In this document: positions 1 to 64,000 of the stretch, one piece after another
Numbering within the stretch: position 1 is the first letter of the stretch
Layout of the letters: every line of letters begins with the position of its first letter
NCBI GenBank assembly: GCA_947084965.1
Contig: CAMTUG010000004.1
Coordinates: 23,490 to 87,489, forward strand
Source: an uncultured Parcubacteria group bacterium
Lineage (GTDB): Bacteria; Patescibacteriota; Patescibacteriia; UBA9934; CAMTUG01
DNA: 64,000 nucleotides
Direction: 5' to 3'
Notes under the pieces: generated by a model
Database searches by the model: none
Told to the model about the DNA's origin: nothing
What the model saw: the letters and a program-made list of their open reading frames with translations, nothing else
Position numbers and translations under genes: made by a program

Positions 1-108
1 CCGGGTTAAGGGTCGCGATCACGATACCGATCAAGATGGCGATGAGCGCCATGACGATCAAGATTTCGAGAAGGGTGAAACCTTGAAGGCGTTTTGAGAC
101 GTACATAG
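1..108 (-). CDS. type IV pilin / pseudopilin, N-terminal fragment (runs off the left edge)
   Basis: The reverse complement of 1-108 translates to MYVSKRLQGFTLLEILIVMALIAILIGIVIATLNP, a class III prepilin signal (GFTLLE) followed by a hydrophobic helix. Confidence 0.6.
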
Positions 109-228
109 TGCGTCGGGATTAGTTATCCACTTATTAATAGAACTATCATAGCAAACTTTTTAGAAGATCCATAGCGTTCAAACGAAAAGTTGGGTATAAT
201 TCTTTTATCTCTCTAGGAGGAGAATTTT

Positions 229-1512
229 ATGAAGAAGAAAATAGAAAAGCAAAGCAGCGCTGCCAACCTTGAAGAAATCATCAAGCTCAACATCCAGGAA
301 TCACGAAAATCAAAGACGCTCGAAGGCTTGCAGGACTTAGAACGTGCCACCATCAAAGACGTCGCCGACGGTATCATCCGCTACGCTTATCAGGCGTCCG
401 CGTCCGATGTGCACATCGATCCGGACGAAAGCTATATCGTCATCCGTTATCGTATCGACGGCATTTTGCACGACGTCTTAATGCTCCCCAAAAAGGTCCA
501 TCCGATGCTTCTCACCAGGTTCAAAGTTCTTTCTGAACTGCGCACCGACGAACACCTGGCCGCCCAGGACGGACGCTTCCGACTTATTTTTGATGATTTG
601 CCGATTGACGTGCGCGTATCGATCACCCCGACGTATCACGGAGAAAACGCGGTTATGCGTCTGCTCGTCGGTCACGTCAAGGCACTCGCCCTCGAAGAAT
701 TAGGGTTCGCTGACCGCGACTTGGAAAAGGTCCTGGCTAACATCCGTAAATCCTACGGGATGATTTTGGCGACTGGACCGACCGGTTCAGGAAAAACCAC
801 GTCGCTCTACTCTATTCTTCAGCTGTTGAATACCCGCGAGCGTTCGATCATTACGATTGAAGACCCGATCGAATACGCCGTCGGAGGGATCACACAAATT
901 CCGGTCAACGTCCGTACCAACCTAACCTTTGCCCACGGCTTGCGCTCCATCGTTCGCCAAGACCCAAACATCATCATGGTCGGGGAAATTCGTGACGAAG
1001 AAACGGCAGGGGTGGCTGTGAACGCGGCGATGACCGGGCACTTGCTTTTATCGACCCTCCACACCAACGACGCCGCCGTAACCTTGCCGCGCCTGCTCGA
1101 TATGGGGATCGAGCCGTTCTTAATCGCTTCGACGGTCAATATTGCTATTGGTCAGCGTTTGGTGCGCAAACTCTGCACAACATGCGCGACGCACCGCAAA
1201 ATGACAAAAGAAGAGCGGGAGAGCTTAACCACCTTCATCCCTGCCGACGTCTTGGATGAATATGACACGTTCTACGAACCGGTCGGCTGTGAGGCTTGCA
1301 ATCGCACGGGCTACTACGGCCGCATCGGTATTTATGAAGTGCTAGAAATTTCGGAAGAGATTCGTCGGTTGATTATGAAACAGGAAAATGCGGACACGAT
1401 CCGCAAACAGGCGGTGTCTGAAGGGATGACCACGATGATCGTTGATGGAATTAAAAAAGCCTCTTCCGGGATTACATCGATCGCCGAAATTCTTCGCGTG
1501 ATCCACGAGTAA
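229..1512 (+). CDS. pilB: type IV pilus / T2SS assembly ATPase (GspE/PilB family)
   Basis: Walker A GPTGSGKTT, Asp/His boxes, tetracysteine CTTC...CEAC; AGGAGG RBS 8 nt upstream of the ATG. Confidence 0.9.
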   Translation: MKKKIEKQSSAANLEEIIKLNIQESRKSKTLEGLQDLERATIKDVADGIIRYAYQASASDVHIDPDESYIVIRYRIDGILHDVLMLPKKVHPMLLTRFKVLSELRTDEHLAAQDGRFRLIFDDLPIDVRVSITPTYHGENAVMRLLVGHVKALALEELGFADRDLEKVLANIRKSYGMILATGPTGSGKTTSLYSILQLLNTRERSIITIEDPIEYAVGGITQIPVNVRTNLTFAHGLRSIVRQDPNIIMVGEIRDEETAGVAVNAAMTGHLLLSTLHTNDAAVTLPRLLDMGIEPFLIASTVNIAIGQRLVRKLCTTCATHRKMTKEERESLTTFIPADVLDEYDTFYEPVGCEACNRTGYYGRIGIYEVLEISEEIRRLIMKQENADTIRKQAVSEGMTTMIVDGIKKASSGITSIAEILRVIHE

Positions 1513-1513
1513 T

Positions 1514-2614
1514 ATGGCTAAACAGAAAGTAGAAAAACGCCCTTGGTCAACAAAAGTTTCGCGCTTTGGACGGATCTCTTCAAAAGAACGGATCGCCTTT
1601 TTTAAATACTTGGGCATCATGACCGAGTCCGGAGTTCCGCTCGAAAAAAGTTTGATGGCGATCCATGCCCAGGCTCGTACGCAGACGATGCACAACGCCC
1701 TGCACCTGATGTTGAATGACGTTTCCTCTGGTGAATTCCTCTCAAGCAGCATGGAAAAGATGCCCCAGCTTTTCGATAAGTTAACGATTCAACTGGTCGC
1801 CGTTGGCGAGGAATCCGGAACGCTGACCCAAAGCTTCATTCGCATCAGTGAATACTTGGAAAAATCACGCGACGTGCGTGGCAAGATCCAATCTGCGCTC
1901 CTCTACCCGCTGATCGTGGTCGGCGGCACACTGACGATCAGTTCCTACATGATTTTTGTCCTTCTGCCGCAGCTGCGTCCGCTCTTCACTTCGCTCAAGG
2001 TGACGTTACCATGGACAACGGCGATGCTCTTTGCTTTTTCTGATTTCATCACTGGCTATGGCCTGTGGGTCCTGTTGGCTGGAATCTTGCTCGTCGTGTT
2101 GCTCTTTTTCTTGCACCGCATTGAGTCGGTGCGGTATGTGCTCGACGCCGCTGCATTGCACCTGCCGGTCATCGGCAACCTCATGAAACGCGCCCAGATC
2201 AGCCAATTCTCGCGCATTATCTCAACCCTTATTAAATCCGGGATTACGATCGACGAATCGTTTAAAATTGCCAGCCTCGCGCTCGACAATCGTGTTTATC
2301 AACGCGCGCTGTCCAACATCGCCGGTTCCTTCCAGCAGGGACAATCCGTTTCCGACTATCTGCTTAATAGCCAAGCGCTCTTCCCTCCGTTTGTCAGCCA
2401 GATGGTCAGCGTCGGTGAAGAAACGGGACGATTGGACGAAAGTTTCCGCTACTTGGCCGATTTCTCTGAACGCGAAGTGGACGACGCCACCAAAACGCTG
2501 ACCACCGTTCTTGAACCAGCGATGATGATCTTTGTCGGTTTACTCGTCGGCTTCATCGCCATCTCGATCATCACTCCGATTTATCAGCTGACCCAAGGAA
2601 TTCAAGCTCGCTAG
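1514..2614 (+). CDS. pilC: type IV pilus / T2SS inner-membrane platform protein (GspF/PilC family)
   Basis: 366 aa, two T2SSF-like repeats with TM segments; starts 2 nt after pilB. Confidence 0.85.
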   Translation: MAKQKVEKRPWSTKVSRFGRISSKERIAFFKYLGIMTESGVPLEKSLMAIHAQARTQTMHNALHLMLNDVSSGEFLSSSMEKMPQLFDKLTIQLVAVGEESGTLTQSFIRISEYLEKSRDVRGKIQSALLYPLIVVGGTLTISSYMIFVLLPQLRPLFTSLKVTLPWTTAMLFAFSDFITGYGLWVLLAGILLVVLLFFLHRIESVRYVLDAAALHLPVIGNLMKRAQISQFSRIISTLIKSGITIDESFKIASLALDNRVYQRALSNIAGSFQQGQSVSDYLLNSQALFPPFVSQMVSVGEETGRLDESFRYLADFSEREVDDATKTLTTVLEPAMMIFVGLLVGFIAISIITPIYQLTQGIQAR

Positions 2615-2615
2615 T

Positions 2616-3047
2616 ATGCTGCGCGGTTTTACCCTCATTGAAATCCTGATCGTCATGGGGATCGCCGCCATTCTAGCCGGACTTGCCGCGACCTGGTCCT
2701 TTGATTACGTCCGCTCACAGCGGGTCGAGTCAGCAGCCCGATTCATCCTAGCCGATCTCACCCAAGCCCAAACAGACGCCTACACCCAAGCAAACGACTC
2801 TGCACACGGTGTTCTGATTGAAAGCGACCAAACAACCCGATTTGAAGGCGACAGCTACGCCACTCGTACGGTCTCTGCCGATGTTGTAAATCCGTATCCG
2901 TCACCCGTCACCGTTTCCGGATTAACCGAAGTTGTCTTCCCTGCCGGAGCGCTCGCTCCTGTGGCCGGTGGGGCGATCACCATTTCTAGCGACGACAAAA
3001 CGTTCACCATCACTGTTTCCGATTATGGTTTACTCAGCATCGAATAA
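2616..3047 (+). CDS. prepilin-type N-terminal cleavage/methylation domain protein (pilin/pseudopilin)
   Basis: N-terminus MLRGFTLIEILIVMGIAAILAGLAA. Confidence 0.7.
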   Translation: MLRGFTLIEILIVMGIAAILAGLAATWSFDYVRSQRVESAARFILADLTQAQTDAYTQANDSAHGVLIESDQTTRFEGDSYATRTVSADVVNPYPSPVTVSGLTEVVFPAGALAPVAGGAITISSDDKTFTITVSDYGLLSIE

Positions 3048-4458
3048 AGGCCAGTCCACGATCGAAGTCATGTTTGCCGTAGCTATTTTCGTCATCATGG
3101 CTGTCTCTGTGTTCACGCTCTTCGGGGTGATCCTGACACAAGGCAATCTCGGCCAGGAGCGCCAGCAAGCACGGTCGCTCTTGGCCGAGGGGCTGGAGGC
3201 AACGCGACAGATCCGCAATCAAAACTGGGATGATCTCTCCGTCGGAACGCACGGACTCGCTCTCACCACCCACTGGGGATTTAGCGGATCAGAAGATCTG
3301 ACCGGGATTTATCACCGCAGCGTGACGGTCACAGAAACAAACGATGATGAGCGCCAAGTTGAAGTTGAAATCCGTTGGGAATCAGCGAGCGGCCGTACGC
3401 TCACCGTAAGCGGATCGACGATTCTTAGTAATTGGTTGACCTACGGTTTCACGGTCGCTGGAACGAGCAACTGTGAAGCGTCATCGTCATTCACGGGCGA
3501 CTGGACCAATCCGGTGGCGGTCGGTAGTGGCGATATCGGTCCAGGAAACCAAGGAACGGACGTGGCCGTAGATTATCCGTACGCCTTTATTTCAGGGGTC
3601 GCCGCCAGTTCGTCAAAACCTGACCTCTTTGTCTTTGACGTCAGTAACCCCGCTTCTCCCACGCTGGTCCTCGAAGTAAACACGGGAAGTTCGGGGATTC
3701 AGACCCTGTCGATCGAAGGCGATTATCTCTACGCCGCATCCGCCAACGACAGTAGCGAGCTGATGATCTTTGATATCAGCAATCCGCTTACAACAAGCAA
3801 AATTGGCGGGGCTAACATCAGTGGAAGTGCCGACGGGGCGACGATCATCGCCGGTGAAGGATGGGTCGCCTTAGGCATGACCTCGAGCGGCCTGCATGAC
3901 CTCTTTATTTATGATGTGGGCGATCCTGCCACACCCAGCTTAGTCGGAAGCTTTGAAGTCGGTGCAGGAGTCACCGACCTCGCGGCGTATGAATCCACAC
4001 TCTATGTCGCGACGAGTTATGCCACCGGGGATCTTTTCCTTGTGGACATGACCGATCCGATCTTCCCTGTTTCTCTCAGCACTTATAACGTCTCTGGAGC
4101 CAGTGGCCTGACGGGCGTGGCGTATAACTATCCGAACACCCTCATCGCCGGTGACGGAACGGGTAGGCTGTATATTTTAGACGTCACTGATCCATTGGCG
4201 ATCACCGAAACGGCAAACTACTACACCGGCAGTACGATCAACGATATCTTCTGTGTGGTGGACGACCTCGCCTTTGCCGGCACAACCAACAGCACAAAAG
4301 AATTCTTAGTTCTCGACATCTCCGATTTCGCCGCGATCACCGAAGCGACCTCTATCAATTTCCCGCAAATGGCGACCGGACTCGACTTCGCAGAAAATTA
4401 CGTCTTCATCTCCCTGCGCAGTAATGATGCCCTGCGTATTGTCACTTCAACACCGTAG
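3025..4458 (+). CDS. pilin-like protein fused to an LVIVD-repeat beta-propeller
   Basis: Start taken at the internal Met (MVYSASNKGQSTIEVMFAVAIFVIMAV, a prepilin-like N-terminus). Six LVIVD-type repeats follow: LFVFDVSNP, LMIFDISNP, LFIYDVGDP, LFLVDMTDP, LYILDVTDP, FLVLDISD. Confidence 0.6.
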   Translation: MVYSASNKGQSTIEVMFAVAIFVIMAVSVFTLFGVILTQGNLGQERQQARSLLAEGLEATRQIRNQNWDDLSVGTHGLALTTHWGFSGSEDLTGIYHRSVTVTETNDDERQVEVEIRWESASGRTLTVSGSTILSNWLTYGFTVAGTSNCEASSSFTGDWTNPVAVGSGDIGPGNQGTDVAVDYPYAFISGVAASSSKPDLFVFDVSNPASPTLVLEVNTGSSGIQTLSIEGDYLYAASANDSSELMIFDISNPLTTSKIGGANISGSADGATIIAGEGWVALGMTSSGLHDLFIYDVGDPATPSLVGSFEVGAGVTDLAAYESTLYVATSYATGDLFLVDMTDPIFPVSLSTYNVSGASGLTGVAYNYPNTLIAGDGTGRLYILDVTDPLAITETANYYTGSTINDIFCVVDDLAFAGTTNSTKEFLVLDISDFAAITEATSINFPQMATGLDFAENYVFISLRSNDALRIVTSTP

Positions 4459-4467
4459 CCGGAACGT

Positions 4468-4947
4468 ATGAAAGGATTTCTCCTGGTGGAAACACTCATT
4501 TACACCGCCCTGCTTGCATTGATCACCTCTGTGCTTGCATCGATCTACGTTTCCGGGATGGATACGCGTTCCCTAATTGAAGGCCAACAACGAGTGCTGC
4601 AAACGAGCCAGTTCGTCGAGCAAGCCATCCTTCACCGGCTGGAGCAAGCGACACTCGTCAATGTCCCGTCTTCGGCCGGGGTGAGTGACACCCTCTCGAT
4701 CGACTCCCCAACCGCCGCAGATGATCCGGTCATCTTCGCAATCACCGATGAAACGTTGACCATGACTCTGGGAGCTGGGGCACCGATCGCGTTAACGACG
4801 GATGTTACGGTTCAAGAGTTTACGGTCACCCGCCTGAGCGGTTCACCCGCTTCGCTGAGCATCGAAGTGACGTATCAAACGACGACGTCATCTGGGGCAA
4901 GCCCAACGATGACTTCGACGATCCCCTACACCTTCCGCTATGAATAA
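4468..4947 (+). CDS. minor pilin / pseudopilin
   Basis: N-terminus MKGFLLVETLIYTALLALITSVLA (prepilin-like). Confidence 0.6.
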   Translation: MKGFLLVETLIYTALLALITSVLASIYVSGMDTRSLIEGQQRVLQTSQFVEQAILHRLEQATLVNVPSSAGVSDTLSIDSPTAADDPVIFAITDETLTMTLGAGAPIALTTDVTVQEFTVTRLSGSPASLSIEVTYQTTTSSGASPTMTSTIPYTFRYE

Positions 4948-5332
4948 TCAACGAGGATTCACCCTCATTTTGAGCACCATCATCATCTCCACCGTCTTCC
5001 TCCTGATCGGCATCACCACCGCCAATCAGCTGTTTGGTCAGATAGAAAACACGCTCGGCGGAGAAGACTTTTTTCAGGCCAAAATCCTGGCTGAAGGATG
5101 CGCCGACGCCGCTTTGATCGAACTGTCGTACGACAGCGCCTATAACGGAAACGAAATGCGGACGATCAACGGAGCGTCCTGCACGATCCGTCCTGTAACT
5201 ACCAGCGGGCCTACAGCGACGATCGAAACAGAAGCCGAAGTCAACGACCGCATCTATCGACTCCGCGTCGAAGTTTCCAACACCAATCCCCCGATCACCG
5301 TCTCTTCTTGGCAACGAGTGACAACGTTTTAA
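4940..5332 (+). CDS. minor pilin / pseudopilin
   Basis: N-terminus MNNQRGFTLILSTIIISTVFLLIGI; overlaps the upstream gene by 8 nt. Confidence 0.6.
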   Translation: MNNQRGFTLILSTIIISTVFLLIGITTANQLFGQIENTLGGEDFFQAKILAEGCADAALIELSYDSAYNGNEMRTINGASCTIRPVTTSGPTATIETEAEVNDRIYRLRVEVSNTNPPITVSSWQRVTTF

Positions 5333-5379
5333 CTGGACATTTTTTCTTTTTGCTGTACGGTTCCCTTTAAGGAGGTCCC

Positions 5380-5847
5380 ATGCGCGATGCTGTGCTCGTC
5401 TTTCTTCTGCGGCGACGGTCCGTGGCGCTTGGGCGAAAGCTCAAATACATCGTGGCCGGATACCGCACCAGCGCCGGCGGAAAAATCGAACCGGGCGAAA
5501 CACCCGAACAGGCCGCCAAACGTGAAACGAGTGAGGAGGCCGGCGCTGAAACGCACCTTCTGCTGTACCGCGGGGTGGTCGAGATCGAGAACATCGATCA
5601 CTCGGACTGGAACTGTCGCCTGCACCTCTACATCTGCCGCGAATTCGATGGTGAGCCGACGAACAGCGATGAGATCATCGACTGGCAGTGGTACGACATT
5701 GACAACCTGCCATGGGGCGAGATCCGTCCTTCGGACCGCACCTGGCTCGAGGCGATCCTCGTCCACGACGAGATCGTCGCGTTGCGCTGCGTAGTACAGA
5801 ACAATCAGCTCGTGAGCTGTCAGATCCTCGACGGCCCACTTCCATGA
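5380..5847 (+). CDS. NUDIX hydrolase
   Basis: Nudix box GGKIEPGETPEQAAKRETSEEAG; about 65% GC; GGAGG RBS. Confidence 0.75.
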   Translation: MRDAVLVFLLRRRSVALGRKLKYIVAGYRTSAGGKIEPGETPEQAAKRETSEEAGAETHLLLYRGVVEIENIDHSDWNCRLHLYICREFDGEPTNSDEIIDWQWYDIDNLPWGEIRPSDRTWLEAILVHDEIVALRCVVQNNQLVSCQILDGPLP

Positions 5848-6295
5848 GCTCACCCTTCAAGCGCCGGCGCGGCCACTCCCCGCCGGCTTTGAAATTTTTG
5901 ACCGTTTGGTTCTCCTCGGAACAGAAAAATCTCCAACGTATGTTGAAGATTTTTCTGGTGAACCGAAAGCTAGCTTAACCGAATACTTGGAGAAAAATAA
6001 GGAAAAGCTCGTATTACTTCAGTTTAATTACTCTTTGGCGTAAACGTAGTTTTGAAAAGAAACAGCGCACCCACGGAAGTCGGCGGGCACTCACGTGGGT
6101 GGTGAGCTGTCTCCGCCGCGCGTAGGTGCGCGAGCTAGTATTCGTTGGTAGTGGCTCTCCTGCACGGAACCATCGCCCTTCCGACGAAACAGAGAGTGTC
6201 TTCGTACACCACCTCCTGGATTGGTGGCGATGTCTTGATGCGCTCATCTTCAGCCGTGAGGCCGAGCCAGAGCAGGATGATGACGACGAGCTCCA

Positions 6296-6457
6296 TCACG
6301 TCACCATCTTGGAAGTGGCCGAGACGGCCAGCGCTCGATCGAGGAAGACGACCATGAGCGCGAACAGGATCATGGCCGCCAGGTACTCGATAGGGGTGGA
6401 CGCGTCCTGGGGGGAGATGAGCTTCTCCCAGTACGCGCTGAGCGTGTGAAGCATCAT
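6296..6457 (-). CDS. small single-TM membrane protein (53 aa), translationally coupled to the upstream lipoprotein
   Basis: TGATGATG stop/start overlap; AAGGAGG inside the 3' end of the upstream gene; hydrophobic helix IEYLAAMILFALMVVFL. Confidence 0.4.
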   Translation of the reverse strand: MMLHTLSAYWEKLISPQDASTPIEYLAAMILFALMVVFLDRALAVSATSKMVT

Positions 6458-6918
6458 CACTTCACCTCCTTGTCGATCGGGTAGTGGATGATCAGGGCGT
6501 GCCTGGAGTCGGTCGTGGCCAGGAGGTAGTCGCCCGTCGCGTCCACGACCCACTGCGGGTCGGTGACGTGCGAGCGCTGCCAGGTGCCTCGCTCGAAGCG
6601 AAGCTCCTGTCCCACGTGCATGATCTTGACCCGCCCGTCGGACTCGACCTTCCAGTGTGCGTCTGTCCTGGACATCAGGTTGCATGGCTCGGCGTCGTCA
6701 CACCACTGCCGAAGTTCGACATCGCACGGAGCTCCGTCGACGAGCACTTGATGGACAGGGATGTAGGCCTTGGGCTCGTCGGATCCCGTGCAGCCATTGA
6801 GCAGGCCGATGATGGCGCCTCCCGTCGGCAGGATGACGGCCAGGACGAGCAGACCTCCGCCAAAGAAGTGCTTGGCTACTTCACCCCAGTACTCGATTTC
6901 CCACATGATCCTTTCCAT
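6457..6918 (-). CDS. hypothetical lipoprotein
   Basis: Signal peptide with lipobox LLNGC after an internal Met (MERIMWEI...); high GC; start uncertain. Confidence 0.45.
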   Translation of the reverse strand: MERIMWEIEYWGEVAKHFFGGGLLVLAVILPTGGAIIGLLNGCTGSDEPKAYIPVHQVLVDGAPCDVELRQWCDDAEPCNLMSRTDAHWKVESDGRVKIMHVGQELRFERGTWQRSHVTDPQWVVDATGDYLLATTDSRHALIIHYPIDKEVK

Positions 6919-7085
6919 GCTTGCTCCCAGCGAAGATTTCGCTAGAGGGTCGGCTATCCCAGCCGTAGGGTTCGCTCCGAGGGAGACGACAAAGTAAGAT
7001 AACAACAGCGAAGCGTTTTGTCCAGCGTTTTACTGGATTCTTTTGAAGAAATGCTGGATAATGTGAGTAATTTTATCTTAGCAAC

Positions 7086-7862
7086 ATGAAACTCGGGGAA
7101 AAAACACAAATTACCCTTTTGATCGTCGGCTTCGTGGCATTTTTAGCTGTTGTCGTGTGTTTGTTGGCAAATGGCACCCAGCTTTCAGAGGGATTCAGAG
7201 AATCATTGATCGTTGAGTTGATCGGGGCGGGATTTGTGACTCTCTTCGTTTCTCTTGCGATGGCCTTGATCCAGCACCTTTTTGCGGCGAATGTAGAGAA
7301 GATTAGAGCAAAAAGAGAATCTCTAGCATGGATAGAAGAGATCATGGAGCCAGAATTCAAATCCGAATTTGAAAAGGGTGCCACGCCTTGGAACATGCAC
7401 GAGCGAGAGGATGCGGCGTTTTATTTTCACGACTCGCCCATTAACCGCATATACGACCTCATAATGCGACACCATGAAAACATCGTGAAGTGTGCGGGTC
7501 CAAGTGACTCCATGTTTTTGGCGCGTCTTTTGGAGATCAAACGGATTGTTGAAGCAGGTCGTAGTGTTGGCAGTAAAATTGATCTCGATTTGCGAAACAG
7601 AGTACGTTCGTTTAACAAAAATAGAAATGCAAATTCCGCAAATGACGGGTCGTTGTTTGTATACGCAAGAGCAAAGATTTTTTCCAATCTGACCGAAGCG
7701 AAGATTTTGGAGTATGTCGAATATGGCAATGACCAAATCCGCACGGAGTTTATGAAGACGCTGGACGATAACACGACCAACACCTGGCGTGAGAAAATTG
7801 GAATCTACACCGCCTCTCTCAAAGGCGCGCTATACAAAATGGGTTACCGAGCTGACAAGTAA
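7086..7862 (+). CDS. hypothetical two-TM membrane protein with a cytoplasmic domain
   Basis: Two N-terminal TM helices; AT-rich; first gene of the AT-rich island. Confidence 0.5.
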   Translation: MKLGEKTQITLLIVGFVAFLAVVVCLLANGTQLSEGFRESLIVELIGAGFVTLFVSLAMALIQHLFAANVEKIRAKRESLAWIEEIMEPEFKSEFEKGATPWNMHEREDAAFYFHDSPINRIYDLIMRHHENIVKCAGPSDSMFLARLLEIKRIVEAGRSVGSKIDLDLRNRVRSFNKNRNANSANDGSLFVYARAKIFSNLTEAKILEYVEYGNDQIRTEFMKTLDDNTTNTWREKIGIYTASLKGALYKMGYRADK

Positions 7863-7877
7863 ATTAATGTTGATTTT

Positions 7878-8747
7878 TTATTGTCTCTCAATATTTTTTC
7901 TTTCGTGTTCATCGATAGCAAGATAGATCGCGTCAACCGTAATAATTTTCGCCAATCCTAGATGCCCTTCGATCTTTGCCAAATCACCCTGACTCAACCC
8001 AGCGTTCTCGTCCTTTTCTCTATGCAAAAATTTAGTAACGATTCCAAGTAAGTAAGCCTTCTTGATGGGTTTTGTGCCTTCGATATGCATGAACTGTGGT
8101 TTGCAAAAAACTGGTCCACCGCTATTGCCTGGAAAAACTGGAGCATCCAAGTAAATGATGTTTTGTTTTAGGGATTCTGAATCAAGACGAGCTATCAGGC
8201 CACCTCGGCAAATAGCATAATTCTTTACTTCACCACGTAGTCCTAACGGGAACCCCAGGAAGAATACTTCATCACCCGAACAGAGGCCGACCTCTTCGTA
8301 ATCTTGGGAGCGAAGCGCCGTTTCAGTATCAATAATTTCGACGAAATCTATTCCGTTGTCACGCAATACCCTCGTCTGTATCGGGATAACAGCAACATCG
8401 ATTTCATTCGAAGGAAAACTGAAGTTTGCACCATTAGCCCCCGTGTAGAGAGGCAATTGAAAACTTTGAGTCGTTTCTTCCCCGAGCCGATCAAAACGTA
8501 AGAAAATCTCTTTTTTCTGGGAGGATTGATCGATGCCATTTTTGTAAATGACATGTTTTGCGGTCACAAGGTAGGATTTCACCTCAAATCTTGTATCGTC
8601 GATTTTTTCGATGACCTTACTGAAAAGAAAGCCTGTCCCAATCGGCTGAAGTACGCCAAAGGCATCGGGGTAGTCAATTGAAACCACGCACTTTAGGTAT
8701 CCAGGAGGAAGTAGCGCCATATAATAGACAACCCCAACATTTTGCAA
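7878..8747 (-). CDS. trypsin-like (chymotrypsin-fold) serine peptidase
   Basis: Catalytic triad context TAKHV (His), DVAVIP (Asp), GNSGGPVF (Ser). Confidence 0.7.
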   Translation of the reverse strand: MQNVGVVYYMALLPPGYLKCVVSIDYPDAFGVLQPIGTGFLFSKVIEKIDDTRFEVKSYLVTAKHVIYKNGIDQSSQKKEIFLRFDRLGEETTQSFQLPLYTGANGANFSFPSNEIDVAVIPIQTRVLRDNGIDFVEIIDTETALRSQDYEEVGLCSGDEVFFLGFPLGLRGEVKNYAICRGGLIARLDSESLKQNIIYLDAPVFPGNSGGPVFCKPQFMHIEGTKPIKKAYLLGIVTKFLHREKDENAGLSQGDLAKIEGHLGLAKIITVDAIYLAIDEHERKNIERQ

Positions 8748-8774
8748 TAAAATTCAACAATAATCAACACTTGT

Positions 8775-10037
8775 ATGCGTTTTCCAACAGAAGCCTCCCT
8801 CAGCGATTTGAGTCTCGATAAATTTGGGCATCGAGAACTGGCCAAAAACCTTGTAGCAAATGTTTTTTTGGAGATGGAGCTTCCGAACACCTTTGGCATA
8901 TACGGAAATTGGGGAACGGGAAAATCAACCTTCTTGCAGGCAGTCCAAGGGGAACTTACAAACAATGCAGATGCAAGAGACATACTTGCTATCAGATTTG
9001 ATCCGTGGAAATACGAGTACGCTGATCATATTGATCTGTTTACAGCTTTGATAAGTGATTTCAGAGAGCAGGCTAAAATTCCAAAAACAAATGAGGTTTG
9101 GAATGATCTCACAAGCGCAATGCTTGGCATATCAACTTCTATCTTCAAAAAACTGCTCCATAAAGCAAGTGCAGGGATGCTTGATGTGGATGACATGCGC
9201 GCCGAGGCTAATCTGGCCGCTACGGCATTTCCCGAGGATCAATTTGAACAAGCCGATCTGGTTCAACAACTGCGTGGAAAGCTCAACAATCTCATACAGG
9301 TTGCTCTTACGGAGAACACGAAAAAGCGCGTTTGCATCTTCATCGATGATCTTGACCGATGCTCCCCAGAGCATACAGTTACACTTTTGGAAGCGATAAA
9401 AAACTTTCTACTTACCAGCAACGTACTATTCGTTTTTGCACTGGACCGTCGCATCGTTTCTGAGATGATCGAGAAAAAATATGGTCTGCACTCTGGCTAT
9501 GGGGACGAATATCTAACAAAAATTATTCAGTACTCGCTCACACTTCCCGCGCCAACTCATGAAGGTATTTTGAGCGATATCCTTGCTGATCACCTCATTG
9601 AAATGCCGAAGGACACACAGGGTTGGATTATCAGATTTACCAATAGATTCGCGAATGAAACACGAAAATTCAAACAATTGGTTTACCAGTTAATTACGCA
9701 AGCAAAATTGGGAGGCATTGATCTTTCAAAAGACGCTCCGCTTGATACTACAAGTCTATTCTGTGCTATTTATTTGAAGTCTCGTTTTCCAAAACTTTTT
9801 CATGTCAGTCGAAAAGCGGCTCTTGAAAACATTAAAACCTATGGTTCTATGATTTCGGCTGAAACTGATAATAAGCCAGAAAAAGCTCGTGACTTCGCAA
9901 GTCAGTTGGGCATATCGGGGGAAGAGAGAAAAATATTGACTGAATTGTTTATTTTCCAAATGCCAAACAACAAAGGGCTCATGAACGAGAATCGTCATAA
10001 GCTCGAGGAAGCAGGTTTTTCGAGAATGATCGATTAG
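8775..10037 (+). CDS. KAP-family P-loop NTPase
   Basis: KAP-type Walker A GIYGNWGTGKST (GxWGxGKS) and Walker B FIDDLDRC. Confidence 0.75.
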   Translation: MRFPTEASLSDLSLDKFGHRELAKNLVANVFLEMELPNTFGIYGNWGTGKSTFLQAVQGELTNNADARDILAIRFDPWKYEYADHIDLFTALISDFREQAKIPKTNEVWNDLTSAMLGISTSIFKKLLHKASAGMLDVDDMRAEANLAATAFPEDQFEQADLVQQLRGKLNNLIQVALTENTKKRVCIFIDDLDRCSPEHTVTLLEAIKNFLLTSNVLFVFALDRRIVSEMIEKKYGLHSGYGDEYLTKIIQYSLTLPAPTHEGILSDILADHLIEMPKDTQGWIIRFTNRFANETRKFKQLVYQLITQAKLGGIDLSKDAPLDTTSLFCAIYLKSRFPKLFHVSRKAALENIKTYGSMISAETDNKPEKARDFASQLGISGEERKILTELFIFQMPNNKGLMNENRHKLEEAGFSRMID

Positions 10038-10237
10038 TCCTCAGGGCAAATCTTCGCACACCTGTCCGTCGGTGCAGTATTTGAGCTTTGGGAGCTCGTA
10101 TCAGCCTCAGTTACTGCCTCCTGTGGCGCGCCAGAATCTCCTGTGACATGGTCGCAGGCTCCATTCGCCCATAACCCTCGCTTTGCGCTTTCGGCGTCAA
10201 ATTGGGACGTTTCTTAGTCCTGGGGATGTACATAGCA

Positions 10238-10489
10238 CTATGTCTTCATCGCACTGTAAATTGCGTCGCGTAGTTTCTCTTTATCACCGAGCTTTACAGG
10301 GATCTTATGTTTCTCGCCTCCGCTCGTTTCGATAACAACCTGGGCGTGGAGTGGAACGCCAAGTTCGATACTGGAGATGCGATGAATTGGAATAGATTTT
10401 TCTATGAAGAAAACCTTGTAGGAAACATGGGTGGAAAAAACCGTTGTCTTCGTCCCAAGGTAATTCGTTTCAAATAGCGCTTCAGCCAT
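10238..10489 (-). CDS. hypothetical protein (83 aa)
   Basis: ORF only, AT-rich. Confidence 0.3.
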   Translation of the reverse strand: MAEALFETNYLGTKTTVFSTHVSYKVFFIEKSIPIHRISSIELGVPLHAQVVIETSGGEKHKIPVKLGDKEKLRDAIYSAMKT

Positions 10490-10813
10490 ATGTGTTGTTG
10501 TGGTTTTGAATTAGGGCTGGATTTTGAGCAACGCAAAAGGTCGCCCGAGCCAGCGACGATTCTCTTTCGAAAACCGCCTCACGTCCTTTCGGAGCGTGAA
10601 CCACAACAACGAGGGCTGGTCAGACGACCAACAACGTTGTTGTGGATTTATTAGAGCCATGCCCATCATTATCTGATGGGTTTAGGCAATTGTGCTTGTA
10701 TTTTAACGTAAGGCACTGAAAAAGCAAACGCTATAGGCTGAATAAAGCCAAAAAATCTAGCATAAATTGCTTAATAGTGGCAGAATCAATAGGAAAAAGA
10801 ATGAAGAATAAGT

Positions 10814-11491
10814 ATGAAGGATGAGGACTTAGATTTGTCGGCAAAAGCAATAGAGCTTAATCGGCAGCAGTTTGTAGGCACCATTTGTCATTTCGAGGGT
10901 GAAAAAATCGCCCAGTGGCTTCGTGTTAAAAAGTTGGGGATCCCGCAAGAAGGTTTTGTTGATCAACACGCTGAAAACCGTTGGTTGAATCCAGTAGACC
11001 AGAATGTAGAAGAGGTAATGAGGAGACATCATCTTGTTGGGCGCGCTATCAAGGTATTGTTGGGTATTTTCAAACTCACAGATAATTACAGTGGAGCCGT
11101 ACGACATTTCCTACTCCAAAACAAAGTCGGACATATTCCAGGGAATTTTTCCATCGAGTACACGCCCGATAACGGTAAGATTAAAACCGAGTATCATGAC
11201 CTGCCAAAGACAGGAGAGAAGACGCTTGAAAACAAATTACGAGTTGAGGTTTTCAAACATCTGAAACCGAAGACTGTCGCTCGAAGAACAAGAAAAACTG
11301 CAGAGCGGGATAGCCGTGTTACCAGCCTCACGAAGACAAAAAAGAAAGGAACGCAGGTGGAAAGGGATTTTGGCATTGTGGCGGAACTGTATCCCGTGGG
11401 AACAGTGGACGATTTTTCAAAAAAAGCTGATACGAAGCGTGTACAGTTGATAAAAAAAGCCCGTGAAAGAGATAAAAAACGTTACAGTTAA
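10814..11491 (+). CDS. hypothetical protein with a Lys-rich C-terminus
   Basis: ORF followed by an intrinsic terminator. Confidence 0.4.
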   Translation: MKDEDLDLSAKAIELNRQQFVGTICHFEGEKIAQWLRVKKLGIPQEGFVDQHAENRWLNPVDQNVEEVMRRHHLVGRAIKVLLGIFKLTDNYSGAVRHFLLQNKVGHIPGNFSIEYTPDNGKIKTEYHDLPKTGEKTLENKLRVEVFKHLKPKTVARRTRKTAERDSRVTSLTKTKKKGTQVERDFGIVAELYPVGTVDDFSKKADTKRVQLIKKARERDKKRYS

Positions 11492-11525
11492 TTTTCAAAA
11501 TTAGTGTCACCATTCAAGGAGCGCA

Positions 11526-11552
11526 AAGGGGTACCGTCGAGGTACCTTTTAT
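11526..11552 (+). terminator. rho-independent terminator
   Basis: GGTACCgtcgaGGTACC hairpin followed by TTTT. Confidence 0.55.
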
Positions 11553-11929
11553 GTTTGCGCCCGACGCCTCACAACAAACCTCCGAAGATCAGGTCGTCGA
11601 AGCATTCGCTGAGATGTTGTATATGGCTGCGCGTCAGGAGGTAAAAAATAAGTATGAACACAATCCACAATCAGTTTCCGACAAGTAATTTCTACCTTGC
11701 CGCCTATCTGCTTTCGCACGAGATCAATATGATCAACTGCGAACGTGAACATGGCGGAAAGGTTACTTTTGTTTTTTCAGATTCTGAAAATCTACGCAAC
11801 CGCGTGACTGAATTTACATTCGAACGAAATGCGCTCGTGAGTGCATCCTCCTTTGTGAATTCGATCAAGAAGTTGAAATCCCTTTTGTACGACGGGATTT
11901 GATGACAATCAAAGTATAAGAATAACCAT

Positions 11930-12538
11930 ATGGCGGAACGCCGAATGATACGCAAAGATCTTTGTGAGAATGATGCTTTCAATGATCTCACGATGCCCGC
12001 ACAAATTCTCTACATGATGCTGATTCTCCACGGCGATGATGAGGGTTGTTTCAGGGCGGATGCAAAGTACTGGAGTAGAACCGTTTTTTACACAAAGCGC
12101 CAGGGTCCATTTCGTGTAGAGCGAATGCTTGATGAACTGCGAGAAGCGAGACTAATCATCACGGGCGAAACAAAAAATGGTCCCGCTGGCTTCATTCTTG
12201 GGTGGTTTAACATGCAAACTCTCACCGCAAGCAAGAGTAAACCTAGCCAATTTTATGAACTTTTGGTTGCCCATGGAATAACTCCATGTTGGGGAATTCC
12301 TGCAGAAGAGAATGTAAGGAAAGAAAAGCAAAGTGAAGTGAATGAAGGTGGGGTGAGGTCGAATTCGCCAAGTCGTTTTCGAGAAGTTGCAGGTAAACAC
12401 AGGGACGAAAAAATCGCTAGATTACAGGCGGAAAAGAAAGCTGTAATGGAGGGAATGTCTATGGGGGCTATTTCAACTCCTAATGATTTCGATGAAATTA
12501 GCGAATATGCCGAAAATGACGTGCGAGAAGATACCTAA
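11930..12538 (+). CDS. hypothetical protein (202 aa), mobile-element-associated
   Basis: ORF with an AGGAGG-like RBS. Confidence 0.4.
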   Translation: MAERRMIRKDLCENDAFNDLTMPAQILYMMLILHGDDEGCFRADAKYWSRTVFYTKRQGPFRVERMLDELREARLIITGETKNGPAGFILGWFNMQTLTASKSKPSQFYELLVAHGITPCWGIPAEENVRKEKQSEVNEGGVRSNSPSRFREVAGKHRDEKIARLQAEKKAVMEGMSMGAISTPNDFDEISEYAENDVREDT

Positions 12539-13001
12539 GGTTAGCACGCGGTACTTCCGACCGCGCATGAGAGGATCGATTCTCACGGATCAACGCCTTG
12601 CTTCTTTTACTCTAACATCAACGCCCTGCTATTTCGGAGGGCAACGGTATTGGTTCATTTGTACGGCGGATAAAGATGGAGAACCGTGTGGAAAGAGGGC
12701 TGGCGTCTTGTACTTAATAAACGACATATTCGCTTGCCGCCGATGCCACGATTTGGCATACGAGAGCCAGCAAAGGAATCACGTCGGCAGAAGAGCATTT
12801 TGTCGTAAGTATCGAGAAGGAGAAAAAAACATGGAACGATCTTTTATGGAGATGCGAATAAAACAATGGCGAGGGAACCCAACGAAGCGCTATCAGAAAT
12901 GGCTCATGCTCAGCGAGCGGCGCACACGCGATGCATCACGATTTCTGCTTGCAGAAATGTTAGTCATCGGATTCATTAAAAGTCGTCGTAAATCTCGCTG
13001 A
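12483..13001 (+). CDS. hypothetical Cys-rich (zinc-finger-like) protein
   Basis: CxxC motifs (CTADKDGEPCGKR...CRRCHD); start uncertain. Confidence 0.35.
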   Translation: MISMKLANMPKMTCEKIPKVSTRYFRPRMRGSILTDQRLASFTLTSTPCYFGGQRYWFICTADKDGEPCGKRAGVLYLINDIFACRRCHDLAYESQQRNHVGRRAFCRKYREGEKNMERSFMEMRIKQWRGNPTKRYQKWLMLSERRTRDASRFLLAEMLVIGFIKSRRKSR

Positions 13002-13052
13002 AGTATGCAGGAACTTTTCATTTCTCCAGTTGCACGACATAATTCAAATGAT

Positions 13053-14645
13053 ATGGACAAAAAAGCACTTCTCTATCTTCGCGTTTCAACGGACAAACAG
13101 GCCGAAAAAGGTTTCAGCCTGCCAGCTCAAGAAGAGGCGTGTCGTACCTACGCAAAAACGCATGGTTTTTCTGTTGAACATGTTTACCGTGATGAGGGAG
13201 AATCTGCGCGCTCCGACGATCGGCCTCAACTGCAAGAGATGCTCGCTCGTTGCGACGAAGGTGACATTGCCGCGGTTATCGTCTACAAGCTCGATCGCTT
13301 TGCGCGCAACGTTTTCGATCACGTGCGGAATGCCGCTCGCATACGCATGAAGAAGGCCGAACTCCATTCTGTTACAGAAAATATAAGCGGTACACCCGAA
13401 GGAATGATGGTAGAAGCCATCCTTGCTAGCGTAGCGCAATTTTTTAGCGGTAACCTTGCCCGTGATGTACTCAAGGGCATGAACGAGCGAGCCAAACAGG
13501 GCATGTGCAACTCCAAGGCTCCGCCTGGCTACAAAAACATGCGGGAGATCATTAACGAAGATGTTGAGAGAAAATTCGTGATTCCTGACTCCAAAACTAA
13601 GGATTATGTGATTCAGGCGTTTGAAAAGTTCGCGACGGGCGGTTATACGGTGGCCGATCTTTGCGATTGGTTCTTTTCCGTTGGAATGGAGCAAAAAAAG
13701 AACAAAGGCAAGCCTCTCGCTATTTCAATGGTGAGTCGAATGTTGAGCAACAAATTCTACATCGGCATCACGCAATGGAATGGCATTGAGGCGGAAGGAG
13801 TACACGAGCCCATTATTTCCAAAGAACTATTCCAGCGTGTCCAACTTGTACTCAGCGACCGTATCCACGGAAGAAGCAGGAAGCGTAAAAACCTTTTCTT
13901 ATTACGCGGGCTCATGCAATGCGGCGAGTGCGGTGCAAACATCACTTATGAAAAGCAACTCACTTCATCGAAGCGGTTGATACCGTATTACCGTTGTTCA
14001 AAAAGGCAAGATAACCGAAAAGTCGATTGCACCCAATCATACGTAGACGCTAATTTTTTGGAGAAAGAAATTGCAAAAGCCGTAGAAGCCGCTCGTCTCC
14101 CCCGACACATTATTGTAAAAATCGAAAAGAAGCTCGCAGAGATTCACGAGCGGGAACAGGAGTCGGTTACTAGGGAGCGTAAGCAGATTCAAGCAAAAAT
14201 GAATCAGCTCAACGAAAAGGAACGTTCGCTGGTGAACAAGTATCTCGAAAATAAGCTGACCGAGGAAATCTACGAAACGATCCGAGAAGAAATCTCTTCA
14301 GAACGCATAAACTGCAAGGCAAGGCTCGAAGCAAACGAAAGCACGATCCAGGCGGCGATCCGCATCCTGGAACAAGCGGTTACCTTCACGCGCGACCTCC
14401 CAGTCGCCTATAAGCGCGCGCCAGACCCAATCAAGCGACGATTCCTGGCCATTCTCTTCAAAGAGATTGTGGTGAAGGATGGTGGCTTGTATAAGGTTGT
14501 ATTGAATGAGCCGCTCGACTATCTCTGCAAAGAGTTTGCCCAAAATAAAAACCTCCCCGTCAAATTCGACGGAGAAGCTTTTGGTGACCCCAAGGAGAAT
14601 CGAACTCCTATTTGGTGGATGAGAACCACCTGTCCTAACCGTTAG
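13053..14645 (+). CDS. large serine recombinase (integrase)
   Basis: Resolvase N-domain LYLRVSTDKQ with catalytic Ser, recombinase domain, zinc ribbon CGECG; 3' end overlaps the tRNA-Glu. Confidence 0.85.
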   Translation: MDKKALLYLRVSTDKQAEKGFSLPAQEEACRTYAKTHGFSVEHVYRDEGESARSDDRPQLQEMLARCDEGDIAAVIVYKLDRFARNVFDHVRNAARIRMKKAELHSVTENISGTPEGMMVEAILASVAQFFSGNLARDVLKGMNERAKQGMCNSKAPPGYKNMREIINEDVERKFVIPDSKTKDYVIQAFEKFATGGYTVADLCDWFFSVGMEQKKNKGKPLAISMVSRMLSNKFYIGITQWNGIEAEGVHEPIISKELFQRVQLVLSDRIHGRSRKRKNLFLLRGLMQCGECGANITYEKQLTSSKRLIPYYRCSKRQDNRKVDCTQSYVDANFLEKEIAKAVEAARLPRHIIVKIEKKLAEIHEREQESVTRERKQIQAKMNQLNEKERSLVNKYLENKLTEEIYETIREEISSERINCKARLEANESTIQAAIRILEQAVTFTRDLPVAYKRAPDPIKRRFLAILFKEIVVKDGGLYKVVLNEPLDYLCKEFAQNKNLPVKFDGEAFGDPKENRTPIWWMRTTCPNR

Positions 14646-14656
14646 ACGATGGGGCC
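14582..14656 (-). tRNA. tRNA-Glu (anticodon CUC)
   Basis: Cloverleaf folded by hand: acceptor GGCCCCA/TGGGGTC, anticodon loop TTCTCAT, T-loop TTCGATT, encoded CCA. Confidence 0.7.
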
Positions 14657-14747
14657 AAATGGTTTTCGCGACCGCTTTGGCGTCGCAACGGTAACATTTC
14701 AAAAGGGCCGAGTCAATAGATTTCGCGCTGTGGATGAGGCGAAACGG

Positions 14748-14776
14748 TTGACAAAGCCTTCCAAAAGCCCTATCTT
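14748..14776 (+). promoter_or_regulatory. sigma70-like promoter (TTGACA-N17-TATCTT)
   Basis: Near-consensus -35 and -10 elements upstream of the 14811 CDS. Confidence 0.4.
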
Positions 14777-14810
14777 TTCCTCTCCCCTTCCGGGAGAAAA
14801 GAGAGGCCCC

Positions 14811-15500
14811 ATGTTCGCACTGATCATTTCGGCAGCCATGGCCACGGACCCCACGGAGCAGGTGCTCGACGAAGCGCCGCCGCCCGTGACCGAAGCGCCT
14901 GCGCCGCCGGTTCGACCGGTGCCGAGCGGGCTGTACGCCACCTTCCAGGGCGGGGTGATCGGCGGGCTCAACCACCCGCTCGTCGACACCTACACCGTGA
15001 CCGACCTCTTCACCGGCGAGCAGCGCGAGGTGACCGACATCCTGCGCGGGATCTTCCACGACGGCTTCAAGGTCAACATCGGACTTGTGAACCTGCGGGC
15101 GAACGGTGTCCGCTACGGCGCGCGTCTCGCCTTCTCCCTCCTCTCCGAGGGTGGGAGCTTCGGCAACTTCGACGTCATCGCCGCTGGGCTCGACCTGCGG
15201 CCGGAGATCCTCCTGACTCCGTTCCCGGGCAAGCCCCGGCTCGCGCTGATCGTGAGTCCCGTCTCCTGGCACGGGACCGGCACCTTCGCGAGCGCGGTTC
15301 GCTACCCTGGGCTCGGCGCCGAGTACGCGATCTCGGTCCTGCCGGATCAGCTCCCGCCGCTCACCGAAGTACACATCGGGGCCTTCGTGGCACTCGAGAA
15401 CGTCACCGCCACGACCGATAGCTCCGGACCGACGGTGAACCCCGGCTGGGTGGTGCAGACCTCCCTCACGATCGGCACAGCGGTGCACATGCCGGACTGA
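14811..15500 (+). CDS. hypothetical secreted/envelope protein (high GC)
   Basis: Internal Met with a GAGAGG RBS; about 66% GC. Confidence 0.4.
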   Translation: MFALIISAAMATDPTEQVLDEAPPPVTEAPAPPVRPVPSGLYATFQGGVIGGLNHPLVDTYTVTDLFTGEQREVTDILRGIFHDGFKVNIGLVNLRANGVRYGARLAFSLLSEGGSFGNFDVIAAGLDLRPEILLTPFPGKPRLALIVSPVSWHGTGTFASAVRYPGLGAEYAISVLPDQLPPLTEVHIGAFVALENVTATTDSSGPTVNPGWVVQTSLTIGTAVHMPD

Positions 15501-15624
15501 ACCACGGTTCAACACTCTTCACTTCTCGCTCCCCGCTGGATCACTTCCAGCGGGGTTCGACGTTTAAAACGACGCGACCACGAGGGAGTGTCCCTCGCGG
15601 TCGAACGTGGAATTCAGGGACGGG

Positions 15625-16020
15625 TCAGGAACGGAGACGAGCGATCTCTGCGCGAAGCGCTGCCTCGATCTCCGGCATCCCGATGGGCTTGTTCAGCCCG
15701 ATCACCCCCAGCTTGAGGAGCTCGCCTGGATGCAGCTCAGGAAAGGCGTGGACGTCCTGCCCATGAACGAGCAGGAAGGCGATCCTGCGCCTGACCAGCT
15801 CGTCGCGAAGTCGCGCGTGAATCTGCAGGCCAGATTCGCCCGGCAGCGTCTGGTCGCAGATGATCCCGACGATGTCCTCACCGAGGCACCGATCGAGGTC
15901 GGCTCCGGAGGAACCCGTCACGACCTCGTAGTTCCACATCGTGAAGATCTCGCGGTAGAGCGAGAGGATGAGCGGCTCATCCTCGATGATGCAGATCCGG
16001 CCCAATGTGTGCGTGGTCAT
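15625..16020 (-). CDS. standalone response-regulator receiver (CheY-like) domain protein
   Basis: Motifs ICIIEDEP...IICD...NKP; high GC; AAGGGGGAAGG RBS. Confidence 0.6.
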   Translation of the reverse strand: MTTHTLGRICIIEDEPLILSLYREIFTMWNYEVVTGSSGADLDRCLGEDIVGIICDQTLPGESGLQIHARLRDELVRRRIAFLLVHGQDVHAFPELHPGELLKLGVIGLNKPIGMPEIEAALRAEIARLRS

Positions 16021-16093
16021 TGTCCTTCCCCCTTGGTTGTTCAGGACCGAGGATTTAACCACCTTTTCGGTGTTTGGCAAGAGTCGCCATGGC

Positions 16094-17068
16094 CTATGGT
16101 ATTTCCTCAAGGATCGGCTGACTCAAAACACTTTTAAAATCATAAGTTGTGAACGTCCAAACTCCATCGAGAACCTCGACCCCAACCGCGAGACCGCGCT
16201 GCGTCTCCTCTGAAAAGTATTGGTCGAAAATGAAATTCCCCAATGAGTAAAAAATCTGCACGCCGTTATAGATCTCAGACTCCTGCACCACGTGCGGATG
16301 ATGGCCGATGATCAGATCCGCGCCGGCATCAACCAACCGATGAGCCAGTTCCTGCTGAGTCAGATTGCTCCGCGTCTGATACTCCTCACCCCAGTGCACG
16401 TTGACGATAATCGGATCGTCCGATTCGGTTTCAAGCTGAGCGATCGTTTCAACCGCGGCATCAGCATCACTAAATGGGAACGTAACGTTGAACGAAGCGA
16501 AGATCATCGGGATTCCAGGAGCATCCGTTTTCAACACATGATCGAGGCCCATCTCGACCGCATGTCCTGAATGAAGAATCCCAACTTCGTCGAGAACGTG
16601 CAGCGTGTAGACATATGCCGCATGACCCTGGTCGAGGGTGTGATTGTTGGCGAGCGTCACTGCATCGAATCCGTGACGGGCCAAAAGCGGGCCGATCGTG
16701 TCAGAGAAGTTAAAACTCACGGAGTGATCCGGCGTCTGGGTGTGATCCTCAACGATCGGGCCTTCCAAATTTGCGTGAACGAAGTCATAGGCATCGATCA
16801 GTGACTGAATCTTTTCAAACGGATAGTCCTCCCCGTTCACCCGCATCAACGTCTCGACGTTCCGCCCAAGCATCATGTCACCGAAAAACAAAAGACGGAC
16901 CGGAACCGAAGGTGGTTCAGGTACGTCAGCCGCGAGCTGAAGTTGCGGTGTATCGATAATCATCGGCGCCGGTGCTGCGGTGCTCCGTGGCCAAAATGCA
17001 AAGACAGCCGCCGAAAGAGCGATGAACGCGGAAATACCGACGAGAACAATGAACGGTCGATGGGTCAT
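16094..17068 (-). CDS. CapA-family metallophosphoesterase (poly-gamma-glutamate synthesis-like)
   Basis: N-terminal TM; motifs GDMMLGR...LANNH...GHHPH. Confidence 0.6.
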   Translation of the reverse strand: MTHRPFIVLVGISAFIALSAAVFAFWPRSTAAPAPMIIDTPQLQLAADVPEPPSVPVRLLFFGDMMLGRNVETLMRVNGEDYPFEKIQSLIDAYDFVHANLEGPIVEDHTQTPDHSVSFNFSDTIGPLLARHGFDAVTLANNHTLDQGHAAYVYTLHVLDEVGILHSGHAVEMGLDHVLKTDAPGIPMIFASFNVTFPFSDADAAVETIAQLETESDDPIIVNVHWGEEYQTRSNLTQQELAHRLVDAGADLIIGHHPHVVQESEIYNGVQIFYSLGNFIFDQYFSEETQRGLAVGVEVLDGVWTFTTYDFKSVLSQPILEEIP

Positions 17069-17143
17069 AATGAAAAATTATAGCCCGTTGCGGCCCAAAA
17101 TGCGAACGCGCCCTGGGAGTGACCCAAGGCGCGGGCGGGCGGA

Positions 17144-18604
17144 TTATTCGCCCGTGTCGTAGGCCGCCGTGTCGACGGAAGCCGTATCGATCGATCCCGT
17201 GTCGGTGGCAGTGTCCACCGTGTTCCAGTCCTCGAGGCGATCGAGAAGACGGTCGAACTCCTGCGCCACCTGCTCGACGCGCGGCTCGTAGAAGTCGATG
17301 ACGTCATCACACCTTGCATCGTCGCCGTCGCGCATCCATCCGTTCCCAACAAGCTTCAGACAGATCTCCGATGCGATCTCAGCCGGGTTGACCTCGGCGA
17401 TCGTGGCGAGGGTGTCGACGCCGGTCAGGAGTTCCTCCTCGCGGCAGGCGTGGTCGCGCTTGCACATCGAGGTCATCACCGACATGCCGTCGTAGCGAAC
17501 GCCCGTGTACCAGGGATGGTCCGCGGTGATGTCCACGCTGTAGAGGTACTGCGGGCCGAAGGCGACCGCGTTCGAGGACTGCACCACCACGCAGTTGTTG
17601 GTGTTCCGCTCACAGTCATCGCCCGCCCCGAGGAAGTAGGAGATGAACTTGTAGTCCCAGTAGGAACGCACGTCCCAGACCTCGCTGGCGCTCTCGAGCC
17701 AGCCGTCCCCAGAAGGAACAGCGTAGAGATCGGCGACCGACTGGGCGAAGGCGGTGTTGTCGCAGTCCTCACCGTCGATCGTCCACTGGCAGTCGACCTC
17801 GGAGAGGTTCTCGACCGTGTACTCGTTGATCCCTCCGACGTACTCCCAGGCCTGCACCGCTTCCGGGACTTCGCGCTCGAAGAACCCGGTCTTGTAGCGC
17901 TCGACCAGCGTGTAGACGGCCCAGACGCCGGAGTCGATCTCCGCATCCCAGAACGAGGTCTGGACGAGGACGTGGGTGGACTTGGGCGCCGGGAATCCGG
18001 AGGCACGGGCGATCGAGAGCGCGGTGTGCTCCCGCTGGATCCCGGACTCGGCCCCGCCGCCGTTCAGGCGGACTTTGGTGTAGCCACCCGGCAGGATCTG
18101 CCCTGCGACCTCTTCGTCGATGTTCATGGCGATGTTCGGGATCCCGAACGTCCCATCGTCGCGGGTGAAGTAGTCAAAGGAGGACTCCCCCGAGAGCCAG
18201 GCCTCGACGTTGACGAGCTTGACGCAGTCCTCGGTATCGAGGTTGATCACCCAGACCGCATCGAGCGTCGGCGCTCCGCTCTCCGCGCTCTCGAGATCGT
18301 AGACGTACCAGTCGTAGTCCATGTCCGAGGTCTCGTCGAGTTCTTCGGCCGTCTCCGCGTCGAAGTCAAGGTAGAAGGCGATGTTCGCGGCGTTGTCGAA
18401 GACGTCGTCCATCTCCGAGGCCGCCATCTCGTTGCAGACCGGCTCGTTCGAGCCGTCGGCACCGGGGACAACTTCGACCCCGGTGGTGTCCTCGCCGTCG
18501 TCGACCCCGGTGGTGTCCTCGAGGTAGTAGGTGTTGTAGACGTTCGTCACGTCGGGGACGCACCCCGCGAGAACGAGGGGGAGAAGGACAGGGCGGCAGT
18601 TCAT
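17144..18604 (-). CDS. hypothetical acidic lipoprotein (high GC)
   Basis: Lipobox LVLAGC; GGAG RBS; about 62% GC. Confidence 0.45.
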   Translation of the reverse strand: MNCRPVLLPLVLAGCVPDVTNVYNTYYLEDTTGVDDGEDTTGVEVVPGADGSNEPVCNEMAASEMDDVFDNAANIAFYLDFDAETAEELDETSDMDYDWYVYDLESAESGAPTLDAVWVINLDTEDCVKLVNVEAWLSGESSFDYFTRDDGTFGIPNIAMNIDEEVAGQILPGGYTKVRLNGGGAESGIQREHTALSIARASGFPAPKSTHVLVQTSFWDAEIDSGVWAVYTLVERYKTGFFEREVPEAVQAWEYVGGINEYTVENLSEVDCQWTIDGEDCDNTAFAQSVADLYAVPSGDGWLESASEVWDVRSYWDYKFISYFLGAGDDCERNTNNCVVVQSSNAVAFGPQYLYSVDITADHPWYTGVRYDGMSVMTSMCKRDHACREEELLTGVDTLATIAEVNPAEIASEICLKLVGNGWMRDGDDARCDDVIDFYEPRVEQVAQEFDRLLDRLEDWNTVDTATDTGSIDTASVDTAAYDTGE

Positions 18605-18716
18605 GGGTACTCCGTTTAGGGTCAACATGACCCTTTTTTGTCGTTAGGACAAACAAAAAAGGACCATTTTGAAAGGTTTATGTACCATCAAAAGGCCCTT
18701 CTGTCAATCGATGTTT

Positions 18717-20516
18717 CTACTCCCCAATAAACCCGCCCGCTTGAATTTCCCACAGCGTTTTGTAAATACCGTGTTTCTTGATAAGTGCTGTATGTGTTCC
18801 CGTATCTACGACTTTGCCTTTGTCCATCACCACAATCCGATCCATTTTGAGAATCGTGGAAAGGCGGTGGGCGATGACGATCGTTGTCTTGTCTTTCATC
18901 AACTTGGTCAAGGCATCCTGAATCAGCGCCTCGGACTCAGAGTCCAAGCTCGAGGTGGCTTCATCAAGAATCAGAATTGGTGCGTTTTTCAAAATCGCCC
19001 GAGCGATCGCCACCCGTTGGCGCTCACCGCCAGACAACTTCACCCCACGTTCGCCAACGAACGTGGCGTAGCCTTCCTTGAGACCAGAGATAAACTCATG
19101 ACAGTGCGCCAACTTCGCCGCAGCGATAACTTCTTCATCACGTGCATCACGACGACCGTAACGAATGTTCTCCATCAGCGTACGATGAAACAAGATCGGC
19201 TCCTGAGGAACGAGTGCAACGTTCTGCCGTAATGACTCCTGCGTCACACGCGAAATGTCCTGTCCATCGATAGTGATCTTCCCGCGCTGAATATTATGGA
19301 ATCGCATCAACAACTTTGTAACCGTGGACTTCCCCGCACCGGACGGTCCAACCAACGCGACTTTCTCGTGTGGTGCGATGCTCAGCGAGAAATTATCAAG
19401 CACTGTACGCGCACCTCGATAGTTGAACCGAACGTTCTTAAAGTTAAGATTTCCCTTGCGTACACCCAGCTCTTTCGCCTTACGCACGTCACGGATCTCA
19501 TGCGGCGTTTGCATGATCCCAACCATCTCTTCTGCATCGGCAAAGGCATCAAACACATGACGGAACGCGCGACCCACTTCCCATAGGCGGTTAAAGGCGA
19601 CAACGAGGTAGGCCTGAATGAAGGCGATATCTCCGAGGGTGAAGACGCCGGCAATCCAGAACTTCACCGCAATATACAGGAACGCAATGTTGATCCCGAT
19701 CATCAAGGTTCCCTGCATGGCGAAGATCGCTTCATGACGATCCCAGCTTCTTGTCCGTGCTTTAGACAATCGATCGAGCGCTGTTCGGAATCGACCCGTT
19801 TCATACGCGGCCGCGGGAAACAGCTTGATCGTTGTCGCGTTTGAAATCGCGTCCGCCAGCGCCGCCCCCGCTTCTGAATCAAAGGTCGAACGCTGAATAT
19901 CTGCTTTATAGGCCCAACGCGTTGCATAATATTGCAGGACCAAAAAGAGCGTGGTCCAGAGGATAAATCCCAAGGCCAAAATCGGTTTTTGCAAAGAAAG
20001 CCCTATTACCGCGCCGATTAACACAACAAGAACAGCAACGAGCCGGAACGTGATCTCGTCCGCCAAGCGCTCAAAGCTAGAGCTCAGACGGTGAACACGT
20101 TTGACGAGTGCTCCCGCAAAAGAATCAGCAAAAAATCCGAGCGAGTGACCGAGAAGATAGGTAAACGCACTCTCTTCGAGGTCGGCCATGACGCGCGGTT
20201 GAAAGCGGTTATTGTGATACGCCTGAAACCTCCAACAGATCCAACCAAAAATCATGACGCTGACGAGGGCGAGAATCGTCGGAAGAAAAAGATCCATGTT
20301 GGCCGTAGACGGCGTTTCACGCTCGAGGAGATCAAAAAGATGCTTGAGGAGCCACGGTTGAGCCGCTTCAGCCCCGGTCGCCAGAGCAACAAAGGAGAGA
20401 ACGAGAAACATCCGCCCTTTGTAGCGACGGGTATGCCGCCAAAAAAGGGCAAGGATCGAACGAATAGTGATCTTTTTTGTAATGGATCCCTGCGCCATAT
20501 GAAATACGATCGACAA
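18717..20516 (-). CDS. ABC transporter permease/ATPase (MsbA-like exporter)
   Basis: Six TM helices plus ABC domain with LSGGERQRVAIARA. Confidence 0.85.
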   Translation of the reverse strand: MSIVFHMAQGSITKKITIRSILALFWRHTRRYKGRMFLVLSFVALATGAEAAQPWLLKHLFDLLERETPSTANMDLFLPTILALVSVMIFGWICWRFQAYHNNRFQPRVMADLEESAFTYLLGHSLGFFADSFAGALVKRVHRLSSSFERLADEITFRLVAVLVVLIGAVIGLSLQKPILALGFILWTTLFLVLQYYATRWAYKADIQRSTFDSEAGAALADAISNATTIKLFPAAAYETGRFRTALDRLSKARTRSWDRHEAIFAMQGTLMIGINIAFLYIAVKFWIAGVFTLGDIAFIQAYLVVAFNRLWEVGRAFRHVFDAFADAEEMVGIMQTPHEIRDVRKAKELGVRKGNLNFKNVRFNYRGARTVLDNFSLSIAPHEKVALVGPSGAGKSTVTKLLMRFHNIQRGKITIDGQDISRVTQESLRQNVALVPQEPILFHRTLMENIRYGRRDARDEEVIAAAKLAHCHEFISGLKEGYATFVGERGVKLSGGERQRVAIARAILKNAPILILDEATSSLDSESEALIQDALTKLMKDKTTIVIAHRLSTILKMDRIVVMDKGKVVDTGTHTALIKKHGIYKTLWEIQAGGFIGE

Positions 20517-20524
20517 TTATCCGA

Positions 20525-22291
20525 CTACTCCCCAATAAACCCACCGGCCTGAATCTCCCACAACTTTTTGTAGATGCCGACCTTCTTGCTGAGCGCCGCG
20601 TGCGTTCCAGAGTCAACAACCTTGCCCTGATCCATCACCACAATCCGATCCATTTTGAGAATCGTGGAAAGACGATGGGCGATGACGATCGTTGTTTTGT
20701 CTTTCATCAACTTGGTCAAGGCATCCTGAATCAACATCTCAGATTCTGAATCGAGGGATGATGTGGCTTCGTCGAGAATCAGAATCGGTGCGTTTTTAAG
20801 AATCGCCCGAGCGATCGCCACCCGTTGGCGCTCACCGCCAGACAACTTCACCCCACGTTCGCCAACGAACGTGGCGTAGCCTTCTGGAAGTTGAGCGATA
20901 AACTCGTGACAATGCGCCTGTTTGGCGGCTTCGATCACTTCAGTATCCGTGGCGTCGCGGCGGCCGTAGCGAATGTTGTCCATCAGTGAGCGATGGAACA
21001 GTACCGCCTCTTGTGGCACAAGCGAAATCTGTTCACGCAAACTATCCTGCGTCACTTTAGCGATGTTTTGACCGTCGATCGAAATCGCTCCACGCTGAAT
21101 GTCATGGAAGCGCATCAGGAGTTTCACAACCGTCGACTTTCCCGCCCCGCTTGGGCCGACCAGCGCCACCTTTTCCCGTGCGTTGATCGACAAGGACATC
21201 CGATCCAGCACCTGACGCTTTTTGCGATAGTTGAAATCTACTTTGTTGAAGACGATCTTTCCTTGACGCACCACCAGATCTTTTGCCGCCCGCGCATCGC
21301 GAATTTCGTGCGGCGTTTCCATGATCTCAACCATCTCCTTCGCATCCGCCACCGCTTCGTACGTCTTACGAATCGTGCGCCCCAAATCCCAGACACGAAT
21401 GAAGATGGTGATCAGATAACTCTGCACCAGGACGATGTCCCCGATCGTCAAAACGCCGATCGACCAGTAATGCAAGGCGGTCAACATCGAAACAAATTCG
21501 AGAGTGGTCATCATGATCCACTGGGCCGCTTCGTTTCCGTCGGCCAAGAACCAGGCGGTGGTCTGCGCCTTGCGCCACTTTTCAATCGCGGTAGCGAACA
21601 ACCCCTTTTCAAACGTGCGTCCGACAAAGGTCATGATGTTGACGCTGTTGGAAATCGCATCCGCCGCGACCGCGGTCGAGGCCGAGTCTTCCTTGGAACG
21701 TCGTTCATCGTACTTCAACTTCCAGATGGAAAACCCGTAGCTAGCGATGGTGTAGAGCAGTACCCAAGCCCCTAAAATCAAACTAAGCATTGCGCTCCGC
21801 GACCACAGGATAACGAGGACCGTCGTGATGACCGTTGCGGTTTGCAAAAAGGTCCACTTAAAATTCTCGCTGATCGTGGCGTACGATTGTGACAATCGAC
21901 GCACTTTGCGCACTAAGGAACCGCTGAAGCTGTTTGTAAAAAACTTGTACGAATGACCGAGCAAATAGCCAAAGGCACTCTTTTCCAGTTCGGCCATGAT
22001 TCGGCCGTCGGTAGCGGTGCTCAAAAATCCTGCCGTGCGATTCATCACCCAGTTCACGAGATGCAAGGCAAAAACCATATACAGGATCTCTCGTAACGAA
22101 CTTTCGGTCGACGCGCTCGGTGCTTCGGCCCCACTCAGCACGTCAAAAAACTGTTTGTAGTACAGCGGAGCGATGACGTTGACGATCTCCCCGCCGACGA
22201 TCAGAAAGATCACAAACAAAAACATCCCCCTGTGCGGTCGAATATGTTCAAAAAAAACACGGAACACGCTGCGATTACTTGTCATGCCCAT
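20525..22291 (-). CDS. ABC transporter permease/ATPase (MsbA-like exporter), tandem paralog
   Basis: Same architecture; C-terminal about 250 codons nearly identical at the DNA level to 18717-19100. Confidence 0.85.
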   Translation of the reverse strand: MGMTSNRSVFRVFFEHIRPHRGMFLFVIFLIVGGEIVNVIAPLYYKQFFDVLSGAEAPSASTESSLREILYMVFALHLVNWVMNRTAGFLSTATDGRIMAELEKSAFGYLLGHSYKFFTNSFSGSLVRKVRRLSQSYATISENFKWTFLQTATVITTVLVILWSRSAMLSLILGAWVLLYTIASYGFSIWKLKYDERRSKEDSASTAVAADAISNSVNIMTFVGRTFEKGLFATAIEKWRKAQTTAWFLADGNEAAQWIMMTTLEFVSMLTALHYWSIGVLTIGDIVLVQSYLITIFIRVWDLGRTIRKTYEAVADAKEMVEIMETPHEIRDARAAKDLVVRQGKIVFNKVDFNYRKKRQVLDRMSLSINAREKVALVGPSGAGKSTVVKLLMRFHDIQRGAISIDGQNIAKVTQDSLREQISLVPQEAVLFHRSLMDNIRYGRRDATDTEVIEAAKQAHCHEFIAQLPEGYATFVGERGVKLSGGERQRVAIARAILKNAPILILDEATSSLDSESEMLIQDALTKLMKDKTTIVIAHRLSTILKMDRIVVMDQGKVVDSGTHAALSKKVGIYKKLWEIQAGGFIGE

Positions 22292-22352
22292 ATGTTAGCA
22301 TACTCGGCAGAACTTTGCCGAGTATGCTCCTCGCGTCTTGAGCGGATCACGC

Positions 22353-23669
22353 TCACGATCGGGCCTCCCACTCCGGTTCCTGTCGCACCAAAAGTTCGCT
22401 GGCTCGCAGCGGGTCGGCGAGCACATTTTTTGTAACGCGTTCCATGCGCGCCGATTGTGATCCCTTGATCAAGACAATGTCGCCTGTGGCAATTTCCTTG
22501 TCCAGGTACGCGCCCGCTTCATCTGTGGTGTCAAAGGTCAGCACCTGCTCTTTTTTCATCCCTGCTTCCTCTGCCCCACGAGCGATATCCCGAGCGGGTT
22601 CACCAACACAAACGAGCAGATCAACACCGACCTCGGCCGCTTTCCAGCCGATCTGTCGATGCATCTCTTCACTAAAACTTCCCAGTTCCGCATGCGTCCC
22701 GAGACAGGCGATGCGTCGCGCCGCTTCTACTGGGTGAAACTGCGCCAGAACATCAAGCGCCGATTTGGTCGATGTCGGTGCGGCGTTATAGGAATCATCA
22801 AGCAACAAGGCCCCTTTAATTCCCCGCAACGGTTTTAGGCGACCGCTCGGGGAAACGTACTGCTCGCTCAGAGCGCGCGCGGCTTCGGGAAGCGAAATAC
22901 CAAACCGCTTTCCGACCGCAATCGCAGCCAAACAGTTGTAGGCTTGATGAATCCCGATCGTATCTTTTAGAACAACGTCCGCACGTTCATCCATACGACG
23001 GTCGTGAACAGTAAACGAAGCACATGCAAGCGTTTCCCCGGCCTCAAAATGATCATCCTCACGCGTTTGCAACTGATACCCCTGCCCGTCGATCTCTGCA
23101 TCTGGCCCAAATCCATACGTCACGACCGCTGCTTCGCCCGCCGAGGCCATCTGAGTGACCAGCTCATCATCCGCGTTCAAAACAGCAAGTCCGTCCGCAG
23201 GAAGATGCTTCACTAACTCGGTCTTTTCGGCGACAAGCGCTTCAAAACTTGGAAAATTCTCCACATGAACATGACTGATCGCTGTGACTACCCCGACGCT
23301 CGGCTGGGCCAGCTTCATCAGGTGGGTAATATCACCAGGACGATCCGCCCCGAACTCCAACACCAGATGCGTTGGAAACTGCTGATCCCTTCTGATCGCC
23401 ATACCGACGGCGTTGGCCAACACCTGACCCCAGCGATAAAAATTGCGCGACGGATTTTGCATCCCAAGAATAGAAAGCGGCACGCCGATTTCGGTGTTCA
23501 GATTCTTTGATCCTGCACGAACGGCGTATCGCACGGACAACACCGCAGTGATCGCATCCTTGGTCGAAGTTTTTCCGACCGAACCGGTAACCGCAATCAC
23601 CACCGGCTTATTCAGCAGAAGCACCCGCTTCGCCGCCCATGTCAAAACCGCTACAACAAGACTTTTCAT
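22353..23669 (-). CDS. murF: UDP-N-acetylmuramoyl-tripeptide--D-alanyl-D-alanine ligase
   Basis: Mur ligase motif VIAVTGSVGKTSTKD. Confidence 0.8.
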   Translation of the reverse strand: MKSLVVAVLTWAAKRVLLLNKPVVIAVTGSVGKTSTKDAITAVLSVRYAVRAGSKNLNTEIGVPLSILGMQNPSRNFYRWGQVLANAVGMAIRRDQQFPTHLVLEFGADRPGDITHLMKLAQPSVGVVTAISHVHVENFPSFEALVAEKTELVKHLPADGLAVLNADDELVTQMASAGEAAVVTYGFGPDAEIDGQGYQLQTREDDHFEAGETLACASFTVHDRRMDERADVVLKDTIGIHQAYNCLAAIAVGKRFGISLPEAARALSEQYVSPSGRLKPLRGIKGALLLDDSYNAAPTSTKSALDVLAQFHPVEAARRIACLGTHAELGSFSEEMHRQIGWKAAEVGVDLLVCVGEPARDIARGAEEAGMKKEQVLTFDTTDEAGAYLDKEIATGDIVLIKGSQSARMERVTKNVLADPLRASELLVRQEPEWEARS

Positions 23670-23672
23670 AGA

Positions 23673-25511
23673 TTATCGTTGAGGAGGAACCTCGAAATAG
23701 CGTAACAGAAACGCCGCAATATCACCAAACAGCGGACCGGCTGTGGATTCGGCCCATTGCACATCGCGCGGCCTGTCGATGCGCACAACGATCGCAAAGC
23801 GCGGGTCACCGACAGGGCCATATCCGGCAAAGGAACCGATCGTCGCATCGGCCAAATACGTCCCTGACGCACCGGCGACTTGCGCCGTCCCCGTTTTTCC
23901 CGCGATGTAATACCCTTCGACCGCCGCCTTTTTCCCGTGGCCGTTCTCCACGACAGAAATCAGCATAGCACTGATCAAATTCGATGTCTTTTCCGAAATG
24001 ACCTGACGCACTTCAATCGGTTCGACGTCGCGTACCCGACCGTCAGCGTAGCGCACTTCATCAACAATGTAGGGCTGCATCACGTGTCCGCCGTTCGCCA
24101 GCGCCGCGTAGGCCTGGGCCATCTGCAGAACGGTCGTCGTCACCCCTTGACCGAAACTTGCTGTCGCGTCATAGACCTCCGCTGACCGATCAAGGGAAGA
24201 AACGTCTCCGGCCGATTCTGTCTCAAGCTCAATACCCGTGTAAACACCGAATCCAAAATTGCGCATGTAGGTGTCAAAGAGATCGCTGCCCATCTGCTGC
24301 ATAGCGAAGATCACCCCGGTGTTGATCGATTCCTCAAGTACCTTCACCATGTTCACCTTCCCGTAAACTTTGTCTTCAGAGTTTCTAATGGTGAAATCGT
24401 CCATCTCGACGAACCCAAAATCTTCAAACTCCGTGGTCGGCGTGATCGCCCCAGCGTCGATCGATGCCGCGATCGTCAACGGCTTCATAATCGACCCAGG
24501 TTCGTAAGCGTTAAAAATGACCGGATTATTATAGACACGGATATTCTCCACTCGCGAATAGGCGTTTGGATCAAAATCCGGCGACCCGCACATGGCGAGA
24601 ACTGCCCCTGTCTTTGGATCAAGCACCACAACCGAGCCGCCATCCGCCGAATGCTTGGCAACCGCCTTTTCAAGCAGATCGCACACGGTGTGCTGAATGT
24701 TGCGATCAAGGGTCAACACGATGTCCGCCCCATCAACCGCCGGCTGGAACTCCCGCTCTCCGCTCGTAATCAAACGCCCCGCAGCATCACGCTCACTCGC
24801 CAAAAACCCGCCGGTTCCAGAAAGTTCCTCCTCAAAATACCCCTCAATGCCGTAGCGCCCACTCAACGAACCGTCTTCATTCACACCGACAAATCCCAAG
24901 ACATGACCACCGAGTGACGTTTCCGGATAGGAACGTGACGGTTCGCGCACATAGGTGATCCCTGGGAGTTGTTTATTGCGCTTTGCTTCATCAATCAAGG
25001 CCAGCGCTGCTTGCGGAACTTTACGAGCCACCGATTCATATCGATCTGTTTTATCTTCGAAACGAAGTTCGAGCGCGTCAATCTCTTCTCCAGACAAACC
25101 AAGTATTTCACCGAGGATCTCGGCCTCGCCATCCGGATCTTCCACGTTCTTCGGATCAGCGATCACCCAGCCGAGATGCAAATTCGTCGCGGCTGGATAC
25201 AGCTGACCATCTTTCAGGTCGCGCACCAAAATTTCCCCACGCTCCGGGACCAGCTCCTCATAAAAATCATACTGATTGCTTGCCAATGCCTGATAATAAC
25301 TTCCGGAGATGATCTGCAAAGAAAATAATCGAATGAGGATGCATCCGGCAATGATCGCCACGCCGAATTGAACCACGTTCATCCGCTTGTCAGGTGAATC
25401 CCCGCGTCGTTCTCGTGATGCGCCTCGCGAAACCATATTAATCGCCAAGGCCAAATGAAAAGATCGATCCTTTTCCCGTCGGATTTTGGCCGCGAGAAAC
25501 TTCCTCCCCAT
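23673..25511 (-). CDS. ftsI: peptidoglycan D,D-transpeptidase (PBP2/FtsI family)
   Basis: SIMK (SxxK) and KTGTA motifs with an N-terminal TM; the start may be the internal Met at about 25382. Confidence 0.8.
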   Translation of the reverse strand: MGRKFLAAKIRREKDRSFHLALAINMVSRGASRERRGDSPDKRMNVVQFGVAIIAGCILIRLFSLQIISGSYYQALASNQYDFYEELVPERGEILVRDLKDGQLYPAATNLHLGWVIADPKNVEDPDGEAEILGEILGLSGEEIDALELRFEDKTDRYESVARKVPQAALALIDEAKRNKQLPGITYVREPSRSYPETSLGGHVLGFVGVNEDGSLSGRYGIEGYFEEELSGTGGFLASERDAAGRLITSGEREFQPAVDGADIVLTLDRNIQHTVCDLLEKAVAKHSADGGSVVVLDPKTGAVLAMCGSPDFDPNAYSRVENIRVYNNPVIFNAYEPGSIMKPLTIAASIDAGAITPTTEFEDFGFVEMDDFTIRNSEDKVYGKVNMVKVLEESINTGVIFAMQQMGSDLFDTYMRNFGFGVYTGIELETESAGDVSSLDRSAEVYDATASFGQGVTTTVLQMAQAYAALANGGHVMQPYIVDEVRYADGRVRDVEPIEVRQVISEKTSNLISAMLISVVENGHGKKAAVEGYYIAGKTGTAQVAGASGTYLADATIGSFAGYGPVGDPRFAIVVRIDRPRDVQWAESTAGPLFGDIAAFLLRYFEVPPQR

Positions 25512-26613
25512 CCGTCACACCATCACCGTCGGTGTCAGGATTATTTCCGTCTGTCCCGTAAAATGTCTCCAATGAATTAGGGAGCCCATCTTCATCAGGA
25601 TCATCGTTGGTCGCTGCTGATCCACTCGCACTTGGCAAGCTATTCTCCCCATCTGAAGAGTGTATCGTGTTCGAAGATCTTCCTGCGTTCGCCGTTGGAA
25701 GACCCGCCGTGTTAAAACCGAGATCTTTAAGCGCCTGACGTACATCTGTTGCTTGGATGGTGGGGGCTGTGAGTTCTACCGGTTCGTTAAAATCGCTCAG
25801 TTCAAGCGTGAACGAAAAGGTTGGAGCGTTGAGTTCAAGTTTGTGCAATAAAAATGTTTTGCGCCCGATCCACAACGTTCCGGACCAACTCTGCATGGCA
25901 GCGACGTCTGCTTGCAGGGATTGATAATCAACAGCAGAGATCGCGGTACCGTGACGCATCTCCCAGAGCGTTGAAAGAAAAACGAGCAGGCCTTCTTCAT
26001 GGATCACGAAGCTGTATGGGAGAGTCGCGTCACCGTGCATAATGGTCGCAACTCCCGTTTGCGGCACTTCAACCAGATCGATCTGACGCAAAAGTTCGGC
26101 AAGCTCCTCAAACTGTTCGATCGAAAGATCCGTGCGTTGTTCACGACCGGTCAGGGCCGCAAAAGAAAACGTTGACGGAATGCGAATCCACTCGCCCGCA
26201 AAGGGGGTCAGATCAACATCCCCATACTGCGGAGCCCGTTTCATAAACAGATAAAAAGCATCTTCGAGGTCGCGAATCTCGGCACGCACTTCAGCGCCAT
26301 CGAGCGAGGTCATCACTTGAACCGCGGCTTGATACTGAAGATCGGCCTTATCCGAAAGATCGATCGACCCTTCCGCACCCAGGCGCACGTCCACCGGTTC
26401 TGGCAACGGGAAGACCGGAAGATCCTGGACCTCGGCAGTAGATAACTGCACCTTGGCCTTCACGGTCTCGAGTTGCCACATCGTCAGAATCATCCGCCGC
26501 ACGTCCCCTTCCAAGGAACGACCAAAAATCAACCAAACGACGAAAATGGCGGCACTTAATAGCACCGCCGCGATCGCAAATCCACCGACAATTCGAGTAG
26601 TATTTATCGACAT
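25438..26613 (-). CDS. hypothetical membrane-anchored protein with C-terminal DxDxDG calcium-binding repeats
   Basis: N-terminal TM; C-terminus DDPDEDGLPNS...NPDTDGDGVTDGEE (thrombospondin type-3-like). Confidence 0.45.
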   Translation of the reverse strand: MSINTTRIVGGFAIAAVLLSAAIFVVWLIFGRSLEGDVRRMILTMWQLETVKAKVQLSTAEVQDLPVFPLPEPVDVRLGAEGSIDLSDKADLQYQAAVQVMTSLDGAEVRAEIRDLEDAFYLFMKRAPQYGDVDLTPFAGEWIRIPSTFSFAALTGREQRTDLSIEQFEELAELLRQIDLVEVPQTGVATIMHGDATLPYSFVIHEEGLLVFLSTLWEMRHGTAISAVDYQSLQADVAAMQSWSGTLWIGRKTFLLHKLELNAPTFSFTLELSDFNEPVELTAPTIQATDVRQALKDLGFNTAGLPTANAGRSSNTIHSSDGENSLPSASGSAATNDDPDEDGLPNSLETFYGTDGNNPDTDGDGVTDGEEVSRGQNPTGKGSIFSFGLGD

Positions 26614-26618
26614 GGTGA

Positions 26619-27065
26619 CTACGTCTCGCGGACGTCTTCTTCAGTCACCATTTTACCAGTAAACCACACTTCTTCGCCATACCCGGTCCAGGTCAGGCGG
26701 CGCAAAATCTCGCCGCGGTCCGTTTCAAACTGTTTGACTTCAAAGGTGTCCCCGTCCTCATGTTCGCATTCCCCAGAACAGGTTAGTAACTCACCCGTAT
26801 CTTCGTACATCTCCTCGTACGAATTGCCCATGTACAGAGCAAACCCCTCTTCATCAAGTTCAACTTCGTTTTCGACCGGGGCGAGGATGATCAGTTCATC
26901 TCCATCTGGATCGACAACGAGCCATGCCGCGTCGCTTCCCCACATCCAGGTCATGCGGTCACCGGAAGCGAGCTTCAAACGTTCAATTCCGGCGATCGTA
27001 AATTCGCTGTCTGCGACGGAGAGCTTAGTGTCTTCGCCGGCGGTAAGAATTTTTTCAAAAGTCAT
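26619..27065 (-). CDS. hypothetical acidic protein (148 aa)
   Basis: Start taken at the internal Met to avoid overlap with the tRNA-Pro. Confidence 0.4.
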   Translation of the reverse strand: MTFEKILTAGEDTKLSVADSEFTIAGIERLKLASGDRMTWMWGSDAAWLVVDPDGDELIILAPVENEVELDEEGFALYMGNSYEEMYEDTGELLTCSGECEHEDGDTFEVKQFETDRGEILRRLTWTGYGEEVWFTGKMVTEEDVRET

Positions 27066-27150
27066 AACGCGATCGTAAAGAAAAATTGGAACAAGGGCGA
27101 TGATAGCGTTTCTGCAGAGCGTGTCAAGCGCAGAGCTGTCCACAGAGTTT

Positions 27151-27225
27151 TGGTCGGGCCGACCGGGATTGAACCGGCGACCTCTTGGACCCCATCCAAG
27201 CGCGCTCCCACTGCGCCACGGCCCG
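27151..27225 (-). tRNA. tRNA-Pro (anticodon GGG)
   Basis: Hand-folded cloverleaf: acceptor CGGGCCG/CGGCCCG, anticodon loop ATGGGGT, T-loop TTCAATC, CCA encoded. Confidence 0.7.
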
Positions 27226-27436
27226 ACAGAGAACGACTCAAAACTGGCGCTCTTTCGTCTCACGGGTCCCTGCCACTTTGTCGTCGTACATTTTTGGTAC
27301 GCCTCCAAAGTGCCATCCCGTTCAACGAAATAGCATCCATTTTTGAGCCGTTCTCGTGGCTACACTGTAGTAGAGCTGTTGATCTTTTTCAAGGATTCCG
27401 ATATTCTCTCGGGCATCGGTTCCCGAATCTATCTAT

Positions 27437-27512
<76 letters not shown>

Positions 27513-27613
27513 GAAAAATACTCCACTTCGCGTGGAGTATTTTTCTGTGCTGCAAGGGATTTGAATCGAGTCTTCATCTTCGCCTGACTTTCAGCTATAG
27601 TGTCGTTGCTATG

Positions 27614-27796
27614 CTACGTATTCTCGTTTCAATTCTGCTTGCGGCGACCGTCGCAACGGCCAGCTGGTTTTCTCTTCAAGATGAGCACGAAGACGCTCCG
27701 GTCGCGCCCGTTACAGCGTTGACTACTGAGGCATACGAAACGATCCAAGCAGAACTCCTTTCTGTGTTGCAGAGCAAGGTCCTGCCGCCGCAATGA
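27614..27796 (+). CDS. small ORF encoding a signal peptide (60 aa), possibly the frameshifted N-terminus of the next gene
   Basis: MLRILVSILLAATVATASWF signal-like sequence; ATGA overlap with the next ORF. Confidence 0.3.
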   Translation, partial: LRILVSILLAATVATASWFSLQDEHEDAPVAPVTALTTEAYETIQAELLSVLQSKVLPPQ

Positions 27797-28623
27797 CGGC
27801 ACTGCAGACAAAAAGCGCAGCTGATCCTTCTGTCTTGCGCGACTGTCATCCGCTCGTTCATGCCATCGGGTTTGCGGCGTTCAACCAACTGAACTCGGTC
27901 AGCGAGGCGATGATCGACGGCGCGGACTGGTGCACCAGCGGCTATTATCACGGGGTCTTTGAAGGGGCATTCACTCAGACAGATGATCCGATCGCTCTGA
28001 TGCAAACGGTCTGCGTCAGTCAACCTGATCACACCTTTCGCGATTGGCAGTGCCACCACGGAATCGGCCATGGACTGATGTTCTATTATGAAAACGATCT
28101 GCCGGCCGCAACGGATGCCTGCCATCGCTTTCCTGATTCTTTTCAATCGGAAGCCTGTATCAACGGAATGTTCATGGAAAATTTCGTCGCCGACGGTATC
28201 GTCCACAAAGCGCCCTACCGCCAGGCAGAGAACCCCCTCTACCCTTGCGCTGAGCAAGCTGAAGCAGATCAAGCGCATTGCTACGCAACGGCAGCCCACT
28301 ATTTCCTGACGTTATACCCCAACGCCTATGCGGATGGGTTCAAATGGTGTAAAGAAGCAGGGACTCAGGAAGCGAACTGTGTCCGCGGGATCGCTTCCCG
28401 GGCGATGCGCGACCAGTTGGCACACCCCGAAGTGGTGGAAGCGCTCTGCCGCCAAGCGGGCGACTTTGAACCGTGGTGCATCATCGGCATGACCTCGGTT
28501 TACCTTTCGCACATCGGCAACAGTTCGACCGGCGACGCCTTCTGTGCCTCCTTGTCGCTCTCCCATCAAGTCCCTTGCCTCCTTGAATTAGAAGACTTCC
28601 GAACAACCTATGAATCAATATAA
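27793..28623 (+). CDS. hypothetical Cys-rich protein (22 Cys), probably secreted
   Basis: No signal peptide of its own, many paired Cys residues. Confidence 0.45.
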   Translation: MTALQTKSAADPSVLRDCHPLVHAIGFAAFNQLNSVSEAMIDGADWCTSGYYHGVFEGAFTQTDDPIALMQTVCVSQPDHTFRDWQCHHGIGHGLMFYYENDLPAATDACHRFPDSFQSEACINGMFMENFVADGIVHKAPYRQAENPLYPCAEQAEADQAHCYATAAHYFLTLYPNAYADGFKWCKEAGTQEANCVRGIASRAMRDQLAHPEVVEALCRQAGDFEPWCIIGMTSVYLSHIGNSSTGDAFCASLSLSHQVPCLLELEDFRTTYESI

Positions 28624-29398
28624 ACGTATGACTCCAGGAAAAAGACGGCCAGTAAAAACAACGTCCTGGGGGCGCGTGGCTAAATGGTATGAAGGGGTCG
28701 TTGGTGACCCAGACTCTTTTCAGCAAAAAGTCATTTTGCCAAACTTAGTGCGTTTGATGGATATCAAAGCAGGCGAGTCAGTCCTCGACATCGCTTGCGG
28801 CACAGGATTGTTCGCCAAGGTGTTTCATAACGCCGGAGCGATCGTCACGGGCACGGACATTTCACCAGAATTGATTGAGATCGCCCGCAAGGATGCTCCG
28901 GAAACGCTGACGCTCAAAGTCGCGGCCGCGGAAAGTCAGCCATTTGTAAAATCCGCCAGCATCCACAAAGCAACGATCATTCTCGCTTTACAAAATATCG
29001 ACAAATTCGGTGCGGTGCTTAAAGAAACAGCGCGCGTGCTGAAAAAAGGTGGCAAAGTTTTTATTGTCATGAATCATCCGGCGTTCCGCGTGATTCAAGG
29101 AAGCTCCTGGGGTTGGGAAGGAACCGAGGTGCAATATCGCCGCATCGACAAGTATCTGACGCCGTTTAACGTGCAGATCGACATGCACCCGGGGATCGCC
29201 CCGCGCGAAGTGACGACCACGTTTCATCGCCCTCTTCAGGCCTACATCAAAGCACTGGCCGCCGCAGGGTTGCCCGTAACCGACTTCGAGGAATGGATTT
29301 CGCACAAAAAGAGTGATAGCGGCCCGCGCGCTCCTGCCGAAAACGTCGCTCGCAACGAAATCCCGATGTTCCTTTGTCTCGTCGCGACAAAACTGTGA
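28610..29398 (+). CDS. class I SAM-dependent methyltransferase
   Basis: Motif I VLDIACGTGLF. Confidence 0.7.
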   Translation: MNQYKRMTPGKRRPVKTTSWGRVAKWYEGVVGDPDSFQQKVILPNLVRLMDIKAGESVLDIACGTGLFAKVFHNAGAIVTGTDISPELIEIARKDAPETLTLKVAAAESQPFVKSASIHKATIILALQNIDKFGAVLKETARVLKKGGKVFIVMNHPAFRVIQGSSWGWEGTEVQYRRIDKYLTPFNVQIDMHPGIAPREVTTTFHRPLQAYIKALAAAGLPVTDFEEWISHKKSDSGPRAPAENVARNEIPMFLCLVATKL

Positions 29399-30072
29399 AG
29401 ATTCATCGATTTATCACCGACGCCAACCTTGACGACGACGCCGTGATGCTGACCGGCGATCTTTTTCATCAGATCAAAAACGTTTTGAAGTTGAAGATCA
29501 ACGAAACGATCGATCTTTCAGACGGCCACGGAATAGCTCGGCGCGGAACGATCACGACGATCACCAAGACCTCGGTCGACGTGCACCTTCACGAAACGCT
29601 ATCTGCGCTCGAAAGCACGAAGCGTGTTGTGTTGTACTGCGCCATATTGAAACGTGAAAACTTCGAGTTGGTGGTGCAAAAGGCGACCGAGATTGGGGCG
29701 AGCGAAATCGTGCCCGTGCACACCGAACGGACAGTCAAACTTGGTATCAAGATGGATCGCTTACAAAAAATCGCTCTCGAAGCGGCGGAGCAATCTGGCC
29801 GCAGTGTTGTACCGACGATTCACGAGCCGATGAAGTTTGCTGATGCTCTCGATGACGCGAAACGAAACGACACGAACACCATCTTGCACATGGATGGCAA
29901 GGATTTGCCACAAACAAAAACATCGATCGGACTTTTTATCGGTCCTGAGGGCGGCTGGTCGAAAAACGAGCTCACTCTCGCCGCATCCGCCGGACTTGTA
30001 GCCACTTCGCTCGGCCCACGACCACTCCGCGCCGAAACGGCAGCGATCATCGCTACTTATCTTAATGTGTAA
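29374..30072 (+). CDS. rsmE: 16S rRNA (uracil1498-N3)-methyltransferase
   Basis: RsmE-like PUA plus SPOUT layout; C-terminus LGPRPLRAETAAI. Confidence 0.65.
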   Translation: MSRRDKTVKIHRFITDANLDDDAVMLTGDLFHQIKNVLKLKINETIDLSDGHGIARRGTITTITKTSVDVHLHETLSALESTKRVVLYCAILKRENFELVVQKATEIGASEIVPVHTERTVKLGIKMDRLQKIALEAAEQSGRSVVPTIHEPMKFADALDDAKRNDTNTILHMDGKDLPQTKTSIGLFIGPEGGWSKNELTLAASAGLVATSLGPRPLRAETAAIIATYLNV

Positions 30073-30111
30073 AATGCGCTATACTTAGCGCGTTGACCTT
30101 TTGAAATTTCT

Positions 30112-31836
30112 ATGCGCAAACATCTTTTTTGGTTCGGTGCGATCGTTGTTCTGATCCTCGCCGCGGTCGCCATTTTCTACCGCGACCGTATTCCTACCGT
30201 CGTGATCCCAGGAACAAACGATGAGGACTCGTTTGCCGATACGATCATTGAAGGATTCACCCTGACAACCTTTGCCGATGACCTCGGCGGGGCGCGCGAT
30301 ATGATTCGCGACGATGTCGGGAATATTCTTGTGAGTATTCCGTCGGAAGGATCGGTAAAATCCGTGTCCCCAGACGGCTCTGTGCGCACGCTGTTGCGCG
30401 GTCTCAATAAACCACACGGACTGGCGATGCGCTGCGTCGAAGGATGCACGCTGTACGTCGCCGAAACGGACGCGATCGTTGCCTATACATTTGAAAACGG
30501 CGAAGTGACGTCCGAAGCGACAACACTCGTCGATCTCCCCGGCGGCGGATTTCACTCCACCCGCTCGCTCACCTTCCTCCCCTCCCCGGACGATAACGTT
30601 CTCCTCGTCTCGATCGGCTCGTCCTGCAATGCCTGCGACGAATCAGACGATCGCCGCGCAACGATCATGGCGTTTGAAGTCGAAGACAAAGATGAGCCGT
30701 ACTTACAGCCATTTGCCACCGGTTTGCGCAACAGCGTCTTTATGGCGCTTCATCCAGCGACGGGCGACGTATGGGCAACGGAAATGGGCCGCGACTTCCT
30801 CGGCGATGATCTCCCACCAGATGAAATCAATATCATCCGCGAAGGGGGTGACTACGGCTGGCCGATCTGCTACGGACAGAATATCAACGATCGTGACGTT
30901 GATAAGAACGTCTACATCCAAGATCCGTGTAACGACAAGATTGCCGCACACATCGATCTCCCTGCTCACGTCGCTCCTCTTGGAATCGCCTTCATTCCAG
31001 AAGAAGGTTGGCCAGAAGAATGGTGGTACGACGCGGTCGTCAGCTATCACGGGTCATGGAATAGCTCGACGCCCGTCGGCTACAAAGTGGTGCGCATTCC
31101 GCTCGACGCCGAAGGAAATCAAACCGGACCGATCGTCGACCTCTTCACCGGCTTTTTGGATGAAGAAGGTGAAGCGATCGGACGGCCAGTCGATCTGCTG
31201 ATTGAACCGGGCGGAACGATCTATATCTCCGACGACAAAGCTGGCAAGATTTACAAAGCGGTGGCCCAGCAAGAAGAATCAACAACGTATAACGATCTGA
31301 TCCGTGTCACAAATCTTTCGGAAGGCGACACGATTAAAAGTCCGCTGACGCTTTCGGGCGAAGCGCGCGGCAACTGGTACTTTGAAGCGAGTTTTCCGAT
31401 TCGACTGTACGACGCCGATGGAAATGAATTGGCCGTGGCGGTCGCCCAGGCCCAAGGGGATTGGATGACGACCGAATACGTTCCGTTTAAAACAACACTC
31501 ACCTTTGATCCTCCATCGACACCAACGGGGACGATCGTTCTACAAAAAGATAATCCTTCTGGATTACCGGAATATGATGACGCCTTCCGCATCAACGTGC
31601 AGTTTGGCCCATCTGCCGACGGACGTGCGGACTGTAAACCAACCGGATGTAGTTCTCAGGTGTGCTCGGACGAAGATAGGGTCACAACCTGCGAGTATCG
31701 AGCTGAATATGCCTGTTACCAGTCAGCAACGTGCGAACGGCAATCCAATGGCGAATGCGGATGGACAACCACGACGAAACTGTTGACCTGTCTTGAAGAA
31801 GCGGCGCTCTCTACCCCAGAAGAGATTATCTATTAA
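30112..31836 (+). CDS. PQQ-dependent sugar dehydrogenase-like beta-propeller fused to a Gmad2-like Ig domain and a Cys-rich tail
   Basis: YliI-type beta-propeller motifs (GLRNSV...GDYGWP), then a Gmad2-like segment. Confidence 0.6.
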   Translation: MRKHLFWFGAIVVLILAAVAIFYRDRIPTVVIPGTNDEDSFADTIIEGFTLTTFADDLGGARDMIRDDVGNILVSIPSEGSVKSVSPDGSVRTLLRGLNKPHGLAMRCVEGCTLYVAETDAIVAYTFENGEVTSEATTLVDLPGGGFHSTRSLTFLPSPDDNVLLVSIGSSCNACDESDDRRATIMAFEVEDKDEPYLQPFATGLRNSVFMALHPATGDVWATEMGRDFLGDDLPPDEINIIREGGDYGWPICYGQNINDRDVDKNVYIQDPCNDKIAAHIDLPAHVAPLGIAFIPEEGWPEEWWYDAVVSYHGSWNSSTPVGYKVVRIPLDAEGNQTGPIVDLFTGFLDEEGEAIGRPVDLLIEPGGTIYISDDKAGKIYKAVAQQEESTTYNDLIRVTNLSEGDTIKSPLTLSGEARGNWYFEASFPIRLYDADGNELAVAVAQAQGDWMTTEYVPFKTTLTFDPPSTPTGTIVLQKDNPSGLPEYDDAFRINVQFGPSADGRADCKPTGCSSQVCSDEDRVTTCEYRAEYACYQSATCERQSNGECGWTTTTKLLTCLEEAALSTPEEIIY

Positions 31837-31837
31837 T

Positions 31838-32161
31838 ATGGACTTGCTTCAAAAGAAATGTGCGGCTTGTGAGGGCGGGACCCCGCCGCTCACAGCAGAC
31901 CAGATCGCCACGTTCAAGGCAGAATTAAAAACCCCTTGGGACGTCGTAGACGAAAAACATCTTCGACGATCGTTCACCTTTGCGGATTTCAAGGAGGCGA
32001 TGGAGTTTGTAAACAAGGTCGCCGAGGTCGCTGAGTCGGAAGGTCACCACCCAGATATCAGCATTCACTGGAACAAGGTCGACATTGATCTGTGGACCCA
32101 TGCGATCGGCGGACTCTCAGAAAACGACTTTATCCTCGCGGCAAAAATCGAGGTTCTGTAA
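31838..32161 (+). CDS. 4a-hydroxytetrahydrobiopterin dehydratase (PCD/DCoH)
   Basis: Motif EGHHPDI; start taken at the internal Met. Confidence 0.7.
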   Translation: MDLLQKKCAACEGGTPPLTADQIATFKAELKTPWDVVDEKHLRRSFTFADFKEAMEFVNKVAEVAESEGHHPDISIHWNKVDIDLWTHAIGGLSENDFILAAKIEVL

Positions 32162-32175
32162 TCCAAAAACAACAA

Positions 32176-32210
32176 GAGACTCGGCCCTTGATCGCCGGGC
32201 CTCTTTTTGT
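32176..32210 (+). terminator. rho-independent terminator
   Basis: GGCCC...GGGCC stem followed by CTCTTTTTGTT. Confidence 0.45.
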
Positions 32211-32246
32211 TAAGGTCCGGTCGGACCATCAACCCCGGAGAGTCCC

Positions 32247-34046
32247 ATGACCCGCACCGTCCCGACCCGCACCGTCCCGACCCGTCCCGATCCCCACTCG
32301 TACCGTGACAACACCCAGCCGACCATGAAGCACATCGAAGTCGAGATCGAACCTGACTTCGACCAGCGCATCATCTACGGCGTCGTCGAGATCGTCTTCG
32401 ATCGCGGCGGTACCGTTGACCTCGACACCCGTGACCTGACGATCACGCGCGTCGTCAACGCCGACTTCCAGTCGCTCCCCTTCGAGCTCGCCGAGCCGGA
32501 CCCGCTGCTCGGCACCCGACTGACCTTCGTCGTTCCGGACGACGAGCCGGTGGTCATCATCGAGTACAAGACCGCCCCGACCGCCAGCGGCCTGCAGTGG
32601 CTCACCCCGGAACAGACCGCGGGCAAGCGGCACCCCTTCCTCTACAGCCAGGGGGAGTGCATCCACACCCGGAGCTACATCCCTTGCCAGGACACCCCCG
32701 GCGTGCGGGTCACGTTCCAGGGCAGGATCATCGTGCCGTCGGAACTGCGAGGACTGATGGCCGCAACCTTCGTCGAGCGCCGCAAGGATGGTGACGGAGT
32801 CTCCGACACCTGGAAGATGACGAAGCCGATCCCGCCCTACCTGATCGCCTTCGCTGTCGGCGACGTCGTCTCACACGCCCTCACGCCTCGCATCCGCGTC
32901 TGGGCCGAACGCCCGGTGATCGAAGCCGCGGCGCGCGAGTTCGAGGCCCTGTCGACGATCATGGACAAGGCCGAGGAGCTCTTCGGTCCCTACCCCTGGG
33001 ACCGCTACGACCTCCTCATCATGCCCCCCTCCTTCCCGTTCGGCGGGATGGAGAACCAGGGGCTGACCTTCCTCAGCCCGTCGGTTCTCGCCGGAGATGG
33101 CTCGATGCTCTCCGTGGTCGCCCACGAGCTGGCCCACTCCTGGACCGGCAACCTGGTGACCAACGCGACCTGGGACCACTTCTGGCTGAACGAGGGCTGG
33201 ACGACCTGGGCCGAGGGACGGATCGGCGAGCTCGCCTTCGGCGTCTCGGTCGCGGACCTCAACCGCGCGATCATGGGTACCGACCTCCGGCGCGACATCG
33301 AGCGGTTCATGAAGACCGGCCGACCGGATCTCACTCGCCTCGCCTGGAACCTCGGTGGCACTGACCCGGACGACGCCTTCAGCCGCGTCCCCTACAGCAA
33401 GGGCGCCCAGTTCCTGACGGCGCTCGAGACCCACGTCGGCCGCGACGCCTTCGATGCGTTCACCATGCACTACATCCAGGAATTCGCCTTCCAGAGCATC
33501 ACGACCGAGGAGTTCCTCCACTTCCTCGAAGCACACCTGCCGGGCGCGTTCGCGGCGATCGATGGCGATACCTGGATCCACGGCACCGGAATGCCGAGCA
33601 CCGCCGTGCCGATCTCCTCCCCGCTCATCGACGAGGTCACGCAGTTCGCCGTCCAGGGGCAGCTCCCGTCGCTCGCGCAGGCCGCGGACTGGCACGCGCT
33701 GCAGTGGGCGATCTACCTCGAGCGCCTTCCGCGGACGATCATGCACGATCGCATCCACGACCTCCAGCGCCTCCTGCACCTCGAGGAGCACGGCAACATG
33801 GACATCCGCTTCAACCTGGCGCTCCTGTACGCCGAGGCAGGCTACTACGACGGACTCCAGTTCGTCGAGTCGGTCCTCGCGGGCACCGGTCGCACCCGCT
33901 ACCTCCTCCCGATCTACAAGGCGCTGGCGCAGAAGGGCGGCGTCTTCGGAGAGTTCGCCCGCCGCGTCTTCGCCGAGCAGAGCGCGAGCTACCACGCGAT
34001 CGCTCAGAAGGGGGTCGAACGGACCTTCGTCGAAGCAGCCACGTAG
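32247..34046 (+). CDS. M1-family zinc aminopeptidase (LTA4 hydrolase-like)
   Basis: HELAHSWTGN...NEGWTTW (HExxH-x18-E), GGMEN motif; about 66% GC; the 5' end carries a 15-nt tandem duplication. Confidence 0.8.
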   Translation: MTRTVPTRTVPTRPDPHSYRDNTQPTMKHIEVEIEPDFDQRIIYGVVEIVFDRGGTVDLDTRDLTITRVVNADFQSLPFELAEPDPLLGTRLTFVVPDDEPVVIIEYKTAPTASGLQWLTPEQTAGKRHPFLYSQGECIHTRSYIPCQDTPGVRVTFQGRIIVPSELRGLMAATFVERRKDGDGVSDTWKMTKPIPPYLIAFAVGDVVSHALTPRIRVWAERPVIEAAAREFEALSTIMDKAEELFGPYPWDRYDLLIMPPSFPFGGMENQGLTFLSPSVLAGDGSMLSVVAHELAHSWTGNLVTNATWDHFWLNEGWTTWAEGRIGELAFGVSVADLNRAIMGTDLRRDIERFMKTGRPDLTRLAWNLGGTDPDDAFSRVPYSKGAQFLTALETHVGRDAFDAFTMHYIQEFAFQSITTEEFLHFLEAHLPGAFAAIDGDTWIHGTGMPSTAVPISSPLIDEVTQFAVQGQLPSLAQAADWHALQWAIYLERLPRTIMHDRIHDLQRLLHLEEHGNMDIRFNLALLYAEAGYYDGLQFVESVLAGTGRTRYLLPIYKALAQKGGVFGEFARRVFAEQSASYHAIAQKGVERTFVEAAT

Positions 34047-34113
34047 TTCAACCGGACCCTGACTCTCACACACGAACAGCCCCGGTCGGATCACTTCCGG
34101 CCGGGCGCTCGTT

Positions 34114-34701
34114 TTAAAAATCGATTCCTTCACGCGCTTTCACGCCGGAGTAAAAGTAATGTTTGTGTAAAACGACTTCGGACACAAGATGCGCTTTTGT
34201 TTTGAATGACTCCGGAGCGTTGCGACCTGTTAAAATCAACTCAAGTTTGTCCGGTTTTTGATCAAGCAATTTCAACACCTCCGCTTCGTCGAGAAACCCG
34301 AGCGCCGTACTCGAATTCACTTCATCGAGAACGATCAAGTCATACACATTATTGGCAAATAGTTCTCGCGCTTTAGTAATTCCTTCCGCCCCGAGCTTGC
34401 GATCAACATCGGTCACCGAAAAATCAAATCGACCACTGACCGGATCGATCCGATCGCGCCCAAAGGCAAACCAATCCACGCCGATCTGATCAAACACACT
34501 CCGTTCCATGTAGTGCTCTCCACCTTTGTCGAAATAAAGAAACGCCGCCCGCTTCCCCGCCCCAACTGTGCGCACGCACGACCCGATCGCACTGGTCGTT
34601 TTCCCTTTCCCGTCGCCGGTCACAACCTGAATCAACCCATACCCTTGGCGTCCTTTAATCCGCTCGTCAAGTTCCGGCGCTCCTGATACAGTGTTTTCCA
34701 T
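34114..34701 (-). CDS. cobO: cob(I)yrinic acid a,c-diamide adenosyltransferase
   Basis: CobA/CobO P-loop GLIQVVTGDGKGKTTSAIG. Confidence 0.75.
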   Translation of the reverse strand: MENTVSGAPELDERIKGRQGYGLIQVVTGDGKGKTTSAIGSCVRTVGAGKRAAFLYFDKGGEHYMERSVFDQIGVDWFAFGRDRIDPVSGRFDFSVTDVDRKLGAEGITKARELFANNVYDLIVLDEVNSSTALGFLDEAEVLKLLDQKPDKLELILTGRNAPESFKTKAHLVSEVVLHKHYFYSGVKAREGIDF

Positions 34702-35481
34702 ATGACCTACGACGAACTACGAAATGAAATTCTGACCAAAGGATATCATGAAGTTCCTTTCTCCGTCCCACGCTCGGCAGTCGAACTAGCGATCGCTCGC
34801 TATTTTGATTTTCTTACTCTGTCTGATGAAGAAAAGAACCGCTGGACGATTCACTTGAAGAGGGATGAAAACGATCGTGGTTCAGAGCTCGGGCATTGGC
34901 GAAGGCAATCCAAAACGGGATTCGGTTACGACGATAAGGAATTTTTTCATTATAACGCAGAGTTTCGTAACCGCTTCCGCAATGATCCAACAGCCCCACC
35001 AGAACTCACGGCGTTCATCGACGCTACAGAACCGATCTACCAGGCCGCTATGAGTTCTATCCAGTCCATGCTCGATATTGTCGGAGAAAAATATCCGAAC
35101 GTCGCCGATCCTTACAATGAACTGAGTGTCCTCAGGTTCCTTAAATACGACCGAGCCCCGGCGGGAGAATTTTTGGCGCGGGGCCATTACGATCGTGGGG
35201 GTTGTTCATTGGCGATTGCAGAGAGTGCCCCAGGGCTTCGCATCGGTCACACCGAACGCGATCTTAAAGAGGTCACCCACCAGGAAGGAAAGGCGTTCTT
35301 CTTCCCAGCCCTGTTTATGGATCAGAAGACAAACGGAGAATTTCCACCAAGTTGGCATGACGTCGTACAAAAATCCGAGAACGCATTTCGACCAGACACA
35401 GCTCGTTGGGCGATCGTCTTTTTTGCCACACCGAACGAACCGTCCTACTTTGACCGCGAACTGGTTCACACTTCGCGTTAA
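34702..35481 (+). CDS. 2OG-Fe(II) oxygenase superfamily protein
   Basis: HxD (GHYDRGG) ... H (SWHDV) ... R arrangement. Confidence 0.45.
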   Translation: MTYDELRNEILTKGYHEVPFSVPRSAVELAIARYFDFLTLSDEEKNRWTIHLKRDENDRGSELGHWRRQSKTGFGYDDKEFFHYNAEFRNRFRNDPTAPPELTAFIDATEPIYQAAMSSIQSMLDIVGEKYPNVADPYNELSVLRFLKYDRAPAGEFLARGHYDRGGCSLAIAESAPGLRIGHTERDLKEVTHQEGKAFFFPALFMDQKTNGEFPPSWHDVVQKSENAFRPDTARWAIVFFATPNEPSYFDRELVHTSR

Positions 35482-35942
35482 GGATTCTCCCGTCGCCATT
35501 TGATGATCTCGATCGCGGCGAGGGCAGCCTCGATCCCTTTGTTGTTGTCGTTGTCGCCACCACGGGCGATGACCTGTTCGATCGAGGTGACCGGCAGGAC
35601 CTCGATCAAGATCGGGATGTCGTTGTCATGCATCGCGCGCACAAACCCTTGTTCAATCATGTTTAGAATGAGATCGAAGTGATACGTCTCCCCTTTCATA
35701 ATCACCCCGAAGCAAACGATCGCATCAAACGTTTTACTCTTAGCCAAACGATCAGCGGCGAGCGGAAGTTCGAGCGAACCTGGGAGGACGTGCAGCTCTG
35801 ATGTCGCCCCGGCCGCACCCAAAATCTCCACGCACTTCTCGACCATCAGATTCGTTTCATCGCTGTGCCACTTTGATTGAAGAATCGCAACCTTGGTCCC
35901 TTCGATCTTCGGCAGGTTCTCGGTCGAATAGTGATGTTGCAT
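35478..35942 (-). CDS. ribH: 6,7-dimethyl-8-ribityllumazine synthase
   Basis: RibH fold motifs (KVAILQSKWH...VLPGSLELP...); the annotated N-terminal extension runs into a REP element, so start is taken at MQHHYS. Confidence 0.75.
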   Translation of the reverse strand: MQHHYSTENLPKIEGTKVAILQSKWHSDETNLMVEKCVEILGAAGATSELHVLPGSLELPLAADRLAKSKTFDAIVCFGVIMKGETYHFDLILNMIEQGFVRAMHDNDIPILIEVLPVTSIEQVIARGGDNDNNKGIEAALAAIEIIKWRRENP

Positions 35943-35947
35943 AGTTT

Positions 35948-35973
35948 GTATAGGCGGGGCCACTGCGCCCCGC
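35948..35973. repeat. REP-like palindrome tataGGCGGGGCcactgcGCCCCGCC
   Basis: Imperfect palindrome recurring six times in the window. Confidence 0.7.
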
Positions 35974-35978
35974 CGCGA

Positions 35979-36605
35979 TTAATCGACCCGATAATCTGGA
36001 TTCACGTAAAGATATGGATAATCCCTTGGCCTTGCCGCAAGTCCATCTTCTACTGGATTTTCCATTATGTAAAGGATCTTCTCCTCGAGCTTCCGTTCAT
36101 TGAGGATAAGATAGTCAAAAAACGAGTCCTGCCAAATCTTTTTTATATCTCGGCTTGGCGGGGCAGAGTCGCCCCGCCTATACGATGGTTCGTTAACGGA
36201 TGAACGCTGGTCTGAGCTTGAACCTTGTATTATAGGCGGGGCCACTGCGCCCCGCCTCGCCGATTCATCCGCGTACCATCGAGCAAAATAACTCTTTACA
36301 CCGTGCATATAATCCGAAAACGTTTTCTCTTTTGTCTGCGGCCAGATAATCGCGTGAAAATGATCCGGCATGACGACCGCGGCGATGAGCTCAACTTTAA
36401 AGCGGTCTGCGTAAAAGTGAAGTTCCTCGAGGAGCTTGCGAGCGCATACTTCATCTCTAAATATCTCCGCCCGCCCATGCGTCACCGAGGTTACGTAGTG
36501 CGGTGTGTCCTCGTGGACAAAAAGAGCGTGATAGCGAGGGGAACGCATACGAACTAAAGCGCATATTTTCCAATCGTCGTGCAAAAATCGTAAGTCTTTT
36601 CCCAA
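35979..36605 (-). CDS. IS200-like / REP-associated tyrosine transposase (RAYT), with an in-frame REP-pair insertion
   Basis: HUH motif PDHFHAIIW, C-terminal YIMENPV; two REP palindromes at 36157-36256 lie inside the ORF. Confidence 0.6.
   Translation of the reverse strand: MGKDLRFLHDDWKICALVRMRSPRYHALFVHEDTPHYVTSVTHGRAEIFRDEVCARKLLEELHFYADRFKVELIAAVVMPDHFHAIIWPQTKEKTFSDYMHGVKSYFARWYADESARRGAVAPPIIQGSSSDQRSSVNEPSYRRGDSAPPSRDIKKIWQDSFFDYLILNERKLEEKILYIMENPVEDGLAARPRDYPYLYVNPDYRVD
36157..36182. repeat. REP-like palindrome (GGCGGGGCagagtcGCCCCGCCtata)
   Basis: Same family, inverted relative to the 36231 copy. Confidence 0.7.
36231..36256. repeat. REP-like palindrome
   Basis: Identical to the 35948 copy. 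Confidence 0.7.
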
Positions 36606-36777
36606 TTGCCAGTACTAGTATCTTCACTTGTCCCCTCCATAACTCGATCTAGGCATCTCGAAATCCTTAGATCGTCCAAGATCGGCCAAACAACCAAGCG
36701 AAATAGAATCGAGCAGGAAACAATCCCTGTTCCAATTATTATCGTCCAAGTTAGTTTTTTACCCATACTATAAGGAG

Positions 36778-36810
36778 GTGGTGGGACTCAGTGGCCCCGC
36801 CATAATTAAC
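36778..36810. repeat. degenerate REP-like copy
   Basis: ggtgggactcagtggccccgccataattaa compared with the 37010 copy. Confidence 0.45.
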
Positions 36811-37009
36811 CCAGGGCCAGAGTATTCCAAGCAGCTCGAGCAGTATCTTCATTATCGAATAACCGTTCGGGAATATGGACAACCTGAGTTCGGCTGGCTT
36901 CCGGCCAATCATAAATCACCCACCGATCGCCCCAATTAACGAGTTCATGTTTCAAGCCCAGGGCATCTATAAATTCAGCAACAACTTTTTTAGGCACATC
37001 TTACGCAAA

Positions 37010-37034
37010 GGCGGGGCACAGTGGCCCCGCCTAT
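37010..37034. repeat. REP-like palindrome
   Basis: GGCGGGGCacagtgGCCCCGCCtataattaa. Confidence 0.7.
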
Positions 37035-37267
37035 AATTAACCAATTATCTCAGGGCCGCTAATTTTCCAGGCACCCGCTCCGGTCAACTTCACTGTCGTT
37101 CTGCCAGAAACGGCCTTGATCCCAACTTGACCGTGCGTTTCTTTCGTCCAACCATTCCCACCCCCGACGATCTCCAGCACTGGGCTGATCTCAGCTTTCT
37201 TACCAAAATCGAGACCAAGGTTTCCAATCAATGTAGGTTTCAAATCAAACATAAATTTTATTGCTCT

Positions 37268-40200
37268 TTAACTACATCCGCTCGTGGCCCCGCAGTTCAA
37301 GCACTTGTAGCAAGCGGCGTTGCGCACCATCATCGATCCGCAGGTGGCGCAGGCTGGAGCGTCGGACTGGTTGTCGAAGGTAGAGGTGTGCGTCACTGTG
37401 GTCGCTTTGGCTGGAGCGTTGGCAGCGAGCGGTTCGGCAAAGATGTTCGCTTGTTGCACTTTTGGTTCATCCGTACCGACAGCGGCGGCGACTTCGGCGG
37501 CCTTCTCAACGACTTCGAAGTTCACGCCTACTTCGCGCTGTTCGTCAGGCGACAAGAACTTGAGCGCCATCCAGCGGAAGATATAATCGACCGTTGACTT
37601 GGCGATACGGATATGTTCGTTGTTGGTGAATCCGCTCGGTTCAAAACGGGTGTGTACGAATTTGTTGACGAGGACATGAAGCGGCACACCGTACTGCAAA
37701 CCGATCGAAACCGAAGTGGCGAAGGAATTCATGAGACCAGAGACGACGGAACCGTCCTTGCTCATGGTGATGAACAACTCGCCTGGCTGCCCATCATCAA
37801 ACAATCCAACGGTGATGTACCCTTCATGTCCACCGATCGAGAACTTGTGGGTGATCGAGCGACGTTCGTCTGGCAAACGGCGGCGGCGCGGAGTGGTATC
37901 GACGACCGCGGCAACCGATTTTGATTTTCCAGATTGATCTTTGTCTTGGCTGGTGGTCAACGGCTGTTGACGCTTGGAACCGTCACGATAAATAGCGACC
38001 GCTTTCAATCCAAGACGCGCCCCTTCCATGTACACCTCGGCAATATCTTCTGGGGTGACGTCGCTCGGCATGTTGACCGTCTTTGAAATCGCGCCAGAAA
38101 CGAACGGTTGCACCGCGGCCATCATCCGCACGTGACCCATGTAGCCGATCGAGCGCGTGCCATTCTTGGCTTTAAACGCGCAATCGAAGATCGGCAAATG
38201 AGCGTCTTGAATATGCGGAGCGCCTTCGATCGTATCTTTTTCATCGATGTACTTCAGAATGTCATCGATCTGTTCCTTGGAATACTGCAGGCGCGCTAGT
38301 GCTTCTGGAACGGTTTGGTTGACGATCTTGACCATTCCACCACCGACCAGCCACTTGTATTTAACTAAGGCAAGATCTGGTTCGATCCCGGTCGTGTCAC
38401 AATCCATAAAGAAGGCGATCGTACCGGTTGGAGCGATAACGGAAATTTGCGAGTTCTTCAAACCGAATTTGTCGCCGTGCTCTACCACCTTCTCCCAGGC
38501 CTGACGGTGGGCAGCTTGCAAATCCGCTGGCACGCCGATGTCGGAAACTTGATACGCAGCGTCGCGGTGCATGCGCATCACTTCCATACACGGCTCGGCG
38601 TTCTTTTTGAATCCGTTAAATGGGCCGGTCTTTTCTGCAATCAAGGCGGACTGATCGTAACATTCGCCAGATAACAACGAGGTGATCGCCGCGCAGAAGT
38701 TACGGGCTTCGTCCGAATCGTAAGCCATGCCGCGCGACATGAGGAGCGCGCCCAAGTTGGCATAACCGATCCCGAGCGGACGATAGTCGTGCGAGTTCTG
38801 TTCAATCGACGGCGTTGGGTAGGAGGAGAATCCAACCGAGATTTCCATCGCCGTGATAACCGTGCGTGACGCTTTGGCGAATGACTCGACGTCAAATTCC
38901 ATCGTCTTTCCGTCTGCACTCGGCTTGCGGAACTTCATCAGGTTAAGCGACGCCAAGTTGCAGGCGGTGTCGTTCAAGAACATGTATTCACTGCACGGGT
39001 TGGAGGCATGGATGCGGTCGGTGTTCTTGCAGGTGTGCCACTTGTTGATCGTGGTGTCGTACTGCACGCCCGGATCGCCGCAGTGCCAGGCCGCTTCGGA
39101 CATCATTTTCATCAGATCGCGCGCTTTGAATTTAACCGATTCTTTGCCGGTCGTTACTTCCTTGGTGACCCATTCGCCGTCGTTCTCAACCGCACGAACG
39201 AATTCATCGGTAATGCGCACCGAGTTGTTGGCGTTCTGGAAATAGATCGAAGAATAGGCCGGGCCATCGATCGAACCGTCGTAGCCGGCGTCCATCAACG
39301 CCCAGGCTTTCTTTTCCTCTTCTGATTTACACTTGATGAATTCCTCAACGTCCGGGTGATCGATATTCAAAATAACCATCTTAGCCGCTCGGCGTGTTTT
39401 GCCGCCGGACTTAATCACACCCGCAAAGGCGTCGAGACCTTTCATGAAACTGATCGGGCCTGATGAGCGACCGTTTGATCCGCCCAAGAATTCTTTGCTC
39501 GAACGCAGCGGCGACAAATTGACCCCTGATCCTGAACCACCTTTAAAAATCATCCCCTCTGTGGTGCACAGGTGCAGAATCGAACGCATGTCATCGCTGA
39601 CCGAATTGATGAAACAGGCCGAGCACTGCGGGTGCGGATTGACCCCCACGTTAAACCAGACCGGCGAGTTAAAGGCCGCCATCTGGTGGACAAGAATATG
39701 AGTCAATTCGTGTTCGTAAATCTCGGCATCCTCGGCTGTTTGGAAATACCCGCCAGCGCGGCCCCAGTTGGACATCGTCACCGCCACGCGCGAAACGAGT
39801 TGTTTGACGCTCGTCTCACGATCAGCTTGGCCAACTTTGCCACGGAAATATTTTTGCACCACGATATTGGTTGCTGTCTGCGACCAAAAGTCTGGAACTT
39901 CAACGTCGGTCTGTTCAAAAATAACGCCGCCCTTTTCGTTGGTAATTTTGGCTGTGCGCTTGACCCAGTTGATCAGGTCGTACGGATGCTTACCCGGAGT
40001 AGTGAAATAACGCTGCCAGGCAAGGCCGTGTCCGTATTTTGGTTCTGTGGAAACCGCGCGAGCATCAAACTTGGCTTGGGCGTACTTTTTCGAAATGTGG
40101 ACGAGGTTGTGATCGATACAGGTCAAGTTGATGACTTCGCGGATCGCCGCCGTCTTCGGAACGGTGTGTCCATCATAGACGCGCTGTAGCCGACCGAGAA

Positions 40201-40417
40201 CCGTTTCGACAATTCGGTCGACCAACGTTTCGTCGCGTGTGCCGGCCGCGGCAAAGGCCTTAGCCACCGAAGCGCGCAACTTATCCTTAGAAAAATCTTC
40301 CTGACGCCCATCATCCTTGATGACAAACTTTAAACTGGTCATGTAGTTCCAAACGGCGTCGACAGCGCCACTGGCTGACTGGGTACCGACCTGCGTGGAT
40401 GGGGCGAAGTTGGACAT
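37268..40417 (-). CDS. nrdJ: class II adenosylcobalamin-dependent ribonucleotide reductase
   Basis: 1049 aa; N-terminal ATP-cone; RNR catalytic core with thiyl-radical Cys region; C-terminal Zn ribbon CATCG...CYKCLNCG. Confidence 0.85.
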   Translation of the reverse strand: MSNFAPSTQVGTQSASGAVDAVWNYMTSLKFVIKDDGRQEDFSKDKLRASVAKAFAAAGTRDETLVDRIVETVLGRLQRVYDGHTVPKTAAIREVINLTCIDHNLVHISKKYAQAKFDARAVSTEPKYGHGLAWQRYFTTPGKHPYDLINWVKRTAKITNEKGGVIFEQTDVEVPDFWSQTATNIVVQKYFRGKVGQADRETSVKQLVSRVAVTMSNWGRAGGYFQTAEDAEIYEHELTHILVHQMAAFNSPVWFNVGVNPHPQCSACFINSVSDDMRSILHLCTTEGMIFKGGSGSGVNLSPLRSSKEFLGGSNGRSSGPISFMKGLDAFAGVIKSGGKTRRAAKMVILNIDHPDVEEFIKCKSEEEKKAWALMDAGYDGSIDGPAYSSIYFQNANNSVRITDEFVRAVENDGEWVTKEVTTGKESVKFKARDLMKMMSEAAWHCGDPGVQYDTTINKWHTCKNTDRIHASNPCSEYMFLNDTACNLASLNLMKFRKPSADGKTMEFDVESFAKASRTVITAMEISVGFSSYPTPSIEQNSHDYRPLGIGYANLGALLMSRGMAYDSDEARNFCAAITSLLSGECYDQSALIAEKTGPFNGFKKNAEPCMEVMRMHRDAAYQVSDIGVPADLQAAHRQAWEKVVEHGDKFGLKNSQISVIAPTGTIAFFMDCDTTGIEPDLALVKYKWLVGGGMVKIVNQTVPEALARLQYSKEQIDDILKYIDEKDTIEGAPHIQDAHLPIFDCAFKAKNGTRSIGYMGHVRMMAAVQPFVSGAISKTVNMPSDVTPEDIAEVYMEGARLGLKAVAIYRDGSKRQQPLTTSQDKDQSGKSKSVAAVVDTTPRRRRLPDERRSITHKFSIGGHEGYITVGLFDDGQPGELFITMSKDGSVVSGLMNSFATSVSIGLQYGVPLHVLVNKFVHTRFEPSGFTNNEHIRIAKSTVDYIFRWMALKFLSPDEQREVGVNFEVVEKAAEVAAAVGTDEPKVQQANIFAEPLAANAPAKATTVTHTSTFDNQSDAPACATCGSMMVRNAACYKCLNCGATSGCS

Positions 40418-40624
40418 AATATAGAAATGGTTTAGCTTTGTGAAACTTTTGAAACTGGATGAGATGCGATGTGCTGGAGGAGAGAAAACAGCGAGACGTA
40501 GTATGACCTACGTTGAGCTGTTTTCGATCCGAAGCACGAGCAGGTCGTCAGTTTCAGAAGTTTCACTGAGACGAAGGAAGTCCTCCAAGCATGGATAGGA
40601 CTTCCCACAGTTTTTACCTCCAGA

Positions 40625-40673
40625 CCACAAGATATTGTGGTCAACAGTTAGATTCTACCACAAGGGATTGTGT
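40625..40673 (-). promoter_or_regulatory. two NrdR-box-like 16-bp palindromes upstream of nrdJ
   Basis: CCACAATATCTTGTGG and ACACAATCCCTTGTGG on the nrdJ strand, about 32 bp centre-to-centre. Confidence 0.45.
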
Positions 40674-40718
40674 TGATGCAAAAGGGACGGTTATCCACAG
40701 ATACCTGCTTTTTGCGAC

Positions 40719-41297
40719 TCAAAATCCCATCGTTAAATTGATCTTTGGCTCGGCAACAGGGACGTCTTGAAAATCGATCGGGACATCGTGGCAGACCCCC
40801 AAGCGATCGAAATAGCGGACAATACCGTACTGCTTTCCGAACTCATACACCTCTTTCGTCACCCGCACGTCGTCGAGGCAGTATTTTTTGATCTTCTCTA
40901 CCTCCCCTTGCTTCCACCACTCCACCGCCTGCAACCCATGACCGGTTTTGCCGTGTCCAACCGTCGCGGCAGCCACGTCGTCAAGCTTCACCCGGAAACC
41001 AAGTTGCTTGGCGATCAGTTCGAGAATATCGAGCGAAGGGAAGGTTAAAAAATCCCCGGCGTAATAGTTATTCATGACCGGATAGTCAAAATGCTTGGTG
41101 TTGTACCCGATGATCCGGCCGGACTTTTCGAGCCGGGTCCAGAGCTTGGGCAACTCGTGCTCTTCATAAGCAATGTACTCGTCGGTTTCGTAAAAATAAC
41201 AACCGACAACAGAGATCTTCAGAAGCTTGGTATCCCAACTCCCCGCCTCCTGAAAGGTGTTCTGGGTTTCAATGTCGAGGACAACTTCATTAGCCAT
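40719..41297 (-). CDS. RNase H-like 3'-5' exonuclease family protein
   Basis: N-terminal VVLDIETQN motif typical of DEDD/PolB-exo-like domains. Confidence 0.45.
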   Translation of the reverse strand: MANEVVLDIETQNTFQEAGSWDTKLLKISVVGCYFYETDEYIAYEEHELPKLWTRLEKSGRIIGYNTKHFDYPVMNNYYAGDFLTFPSLDILELIAKQLGFRVKLDDVAAATVGHGKTGHGLQAVEWWKQGEVEKIKKYCLDDVRVTKEVYEFGKQYGIVRYFDRLGVCHDVPIDFQDVPVAEPKINLTMGF

Positions 41298-41354
41298 AGC
41301 GGGGAGATTATAGCATAATGGAGAGGTCCGCCAAGAGTCATTAAAAGATCGATT

Positions 41355-41849
41355 ATGCGTAACGTTCTCCCTGCGATCGCCGCCTTATTATTGGTCGGTG
41401 GAGGATGCCTAAATGCCGGGGTCGAGGTTGACTCGACAACGGAATCAAAGGTCGAAGCAGAGCAAATGATTATTGGTGCTGTCGAAGGAACGGTGGACAC
41501 AGAGGTGAACGTTGAAGCCGGAGCCGGAACAGTGATTGAGGTGGAAGGAGGAGCGGAAGTCGAGGCCAACACAAAGGCCGAAGTGATCGTATCTATCACC
41601 TCAAGCGGATTTTCACCAGCGTCGATCACGGTCGAAGCCGGCACAACCGTTACGTTCGTCAACAACGACACGATCCCTCACTGGCCAGCGAGCAACCCGC
41701 ACCCCGTCCATACTACGCTCAGCGCCTTTGATTCCAAAGGCAAAGTTCAGCCAGGCGATTCCTACAGCTACACCTTCACCGACGAAGGGACTTGGAAATA
41801 TCACTGTCACCTGCGTCCAGGGTTAACGGGTGAAGTGATCGTTGAATAA
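41355..41849 (+). CDS. cupredoxin-like domain lipoprotein
   Basis: Lipobox LVGGGC; C-terminus WKYHCHLRPG (cupredoxin-like His/Cys). Confidence 0.5.
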   Translation: MRNVLPAIAALLLVGGGCLNAGVEVDSTTESKVEAEQMIIGAVEGTVDTEVNVEAGAGTVIEVEGGAEVEANTKAEVIVSITSSGFSPASITVEAGTTVTFVNNDTIPHWPASNPHPVHTTLSAFDSKGKVQPGDSYSYTFTDEGTWKYHCHLRPGLTGEVIVE

Positions 41850-41865
41850 AGCCAAAAACAGACCT

Positions 41866-41936
41866 TCGCTCCGCAGGACCACACCACGACATAGAATGTT
41901 GGCCATTAATGTCGTGGCGTGATCCTGACTCCGCTC
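41866..41936. repeat. about 70-bp repeat with an internal hairpin; inverted partner at 46030-46095
   Basis: ctccgcag..ccacgacatagaatgttggccattaatgtcgtggcgtgatcctgactccgc is nearly identical to the reverse complement of 46030-46095. Confidence 0.65.
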
Positions 41937-41945
41937 GGGTCTGTT

Positions 41946-43379
41946 TTAAATTACTTCAACGGTGCTTGCCGCTCCCGAAATCGCTTCAGAAAAGGTTGGA
42001 AAGGCGTGCATCATGTCGGCTAGATCATACAAGGTCGCCTTCATCCGTATCGCCAGCGCGACTTCGTGAATCATCTCCCCTGCGCCGTGGCCTTGAATGC
42101 ACCCCCCAACGACCACCCCTGTTTTCGGGTGAGCGATTAACTTGACCCGGCCCTGAGCAGACGAATCGGTAACAGATCGTCCGAGGGCAGAAAGGGGGAA
42201 TCGTCCGATGTAGGTACTGCCAAACGCCTTCTTTGCCTCTTCACTCGTCATTCCAACAGAAGCGATCTCTGGCTCGACAAACGTTACCCTCGGCACAACC
42301 GACAGATCACGCACCAAAAATCCTTTTGTTTTGCCGAGCGCTTTTAGGGCAGCGTTCGTTCCTGCGATCGTCCCTTTGTGATGGGCAGTGTGGGTGAACT
42401 GCAATCCTCCATCGACATCTCCGGCGGCAAAGATATGTGAAAGGCTCGTGGCTCCGCGATCGTCGGTAAGTAGATCACCCTGTTTGTCGAGCTTGACCTT
42501 GATCGTATCGAGACCTAATCCTTCGACCCTGGCGCGCTTTCCTGCGGCAAGCAGAATCGATTCAACGTGAACGGTCCCATCCTTCAGGACAACGGTTTTT
42601 GTTTTTCCAGCAACACCGACGGACACAATCTCCGCACCGGTGCGCACCGTCACCCCCATCGCCTCAAGCGCCCGTCCGGCCAGTTCAGCGATCTCGCGAT
42701 CCTCTCGTGACAACACAACATCCGCTCGTTGAATAAGCGTCGTTGCCACACCAAATGAAGCAAAAAACGTGGCGAACTCACAGCCGACCGGGCCAGCCCC
42801 GATGATCGCGATCGATGCCGGGAGCTTTTTTAATGAAACAGCCTCTTTGAACGTTAGATAGGATGATTCAGGGAGCCCGCTAATCGGGGGCACAAATTCC
42901 GCCGTCCCTGTCGCGATGACAAACGCCTTGGCGGTGACCTCTTGAATTCCACCGTCCTTTCCTGTAACCGCGATCGTCTGCTTATCAATGAACCGAGCCG
43001 TTCCGGCTACAAAGGTGATCTCTAACTCGCGCAACAATTCCTCATAACGCTTGCCCACTTCGCCGCCGCCGGTAATCGCTGCCACCACCCGATCTTTGTA
43101 GGCCATGACCTGCGCAAAATCGAATTCCACACGACGGACGATGACTCCAAAATCCGAGGCGCGTTTCGTCGCTCGATAGACTCGTGCCGCTTTGAGCAAT
43201 GCTTTGGTCGGAATGCAGGCCCAATTGGGACATTCACCCCCGAGCTTTTCGCGTTCAACAATGCAGACCGCTGCCCCGCGTTCGCGGGCCGCTTCCGCCG
43301 CCGCAAAACCTGCTGACCCCGCACCGATAATCACGACATCAAAGGTCATAAAGCAAAGAGTTCTTTGGCCGCCTCCCAA
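41946..43379 (-). CDS. FAD-dependent pyridine nucleotide-disulfide oxidoreductase (dihydrolipoyl dehydrogenase family)
   Basis: FAD motif GAGSAG, redox-active GGECPNWACIPTK, NAD motif, dimerisation domain. Confidence 0.75.
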   Translation of the reverse strand: MGGGQRTLCFMTFDVVIIGAGSAGFAAAEAARERGAAVCIVEREKLGGECPNWACIPTKALLKAARVYRATKRASDFGVIVRRVEFDFAQVMAYKDRVVAAITGGGEVGKRYEELLRELEITFVAGTARFIDKQTIAVTGKDGGIQEVTAKAFVIATGTAEFVPPISGLPESSYLTFKEAVSLKKLPASIAIIGAGPVGCEFATFFASFGVATTLIQRADVVLSREDREIAELAGRALEAMGVTVRTGAEIVSVGVAGKTKTVVLKDGTVHVESILLAAGKRARVEGLGLDTIKVKLDKQGDLLTDDRGATSLSHIFAAGDVDGGLQFTHTAHHKGTIAGTNAALKALGKTKGFLVRDLSVVPRVTFVEPEIASVGMTSEEAKKAFGSTYIGRFPLSALGRSVTDSSAQGRVKLIAHPKTGVVVGGCIQGHGAGEMIHEVALAIRMKATLYDLADMMHAFPTFSEAISGAASTVEVI

Positions 43380-44344
43380 TAATCATCATTCCCTTGGACC
43401 TTCATCAAATACCACCACTCCACCCCCCACAAATGGATCTCATCAAACCCGCCTTGGGCAGCAAAGGCGATGTTGGCCGAAAACTCCTCGGGCGGAAACG
43501 AGTTCACCTGATCGACTAAGGACATCTCCTGAGGCGGGTCGCGGAAGAACGGCTCCATCTGAAGCTCGGAGACGATCACGTGGGCGAACGGTTCAGCCGC
43601 CGCCGCCTTAGCCCGATAAAAGTCCGGCCCAAGGGGGAAGACAAAATAGCCGATCTGCTCGTTCCAGGTCACGCGATACATCGACACCCCGAGAACGTCG
43701 GCCGGAATCGCGCTTTCCACCCAGAATTCAGCCTCGCCAGAGGTCGTGATCACGATCGGCTTGTTGGAAATGGACCGCACCAAGTCCAACTCATGAGTAA
43801 AGAGTTCGTAATCGGGCGGCGGACACTCCCCAAACGGAAAGAACGGCTCGTTTTCTACCTGCCAACGCCCAAGTGCGGGATGGTCATTATAACGACGCAC
43901 CGTTGTTTCCAAAAAATCTAAGACCGCCTGGTTTTGATATTCACGGCCTAGCCGCTCCGCCCAGTCAGGGATGTAACATTCTGGCCAGCGCGGAACTTTA
44001 CGACCGACAGCGAGCGTGACTGTGGCATGACGAAGAGCGGCTTCGTCCATCATGAAGTCAATGTCATTCCAATAAAACTCTCCGTCGGACCGTTCCACGT
44101 CGCTCCAGGCCACCGGAATGCGAAGATGTCTCACCCCCACCTCGTCGAGCGTATCAATAAACACCTTGCGCCAATCGAGTCCTAAGTCCCTGGCGTAATT
44201 GGCAGAAAAGGTCACTCCGAAGATCTTTTCTTCCGGTTGCCGCATCGCCCAAAAGCGCACACAAGCCAGAACAATAACAACAAGGACGAGCGCCAGGAAG
44301 GCGATCACTTCAGCGCTCTGTTTGTTCCCCCTTTTGAAAAACAT
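43346..44344 (-). CDS. membrane-anchored TIM-barrel glycoside hydrolase-like protein (GH5 clan-like)
   Basis: N-terminal TM; WQVENEP motif. Confidence 0.4.
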   Translation of the reverse strand: MFFKRGNKQSAEVIAFLALVLVVIVLACVRFWAMRQPEEKIFGVTFSANYARDLGLDWRKVFIDTLDEVGVRHLRIPVAWSDVERSDGEFYWNDIDFMMDEAALRHATVTLAVGRKVPRWPECYIPDWAERLGREYQNQAVLDFLETTVRRYNDHPALGRWQVENEPFFPFGECPPPDYELFTHELDLVRSISNKPIVITTSGEAEFWVESAIPADVLGVSMYRVTWNEQIGYFVFPLGPDFYRAKAAAAEPFAHVIVSELQMEPFFRDPPQEMSLVDQVNSFPPEEFSANIAFAAQGGFDEIHLWGVEWWYLMKVQGNDDYWEAAKELFAL

Positions 44345-44347
44345 GAT

Positions 44348-46045
44348 TTATTCTAATTCCTCTTTTTTCTCGCGTACAAAGGCCATCCACCCTTCAATCA
44401 CTTCGATCGCCAGTTTAAACGGTGCTTCGATGATGAAATCCATGAAGAAGATGAAGACGTTAATGCGCGGCGTGCGGATGGAGATCCAGCGGCCCACACG
44501 CACGATCGGAAGCATAAACCAATCGATCAAAGCGCCAATAATCCCGGTACGACCCCTGTCCACAACGACCTCCTTAATCGATTGGCGAATCTGCAAGCCA
44601 AAAAAAGTGACGAGGGTGAGGAACAGGAGGAAGATACTCATCGACACGATGTTGAATCCGAATCCGATCAAAAGCGTGCCGATAAAGCCGAAGACAAAAA
44701 TAAAGCTGAAGGCATAGAGCAACCCGAACGTCCAGGTGAACGCCTGATTCCACCCTTTGGTGACTTTGAAGATCATGTTCAGCTCTTGGGTTCCAAAGGC
44801 GATCGAACGGACGCCCTTTTGAATCGTCTTCACGTGCAGTTTGATGTTCAACTGCGCTGTCAAAGCGATGAAGGCGAGCAAAAGCGGGGGGAACACAATA
44901 TTAACCGCGAGCGGGAGCATCGACGTTTCATGGGCGATCACCAAGTCGTACGGCAATTCAATAACGAGGGCGAGCAACATCTTTGTCACGAACAGGAAGG
45001 CGACCGCACGGAAGACACGACGCGCCTTACGCGACTGAAAGAGATGGATGCGCGCTGCCGCCGCCTTGCCGACGAGCTTATCAAGTTCAGCCGAATCCCC
45101 GACCGCGCTTAAAAACTCTTGCGGATTCTTAGCTACGACATCAAACAAGACATTGAAGAGCACCGCGAACTTACGTACCTCACGGCTCAGACGCTCCGCG
45201 ATCGGATGTTTGATCTGTCCATCCACGGTGGCGATCACCTGGTCGAGGCGGGCGGCGATCTCCTCGTTCGTATGGCCCGTTTTCCAATCTGGGTGATAGA
45301 GCAAAAACACGCGGGAACGCAAACGGGCGGCGTCCGCCTTTAGCAACGTTCGATAGACCGCAAGATACAACTGAAGCTCACGCTCGTCTTCTGACAGACT
45401 CCCCTTTTTCCACTCAATCTTTTCCTGCAAAATGCGATAGGCAAAAGAAGCCAGGGCATCTTCCCGCGTTGGCGGAGCAACATGACTCTCGACATCGATC
45501 GCCATCAAATCCAGGATGAAATCAAAGGCGAGCGAAGGATTGCTTGACCTCGATACGGCCGCAACGAGCGGATTGTATTTGACGAGGGCGGCCGCAACCG
45601 TATCGATCACCGCGATCGGGATCGTGTTGTTCGGGAGATACCGCGCCCAGATCAATTCGGTGATCACGTCTTTGGCCAACTGCCAAGACTCAACGTCTAC
45701 TCCAATACGGCGCTTCAGGACCCGACGAATGGCGTTGCGGCGCAAGCGATGTTCCTCTTCGTATTCTAAAACGTTGCGCAGTTTTTCATACAGTGCAGCG
45801 GCGGCACTCACCGTATCCGCCACCTGAATCGTTTCTTCCCCTTCTTTGGCATGAACGACCTCTTCGATTTCAAAAATGGTCGGAAGTTGAAGAATCCGCT
45901 GATCAAGTTCGTGTTTTCCCGCCGCTTCGTGGCCATGCCCACCGCCATGCCCACCGTGTCCGCCGTGTGAATCGCTCATATGTTCTAAGGGCATTTTAGC
46001 CCAAAACACTGGATTAAGCCAGCCACAGTGCGGAGTCAGGATCAC
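44348..46045 (-). CDS. hypothetical polytopic membrane protein with a His/Gly-rich N-terminus
   Basis: HGGHGGHGGGHGH tract; several C-terminal TM helices; start uncertain. Confidence 0.4.
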   Translation of the reverse strand: MILTPHCGWLNPVFWAKMPLEHMSDSHGGHGGHGGGHGHEAAGKHELDQRILQLPTIFEIEEVVHAKEGEETIQVADTVSAAAALYEKLRNVLEYEEEHRLRRNAIRRVLKRRIGVDVESWQLAKDVITELIWARYLPNNTIPIAVIDTVAAALVKYNPLVAAVSRSSNPSLAFDFILDLMAIDVESHVAPPTREDALASFAYRILQEKIEWKKGSLSEDERELQLYLAVYRTLLKADAARLRSRVFLLYHPDWKTGHTNEEIAARLDQVIATVDGQIKHPIAERLSREVRKFAVLFNVLFDVVAKNPQEFLSAVGDSAELDKLVGKAAAARIHLFQSRKARRVFRAVAFLFVTKMLLALVIELPYDLVIAHETSMLPLAVNIVFPPLLLAFIALTAQLNIKLHVKTIQKGVRSIAFGTQELNMIFKVTKGWNQAFTWTFGLLYAFSFIFVFGFIGTLLIGFGFNIVSMSIFLLFLTLVTFFGLQIRQSIKEVVVDRGRTGIIGALIDWFMLPIVRVGRWISIRTPRINVFIFFMDFIIEAPFKLAIEVIEGWMAFVREKKEELE

Positions 46046-46095
46046 GTCACGACATTAATGGCCAAAATTCTATGTCGTGGCGGGATTCTGCGGAG
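46030..46095. repeat. about 70-bp repeat, inverted partner of 41866-41936
   Basis: See the partner entry. Confidence 0.65.
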
Positions 46096-46112
46096 CACCT
46101 GTGGCTTGCCAG

Positions 46113-47459
46113 CTAGACAATGAGTGGCAACGGATGAATTTCGCTCTTGCGTCCCAAAACAATATCCTCGATGCGATAGGCCCCGTGGGTCGGCGCTTCC
46201 ACGTAGCCGTTCCAAGCCATGCGTGCCACCCCCCCGGAATTAATCCAGTCGAAGAGCCACTCGTTCATGTAGCGCGGATCTGACATTGGGACGCCTCCCC
46301 CGATGTACTGCAACCAAACGGCGTTAAACTGTTCTTGTGAACCGATCGGCGGAGCCATGATGATCGGCACCCCAAGCGCCGTGTAGAACGACATTTCCGA
46401 CGGCTTGGTCATGACGATATCTGTTTCGTGCAAGAACGCGTTAAACGCTTCGAAATATTCCGCGCGATCTTTGTATACAGGAATCAATAAACTCTTACCG
46501 ATCTCTTTGCCGAGACCAAGTTCCTTGGCACTCTCAATGTAATAATCGGCCACGTTCTTACGAATCCCCGCAAACAAAGCCAAGCGAATGCGATGCTGGC
46601 GAATGTCATGAGCGAGGGACGTCATCACGTCTACCCCGAGTTTGCGCTGAGCACCGGCACCGCCAACAGAAAACGACAAGGTGAGTGGATGGGTCTTTTT
46701 TGGCACACATTTGGCGGCCCCAAGCGCGGCACGGATCGTTTTGGCGTAGCGCGAAAGAAAGATGCCGTTCGGATCGAGGTTGCAGATACGGCCCATCAGA
46801 TCGGCTTGCAGCACTTTCTCTGGATAACCGCCGATTAAATCTTTTGGGAGCGGAAAACCGGTAAGGAAGATCTGATTCTCTGGTACACCGTACAATTGCA
46901 GGCGTTCCTTACACCGGCCATTGGCGGCAAAGTATTTGATCTTTGAATTTTTCGGATCCAGCGGCGCCCAGTGGCGGGCGATGTCCGTGTCGGTTGTCAC
47001 GCAATAAATCTCACCTGGGTAGCCGTAGTAGTCAGCCATGAACGCGACCGTAAAAAAGGTCGTGACGATCGGCAACGGATCTTCGCGCAACTTCTCAATC
47101 AGGTGCTTCCCCCATCCTTTTTTGATCATCCGGTACACCTGCCGCAATTGCAACGACGGTTTGGATAAGTCACGCCGCGGATAAAACGGCGGGATCTCTT
47201 GAAATTCATCCATGATGCCGAACATCAAGTCCCCGATGATCGGAATCGGTTTCAAACGCGAAATGGCTTCGTAAATCTTGCGGCCTTCCTCCCAAAACTT
47301 TCGGTCCGACGTGGGGATTCCACGATAATCGTTCGCCGTGACAATGTCGTGGCCAGCCAGATCGCGAATCGCATAGGCGGCACGGGCGTGGCCGTATCCC
47401 ATGTTGACGTCGATCACGTGCGCCATCTTTCGGTGATGCTGTTGGTGATGATAAGCCAT
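46113..47459 (-). CDS. GT-B glycosyltransferase, GT28-like (MGDG synthase/MurG-like)
   Basis: N-terminal VIDVNMGYGH; C-terminal PIIMAPPIGSQEQFNA (GT28 C-domain-like). Confidence 0.45.
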   Translation of the reverse strand: MAYHHQQHHRKMAHVIDVNMGYGHARAAYAIRDLAGHDIVTANDYRGIPTSDRKFWEEGRKIYEAISRLKPIPIIGDLMFGIMDEFQEIPPFYPRRDLSKPSLQLRQVYRMIKKGWGKHLIEKLREDPLPIVTTFFTVAFMADYYGYPGEIYCVTTDTDIARHWAPLDPKNSKIKYFAANGRCKERLQLYGVPENQIFLTGFPLPKDLIGGYPEKVLQADLMGRICNLDPNGIFLSRYAKTIRAALGAAKCVPKKTHPLTLSFSVGGAGAQRKLGVDVMTSLAHDIRQHRIRLALFAGIRKNVADYYIESAKELGLGKEIGKSLLIPVYKDRAEYFEAFNAFLHETDIVMTKPSEMSFYTALGVPIIMAPPIGSQEQFNAVWLQYIGGGVPMSDPRYMNEWLFDWINSGGVARMAWNGYVEAPTHGAYRIEDIVLGRKSEIHPLPLIV

Positions 47460-47482
47460 AATATTTTGAGATGTCTGATATT

Positions 47483-48817
47483 TTACACGATGCTGGGTAA
47501 CTGCACGAGCGACGTTTCCCGGCCAAGCAGAAGATCTTCGATGCGGTACGTCCCGTGGGTCGGCGCTTCGACGAGCCCGTTCCAGGCTGCCCGTGCCAGG
47601 CCGCCGGAAGCGATCCAATCAAAGATCCATTCGTTAGCATAGCGCACATCATCTTGCATCACCCCACCGCCAACGTACTTGAGCCAAGTGGCGTTAAATT
47701 GCTCCTGTACTCCGAGCGGATTGCTCATGATGATCGGCAAGCCGAGGGCCGTGTAAAATGCCAGTTCGCTCGGCTTAGTCCATAAAATATCTGTGTCGTG
47801 CAGGGCGTGATTAAACTGAGCAAAATACTCCGCACGATCGTGACTAAAAATAAACTCGACCCCATGTTTGATATTCAACTCTTTGAGCGTCTGTTGATAA
47901 TAACGCAGAACGTCCGAGCGCGTCCCGGCAGATAATCGGATCTTCACCTCTCCACGCTTCAATCGCATTGCCATGCTCTTTAAAATCTCACGCCCGACGC
48001 CACGTTGAGCGCCGGCGCCGCCAACGGCATACAAGATTGTGAGAATATGCGATTTGCGATAGGAACAAGCTGAGGCACCGAGCGTCGCGGCGATCGTTTT
48101 CCTATGACGATCAAGAAAGAGTTCGTTTGGATCCAGGTTGCACAAACGCGCGAGGAGATCATGACGAATCACCGTGCTTCGTTCCCCGCCGATCAACTCT
48201 TTGGGAAGCGGAAAACCGGTGAGATGCAGTTGATTCTCACGGACACCGTAGAGCGCCAGCCGCTCCATCAACCGACCGTTGGCGCACAAGTACTTTATGC
48301 GTGACTGTTTGGAGTCCATCGGCACCCAAGCACGGGCAACGTCTGCATCTGTTGGCACGCACCAGATGTCACCGGGATAGCCATGCACCTCCATAGCAAA
48401 GGCCGGGACAGGATGCGTACAAATGACCGGAAGCGGGTTGACTTCAAGGGTGCGCACCAGGTGCTTGCCAAGCCCATTATGAATCATCCGATATGCCTGG
48501 CGCAAAGCAAAGTTTGCTTTGGACAGATCACGGCGCGGATAAAACTTGGGGATCTCTTCAATCTTGGCGATCGGCGCAAATAAAATACCCCCGACGATCG
48601 GGGTCGTGTGCAGACGCGACATCGCTTCGTACAGTTCGCGCATCTCCTTCCAGGTTTTGCGATCCGACGCTGGAATTCCAGGATAATTGTTACTCGTAGT
48701 TACAACTCCACCAGAAAGGTCCTTAAGTGCGTAAGCCGCGCGGGAATGTCCATACCCCATGTCAACGTCAATGACATGGGCGATCGGGGTTTTAATGCTG
48801 TGGCGATGCTCGGCCAT
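47483..48817 (-). CDS. GT-B glycosyltransferase, GT28-like, tandem paralog
   Basis: About 45% identical to the downstream paralog, same motifs (VIDVDMGYGH ... GVQEQFNA). Confidence 0.45.
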   Translation of the reverse strand: MAEHRHSIKTPIAHVIDVDMGYGHSRAAYALKDLSGGVVTTSNNYPGIPASDRKTWKEMRELYEAMSRLHTTPIVGGILFAPIAKIEEIPKFYPRRDLSKANFALRQAYRMIHNGLGKHLVRTLEVNPLPVICTHPVPAFAMEVHGYPGDIWCVPTDADVARAWVPMDSKQSRIKYLCANGRLMERLALYGVRENQLHLTGFPLPKELIGGERSTVIRHDLLARLCNLDPNELFLDRHRKTIAATLGASACSYRKSHILTILYAVGGAGAQRGVGREILKSMAMRLKRGEVKIRLSAGTRSDVLRYYQQTLKELNIKHGVEFIFSHDRAEYFAQFNHALHDTDILWTKPSELAFYTALGLPIIMSNPLGVQEQFNATWLKYVGGGVMQDDVRYANEWIFDWIASGGLARAAWNGLVEAPTHGTYRIEDLLLGRETSLVQLPSIV

Positions 48818-48855
48818 GCTCTTCAGATACTGTGTTAACTCATGTCATGTTCGAC

Positions 48856-49344
48856 CTATTCTGGAGGGAGGATATTTATACTTTTGGGCAAATCACGATC
48901 ATTAACAGGCACGACTTGGGCCGGTTTTTGATTCACCTCCGAGCGCCATTCAAAGTCGTGATCGTTTCCATGGCGCGGTACAAATGCAGATTTTGGAAAG
49001 ACGTACACGTATGCCGTCCGCCCCTTTACCGAATCCAGCGCCAATTGTGTTGCTGACATCTGGAGCGTCCCATCGTTCGCTTGGCCGAAACTATGCGAGT
49101 CATCACGTACCAAGGCATGAAAAATCGCCATATCTGCATATGGTGTTGTCGCGACAGCCGGAGGACCGTCGTTCTGCTTAACATCATCTACCCAAGTAGT
49201 GCCTTGAAAAGGTACAAGTTCAGGAATGTCGGGTTTGTCGGATCCGTGAAAAACAAAATCCCCGGACCTTTCTAGCTCATGAAGAAGCTTTGCCCCCTCA
49301 CCCACCTCGCGAACTTCTGAAAACCCAGTGAATGTTTCTGGCAT
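48856..49344 (-). CDS. hypothetical protein
   Basis: ORF only. Confidence 0.3.
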   Translation of the reverse strand: MPETFTGFSEVREVGEGAKLLHELERSGDFVFHGSDKPDIPELVPFQGTTWVDDVKQNDGPPAVATTPYADMAIFHALVRDDSHSFGQANDGTLQMSATQLALDSVKGRTAYVYVFPKSAFVPRHGNDHDFEWRSEVNQKPAQVVPVNDRDLPKSINILPPE

Positions 49345-49423
49345 AGATTCTAAATGTTTGATGCCAGTATTTTACCATAAACAAAAACTCCTGCCGTAGC
49401 AGGAGTTTTTGGTGCCGGCTCGA

Positions 49424-49672
49424 TTACTCGCGAGGAGCTTTCGGGCGGGCGACATCGAGGTGGATCGGGCGTCCATCGATTTCGGTGCCATCGAGTTCAG
49501 AAATTGCTTTCTGAGCTTCTTCGGCGGTCGAAAAAGTGACGAACCCGAAACCCTTCTTCATTGGGACGTACACGTCGGTCACGGATCCAACGCCAGCAAA
49601 GTGGTCGCGGACCATGTCCTCGGTTGCGCCGAATGAGAGGTTCCCGATGAACAGACGATTTCCGTTGTCCAT
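49424..49672 (-). CDS. RRM-domain RNA-binding protein
   Basis: RNP-2 LFIGNL and RNP-1 KGFGFVTF. Confidence 0.75.
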   Translation of the reverse strand: MDNGNRLFIGNLSFGATEDMVRDHFAGVGSVTDVYVPMKKGFGFVTFSTAEEAQKAISELDGTEIDGRPIHLDVARPKAPRE

Positions 49673-49768
49673 AGTTCGGTAATAGGGTCTTTGGCTCCGG
49701 CATCGAACGAGGAAATCGTCGATCGGTGGCTTAGGTACCCGGTGAATTATGGCCACAGTGTAACACGA

Positions 49769-50827
49769 TCAACCCTTTTTGTCAACGGCTGGACCTGTTT
49801 TCACGTCAATCAGGCGCTTTTTAGCCACTTGGAGTAATTCCCGCCCGCCGTGGACGATACCGGCCGTGACGAACAACGCATCACGCAAACGGATAATGAG
49901 GACAAGGGCAACGGCATTAATCGGAATACCAAGCAAAGCAAAGATCGCCGTATTCCCTGCTTCTAGGAACCCAAGCCCAGACGGAACCGGGATCAGCAGG
50001 GCGAGCCCAGGGATCGTTGCTGTCAGGAACGCCTGACCAAAGGTAATATCCACCCCGAGGAAATGAGCGATGAATAATTGTTCGACCGCTTTAAACGAGG
50101 TCATCACGAGCGAAAGGAAAAGAAGCCAGATAAGGATCAGCGGTTTCTTTCCCATGAACTTGGTCATCTCCCCTTCCATGCTCAGAATCCAATGGTCGAA
50201 CTTCTGCAGACGCTTAATGCGATCAAGGCGCAAAACACGAATCGCCGTGCCAAAAAATCCTTTACCCGTCACCGTGGCGTAATAAAACGCCGCCATGATG
50301 AGGGCGATGCTGCCGAGCATCACGATCGCGAGAAGCTTTAAATTTCCAAGGGCAACCCCTTCAGTCACCGCCAGAACAACCCCAAGGCCAACAAAGAGAA
50401 TAAATGCCACCAATTCAAATGCGATATCAATGATCACTGAGCTTGTGGCTCGATCCGTTGACACGCCGTCTTTGGCAAGAAGCGCCACCCGAATCGGCTC
50501 ACTCCCAACAAAAGAAAGTGGCAAAAGATTCACCCCAGCAAAGCCAGACATACGGTGCATGTACAGCCGCCAGAATCCGATCCGCTGCGACTTGGGCTGG
50601 CCGTCGTTCACAATGTATTGCCAACGATAGGTGTACAAAGCGAAGTTCACGAGAGAAATCGTCACGAATCCACAAAACGGAAGAAGCCCGAATCCGATGA
50701 TCGTCGAAAGTACCGTGTCGACCCCCTCCCGCGCGACCAGAACGCCAAAAATCGTTGCTCCAACGAGAAAGAGCAGAACAAGAAGGATCGCTTGCCGAGT
50801 GGTCGTGCCAAGAACGTTCATAGGCAT
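49769..50827 (-). CDS. flippase-like / lysylphosphatidylglycerol-synthase TM-domain family membrane protein
   Basis: About 8 TM helices, UPF0104-like. Confidence 0.5.
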   Translation of the reverse strand: MPMNVLGTTTRQAILLVLLFLVGATIFGVLVAREGVDTVLSTIIGFGLLPFCGFVTISLVNFALYTYRWQYIVNDGQPKSQRIGFWRLYMHRMSGFAGVNLLPLSFVGSEPIRVALLAKDGVSTDRATSSVIIDIAFELVAFILFVGLGVVLAVTEGVALGNLKLLAIVMLGSIALIMAAFYYATVTGKGFFGTAIRVLRLDRIKRLQKFDHWILSMEGEMTKFMGKKPLILIWLLFLSLVMTSFKAVEQLFIAHFLGVDITFGQAFLTATIPGLALLIPVPSGLGFLEAGNTAIFALLGIPINAVALVLIIRLRDALFVTAGIVHGGRELLQVAKKRLIDVKTGPAVDKKG

Positions 50828-50883
50828 AGTGTATCAAAACAAAAGGAACGGAGCACATAGCCCCGTTCCCCTTTGCTTGTCGA

Positions 50884-51165
50884 TTAAAGGACAGCGTCCT
50901 TTGCCGCTTTGGCAACACGGAACTTGACGACCGTCTTGGCTGGGATCTGGATCGTTTCGCCGGTCGCTGGATTGCGGCCCTGGCGTGCGGCACGGTGCAC
51001 TTTGACGAGCTTACCGATGCCAGCAACGACGAATTCCCCGCTTCCTTTGACCTCTTTATAAGCCATTTCAACAAGGGCGTCCATAAATTCGCCGACCTGC
51101 TTCTTGGTCATACCGGTCTTTTCCGCGAGCGACTGGAGCATCTGGGACTTGGTCATCTTTGCCAT
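50884..51165 (-). CDS. hup: HU family DNA-binding protein
   Basis: Motifs GIGKL...RNPATGE...KFRVAK. Confidence 0.85.
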   Translation of the reverse strand: MAKMTKSQMLQSLAEKTGMTKKQVGEFMDALVEMAYKEVKGSGEFVVAGIGKLVKVHRAARQGRNPATGETIQIPAKTVVKFRVAKAAKDAVL

Positions 51166-51226
51166 ACGAGTAAACGTTAATGATTCTGGGGATTAGTATA
51201 ACAGGGGGCCTATTTCTTGGGAAGAT

Positions 51227-54200
51227 CTAGCGTCTAGCCGTCGCCTGCATCGCCGCTTTGGTCGCTGCCCAGTCCGCGGCACTCTCTGCCGGGATCTTGA
51301 CATTATTTTCAACGTCCTGAATAGCGATCGAAACGATCCTTTCAGGGGTGTCGTGCCCTAAAACGTTCGGATTTGGGGCATAAGACCTTACCGGGTCTTC
51401 CACCGCACGCATCATCCCCGCCAGTTCTTTTTCTCGTGTTGCGATCAGTTTGGAAACTTGGCGTACAAACCGCCCATCTCCCGCGCTCTGATCAAGAACC
51501 GTGCGCCCCTCGAAGTTGTGCAAGGTCGCACGTAGTGCCGCAACTTCCCGCTCGCGGGATGATGCTTCGGCCAACAGCATCGCTTCTTGTTCTGGCGTGT
51601 ACTTATCTGCCGGGAAATCGATCGCCCCTTCTGCCTCTCTAGAAACCTCAGTGATCGCCGCAGCTTCGGCGGTTGCAGGAACTTCTCTGTACGTACCAGC
51701 CCAAGGATCCTCTTCGATCTTCATCCACGGACTTCCAGGGGCGATCGGCACTTCACGCGTTCCAGGGATAAATTCCACAGGTTTGGAAGCGATCTCGTTC
51801 CATGTGGCGATACGTTCCGCTTGTTGTGCGTCAAATTCCGCTTGTGTCATTGGCTCTCCGGAATCGGTCTGAGCCAGTGGTGCACCCCCTTCACTGGCGC
51901 CAAGCGATGAAGCATCTGCACCCCCTCCGGTCACCGTTGTCGATTCTCCCGTCGCTCCTGGGGCTGCAACGGCCTCTGGCTCCCCCTCAATCGGCTTCAT
52001 CAAGAATCGTGACGATTCTTCCGGCGAAAGGACGCTCCCATCTTTCAGGTCAATAAAACGCACGTGATACTCCCCATCTGCCTTCGTCAACACGACCGCG
52101 GCATTTTCAACCGATCCCTTATTCAACCAAGCGTCTGACATCCCGTTTGCATCAGCGATTTCAAACGCCTTTTTCATGGCAAACAGATGGACCGCACCTT
52201 GGTTGTTTAAGTCACCTTTGAATCCCATTGCTTGAAGCTGAGCGCTGTCGAGCTGTTCAATCTGACGGGTCAGAACGGTCGTAATACCGTCCCCACCTTT
52301 AACTTCTGAAACAACACGCAATACTTCTGACTTCGCAAGAGCAACGGTCTCCCCGCCTTTAAGATTGACGTTCAATTCCGTGTCCGTCACCGTTGCACTT
52401 CCGCCTTGTTCTACTGTGGCGGCGACAACAGCTTCGCCTGAGTCGGCAGGGGCGGCAGTGGCAGCAGCTTCGGCTGGCGCCTCTGCGGCTGGCGGCGCGG
52501 CGGACTCAACCGGAACTGGCGGCTCAAGCGGCGGAGCCTCTGTTCCTGCCGGTGGCGCTTCAAGATCGCTGGACAGAGCAGGTGCTGGAGCATCAGGATG
52601 TGCGGCGCTTTCCGCGCCGCTCGGCTCGGCACCCTCGAACGCCTTGGCAAGATCTGCCGCCGACGGCGAATGACCAGATTCTGCAAAACTCGCGACCAAA
52701 TCGGAGATGCGATCAGCACTGATCACACCTAAGCTGACATATTTCAATCCTGTTCCAACGACAGCGGCCTTGCCGAGCTTGCCTTGTGCCCAGAGAGTCT
52801 TAAGTTCTTTGAAGCCACGAGTAAATGACTCGCCGGCATCTTTTGCCATCCGTGTCGCAGTTGCATTGTCGAATTCGCCCTTGGCCGTGCGCTCGTACTG
52901 AATCTGTTGATAACGATCCCAGAACTGCCCGACGCTAAACGAAACTGAACGCGCCGCGCCAGACACCCCCAACGTCCCGAGGAAGAGGATCGTGTTCGCC
53001 GCCTCTTTGCGCATGGAGATATCTCGCTTTGTCCGTTCTAGAGCCTCGTCGAGAATCGCCTCTACGCGCCTATCATACTCGCGATTGGAAAGGACGAGAT
53101 TCCCCATGATCCCCTCCAACTTTGCCGACAATTCAGCTTTCTTGGTGTCAGTCAAATACTTAGATCCGCTGACAGCAGCCTTTGCGGCATCGATCCGTTC
53201 ATCCAGGGACCTCCCCTCTTTTTGCTTTGCTGATTCAAGCAAACGATCGAGCTCCTTTTGAGTGAAATATGCGCGAGTACCCTCAGTCATCGCTCGTGCA
53301 CCAAAAATCGTTCCGGCAACTTCAAGCACTTTGCGTCCGCGCGCCCAGTTAACGTTTTGGGCTAGTTCCTTTTGCTCTGACTCGGTGAGCTCCCCACGAA
53401 CGTAGGCAGAAAAACGCTTGTCCATCTCTTTGATGACGTCCACTGATTCTGACAGGAAACTCTTGGACTCAAAACCCGGAGGTACAGGTGCGGCCGGCGC
53501 GGCTTCTGGCTTTTTGCCTCCAAACCAGCCTTTGACCCGTGCCAACAAACCGAGTTTCTCAGGAGGCGTCGCCGTCCACGCAGCCAGGTCTGCAAGATCC
53601 GCACGACGCTCAGCAATGGCCGCATTCAGCTCACCGAGTTGAGCATACGTAATTTTTCCGTCAACTTCGGCCTGAGTGACAAGCGTCGTCAGCTCATCGA
53701 GACGATGTTCATCTGTGGCAACCCCGATCCCCATCATAAAGGCATCTTGGGCTTTGACCTGCTCCGCTGTAGGCGGAACCGCTGAAAATCGTCTTTCAAG
53801 AAGCGCCGAGGCACTCGAGACTTCATCAGCATGATCTTTGGTCAACGTCCCAGCACTAATCGCGTCAGCAAATTCTTGATTAACCAAATCTAAAGCCGCC
53901 TGATCGGGAGCTGCCGCCACTTTGGCCAGAAGCGCGTCTGCCACACCTCGCGAAGCAACTTCTCCCGAGCGCGCAAGCTCTGCATCAAGCTCAGCTATCT
54001 TTGTTGCAACCTCACCTTCGAGCTGGGCAACAGGGGCATCAGCAACGTTCCACTCTGGCTGCAATCGGGCGATGTCAACCAAAACGGCTCTGGCCTCATC
54101 TGGTGTTTTTGCCTTGTCAATACGGTCGTGAATGCCCGTTATAACCGGTGTAACTAACTCTCCCCATCGAGCATCAATCTGGTCCGCCGCTGCCGTTTTT

Positions 54201-55213
54201 TCATCGTCTGAAATAAGCACACGACCAGCCAATTCAACCAATTTCGTTTCAATAGCCAAAAGATCTGCAAAATTCTTAGCCGCACCAAGATCGCTTAATA
54301 TGCGTTTGATCTGATCGGCCCCGGACTCTACCGTCAGTTTTAACGCATCTTTCCGTGCCCCGATCGCTTTCGTCACTTCACGCGCATCCGTACCAATTAA
54401 TTCGCCTTTGTTAACAAGCTCGGAAAACGCACTCTCTATCGCAGTGAGTTCGTCTGCCGTAGCCGTGGCTAAGCGCCCAAGGAGTTGATCTTTGGCCGCG
54501 CCCGACTCAGCAACTTTATCCACTGAACCGGTAGCCCTGGCCGCGCCAGGATCGGTATCAAGGGTGGGTGGGGCAGAGCTTTTTGCCTTCGTAGCGGCAT
54601 CAGGAGCTTTGGTCGCTGTATCTGGAGAGGGCTTTTCTAGATCAACGATCGATTGCAGACGACGAAGAAATTCGAGACGAGGTTTCCCTGCCAAAACACT
54701 TTCAGCCAAAGAGAGATGCTTCGCCTTTGTACCGGATCTCATCTGTTGAAGCGCATCGTCGATAGCTGCCCTGCGGTCGTCCGGCGAAGTATTTTTACGG
54801 AAGAAGTCGTCGTCCGCGACCATGGCATCAATTTTTGTGTCGGCCGCAGATTTTTCCTCAACAATACTAGGTGCTGCTTCTGCCTCGGCAGGTTCAGGAG
54901 GAGCGGTCGGAGCGGCCTCGGCTTTCGTCGGAGCGGGCAACCCCCCGGACATAATCCGTTCTTTCTCTGTCCTGGCAACTTCAATCATGGTGATATGCGA
55001 AGCAACCTTATCAACCTTCCCTGGTTTAAACTTTGCCTTTAAGGCGTCAGCGGTAATGTCGCCCTTAATAAAGGCGTCAACAAGCGCTTCACGTTCCGGT
55101 TTTGGCGCACTCCAATCGCGAGATCTCAGCAGGTCAGCGCGATGACTTTGGATCGCCGTTTCCGCCTGACCGAGCTCTACTGCAAATATCTCTGCTGGAT
55201 TTTCTCTGTTCAT
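51227..55213 (-). CDS. giant Ala/Glu/Lys-rich low-complexity (coiled-coil-like) hypothetical protein (1328 aa)
   Basis: Long uninterrupted ORF with compositional bias. Confidence 0.5.
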   Translation of the reverse strand: MNRENPAEIFAVELGQAETAIQSHRADLLRSRDWSAPKPEREALVDAFIKGDITADALKAKFKPGKVDKVASHITMIEVARTEKERIMSGGLPAPTKAEAAPTAPPEPAEAEAAPSIVEEKSAADTKIDAMVADDDFFRKNTSPDDRRAAIDDALQQMRSGTKAKHLSLAESVLAGKPRLEFLRRLQSIVDLEKPSPDTATKAPDAATKAKSSAPPTLDTDPGAARATGSVDKVAESGAAKDQLLGRLATATADELTAIESAFSELVNKGELIGTDAREVTKAIGARKDALKLTVESGADQIKRILSDLGAAKNFADLLAIETKLVELAGRVLISDDEKTAAADQIDARWGELVTPVITGIHDRIDKAKTPDEARAVLVDIARLQPEWNVADAPVAQLEGEVATKIAELDAELARSGEVASRGVADALLAKVAAAPDQAALDLVNQEFADAISAGTLTKDHADEVSSASALLERRFSAVPPTAEQVKAQDAFMMGIGVATDEHRLDELTTLVTQAEVDGKITYAQLGELNAAIAERRADLADLAAWTATPPEKLGLLARVKGWFGGKKPEAAPAAPVPPGFESKSFLSESVDVIKEMDKRFSAYVRGELTESEQKELAQNVNWARGRKVLEVAGTIFGARAMTEGTRAYFTQKELDRLLESAKQKEGRSLDERIDAAKAAVSGSKYLTDTKKAELSAKLEGIMGNLVLSNREYDRRVEAILDEALERTKRDISMRKEAANTILFLGTLGVSGAARSVSFSVGQFWDRYQQIQYERTAKGEFDNATATRMAKDAGESFTRGFKELKTLWAQGKLGKAAVVGTGLKYVSLGVISADRISDLVASFAESGHSPSAADLAKAFEGAEPSGAESAAHPDAPAPALSSDLEAPPAGTEAPPLEPPVPVESAAPPAAEAPAEAAATAAPADSGEAVVAATVEQGGSATVTDTELNVNLKGGETVALAKSEVLRVVSEVKGGDGITTVLTRQIEQLDSAQLQAMGFKGDLNNQGAVHLFAMKKAFEIADANGMSDAWLNKGSVENAAVVLTKADGEYHVRFIDLKDGSVLSPEESSRFLMKPIEGEPEAVAAPGATGESTTVTGGGADASSLGASEGGAPLAQTDSGEPMTQAEFDAQQAERIATWNEIASKPVEFIPGTREVPIAPGSPWMKIEEDPWAGTYREVPATAEAAAITEVSREAEGAIDFPADKYTPEQEAMLLAEASSREREVAALRATLHNFEGRTVLDQSAGDGRFVRQVSKLIATREKELAGMMRAVEDPVRSYAPNPNVLGHDTPERIVSIAIQDVENNVKIPAESAADWAATKAAMQATARR

Positions 55214-55222
55214 AGATATTCC

Positions 55223-55546
55223 TTACGCCGTTGCTTCGGCTGCTTTTACTTCTTCTAGCACCTCCGCGAGGCCCGACTGTGCCTGGAGGTTAATCATTGC
55301 CATCTTGGCATCATATTCTACCCTCAACGCTTCGAGCTTGACGCGAAGTTCAGCAAGTTCCGGCATCGCCGACTGCTCCACATACCGTTCCAAGACCGTA
55401 GCGAACTTGAGCATCTGATCCAGAGCCATATGCGGAACGAGCCCGGCCCACGCCTCCTTTTGCTCATCGGACAGATTCGAGGCTACGAGCAACTGGGCCA
55501 TGTACTGTCCGAACCCGCGCATCTCTTCTTGCATGTCGTCGGCCAT
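55223..55546 (-). CDS. hypothetical protein (107 aa)
   Basis: ORF immediately upstream of the giant ORF. Confidence 0.3.
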   Translation of the reverse strand: MADDMQEEMRGFGQYMAQLLVASNLSDEQKEAWAGLVPHMALDQMLKFATVLERYVEQSAMPELAELRVKLEALRVEYDAKMAMINLQAQSGLAEVLEEVKAAEATA

Positions 55547-55608
55547 AGAAAAATATTGTGGAATTTAAGAAAATGGTAGCACTAAAAGACCCAAAACAAC
55601 AGTACAAT

Positions 55609-56820
55609 CTAGGCAACACGGCGTAATCCCTCAAAAAGCTCGGTGAGATCATCCACGTAACGATGCATAGCGTACGGGGCAATCGTTGCGCGAACAGCGC
55701 CAGAATTCGCCCAAAGTCGCTCTTTTTGAGCGTCAAGCGTGCGTAACGTCGAAAGCAGATCCTCCCGCTCGCCAGCGGCAAATAGGTACCCGTTGACCCC
55801 TTCCTGAATCAACTCGGCCACCCCGCCGATGTCAGAGGCAACAACAGGCAGACCGGCCTCAAGCGCTTCGTATATGACGGTCGGTGAATTTTCATAACAC
55901 AAGGACGGGACGACTAGGGCGTCCGCCATCTCGAACAGCTTGATCAACTGGGTCATCGCCAGGTAGCCGACGTAAATAGTGCGCTTGTCCTGGCGAGCCT
56001 TATCCTTCACCCATTTGCCGATCGACCCTTCGCCAGCGATCGACAGCTCCCAGGGAATCTCCAGCTTTTCAAGTCCGTCCATCAAAAAGCGGATCCCTTT
56101 GTGCTCTTCGAGCTGACCGACAAAGAGCAGACGCAGGGGCCCGTTTTGACGCACGGTCCGTTCGATTGACGCCATAATCGGAGCGGGATTGGGCATGACC
56201 GTTACTTCGCTGTGGCAAAAAAACCCGCGCGCCTCGTAAAATTCTTTCAAAAACTTGGACGGAGAGATGACCAGCGTCGGCGAGTCGAACAGGAGGCGAC
56301 AGATCTGGGTGTAGATCCAACGGCCGATGCGCATGCAGCAAGCGCCTTTTTCCCGTCCGGCGATAATCAACCCACTGGGAACCGACAGTTGTACGTCGTG
56401 CACCTGATGGACGTGGGGGATGCCAAGACCGCGGAGAAACAACGGGATCGTCAAGCCGATCCCTTTTAGATTATGTGTCCAAATAACGTCCGGACGCTCG
56501 TGCTTCATCACCTGGCGTACAAAATACCCGTTGAGCGGATTGAACATGTCGATCAGATGCCAGCAGAGGCGGACGAGCGCTGGGTGTCTGTTGTCGCGCA
56601 GCGAGTGATAGACGTTCAACGGAAAAAATCGGTAGACCTGTTCGGTCGCCGTCGTCTCAAGCTTGGGCGTTAACGTCGAAAATCCGCCGAACGGTTTGCT
56701 GGTGACCACGATCACTTCATGGCCGCGGGCCAACAACTCGGTCACCGTCCGAGTAATGACGACCTCCGCCCCACCGCGCGCGTAGGGAGGATATAAATTC
56801 GTCACAATGGCAATCTTCAT
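55609..56820 (-). CDS. glycosyltransferase family 4
   Basis: GT-B fold with EX7E-like C-terminal motif. Confidence 0.65.
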   Translation of the reverse strand: MKIAIVTNLYPPYARGGAEVVITRTVTELLARGHEVIVVTSKPFGGFSTLTPKLETTATEQVYRFFPLNVYHSLRDNRHPALVRLCWHLIDMFNPLNGYFVRQVMKHERPDVIWTHNLKGIGLTIPLFLRGLGIPHVHQVHDVQLSVPSGLIIAGREKGACCMRIGRWIYTQICRLLFDSPTLVISPSKFLKEFYEARGFFCHSEVTVMPNPAPIMASIERTVRQNGPLRLLFVGQLEEHKGIRFLMDGLEKLEIPWELSIAGEGSIGKWVKDKARQDKRTIYVGYLAMTQLIKLFEMADALVVPSLCYENSPTVIYEALEAGLPVVASDIGGVAELIQEGVNGYLFAAGEREDLLSTLRTLDAQKERLWANSGAVRATIAPYAMHRYVDDLTELFEGLRRVA

Positions 56821-56844
56821 AGCACCTCTTCTTTCCTTTTACCT

Positions 56845-57891
56845 CTAACCTCTTTCTTTATAAACCTCAAGAATCCGATCAATAATACCATCCCACGCAT
56901 ATACAGAAAGACAACGCTCCCGTGCTGACCGACCCAGTTTCTCACGAAGGGCACGATCGTTCAACAGCCGATCGATCGCGGTCGCCAACGCTTGCGCATC
57001 GCCAGGCGGGACGAGCAAACCAGTCACTTCGTCCTTCACAACCGTCCGAACCCCCGGCAAGTCCGAGGCAATAGTCGGGATTCCGCTTGCAGCGGCTTCG
57101 AGAGCGACGAGCCCAAACGCCTCCGCCCGAGACGTGGAAGGAAAAAGATGAATATCTGCGCCGCGATAGTATTCCGGAAGGGCCTCGGGACTGACGGCAC
57201 CGACAAACTCCACGTTCTGACGACCACCGAGCGCTTGTGCCGTGGCCTCAAAGCTCGCCCGAAGATTCCCATCGCCAACGATCGTTAATCGCCACGGATT
57301 TTTAATGAGCGGTAACGCCTCGAGTAAAACAGGCAATCCTTTGAAGATGTGCGCAGAGTCGAGGCCGCCAACAAAAATCATCTTTGGAGCTTGATCAACA
57401 CGCTCAGTGTGCTCAGCTGGAGTGAATCGATCCGTGTCGACACCGAATGGAAGCTCGTGCAACGGGAGGGCCTGCATCGTACGCAACGAGCAGTTCGATG
57501 CATAATCTTTCGAGCTGACGAGAATCACGTCTGCCGTGCGGAGAATCCAAGGCTGAAGCAGCTTGCGATGCCAATCAAAGATCATGCCCTTAAACCCTGG
57601 TGCAACGGCATCCATGTGAAACGTGATGACGAGACGATTGATCCACCTGAGCTTTTTTGCAATCGCCACCAGCTCTGCTGTGCCGTAAAAGGGATAGTGC
57701 AGGTGAACGACGTCGTACGCCTTCAGTCGCCACAGCGGGAAAAAAAGTCCGGCGTTCATCACTTTGAACGTCGGGCCGATGACATCAACCGCATGACCGC
57801 GCTCGCGCAAACGCGTCGCATATTCCATCACCGCGGTCGTGATCCCGCTTTTGTAAGGCGGCACCACCGGTGTCAGCATCGCGATCTTCAT
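56845..57891 (-). CDS. glycosyltransferase family 4
   Basis: Motif AFGLVALEAAASGIPTIASD. Confidence 0.65.
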   Translation of the reverse strand: MKIAMLTPVVPPYKSGITTAVMEYATRLRERGHAVDVIGPTFKVMNAGLFFPLWRLKAYDVVHLHYPFYGTAELVAIAKKLRWINRLVITFHMDAVAPGFKGMIFDWHRKLLQPWILRTADVILVSSKDYASNCSLRTMQALPLHELPFGVDTDRFTPAEHTERVDQAPKMIFVGGLDSAHIFKGLPVLLEALPLIKNPWRLTIVGDGNLRASFEATAQALGGRQNVEFVGAVSPEALPEYYRGADIHLFPSTSRAEAFGLVALEAAASGIPTIASDLPGVRTVVKDEVTGLLVPPGDAQALATAIDRLLNDRALREKLGRSARERCLSVYAWDGIIDRILEVYKERG

Positions 57892-57892
57892 A

Positions 57893-58234
57893 CTACTTCT
57901 TTGGTTCCGGTTCCTTGGCGTTATCAATGGCGAGTTTGCGTACTAACTCCGTAAGCTCCTCTCGGGACTTCTCAAGAGCGATCGTATGAGAAAGAGTGGC
58001 AATAAACAGAATCACAAGGGATGAATAGACAACCAAATCTGCACCACGGCCGACCCCAGCGATATTTGCAAGAAAATCCGTGATACCTGGATTCAGAACC
58101 ACAACCACGACAGCCGCAGAAAAAAGCGTGCACACAGAAAGCCAGCTGAAGCTCACTTTCTTTGTCCGATATTGTCCGAAAATCCGCAAAAAGAATGCCG
58201 ATGCAGCGATAATCAAAAGAATTCTAAATAGCAT
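57893..58234 (-). CDS. DUF2304-like small membrane protein
   Basis: Three TM helices; sits immediately upstream of the GT2 gene, which is typical of this family. Confidence 0.45.
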   Translation of the reverse strand: MLFRILLIIAASAFFLRIFGQYRTKKVSFSWLSVCTLFSAAVVVVVLNPGITDFLANIAGVGRGADLVVYSSLVILFIATLSHTIALEKSREELTELVRKLAIDNAKEPEPKK

Positions 58235-58236
58235 AC

Positions 58237-58911
58237 TTATTTCAAAAACTTATCTTTCACGATATTACTGGCGAGCGAAAACGCCGCCGATGACGACTGA
58301 CCTTTTTTTAACGTATCGTCAGTGTAGCGAATCGTCACGGGAATTTCTCGATAGCGAAGATGTTTTTTTCTGATCAATTCTAAAATCTCGGAAGCATGAG
58401 CCATGCGATCCTGCTGAAGCCGAATCGCTTGTACCGCCTTTTTGGAAAGCGCACGGAATCCGTTGTGAGTGTCGGTCAACCACAGACCAGAGGTGATGAA
58501 GGTGAAGACGATCGCTGCTTTAAGCATCATCTTACGAGCGAACGGAATATTTTTCGCCGTACCAAGAAATCGCGAACCGAGCGTTACCTCCACTTCTCCG
58601 TGGACAATCGGCTCAACCATCATCGGAATTTCGCTCCCCTGCATCTGCCCGTCCGCATCGAAGTGAACGACGATGTCAGCACCAAGATTCTGCACAGCGA
58701 AATCCATCCCCGTTTGTAGCGCCGCCCCCTGGCCGCGGTTGATGACGTGACGCAAGACGTAGGCCCCAGCCGCGTGAGCACGGGTCGAAGTGGCATCGCG
58801 TGAGCAGTCATCGACGACAACAATCGCATCAACAAAAGACGCCGCATCGTGGATCGTGGCCTCGATGCGGGATTCTTCGTTATACGCAGGGACAACGGCG
58901 ACAATCTTCAC
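58237..58911 (-). CDS. glycosyltransferase family 2 (polyprenyl-phosphate sugar transferase-like)
   Basis: Motifs VVPAYNEE and VVVDDCSRD. Confidence 0.7.
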   Translation of the reverse strand: MKIVAVVPAYNEESRIEATIHDAASFVDAIVVVDDCSRDATSTRAHAAGAYVLRHVINRGQGAALQTGMDFAVQNLGADIVVHFDADGQMQGSEIPMMVEPIVHGEVEVTLGSRFLGTAKNIPFARKMMLKAAIVFTFITSGLWLTDTHNGFRALSKKAVQAIRLQQDRMAHASEILELIRKKHLRYREIPVTIRYTDDTLKKGQSSSAAFSLASNIVKDKFLK

Positions 58912-59915
58912 AGCGACGTGAGCAAAATTTTATTGGCTTTGACGTATTCAATCGTTTTGCGCAGCCCGTCTTCGAGGCGCACCAGTGGCAGCCAGCCGAG
59001 CGCTTCTTTGGCCTGGGTAATGTCTGGCAACCCGAGCGAAGTCAGGAAAACGAGCGGGGCTTCAAATTTGACCGCTGACGTTGACCCTACCATTTCGATC
59101 ACCTTTTTTGCAACGTCTGCGATCGGCAGGTCGACATCGCTCCCCAGGTTGACGATCTTGACCTCTTTTCCTGTGCCCATCAGCCGCACCAGCCCATCAA
59201 CCACATCTGTAACGTACACTAACGACGTGGAGAACTTCTCATCGCCGTAAATCACCAAATCCTTGCCGTCGATCGCGTTCAAGACAAAATCTGGGATCAG
59301 ATGGCCATCAAACAGCGGCATACGCGGGCCGTAGGTGCGGAAGATACGGGCGATCTTCACTTCGATCCCATGGACCTGGGCGTACGTTTCAAACATCGTT
59401 TCGGAAAAACGTCGACCTTCATCGTAGCAGGCACGCGGAGAAAGATGATCAAGGATCCCTTCCGAATCTTCACGGAACATCTTAACCCCTTCCCGACGCG
59501 GGCCATAGACAACCGCGCTCGACGAAAGAAGTACTTTTGCCTTATAGCGAACGGCTACATCAAGAATGTGTTGATTGCCAACCGAATTGGAAAGCAACGT
59601 CTGCATCTTGAACTGATCGAACTTTTTGATCGTCGTCGGACAGGCCAAGTGATAAATTTCCTGAATCCCGGCGAACTTAATTTTGAACCCATCGAGTTCA
59701 GGGAACTTCTCCAGATCGATCGGCTCATTGACATCAAGGCGTAGGAACTGAAAATCTGGGTGCTGCAAAAGTTGATTGATGTTCTGCTCATGGCTGGTGG
59801 AAAAATTATCAATGCAAATCACGCGATTTCCCCCATCCAGCAAGCGCTCGCACAGATGTGAACCGATAAATCCCGCTCCGCCGGTCACCAAAATATTTTT
59901 CTTTTCGTTCGGCAT
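58908..59915 (-). CDS. NAD-dependent epimerase/dehydratase (UDP-glucuronate decarboxylase-like)
   Basis: Motif VTGGAGFIGSHL, catalytic YxxxK region. Confidence 0.7.
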   Translation of the reverse strand: MPNEKKNILVTGGAGFIGSHLCERLLDGGNRVICIDNFSTSHEQNINQLLQHPDFQFLRLDVNEPIDLEKFPELDGFKIKFAGIQEIYHLACPTTIKKFDQFKMQTLLSNSVGNQHILDVAVRYKAKVLLSSSAVVYGPRREGVKMFREDSEGILDHLSPRACYDEGRRFSETMFETYAQVHGIEVKIARIFRTYGPRMPLFDGHLIPDFVLNAIDGKDLVIYGDEKFSTSLVYVTDVVDGLVRLMGTGKEVKIVNLGSDVDLPIADVAKKVIEMVGSTSAVKFEAPLVFLTSLGLPDITQAKEALGWLPLVRLEDGLRKTIEYVKANKILLTSL

Positions 59916-59941
59916 ACTGCCTGTATTGTACGCGGAAAGGA

Positions 59942-61945
59942 CTAAATCGACAACGCATCGCTCACCGCTAAAAACGTCGCGCCAACGTTGCCGTAACGAT
60001 CAAAGATACTTACGACGGATGACCCGCCACGCCCTTCTGTAGCGACGATTTCAGCGGTGCCGTCACCGTTGGTGTCCACGACACTCACCTGTACTCCCAA
60101 TCGATCTGCGGAATCAAAAGCGAAAAACTGGCCTTCCGGTTGGCCGTTTTGGTCGAAGATCCGCACTTGCGGACCACCGCCATTTCGCGGACCGGTGACG
60201 ATCTCTGCCACGCCATCACCGTCCACGTCCCCGACTGCAACATGTACTCCACCCAAAAATAATTCGGCGTAGGCAAAAAACTCGGTGCGCAGCGTTCCTG
60301 TCGATTCATACACACGCACCCGTGGTGCTTCTCCAGCCCCTGTGGCCGCAATAATCTCCGCAACCCCATCACCATCTACGTCACCCGTGGCAAGCGATAG
60401 ACCCAGAACAGACGTAGTAAACGGAACAAAACGTGCGAGCAACGCCCCTGTTCGGTCATACGTTCGAATTTCTGCTGAACTCCCCGAAGGATCGGAAACG
60501 ACGATCCTTCCATCGGCGACGGCAACTTCGACCCCGCCACGGAGTGACGCATCAAAGGCAAAGAATTGGCCGATCACCGCTCCGTTCAGATCAAAAATTC
60601 TCACCTGTGGGCCGCCACCCACCCCGGCACCGGTGACGATCTCTTGAACCCCATCGCCTGTGAGGTCACCGGTCGCTACCCGAACTCCACCCAAAAACGA
60701 TTCGGCATAAGCAAAAAACTCAGATGCTTGCACGCCGTCCGCGCCATACACACGAACGACCGGTGGCGCACCAGCAGCACTCCCGAGCACGATCGACTGC
60801 GGACCGCTCTCGGGATCAGACGACCCTGTGGTCGCGGCAGATCCGAGGAGTGCCTCGGCTACCTGCAGCGCCTTGGCGACATTTAATCGCCCTGGACCGA
60901 GCTCCCCATGATAGTACGTTCCGCGAGTGACAACCGGATCAGCCCCCAGCTTGAGCGCCAACTGCATCTGCGGCACAGAAATTGTTGGGAACGCCGCCTT
61001 GAGTAAAACCGCCGCCCCGCTCACCATCGGCGCGGCAACGGACGTTCCGGCGTAATACCCGTCGTACGGTTCCAAAAATGCCTCTTCGTCCAGATCGTAA
61101 TTCAGCGTTCCGAAAATAAACTCCCCTGGAGCACTCATGTCCGTACATCCGGAGCCATAATTGGAAAAGTCGGACTTGGTGTCTCCTTCATCAAGTGCAG
61201 CGACTCCAAAAACCCAATCTTCAATCGGGCTCATGATGCAGGCGGGGAACACTTGCCCCGCATTCAAATTCTCGTCATCGTTTCCAAGAGCCGCGACCGT
61301 AAAAATGCCGCGTCGATAAGCGGTGCGCAGAGCGTCTTCCAGATCCTGATCGAAAATAAACCCGGTGAAGCTTAAATTAATAACGTCTGCCCCGTTGTCG
61401 ATGGCATACTGAACGGCATTCGTCGCGGCAGTTGTGTCCCCACTGCCTTGCCCGTCCAAAATACGAATCGGCATGATTCGCACGCGCCAAGCGACCCCGG
61501 CAACCCCTTCATTGTTGTCGGCTTCGGCTCCGATCACCCCGGCAACGAGCGAACCGTGATTCATCGCATCCGGATCAAAACCGTTGGTGCTGTCAGGAAT
61601 CGGACTACTGTCATTGCCGACAAAATCCCAGCCGTGAAGATCATCGATGAATCCATTCGCATCATTATCCAAACCGTCACCGGCGATCTCGCCCGCATTG
61701 GTCCAGATCTGATCTTCCAAGTCAGGATGATCAATGTCTACACCGGCATCGATGACCGCCACCACCACATCACGGCTTCCGACCGTCACATCCCAAGCAT
61801 CCAGCGCGCCGATATGTGAAAAGTACCACTGCTCATGTAAGTACTCGTCATCAGGGACACGAGCAGACACCGGCATGGCCGTCGTCGCCAGCAAAAAAAG
61901 TAACAAAAACAATATCCGAGCTTTCATACCCGGATATTGTAGCAC
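59942..61945 (-). CDS. S8 (subtilisin) serine peptidase with C-terminal FG-GAP repeats
   Basis: Asp VIDAGVD, His HGSLVAG, Ser GTSVAAPMVSG; repeated GDxDGDGVAEI motifs. Confidence 0.75.
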   Translation of the reverse strand: MLQYPGMKARILFLLLFLLATTAMPVSARVPDDEYLHEQWYFSHIGALDAWDVTVGSRDVVVAVIDAGVDIDHPDLEDQIWTNAGEIAGDGLDNDANGFIDDLHGWDFVGNDSSPIPDSTNGFDPDAMNHGSLVAGVIGAEADNNEGVAGVAWRVRIMPIRILDGQGSGDTTAATNAVQYAIDNGADVINLSFTGFIFDQDLEDALRTAYRRGIFTVAALGNDDENLNAGQVFPACIMSPIEDWVFGVAALDEGDTKSDFSNYGSGCTDMSAPGEFIFGTLNYDLDEEAFLEPYDGYYAGTSVAAPMVSGAAVLLKAAFPTISVPQMQLALKLGADPVVTRGTYYHGELGPGRLNVAKALQVAEALLGSAATTGSSDPESGPQSIVLGSAAGAPPVVRVYGADGVQASEFFAYAESFLGGVRVATGDLTGDGVQEIVTGAGVGGGPQVRIFDLNGAVIGQFFAFDASLRGGVEVAVADGRIVVSDPSGSSAEIRTYDRTGALLARFVPFTTSVLGLSLATGDVDGDGVAEIIAATGAGEAPRVRVYESTGTLRTEFFAYAELFLGGVHVAVGDVDGDGVAEIVTGPRNGGGPQVRIFDQNGQPEGQFFAFDSADRLGVQVSVVDTNGDGTAEIVATEGRGGSSVVSIFDRYGNVGATFLAVSDALSI

Positions 61946-62070
61946 ATATGGATGTCACCGTACTCGGTCTCGCTGACACGCTTTTCGTGCTCGACCCCTT
62001 GCGGACGGTTTAAGGGCTGCGCGCGAAAAGAGAACTCGTCAGCTCGAACCTCCGCCGGTGACATCCTAAC

Positions 62071-62754
62071 TTAGCTCTCAACCACCGCGCGCATCTCATC
62101 GTTTAAGGCCTCGTTGTCTGGATCGAGTAAGATCGCCTGACGGTAATATTCGAGCGCCTTCTCTTTATTCCCTTGCGCCAAATACCACTCCGCGAGATGA
62201 ACGTAAGCTGGGACAGAACCCCCGTTCTCCGCGATCTGATTTTGCAACAGCGGGCCGATCAGATCCATCCGATCTTCTGTTCGATACTCCATGTAGTAGT
62301 TGTACAGTTGGTTGTAGGTGGAGTCAGCCGGATAGGCTTCGATCGCTTTCAGAAAATACCCTTCCGCCGCGATCGGATCGCCCATATCGATCATCAACTC
62401 AGCCATATTGTTCCAGGCCGTTTCGTTCCCCGGGTCCCCTTGCGAAACAACGAGATAATCTTCGAACGCCGCGCGCAAGTGACCGAGACGAGAAAGATGA
62501 TAGGCGCGCTCAAAATACAGATGCAGGTTATAGGCGCCCGTGGCGTCCGTATCGATGATCTCTTGCGTTAGACGCGCAACGTCGGCTTCGTGCTCCGCTC
62601 TCTTTTCTGCAGTCAGTCCTTCGCGTTCTACTTCGGTCGTTAGGCCTTCGTAATGGTCAGCGATCTCGAAGGAATCATTGAGCGTCAGGGCGAGATAGAC
62701 TCCGGCACCGGCGAGCAAAATCACGACAACAGCGATCATCAATTTATTGTTCAT
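62071..62754 (-). CDS. TPR-repeat membrane-anchored protein
   Basis: N-terminal TM; TPR-like helical repeats. Confidence 0.5.
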   Translation of the reverse strand: MNNKLMIAVVVILLAGAGVYLALTLNDSFEIADHYEGLTTEVEREGLTAEKRAEHEADVARLTQEIIDTDATGAYNLHLYFERAYHLSRLGHLRAAFEDYLVVSQGDPGNETAWNNMAELMIDMGDPIAAEGYFLKAIEAYPADSTYNQLYNYYMEYRTEDRMDLIGPLLQNQIAENGGSVPAYVHLAEWYLAQGNKEKALEYYRQAILLDPDNEALNDEMRAVVES

Positions 62755-62778
62755 AGTGCCATCACGATATCAGAACCA

Positions 62779-62805
62779 AAAAGACGGCACAAGGCCGTCT
62801 TTTTA
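62779..62805. terminator. bidirectional rho-independent terminator
   Basis: aaaaaGACGGCacaaGGCCGTCttttt. Confidence 0.5.
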
Positions 62806-62977
62806 GAGGTGCAGTGACGATTTTACCCGAAGGAAAAATGGTGTATCACCTGTTGTTTTCCGCCCACGGACCAGAGTGATCCGAAGACCGCGCCGGAGAT
62901 GGGAGGAATGACAGACGTCGGCAAAGCCGAAAGTCTGTTATCCAGATCGTTGTATCTAGGTTAAACGGTCGGTGGAA

Positions 62978-63003
62978 GGCGGGGCACGGTGGCCCCGCCT
63001 ATC
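62978..63003. repeat. REP-like palindrome (distant copy)
   Basis: GGCGGGGCacggtgGCCCCGCCtat. Confidence 0.65.
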
Positions 63004-63017
63004 CACTACGCCAGTGG

Positions 63018-63944
63018 TTAGTACACGATTGTACCACCCGTGACTGGAAGGGTCTTGACGAAGTCTGCCTGAGCCGAAGCTCCTGCCGTGTCGTCGTTCC
63101 AGATCATGGTCGTGATCGTATCAGCGACCGCGAGTGTTTCCAATTCCGTGTCACGTGGCAAGTCGAAGCGGATCGAGTCGCCGTTGTCCCCTGAGGCAGC
63201 ACCGGTGCTGTCGAAGTAGAGGGCAAAGGTTTCGGTCGAACCTGCATCAACCTGAATTTCATCTCCGCCGTTCAAGTCGAGCTCGATGTAGACGATCGGT
63301 TCGCCTGCATCACAGTCATCGGCTGCGGCGTCGAAGAAGGTCCAGTCCGCGTCAGCTCCCTCAAGTTCAGTACCGAGGTCATCGGTATTGTAGAGTGAGA
63401 AGTCGGCGGTTGTGATCGTAGCGTCATCACATTCGTTCCACAGAGTAGCAACGGCGGCGTTGTCGGTCGAGGTGAACTTGAAGATAAGTTCTTCGATTTC
63501 GACATAGCCATGTGAATCAGCAGCCACGTTGAAGCGGAACACTTCGTCGAGGCCTGGGGCACCAGCGCCGGATGGGCTACCAGAGGCAAGCGACAACGTC
63601 GGCTTGGTCTTGCGGAGCTCCATAACGTTGGCATCAACGTCCCCACCGGTCAATTCGTCCACGATCGTTCCGGAAGAGACACCAACAGCTTCGATATCTG
63701 CAGCATCCCCTTCAAGAGCAATCTGGATCGTGTTGCCCGAGTTACCAACGGTCGATGACACAGCGGCGGCGTCAATGCTGACCGTCAAGTTGGCCGTGCC
63801 GTCAGCTGGGACGTAGAAGTCCAAGTTGCTGAAGGTCACAGTATCGCTTGTCAACGATCGAGTCTTGGTCTTGGTCGTACCGGCCGCGTTCGCGTAGCTA
63901 ATCTCTACGGAATCTGCAACGTCGTCGGCAGAAAGATCCGTCAA
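63018..63944 (-). CDS. hypothetical Thr/Asp-rich surface protein (N-terminus may lie beyond the window edge)
   Basis: ORF reaches the window edge; low-complexity acidic sequence. Confidence 0.35.
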   Translation of the reverse strand: MTDLSADDVADSVEISYANAAGTTKTKTRSLTSDTVTFSNLDFYVPADGTANLTVSIDAAAVSSTVGNSGNTIQIALEGDAADIEAVGVSSGTIVDELTGGDVDANVMELRKTKPTLSLASGSPSGAGAPGLDEVFRFNVAADSHGYVEIEELIFKFTSTDNAAVATLWNECDDATITTADFSLYNTDDLGTELEGADADWTFFDAAADDCDAGEPIVYIELDLNGGDEIQVDAGSTETFALYFDSTGAASGDNGDSIRFDLPRDTELETLAVADTITTMIWNDDTAGASAQADFVKTLPVTGGTIVY

Positions 63945-64000
63945 GGTGAGCTCACTGACCGTGAATGATTCCGTCGAAGCGCTGAAGCGGTATTTTGCAA

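What the first reader, a model, noticed from the sequence alone, without database searches (positions are those of the whole stretch)
13053..14656. Serine recombinase gene overlaps the 3' part of tRNA-Glu(CUC): integration junction of a mobile element of about 7.5 kb
The last 62 nt of the large serine recombinase ORF are the 3' portion of a hand-folded tRNA-Glu on the opposite strand. Everything to the left (7000-14600) is AT-rich cargo: hypothetical proteins, a Cys-rich zinc-finger-like protein and the KAP/protease module. This is the signature of an integrative element that inserted into a tRNA gene and restores its 3' end. The distal att repeat was not found by eye, so the far boundary (about 7000, or possibly 5340 if the high-GC NUDIX/lipoprotein block is included) is unresolved.
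Basis: seen in the sequence. Interest (0 to 1): 0.6.

Follow-up and report, generated by a model that had tools for sequence, protein, structure and literature searches.

The report
Serine-integrase island in tRNA-Glu end
An 8.6-kb mobile element sits at the very 3' tip of a tRNA-Glu gene in a probable Patescibacteria genome, and its serine integrase gene runs across the attachment site, so integration swaps the enzyme's conserved C-terminal tail for a peptide read off the tRNA's antisense strand.

Summary
tRNA-Glu(CUC) lies at 14582-14656 (-), and a 546-aa large serine recombinase ORF (13005-14645, +) overlaps it by 64 nt.

The interpretation needs correcting in three ways:
- **How much tRNA the element restores.** It does not carry the overlapped 62 nt. 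attL and attR share only TGGTGA, the antisense of tRNA nt 71-76. The crossover is most likely the GA at 14586-14587 and 5960-5961.
- **Where the far end is.** It lies at 5956-5961, directly after the NUDIX gene's terminator. It is not at about 7000 or 5340. The element is 8,626 bp.
- **Why no long repeat exists.** Serine integrases need none.

The left end continues the integrase reading frame. Once circularised, the ORF would end ...FDGEAFGEPKASLTEYLEKNKEKLVLLQFNYSLA*. This tail is conserved at protein level in eight related elements whose integrases are 42-81% identical. So attP lies inside the integrase gene, and integration exchanges the tail. Whether that exchange regulates anything is inferred.

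The family also carries the orphan LOOT RNA, which looks like a cis-acting leader of the cargo operon. It also carries a DnaD-like replication gene and variable defence-like cargo.

No circular form or empty site was found.

The parts
5922..5957 (.). Host bidirectional terminator hairpin between the NUDIX gene (5380-5847, +) and the original 3' end of tRNA-Glu. It forms the B arm of attL.
   Evidence: Inverted repeat I19, 16 nt arms, 94% complementary; sequence. Each related element has a different A-run/hairpin/T-run directly before TGGTGA.
5956..5961 (+). attL core TGGTGA. The inferred crossover dinucleotide GA is at 5960-5961.
   Evidence: It is the only identity shared with attR. The dyad centre of the reconstructed attP falls on GA, with 9 of 12 pairs against at most 5 for other centres.
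5957..6043 (+). Detached 3' coding segment of the integrase gene, which overlaps the P' arm of attP. In frame with ...FDGEAF it encodes GEPKASLTEYLEKNKEKLVLLQFNYSLA plus a stop.
   Evidence: blastn-conserved block in L002 and L004. Eight homologous tails recovered. Third-codon-position excess 156 vs 81/82; 47% synonymous in this frame vs 10-30% in the other five; no in-frame stops in the six intact copies of that seven-sequence comparison, the seventh (L014) being a decayed junction with an early stop.
6055..6135 (-). Conserved long hairpin followed by UGUUUCUUUU. It is an intrinsic terminator for the leftward cargo genes.
   Evidence: 89% identical to L002 4072-4146. Minus-strand fold -42.5 kcal/mol, z = -4.4. 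Terminator scan hit.
6136..7005 (-). GC-rich cargo: small ORFs of unknown function, some apparently membrane proteins (my reading, not tested).
   Evidence: Lies between attL and the rest of the element. No Pfam, PHROG or PADLOC match. GC 0.57-0.62.
7086..7862 (+). 258-aa protein of unknown function, shared with L002 4815-5627.
   Evidence: blastn 69% over 668 nt. No family match.
7878..8747 (-). Trypsin-like serine protease; defence-candidate cargo.
   Evidence: Pfam Trypsin_2 2.5e-9. PADLOC PDC-S45 1.3e-20.
8775..10037 (+). KAP-family P-loop NTPase; defence-candidate cargo.
   Evidence: Pfam KAP_NTPase 3.2e-36. PADLOC PDC-S20 2.1e-39 and PifA 5.7e-30.
10238..10489 (-). 83-aa ORF, the first gene downstream of the LOOT leader.
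   Evidence: ORF list. An 84-aa ORF occupies the same position in L001, and the reading of its N-terminus as homologous was made by eye. The start codon is preceded by a copy of the 5' strand of LOOT's long stem.
10490..10688 (-). LOOT RNA (RF03000, 10555-10688), plus a conserved small hairpin with CCUUUUGYGUU and the translation-initiation region it can pair with.
   Evidence: Rfam 65.4 bits vs gathering score 46.4, full model matched. Present in 8 of 9 related elements. Co-varying complementarity to the start region.
10814..11491 (+). 225-aa core protein of unknown function, the first gene of the rightward core operon.
   Evidence: A gene of 231-268 aa sits at the same position in L001, L002, L004, L020 and L025.
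11654..11902 (+). DUF5659 protein, a core gene.
   Evidence: Pfam DUF5659 1.5e-11. Present in seven of the eight related elements whose genes were listed, all but L023.
11930..12538 (+). Protein resembling a DnaD-type helicase loader or replication initiator at its N-terminus, a core gene.
   Evidence: phrog_8489 3.7e-8, phrog_1408 8e-5. HTH_36 in the L001 homologue.
12483..13001 (+). Cys-rich 172-aa protein directly upstream of int. Its function is unknown. It could be an accessory or directionality factor, but this is speculation.
   Evidence: Genes of 157-164 aa sit at this position in L001, L002, L003 and L004. No family match.
13005..14645 (+). Large serine recombinase in its integrated form. 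Residues from about 527 onwards (DPKENRTPIWWMRTTCPNR) are encoded by the antisense strand of the host tRNA.
14582..14587 (+). attR core TGGTGA, with crossover GA at 14586-14587 (tRNA nt 72 and 71).
14582..14656 (-). tRNA-Glu(CUC), intact. Nt 1-70 are host DNA. Nt 71-76 are identical in attP and attB.

Best explanation
Window 5962-14587 is an 8.6-kb integrative element mobilised by a large serine recombinase (LSR). The host is probably a Patescibacteria (CPR) bacterium. The element sits at the extreme 3' end of tRNA-Glu(CUC). Recombination most likely occurs at the GA dinucleotide inside a 6-bp identity TGGTGA, which is the antisense of tRNA nt 71-76. The whole tRNA body therefore stays host DNA, and only the discriminator and CCA are replaced by identical bases. 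attP lies inside the 3' end of the integrase gene. In the excised circle the ORF runs through the core into the element's left end and finishes with a conserved 26-31-aa tail (PK[AV][ST]L[TV]EYL...). After integration that tail-coding piece is left 8.6 kb away at attL, and the ORF instead reads 58 nt of tRNA antisense until the TAG in the D-loop. Shown: the boundaries, the 6-bp core, the dyad symmetry of the reconstructed attP, and the in-frame, protein-level conservation of the tail. Inferred: that the circle forms, that both isoforms are made, and that the tail swap biases the enzyme between integration and excision. A further inferred effect is loss of the tRNA's own terminator, which stays at attL. 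tRNA transcription could then run antisense into int.
For: tRNA and LSR confirmed. Five distinct host flanks (window, L001/L015, L002, L004/L009/L013, L016), plus L020, each end in a different terminator hairpin. Each hairpin is followed by TGGTGA and then a conserved element left end. At attR, the integrase-side sequence (gaagcttt) is constant, while the tRNA beyond TGGTGA differs between hosts with compensatory stem changes. In five elements the reconstructed attP has one clear dyad centre on GA, with 9-10 of 12 pairs against at most 6 elsewhere. Tandem junctions read P-arm/TGGTGA/left end of a second element in L020 and L025, and also in L002, where the bases after the core look tRNA-like and so are less clean. 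In L023 the core differs (TGGCAG) but the architecture and the tail are the same. The tail reads in frame with int in eight elements, and the tail of the element whose integrase is 43% identical (P0008, L025) is still about 54% identical to the window's. Differences are biased to the third codon position (156 vs 81/82). They are 47% synonymous in this frame vs 10-30% in the other five. There is no in-frame stop in the six intact copies. A near-identical tail sits behind a different flank in P0122. The core operon includes a DnaD-like replication gene, consistent with an episomal stage.
Against: No contig or protein showing the intact circular junction was found. No unoccupied site from a close relative was recovered. 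The first ~25 nt of the tail-coding segment is also the P' arm, so part of its conservation is DNA-level. The host-side B arm shows little conservation beyond a T-run plus TGGT, and L023 lacks the inner dyad. Nothing here shows that either isoform is made, or that the tail affects activity. The read-through into the tRNA could be incidental.
Confidence: 0.75

Rival explanations
1. Classical tRNA-gene island. attP carries a long copy of the tRNA 3' half, the crossover lies deep in the tRNA, and the displaced fragment at the far end has decayed beyond recognition.
For: The ORF/tRNA overlap covers 64 nt. In L002 the first integrase is followed by 19 nt that look like a tRNA 3' end (TGGTGACCCCGAGGCGAAC) before a second element starts. 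Dehalococcoides ssrA islands with a serine recombinase have a 20-bp repeat and a T-loop crossover (PMC3146451).
Against: No repeat of the tRNA 3' end beyond 6 nt exists in the window or in the other loci. The tRNA T-arm and anticodon-arm sequences differ between hosts in a compensatory way, while the integrase-side arm stays constant. The L020 and L025 junctions carry no tRNA sequence beyond the TGGTGA core. The dyad centre is on GA. The L002 19-mer is equally well explained as the second element's P' arm resembling the tRNA half-site.
Confidence: 0.07
2. The boundaries are as described, but the conserved left-end segment is not translated. Its conservation would reflect DNA function only: the integrase binding site plus a transcription signal. 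The integrase would effectively end near FDGEAFG in both states.
For: The first ~25 nt is the P' arm, with a dyad. No protein with int and tail contiguous was found among 5.8 billion sequences, although only 3 candidates were scored. L014 has a stop at codon 2 and L008/L011 diverge after about 22 codons.
Against: Conservation runs for about 84 nt, well beyond an LSR half-site. Substitutions show a third-position excess and are 47% synonymous in the integrase frame only. The frame is open to a stop at codon 29-33 in every intact copy. The tail of the element whose integrase is 43% identical (P0008, L025) is about 54% identical to the window's.
Confidence: 0.12
3. The element is a fixed, no-longer-mobile remnant, and the ORF/tRNA overlap is a fossil.
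For: No circular form or empty site was recovered. Remnant junctions without an integrase exist elsewhere: L008, L011, L014 and L023 3981-4705.
Against: The integrase ORF is full length with all three domains. The cores are perfect, the tail ORF is intact, and a near-identical left end occurs behind a different flank (P0122). The same integrase protein (P0005) occurs on contigs whose cargo differs: the genes left of LOOT in L006 differ from those in L004 and L005.
Confidence: 0.1

Closest known systems
Phage-type large serine integrases (A118/LI, TP901-1, Bxb1, phiC31) and their simple att sites
   Same: Same three-domain protein. The att sites are short and dyad-symmetric around a non-palindromic central dinucleotide. 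In the window and L023, read by eye, an outer TTCGA-like motif lies about 5 bp closer to the centre in the tRNA half-site (CGAA at +14..+17) than in the P' half-site (+19..+22). From memory, that is the attB/attP offset described for these enzymes.
   Different: The target is the tip of a tRNA gene, and attP lies inside the integrase's own coding sequence, so the protein changes on integration. I know of no characterised serine integrase described that way (memory plus searches; not exhaustive).
Dehalococcoides ssrA genomic islands with the serine recombinase DsiB (McMurdie et al. 2011, PMC3146451)
   Same: A serine recombinase of about 540 aa next to the 3' end of a tRNA-like gene. The att repeat is 'embedded in dsiB'. 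Islands form tandem arrays and carry a conserved integration module plus variable cargo.
   Different: There the repeat is 20 bp, the crossover is placed in the T-loop, and a second small recombinase DsiA is present. Here the identity is 6 bp at the acceptor end, there is no DsiA, and a conserved alternative tail exists. The DsiB paper reports no tail swap.
[quoted passage not shown]
   Same: Serine recombinase elements adjacent to tRNA genes, including tRNA-Glu. The authors proposed that the recombinases recognise the tRNA gene.
   Different: Those are 30-50-kb proviruses. In the passages read, no att sites, crossover point or ORF/att relationship were given.
Integration-dependent immunity of mycobacteriophages such as BPs (PMC3694055)
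   Same: attP lies inside a coding sequence, so the viral and prophage genomes express proteins with different C-termini, and the difference sets protein fate.
   Different: There the split gene is the repressor, the integrase is a tyrosine recombinase, and the removed tail is a proven degradation tag. Here the split gene is the serine integrase itself and the role of the tail is unknown.
SSV-type archaeal tyrosine integrases and the Tn4451/TnpX circle-junction promoter (from memory; the archaeal recombinase review PMC8371274 was listed by a search but not read)
   Same: The element's state (circle or integrated) changes the integrase gene itself: SSV1 int is split by integration, and the Tn4451 circle junction creates the tnpX promoter. 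TnpX and TndX also cross over at GA.
   Different: SSV integrases belong to a different enzyme family, and SSV integration destroys the gene rather than swapping a tail. In Tn4451 the junction affects the promoter, not the coding sequence.

Membership tests
Large serine recombinase / serine integrase | N-terminal resolvase catalytic domain with the serine nucleophile motif | tested here: met
   Pfam Resolvase 1.5e-33, residues 22-166. YLRVSTDKQ is invariant in the alignment. TP901-1 integrase catalytic domain E = 1.1e-14.
Large serine recombinase / serine integrase | Recombinase domain plus zinc-ribbon domain C-terminal to the catalytic domain | tested here: met
   Pfam Recombinase 2.2e-13 and Zn_ribbon_recom 3.1e-13. 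A118 integrase C-terminal domain E = 6e-9 over residues 238-417.
Large serine recombinase / serine integrase | Short att sites with imperfect dyad symmetry around a 2-bp crossover, and no long direct repeats | tested here: met
   6-bp identity only. Unique dyad centre on GA in 5 reconstructed attP sites.
Large serine recombinase / serine integrase | Catalyses attP x attB recombination | not testable with these tools
   No circle junction or empty site found in the collections.
Classical tRNA-gene genomic island (Islander signature) | Intact tRNA gene plus a displaced tRNA fragment as a direct repeat at the far end | tested here: not met
   No repeat of the 19- or 27-nt tRNA 3' end with up to 3 mismatches. 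Only TGGTGA is shared.
Classical tRNA-gene genomic island (Islander signature) | Tyrosine-family integrase | tested here: not met
   The only recombinase in the element is serine-family.
Dehalococcoides ssrA-GI (DsiB) type | 20-bp repeat with T-loop crossover, and a DsiA small recombinase partner | tested here: not met
   6-bp core at the acceptor end. No second resolvase-domain gene in 5962-14587.
LOOT RNA (Rfam RF03000) | Score above the gathering threshold against the covariance model over its full length | tested here: met
   65.4 bits vs 46.4, model positions 1-121. 56-74 bits in eight related loci.
Integration-dependent switch (attP inside a gene, isoform change) | attP core within a coding sequence, so the two states encode different C-termini | tested here: met
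   In-frame conserved continuation at attL.
Integration-dependent switch (attP inside a gene, isoform change) | The isoform difference changes protein stability or activity | not testable with these tools
   Needs experiments.

The most novel reading that the evidence does not exclude
A widespread clade of large serine integrases targets the 3' tips of tRNA genes (Glu, Met and Ile seen here) and carries attP inside its own coding sequence. Integration and excision would then toggle the enzyme between two C-terminal isoforms. That would be a built-in state sensor contributing to directionality or stability control, something serine integrases are otherwise thought to get only from separate directionality factors. 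In the same CPR elements, the orphan LOOT RNA would be a cis-acting riboswitch-like leader that gates translation of the defence/cargo operon.
Probability: 0.3. Interest if true: 0.8.

Novelty: new variant of a known kind. Interest (0 to 1): 0.62.

Why it matters
There are four reasons.

- **Mapping islands.** tRNA-gene islands are routinely found by looking for a displaced tRNA fragment and a tyrosine integrase. [quoted passage not shown] Elements like this one have only a 6-bp identity, so such methods miss them, and a GC-based boundary misplaces their ends by a kilobase.
- **Directionality.** Serine integrases are major genome-engineering tools, and control of their direction is an active question. 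A natural family whose C-terminus is rewritten by the recombination reaction itself gives a directly testable hypothesis for state-dependent control.
- **New targets.** The family also supplies integrases aimed at near-universal tRNA sequence.
- **LOOT RNA.** The family gives the orphan LOOT RNA a genomic home, in mobile elements of uncultured Patescibacteria, and a concrete mechanism to test.

Tried and rejected
- **Long att repeat.** Searched the window for the 27-mer and 19-mer of the tRNA 3' end with up to 3 mismatches, and for TGGTGACC. Nothing turned up near 5300-11000. A generic repeat search gave only chance-level pairs.
- **Circular form.** An exact degenerate attP pattern found nothing in viral or metagenome contigs. 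A protein search with the C-terminus plus tail scored only 3 candidates and found no full-length tailed integrase. L008 and L011 show a contiguous P-arm-like/P' junction but have no integrase upstream, so they are remnants, not circles.
- **Empty site.** Exact look-ups of the window's integrase and NUDIX proteins returned no contigs. The genome-collection scan with the left-end motif returned only unrelated matches.
- **Early T-loop idea.** I first thought the crossover was in the T-loop, about 19 nt in, because of the L002 junction. I dropped this after finding the attL junctions, the L020 and L025 junctions and the dyad centre.
- **Block B (6055-6135).** It looked like a possible new RNA but folds as a plain terminator.
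- **GC-rich ORF 6457-7005.** It is not homologous to the gene at the same position in L002.
- **L007.** This viral hit to the left-end motif is a chance match inside an unrelated ORF.
- **Distant relative L027.** Its attL was not found within 10 kb.
- **Viral contigs.** They hold only distant relatives of the integrase, at most 31% identity.
- **Structure prediction.** I did not try to model the tailed isoform, because chimeric sequences are not accepted.
Full report
**1. Observation.**
ARAGORN calls tRNA-Glu(ctc) at 14582-14656 on the minus strand, and Rfam's tRNA model scores it 58.6 bits. The gene encodes its own CCA: the plus strand starts TGGTGACCCC.

The ORF 13005-14645 (+) is 546 aa. 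It has Resolvase, Recombinase and Zn_ribbon_recom domains and matches the solved TP901-1 and A118 serine integrases. It overlaps the tRNA by 64 nt, counting the stop codon.

The low-GC block from 7000 to about 14500 is real.

**2. The overlap is a family trait.**
Close and distant homologues of the integrase (81% down to about 30% identity) mostly end in peptides typical of translated tRNA antisense, such as GDPTGNRTPI, TGFEPAT, GLEPTTRGL and RIRTDD. By motif I counted at least 27 of the 39 sequences read.

At DNA level the integrase ORF ends inside a tRNA gene in these loci:
- tRNA-Glu(CUC): L001, L004-L006 and L025, and the second element's integrase in L002.
- tRNA-Glu(UUC): L023 and L024, and the second element's integrase in L020.
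- tRNA-Met: L027.
- tRNA-Ile: the predicted provirus L030.

**3. The real left end.**
blastn of the island against the related loci showed an ~80-nt block at 5956-6035. It is conserved in L002 and L004, well to the left of the GC shift.

A pattern search then gave attL junctions in the window (5956), L001 (571), L002 (2746), L004 (1872), L016 and L020 (4165). In each, a different A-run/hairpin/T-run is followed by TGGTGA and then the conserved block. That hairpin is what the natural terminator after a tRNA gene would look like.

In the window the hairpin is 5922-5957, immediately after the NUDIX gene 5380-5847. At attR, the integrase-side arm (...ggagaagctttTGGTGA) is constant. The tRNA beyond TGGTGA differs between hosts, with compensatory changes in the T and anticodon stems.

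So attL and attR share only TGGTGA. The element spans 5962-14587, which is 8,626 bp. The high-GC block 5962-7005 is cargo, and NUDIX is host.

**4. Crossover.**
Joining the integrase-side arm to the left end gives ...TTCGACggagaAGCTTTTGGT-GA-ACCGAAAGCTagcttaaCCGAAT.... Scanning every possible centre gives one clear dyad on GA in five elements: 9-10 of 12 pairs, against at most 6 for any other centre.

GA is non-palindromic, as directional recombination by a serine integrase requires. It corresponds to tRNA nt 72 and 71.

In the window and L023, read by eye, an outer TTCGA-like motif sits about 5 bp closer to the centre in the tRNA half-site, where it is the T-loop, than in the P' half-site (sequences). 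From memory, this matches the attB/attP offset described for these enzymes. It is a short motif, so I treat it as suggestive only.

Tandem arrays support the same core. L020 and L025 read integrase arm/TGGTGA/left end of another element. L002 does too, but there the next 13 nt resemble the tRNA. L023 has the same architecture with the core TGGCAG.

**5. attP lies inside the integrase gene.**
Read in the integrase frame, the left ends encode the following tails:

| Locus | Tail |
|---|---|
| window | GEPKASLTEYLEKNKEKLVLLQFNYSLA* |
| L004 | GEPKATLTEYLEKNKEKLVLMRFDYTCV* |
| L001 | GERKATLTEYLEKNVEKLALLRFSFGEVAAAI* |
| L002 | ...FGEAPVAA* |
| L016 | ...FGEVAVAT* |
| L020 | GEPKASLTEYLLKNKEKLLLLRFNFDSLAIVV* |
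| L023 | GSPKVTLVEYLQQMPLQPNFIPFGLVEVGE* |
| L025 | GDPKVSLVEYLRKMDVEKLGLLWGNFIPVPA* |

Across seven gap-free sequences:
- Pairwise differences fall 81/82/156 on codon positions 1/2/3.
- Differing codons are 47% synonymous in this frame, against 10-30% in the other five frames.
- The frame has no stop in the six intact copies.

The L025 tail is about 54% identical to the window's, although its integrase (P0008) is only 43% identical. The segment is therefore under protein-level selection in the integrase frame. That makes sense only if the two arms are joined, in the circle or in tandem arrays.

Integration replaces this tail with DPKENRTPIWWMRTTCPNR, which is dictated by the tRNA and ends at the D-loop TAG. 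Two unrelated serine recombinases in the tandem arrays also read through the same core, in another frame.

**6. What the element is.**
The conserved core, shared across most of the loci, reads from left to right: LOOT RNA (-), a 225-268-aa protein, a ~45-aa ORF, DUF5659, a DnaD-like replication initiator, a Cys-rich ~160-aa protein, and the integrase.

Cargo to the left varies between loci:
- Window: KAP NTPase plus trypsin-like protease, which match the PADLOC candidates PDC-S20/PifA and PDC-S45.
- Elsewhere: HEPN_AbiU2, HNH, SNase, SAVED, DUF4145.

No capsid or conjugation genes were seen. It looks like a small, possibly replicative, mobilisable or satellite-like defence island.

The host's NrdJ is 65-72% identical to proteins named Patescibacteria, Uhrbacteria and Parcubacteria. 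L020's integrase (P0007) is also named as from a Patescibacteria MAG.

**7. Mechanism.**
Shown:
- The boundaries and the 6-bp core.
- The dyad centre.
- The intact tRNA.
- The conserved in-frame tail.
- Tandem accretion at one tRNA.

Inferred:
- The circle exists and replicates.
- The tailed isoform is the integration-competent or differently stable form.
- The tRNA-tailed isoform differs in activity or stability.
- The tRNA's terminator is left at attL, so tRNA transcription could run antisense into int and dampen it. Only weak terminator-like sites lie on that strand within int.

I put about 0.85 on the anatomy, 0.6 on the tail being translated and functional, and 0.3 on a regulatory switch.

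**8. Comparison with what is known.**
- The Islander paper says only tyrosine integrases were known to target tRNA genes (PMC4383910).
- Dehalococcoides ssrA islands use a ~540-aa serine recombinase with a 20-bp repeat 'embedded in dsiB' and a T-loop crossover (PMC3146451).
- Thermotogota proviruses next to tRNA-Glu carry serine recombinases.
- Mycobacteriophage integration-dependent immunity places attP inside the repressor gene to change its C-terminus (PMC3694055).

This case combines these ideas in a way I did not find described: the serine integrase's own tail is exchanged. The literature searches were limited.

**9. LOOT.**
RF03000 hits at 56-74 bits occur in the window and in eight related loci. 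The hit is always on the minus strand, starts about 10-14 nt after a -10-like box, and lies upstream of the first leftward gene.

In all six elements examined, 9-11 nt of the 5' strand of LOOT's long stem recur exactly just before the start codon or overlapping it, 56-68 nt downstream of LOOT. The sequence differs from element to element.

Duplexes between an element's own 3' strand and its own start region are the strongest. They fold at -12.7 to -20.4 kcal/mol, against -3.6 to -13.9 for mismatched pairs, apart from L002 and L023, which share the sequence.

A conserved small hairpin plus CCUUUUGYGUU lies between LOOT and the start codon. This points to a cis-acting leader with alternative pairing rather than, or as well as, the trans sRNA that Rfam lists. 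A DNA-level operator triplet remains an alternative.

**10. Verdict.**
The finding is real and more interesting than stated. Its key mechanistic claim, that the element restores the tRNA 3' half, is wrong, and so are both proposed boundaries. The tail swap and the LOOT link are new leads, supported here only by comparative sequence evidence.

Noticed in passing
window 10490-10688 (-); L001 6717-6913, L002 7452-7651, L004 6385-6578, L020 7848-8039, L023 8300-8490: The LOOT RNA (RF03000), an orphan motif known from metagenomes, is a conserved core part of this element family. The 5' strand of its long stem is repeated exactly (9-11 nt, a different sequence in each element) at the start codon of the next gene downstream. 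The 3' strand could therefore pair either inside LOOT or with the translation start. A conserved hairpin plus U-run lies in between. This looks like a cis-regulatory leader of the cargo operon.
   Followed up: partly
L002 11557-15296; L020 11527-15771; L023 3981-4705; L025 1-30: tRNA-Glu is a tandem-insertion hotspot. Elements with unrelated serine recombinases (559 aa and 506 aa) sit between the first element and the tRNA and use the same TGGTGA core. Their ORFs also read through the core, in a different frame. L023 holds a ~0.7-kb remnant with an integrase 3' fragment.
   Followed up: partly
L027 11502-11578 (tRNA-Met); L030 11482-11558 (tRNA-Ile); proteins P0012-P0040: Integrases only 27-40% identical, from Actinobacteria, Thermoleophilia, several CPR groups, an Aenigmarchaeota archaeon and a predicted provirus, also end inside tRNA genes or in tRNA-antisense-like peptides. 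A large clade of serine integrases may therefore target tRNA genes.
   Followed up: partly
window 6055-6135 (-); L002 4072-4146: An 81-nt GC-rich block, 89% identical between two elements whose neighbouring genes are unrelated. It folds as a long hairpin plus U-run (z = -4.4), so it is a conserved terminator at the left cargo boundary. In L002 a two-gene cassette (DUF5680, DUF4145) sits between it and attL.
   Followed up: yes
window 10067-10222: This non-coding stretch between the KAP NTPase gene and the 83-aa gene is 77-81% identical to part of the SNase-domain gene of L001 (5681-5836) and L002 (5906-6061). It is probably a leftover from cargo replacement.
   Followed up: no
L008 2430-2560; L011 2516-2640; L014 about 1380-1500 (-): Junctions in which about 20 nt of integrase-arm-like sequence (tttgacggagaagctattggt) run straight into the tail-coding block, but with an altered core (GGTAGA or GGTAAA) and no integrase upstream. 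L014 has core GGGTAA with an early stop. These are decayed att-like remnants.
   Followed up: partly
protein P0122 (50 aa, Logan contig of 4,390 nt): An ORF called at another attL has a tail almost identical to the window's (GEPKASLTEYLEKNKEKLVLLQFNYSLA, with the stop read as Q). It follows a different upstream flank, so a near-identical element appears to sit in another context.
   Followed up: no
window 37268-40417 (-) and the whole window: The host's B12-dependent ribonucleotide reductase is 65-72% identical to proteins named Patescibacteria, Uhrbacteria or Parcubacteria. The window therefore probably comes from a CPR bacterium.
   Followed up: partly
L003 1120-2700 and downstream: The 80%-identical integrase P0004 ends GEPSRDATNEYIAR* and has no tRNA downstream. 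It is followed by phage-like genes: an S24 peptidase, a methylase, a terminase and a second serine recombinase. The arms at its junction are not symmetric, so it may be a hybrid junction with a prophage.
   Followed up: no

Follow-up and report, generated by a model that had tools for sequence, protein, structure and literature searches.

The window, by which we mean the whole 64-kb stretch of DNA analyzed, contains a gene for a RAYT (TnpA_REP, a HUH/Y1 transposase) that is surrounded by short palindromic REP elements and carries two such elements inside its own reading frame (Table 1). The encoded protein scores 103.9 bits with the NCBIfam profile REP_Tyr_transpos (NF047646, cut-off 80) and 37.9 with Pfam Y1_Tnp (cut-off 23), while the score with the transpos_IS200 profile NF033573 (20.8) stays below the cut-off of 55, pointing away from IS200. 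An earlier note on this DNA, which had correctly placed a RAYT within a REP cluster, assigned 208 residues to the protein. This length stems from an over-extended TTG-initiated frame: all homologues start with M-R/K-S-x-R, which points at the ATG at 36548. On its upstream side the gene is neighbored by a class II ribonucleotide reductase (RNR) gene and on its downstream side by ribH and the gene for corrinoid adenosyltransferase, and the order RNR-RAYT-CobA is kept in relatives. It had also been stated that a REP encroaches on the ribH N-terminus. Such an overlap is a product of a GTG-extended ORF alone; with ribH starting at the ATG at 35942, the adjacent REP is intergenic. All sequences considered are metagenome assemblies and as such prone to misassembly of repeats, but two independent assemblies yield an identical RAYT protein.

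Table 1. Features of the RAYT locus and REP copies of the window (positions refer to the window; aa, amino acids).
Feature	Position	Strand	Remarks
CobA/BtuR, corrinoid adenosyltransferase	34114..34701	-	Pfam, 163 bits; downstream neighbor, conserved
ribH, lumazine synthase	35478..35942	-	154 aa; Pfam DMRL_synthase, 121 bits; gene call in independent assembly L001; downstream neighbor
External REP	35949..35974	+	Inside the 36-nt gap between RAYT stop and ribH start; 28/29 direct repeat with 36231-36259
RAYT/TnpA_REP, coding sequence	35979..36548	-	189 aa, ATG 36548, stop 35979-35981; profile matches; database protein P0001 identical (189 aa)
Catalytic Tyr motif, Y160-IMENP165	36054..36071	-	Y160, N164 and P165 invariant in 51-sequence alignment
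Codons for residues 99-138, alphaC-beta4 loop with REP-encoded peptides	36135..36254	-	Coil in AF2 model, mostly low confidence
Extended inverted repeat, REPIN-like long hairpin	36150..36263	.	33-nt arms, 85% complementary; 114 bp, 38 codons
Internal REP 2, in opposite orientation to REP 1	36157..36182	-	Translated Y-R-R-G-D-S-A-P-P-S
Spacer between internal REPs, 48 nt	36183..36230	-	Encodes IQGSSSDQRSSVNEPS; unconserved among relatives
Internal REP 1, the first along the gene	36231..36256	+	ATAG foot; translated R98-R-G-A-V-A-P-P-I106
HUH motif, H63-F64-H65 (in PDHFH, on beta3)	36354..36362	-	D62, H63 and H65 invariant in 51-sequence alignment
Tiny ORF, 70 aa	36554..36766	-	Hydrophobic N-terminus; adjoins RAYT start upstream; L117 homologue (29% identity, E 2e-10); no Pfam match
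Degenerate REP	36780..36805	-	Directly 3' of the stop of the 63-aa ORF; flank GGTTAATTAT in common with the copy at 37010
Tiny ORF, 63 aa	36806..36997	-	Followed by REP; 50% identical homologue upstream of L117 RAYT; no Pfam match
External REP	37010..37035	-	Directly 3' of the stop of the 71-aa ORF
Tiny ORF, 71 aa	37037..37252	-	Stop abuts REP 37010-37035; gene call in independent assembly L001
RNR, class II ribonucleotide reductase	37268..40417	-	Pfam; upstream neighbor, conserved in RAYT clade
Dispersed REP	62978..63003	-	Foot GATAG; intergenic

Like the HUH and tyrosine motifs, the WQ motif of the protein is invariant in the 51-sequence alignment, and Y160-IMENP fits Y-x-x-x-N-P, the signature given for class 2 TnpA_REP proteins (Quentin et al., 2018, PMC6006769). 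The AF2 model of RAYT has a mean pLDDT of 85.6, with values above 90 in the core, and its top match in the PDB upon a Foldseek search is 4er8_A (E 5e-8, rmsd 2.3, TM 0.67). Synonymous sites are saturated in most pairs of relatives and dN/dS of the core is given for the four closer pairs alone, where it amounts to 0.05-0.11. The core protein is thus under strong purifying selection, and with its catalytic motifs intact and dN/dS low we dismiss a pseudogene. A single RAYT copy occurs in the window, which together with the conserved synteny in relatives characterizes the gene as vertically inherited and probably single-copy. As judged from its sequence, it is a domesticated transposase of a bacterium of the candidate phyla radiation.

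The palindrome GGCGGGGC-N6-GCCCCGCC is matched seven times in 64 kb when up to two mismatches are allowed, while 0.06 matches are expected. Five copies are strict and possess the TATA flank, namely those starting at 35949, 36157, 36231, 37010 and 62978. We do not count as a REP the match at 61241-61262 with two mismatches, since it is footless and its sequence forms part of a large ORF, encoding NAGQVFPAC. The REPs consist of a 5'-ATAG foot, a GC stem GCGGGG(N) of 8-9 bp and a 6-nt loop, and the stem co-varies. A foot ATAG on the 5' side of the stem, itself a variant of GTAG, is a better description of the conserved flank than TATA. Of the five copies previously reported to cluster around the gene, four are good and the fifth, at 36780-36805, is degenerate; the cluster itself is real, as is the sixth copy at 62978. 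On both sides of the RAYT gene REPs are found on opposite strands and foot-first, resulting in a REPtron layout that is shared by relatives. In the window and in about 114 kb of flanking DNA from relatives, REPs cluster strongly at the RAYT locus; away from it, one was found in the former and about four in the latter. The elements are not strictly extragenic, with two of the six copies in the window residing within the RAYT ORF. A scan of positions 35400-37400 for promoters and terminators yielded nothing above shuffled background and thus lends no support to a terminator role of the REPs. Tiny ORFs upstream of RAYT are indeed flanked by REPs, as the earlier note had recognized: the elements follow directly after the stop codons, and two of these ORFs are conserved in a relative. 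For the 71-aa ORF, neither the Pfam search nor comparison with relatives revealed a homologue. A 53-aa gene call at 36751-36912 in an independent assembly gave way to the 63-aa ORF, for which a homologue exists.

Two REPs in opposite orientation inside the gene, both between the HUH and tyrosine motifs and neither of them breaking the frame, had been noticed before, and this arrangement holds. Internal REP 1 has a 22-nt core identical to that of the external copy at 35953-35974. When the two elements and their spacer are folded as a single strand, they pair with each other (MFE -35.7 kcal/mol, z = -4.98). Among relatives, the REPs align while the spacers vary in length and sequence. The insertion of about 45 residues that had been proposed for confirmation by alignment was recovered as some 41 extra residues relative to canonical RAYT: residues 89-135 take the place of four residues in E. 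coli TnpA_REP (4er8), and the additional segment falls between positions 85 and 90 of that structure. In the AF2 model, the insertion is flanked by alphaC (helix 77-98) and beta4 (strand 139-147), and residues 99-138 are devoid of secondary structure. The pLDDT amounts to 52-57 for residues 101-130 and to 78 for residues 131-140, compared with the values above 90 in the core. The arginine codons of the internal REP (AGG, CGG) are minor codons in the source genome.

All 15 related loci for which DNA is available contain the palindrome in the same RAYT loop, most of them at the homologous codon position and the remainder at the position of the second copy. A second, inverted internal copy is present in seven of these 15 relatives, and the closest one, L117, has the same two-REP arrangement as the RAYT in the window. 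On the protein level, the signature of the internal REP occurs in 31 of the 36 clade members; among 16 homologues with 44-65% identity, R99 and G100 are invariant and P104 and P105 nearly so. Copy number, orientation and spacing of the internal REPs vary among relatives, and 20 of the 22 internal copies share one reading frame. A double foot is restricted to some relatives (L039, L125), the window featuring a single ATAG foot. Internal copies are mismatched or degenerate in L011, L040 and L012, and in L010 the RAYT gene breaks off precisely where the foot of the internal REP lies. The site is empty in two clade members whose protein is otherwise intact. In P0027, the site in RAYT is empty, yet five REPs of the same family are located upstream. 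In addition, the RNR gene of relatives contains REPs in frame in its linkers. With 15 of 15 loci and 31 of 36 proteins concerned, the internal REP is no peculiarity of one gene but by all sequence indications an old, clade-wide feature, homogenized with the REPs of each genome. It had been assumed that the extra segment is either REP-derived or a conserved part of the transposase subfamily. REP-derived it is, but the opposition does not hold because it is conserved as well.

The identity of internal REP 1 with the downstream external copy and the REPIN-like hairpin formed by the pair could point at a REPIN that inserted itself into this one gene recently and in a single event, as the earlier note implied, possibly inactivating it. 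We consider this extremely improbable. The occupation of the same site in every related locus, at protein identities of 40-65%, refutes it, and the two-REP arrangement in L117, the intact catalytic motifs and the low dN/dS likewise speak against it.

Of eight pairs compared, five have a third-codon-position identity of 0.89-1.0 within the REP and the other three one of 0.56-0.67; for third positions of the RAYT core, the value is 0.38-0.52. The Gly third position and the first base of the Ala/Thr/Pro codon vary in step (UA 8, GC 7, CG 5), and 96.6% of all cells are paired, a value that none of 500 shuffles attained. The internal REPs are conserved at synonymous sites. It is conceivable that RRGxxxPPI is a functional protein motif, e.g. 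an Arg-rich DNA contact, and that the palindrome is a mere by-product or even that the REPs of the genome derive from the DNA encoding this motif. In canonical RAYTs of other phyla, an R-[RKS]-G lies two to four residues ahead of the WQ strand (e.g. NRRGETVWQ, LGRSGSIWE), so that RRG may be ancestral, and the shared reading frame of nearly all internal copies would fit as well. Still, this explanation is very unlikely. Ala, Thr and Pro switch to follow the synonymous third base of Gly, and this covariation at the codon level largely refutes it. Furthermore, rare codons are fixed, third positions are conserved, the loop sequence of the REP is identical to that of external copies, the core of the segment has no ordered structure in the AF2 model, and proteins with an empty site exist.

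Ten of the 22 internal copies are identical over all 22 nucleotides to an external copy of their own locus, while mean identity with copies from other genomes is only about 17.5 of 22. In L039, the two types of internal REP each equal a different external copy, and in L120 internal and external REP are the same. Such agreement with the external variant of the same genome, in stem and loop alike, indicates concerted evolution, which we regard as shown at the level of sequence, while its mechanism is a matter of inference. Internal REPs that remain REP-like even at synonymous positions and follow external variants must keep being overwritten or re-seeded. Internal copies in L009 and L119 differ from the nearby external REP, and pairing is kept by compensatory or G-T changes; about 20 kb of these genomes are covered and matching external variants may exist elsewhere.

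These two loci are relevant for the idea that the internal REPs serve as a functional element in cis. RAYT might bind or cut the hairpins in its own gene when this is single-stranded during replication, or those in its mRNA, resulting in autoregulation. Alternatively, the gene might shelter a protected "master" REP, enzyme and substrate then being inherited together. When pairing is maintained by compensatory changes in spite of mismatch with the external copy, the hairpin could be selected in place, which would favor such a role. Conservation of the hairpin at the nucleotide level in a clade with otherwise saturated synonymous sites, the vicinity of the alphaC-beta4 region to the REP-recognition surface as described by Quentin et al. 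(PMC6006769) and the truncation of the L010 gene, which marks the site as recombinogenic, point in the same direction. If true, the bacteria would possess a device by which the enzyme limits itself, or else a master copy of the substrate that stays linked to it for good, and the upkeep of the hairpin throughout a clade of genome-reduced bacteria would be explained. However, we hold this to be unlikely. Identity of the loop with external copies of the same genome is explained by copying and not by selection in place, some internal copies (L011, L040, L012) are mismatched or degenerate, two clade members manage with an empty site, and the number, orientation and spacing of internal copies vary freely. 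REPs are also found in frame in the linkers of the neighboring RNR, where a role of this kind is not expected.

Taken together, we consider it probable that the locus is a REPtron with tolerated, continually re-copied REPs in the disordered loop of its RAYT. The REPtron of this Patescibacteria (Uhrbacteria-like) genome would consist of the single-copy HUH/Y1 enzyme and its cognate REPs, the enzyme presumably binding the folded single-stranded REP hairpin with its 5' foot and cutting and rejoining single-stranded DNA. The comparative data show the loop to be occupied throughout related loci, indicating that a REP or a REP pair landed in the codons of the alphaC-beta4 surface loop at or before the origin of the clade. 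This loop is disordered as judged from the model, and purifying selection on the enzyme eliminates frame-breaking versions, so that the REPs persist as translated filler of the type RRGxxxPP. Re-seeding may occur by the process that also maintains the other REPs, namely RAYT-mediated copying beside a REP already in place, or else through gene conversion. The concentration of REPs around RAYT and their presence in RNR linkers of relatives fit local action of the enzyme and survival only where insertions are tolerated. Most likely, the intragenic REPs are tolerated rather than required.

In-frame REP insertions in tnpA_REP genes have been published for subclass 2.4 (Bertels group 4) and were judged to affect peripheral loops (Quentin, Siguier, Chandler and Fichant, 2018, BMC Genomics 19:475). 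Just as in that subclass, the REPs described here flank the gene and also sit in frame between its HUH and tyrosine motifs, the variable region is peripheral and the gene is low in copy number. The signature of subclass 2.4 is NH[IFV]H / WQ / YIxNNP, whereas the RAYT studied here has DHFH / WQ / YIMENP, the motifs across its clade being DHxH and YIx[QRHE]NP. Relatives in the next tier exhibit YIHNNP and repetitive loop inserts. This suggests that the clade, going by its sequences, is placed near subclass 2.4. Differences concern the modelled insertion loop (beta3-alphaC in subclass 2.4, alphaC-beta4 here), the REPs (long or with a "double foot" and a GT[AG]G foot versus a short stem and an ATAG foot) and the hosts (Cyanobacteria, Bacteroidetes and others versus Patescibacteria). 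The occupancy of a single loop across the clade, the synonymous-site conservation and the concerted evolution with external REPs are seen here and were not found in the passages of PMC6006769 consulted. Since in-frame REPs were published in 2018, the present case adds a member from Patescibacteria and a different loop. By themselves, the in-frame REPs of RAYT do not reveal a new mechanism.

With TnpA_REP and the REPtron of E. coli (PDB 4ER8; Messing et al., 2012, PMC3479197; Corneloup et al., 2021, PMC8266576), the locus shares the fold, the catalytic HUH and tyrosine residues, the flanking cognate hairpins and a 5' foot of four nucleotides, the last two being AG. However, the E. coli enzyme has four residues in the place of about 45, and the REPs of E. 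coli, unlike those described here, carry a GTAG foot on an imperfect, bulged palindrome and are confined to extragenic DNA. The E. coli protein has been shown to be active; the RAYT of the window would be active by analogy. The palindromic elements of Rickettsia (RPE) and "REP-decorated" proteins (reviewed by Di Nocera et al., 2013, PMC3733652) resemble our case in that short palindromes are inserted in frame in compact genomes and the proteins concerned are still functional. Here, the genes affected are those for RAYT and, in relatives, RNR. While the Rickettsia elements are not carried by a RAYT gene, the host gene in our case encodes the presumed mobilizing enzyme. The REPINs of Pseudomonas fluorescens (Bertels and Rainey, 2011, PMC3116915) are similar in that inverted REPs and a spacer fold as one hairpin and in that the RAYT is single-copy and vertically inherited. 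They are, however, extragenic and present in hundreds of copies, whereas the pair in the window is coding, its spacer is unconserved and the REP population appears small.

A curiosity reported so far for RAYTs of Cyanobacteria and Bacteroidetes is thus extended to the candidate phyla radiation, and comparative evidence is added in the form of conservation at synonymous sites, concerted evolution and natural variants in which the site is empty, holds one copy or two, or marks a truncation at the REP. The small clade provides a convenient natural test set for the question of how RAYTs copy REPs, be it by local action or by insertion beside existing REPs, and also for that of how palindromic repeats come to be accommodated in the protein loops of compact genomes.

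The minus-strand ORF that the earlier note had taken for a transposase within a REP cluster is indeed a REP-associated tyrosine transposase (RAYT), reaching 103.9 bits with NCBIfam model NF047646 (cut-off 80) and a score of 37.9 with Pfam Y1_Tnp; the IS200 model stayed below its own cut-off in the NCBIfam profile search. Its HUH motif (H63, H65), W139-Q140 and Y160-x3-N164-P165 are invariant across a 51-sequence alignment. The length of 208 aa proposed on the basis of a TTG start is an over-extension: every RAYT homologue begins with M-R/K-S-x-R, and these starts, together with the identical database protein P0001, give 189 aa from the ATG at 36548. The AlphaFold model has a confident core (mean pLDDT 85.6) and finds its best PDB match in 4er8, the E. 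coli TnpA_REP-REP complex. The core protein exhibits dN/dS values of 0.05-0.11 in the only pairs with measurable dS, indicative of strong purifying selection, which argues that the enzyme is functional.

Allowing up to two mismatches, GGCGGGGC-N6-GCCCCGCC is matched seven times in the 64-kb window as compared with 0.06 matches expected from shuffles. Four strict copies and one degenerate copy lie in or around the RAYT gene, and the further copy noted at 62978 is present as a strict match. A palindrome at 61241 was left out of the REP count because it is footless and resides within a large ORF. On the other strand, the conserved flank reads as 5'-ATAG, a foot immediately ahead of the stem GCGGGG and a variant of the GTAG foot whose role in classical REPs has been described (PMC3479197). 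REPs are few away from the RAYT neighbourhood, with one in the window and about four in about 114 kb of relatives' flanks. The copy next to ribH is intergenic and does not encroach on the ribH N-terminus as had been assumed, while those at 36780 and 37010 do flank tiny ORFs.

REPs (strict copies including flank) and associated genes in the window, with in-frame REPs of relatives
Feature	Positions	Strand	Remarks
RAYT gene	35979-36548	minus	
REP, strict	35949-35974		within 36-nt gap from RAYT stop to ribH start (ATG 35942, 154 aa)
REP, strict, internal	36157-36182		encodes YRRGDSAPPS
REP, strict, internal	36231-36256		encodes RRGAVAPPI
REP, degenerate	36780-36805		directly 3' of stop of 63-aa ORF
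REP, strict	37010-37035		directly 3' of stop of 71-aa ORF
REP, strict	62978-63003		
Tiny ORF, 63 aa	36806-36997	minus	homologue upstream of RAYT in relative L117
Tiny ORF, 70 aa, hydrophobic N-terminus	36554-36766	minus	homologue upstream of RAYT in relative L117
REPs of same family in frame in class II RNR gene, C-terminal linker region	L002:8769-8792; L125:8760-8783, 9255-9278		

The two internal copies lie in opposite orientation between the HUH and Tyr motifs, and the reading frame is open through both, just as the earlier note had it. Short complementary flanks extend the pair to an inverted repeat spanning 114 bp (38 codons), for which single-strand folding gives a single long hairpin resembling a REPIN (-35.7 kcal/mol, z = -4.98). 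Alignment with 4er8 bears out the extra segment but puts it at about 41 instead of about 45 aa, with residues 89-135 in place of four residues. In the AlphaFold model, residues 99-138 are coil leading from helix alphaC (77-98) to strand beta4 (139-147), with pLDDT values of 52-57 at residues 101-130 and 78 at 131-140; the REP-encoded loop is thus modelled mostly at low confidence and predicted to be unstructured.

The arrangement is not private to the window gene. R-R-G-x-x-x-P-P-I occurs at the same alignment position in all 16 first-round homologues (44-65% identity), several of which contain a second RRG...PP farther along, and the REP-encoded signature is found in 31 of the 36 clade proteins with a locatable HUH motif. 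At the DNA level, 15 clade loci were compared. All 15 carry a REP palindrome in the same RAYT loop, in most cases at the codon position of the first copy, with the lone copy of L040 at that of the second; a second, inverted copy is present in seven loci and a degenerate one in two more. The clade is small, comprising only 11 clusters (50% identity) at E <= 1e-30 among 1.84 billion representatives. Relatives that carry names are Candidatus Uhrbacteria or Patescibacteria, and the conserved order of class II ribonucleotide reductase (RNR), RAYT, (ribH) and CobA/BtuR genes implies that RAYT was vertically inherited. The internal REPs are an old, clade-wide and homogenised feature, and the biological reading given earlier therefore needs adjustment, its structural description being right. 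Loci L002/L008 (CAYHFQ010000010.1) and L009 (CAZDDW010000011.1) are labelled 'uncultured Gammaproteobacteria bacterium', yet encode close RAYT homologues, in L002/L008 in the same RNR-RAYT arrangement as in Uhrbacteria and Patescibacteria MAGs; these labels look doubtful.

Pairing holds for 96.6% of the stem cells in the set of 22 internal copies (0 of 500 shuffles as high), and four of the eight stem pairs show double changes. The loop-adjacent pair (U-A in 8, G-C in 7 and C-G in 5 copies) couples the synonymous third base of a Gly codon with the first base of the next Ala, Thr or Pro codon, so that the amino acid shifts and the hairpin is kept. Five of the eight pairwise comparisons give third-position identities of 0.89-1.0 for REP codons against 0.38-0.52 for the core; the REP codons of the remaining three reach 0.56-0.67. 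The REP Arg codons AGG (4%) and CGG (15%) are minor codons in the window genome. Judged from these sequence patterns, the internal REPs are conserved as DNA and not as protein.

In stem and loop alike, internal copies match the REP variant of their own genome: ten of the 22 are identical over 22/22 positions to an external copy of the same locus, and mean identity to REPs of other genomes is about 17.5/22. The internal copies of L005, L121 and L122 have the stem GGGGG/CCCCC and the loop ATGGGA, as do the external copies in L005 and L122; the loop is 7 nt long in the single external copy seen in L121. The internal copy of L120 is identical to that 3' of the stop codon, and L039 has two distinct internal types, each identical to one of two distinct external copies. 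Since REP loops vary freely from genome to genome, identity within a genome does not stem from shared constraint, and exchange or renewal of the copies has to be assumed. The spacers that separate paired internal copies are not homologous among relatives. Genuine copies of the genome's own REP reside in a mostly low-confidence, unstructured loop of a functional RAYT; they are preserved as nucleotide sequence and undergo concerted evolution with the external copies.

By analogy with E. coli TnpA_REP (PMC3479197; PMC8266576), RAYT would bind the REP hairpin and foot on single-stranded DNA and cut and join nearby. An ancestral REP or REPIN may have landed in loop codons of the RAYT gene, frame-breaking versions would have been purged, and the internal copies could be kept current by RAYT-mediated copy-in beside an existing REP or by gene conversion. 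Natural variants bear on whether these copies are needed. In P0027 (41% identity) the internal site is empty (...AKHTGRDVERLWQ), with five REPs belonging to this family in the 280 bp upstream, and P0022 features one 'double-foot' copy only. Among more distant relatives (about 30% identity), this loop is occupied either by the same REP or by palindromes that are different or degenerate. Moreover, REPs in frame in the linker of the adjacent RNR gene of two relatives encode EIGGVTAPRQET and similar peptides; the window's own RNR gene (37268-40417) contains no in-frame REP. Because of the empty-site and degenerate variants and the RNR-linker copies, we judge the internal REPs to be tolerated rather than required. 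A regulatory or 'master copy' role, for which L009 and L119 with their compensated variants of the internal REP could be adduced, appears improbable on the same grounds.

In Candidatus Uhrbacteria LJ_bin-3226 (L010:9961-10360), the truncated RAYT gene stops precisely at the 3' foot of its internal REP. What is left, a REP - N-terminal half - REP remnant, is non-syntenic and outside the RNR/CobA neighbourhood, which points to a deletion or transposition whose breakpoint was the internal REP. This remnant adjoins an unrelated convergent membrane-protein gene. L123:3727-3974 (JGI 3300044451) features five REPs in 250 bp upstream of a RAYT without internal REP, their stems being of two types related by compensatory changes (GGCGGGGC...GCCCCGCC and GGCGGCCC...GGGCCGCC). 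The RNR-linker REPs are read in a different frame, giving (E/D)IGGVTAPRQET and ELGGATAPRPEE.

The 63-aa and 70-aa ORFs, without Pfam match, sit between the RNR and RAYT genes, with the L117 homologues at the equivalent place; the 63-aa and neighbouring 71-aa ORFs share the ending G-TAA-TTAT with a REP immediately next. Between ribH and cobA, a 259-aa ORF (34702-35481, plus strand) has a 4-nt overlap with the ribH stop and matches 2OG-Fe(II) oxygenase below threshold (17.1 bits, cut-off 23); in relatives, the interval from RAYT/ribH to cobA holds different genes or is empty.

RAYT domains also occur in frame with other genes. In a Phycisphaerales MAG (L025:3425-6271, JALOQT010000061.1), one is located after the N-terminal catalytic part and before the editing domain within an uninterrupted 949-aa leucyl-tRNA synthetase frame (Pfam tRNA-synt_1, Y1_Tnp, tRNA-synt_1_2), with REP-encoded peptides (GTPDLRAG) on either side; possible explanations are an entire REPtron nested in frame in LeuRS, a LeuRS that is split, and an open frame arising by chance in high-GC DNA. 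RAYT and an N6/N4 DNA methyltransferase share one open frame, at apparently the same methylase position, in two unrelated MAGs (Chloroflexota, L015:8975-12118; labelled Gammaproteobacteria, L024:9365-10462), and thiamine-phosphate synthase (ThiE) precedes RAYT in a single frame in L022:9095-10288.

In many RAYTs more distant from the window's, long tandem peptide repeats such as HSWFADISQPPSAG x4 or SRRQEPPLL... x3, presumably translated REPs, occupy one of two loops: the alphaC-beta4 loop in P0071, P0079, P0085, P0107, P0149 and P0204 and the beta3-alphaC loop in P0122, P0176, P0043, P0045 and L023:10001-10639; in-loop REP peptides look widespread among RAYTs with WQ/YIHNNP-type motifs. As in-frame REPs have been reported for tnpA_REP genes of subclass 2.4 (PMC6006769), and in-frame REP and RPE insertions for other genes (PMC3733652), the window RAYT belongs to an already published kind. 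It differs from subclass 2.4 as published in its motifs (DHFH and YIMENP versus NH[IFV]H and YIxNNP), in the insertion site (alphaC-beta4 versus beta3-alphaC) and in its short REPs with ATAG foot versus long or double-foot REPs with GT[AG]G. Next-tier relatives include YIHNNP proteins whose in-frame inserts, long and repetitive, fall in one or the other loop, and the window RAYT may thus represent a Patescibacteria offshoot near subclass 2.4.
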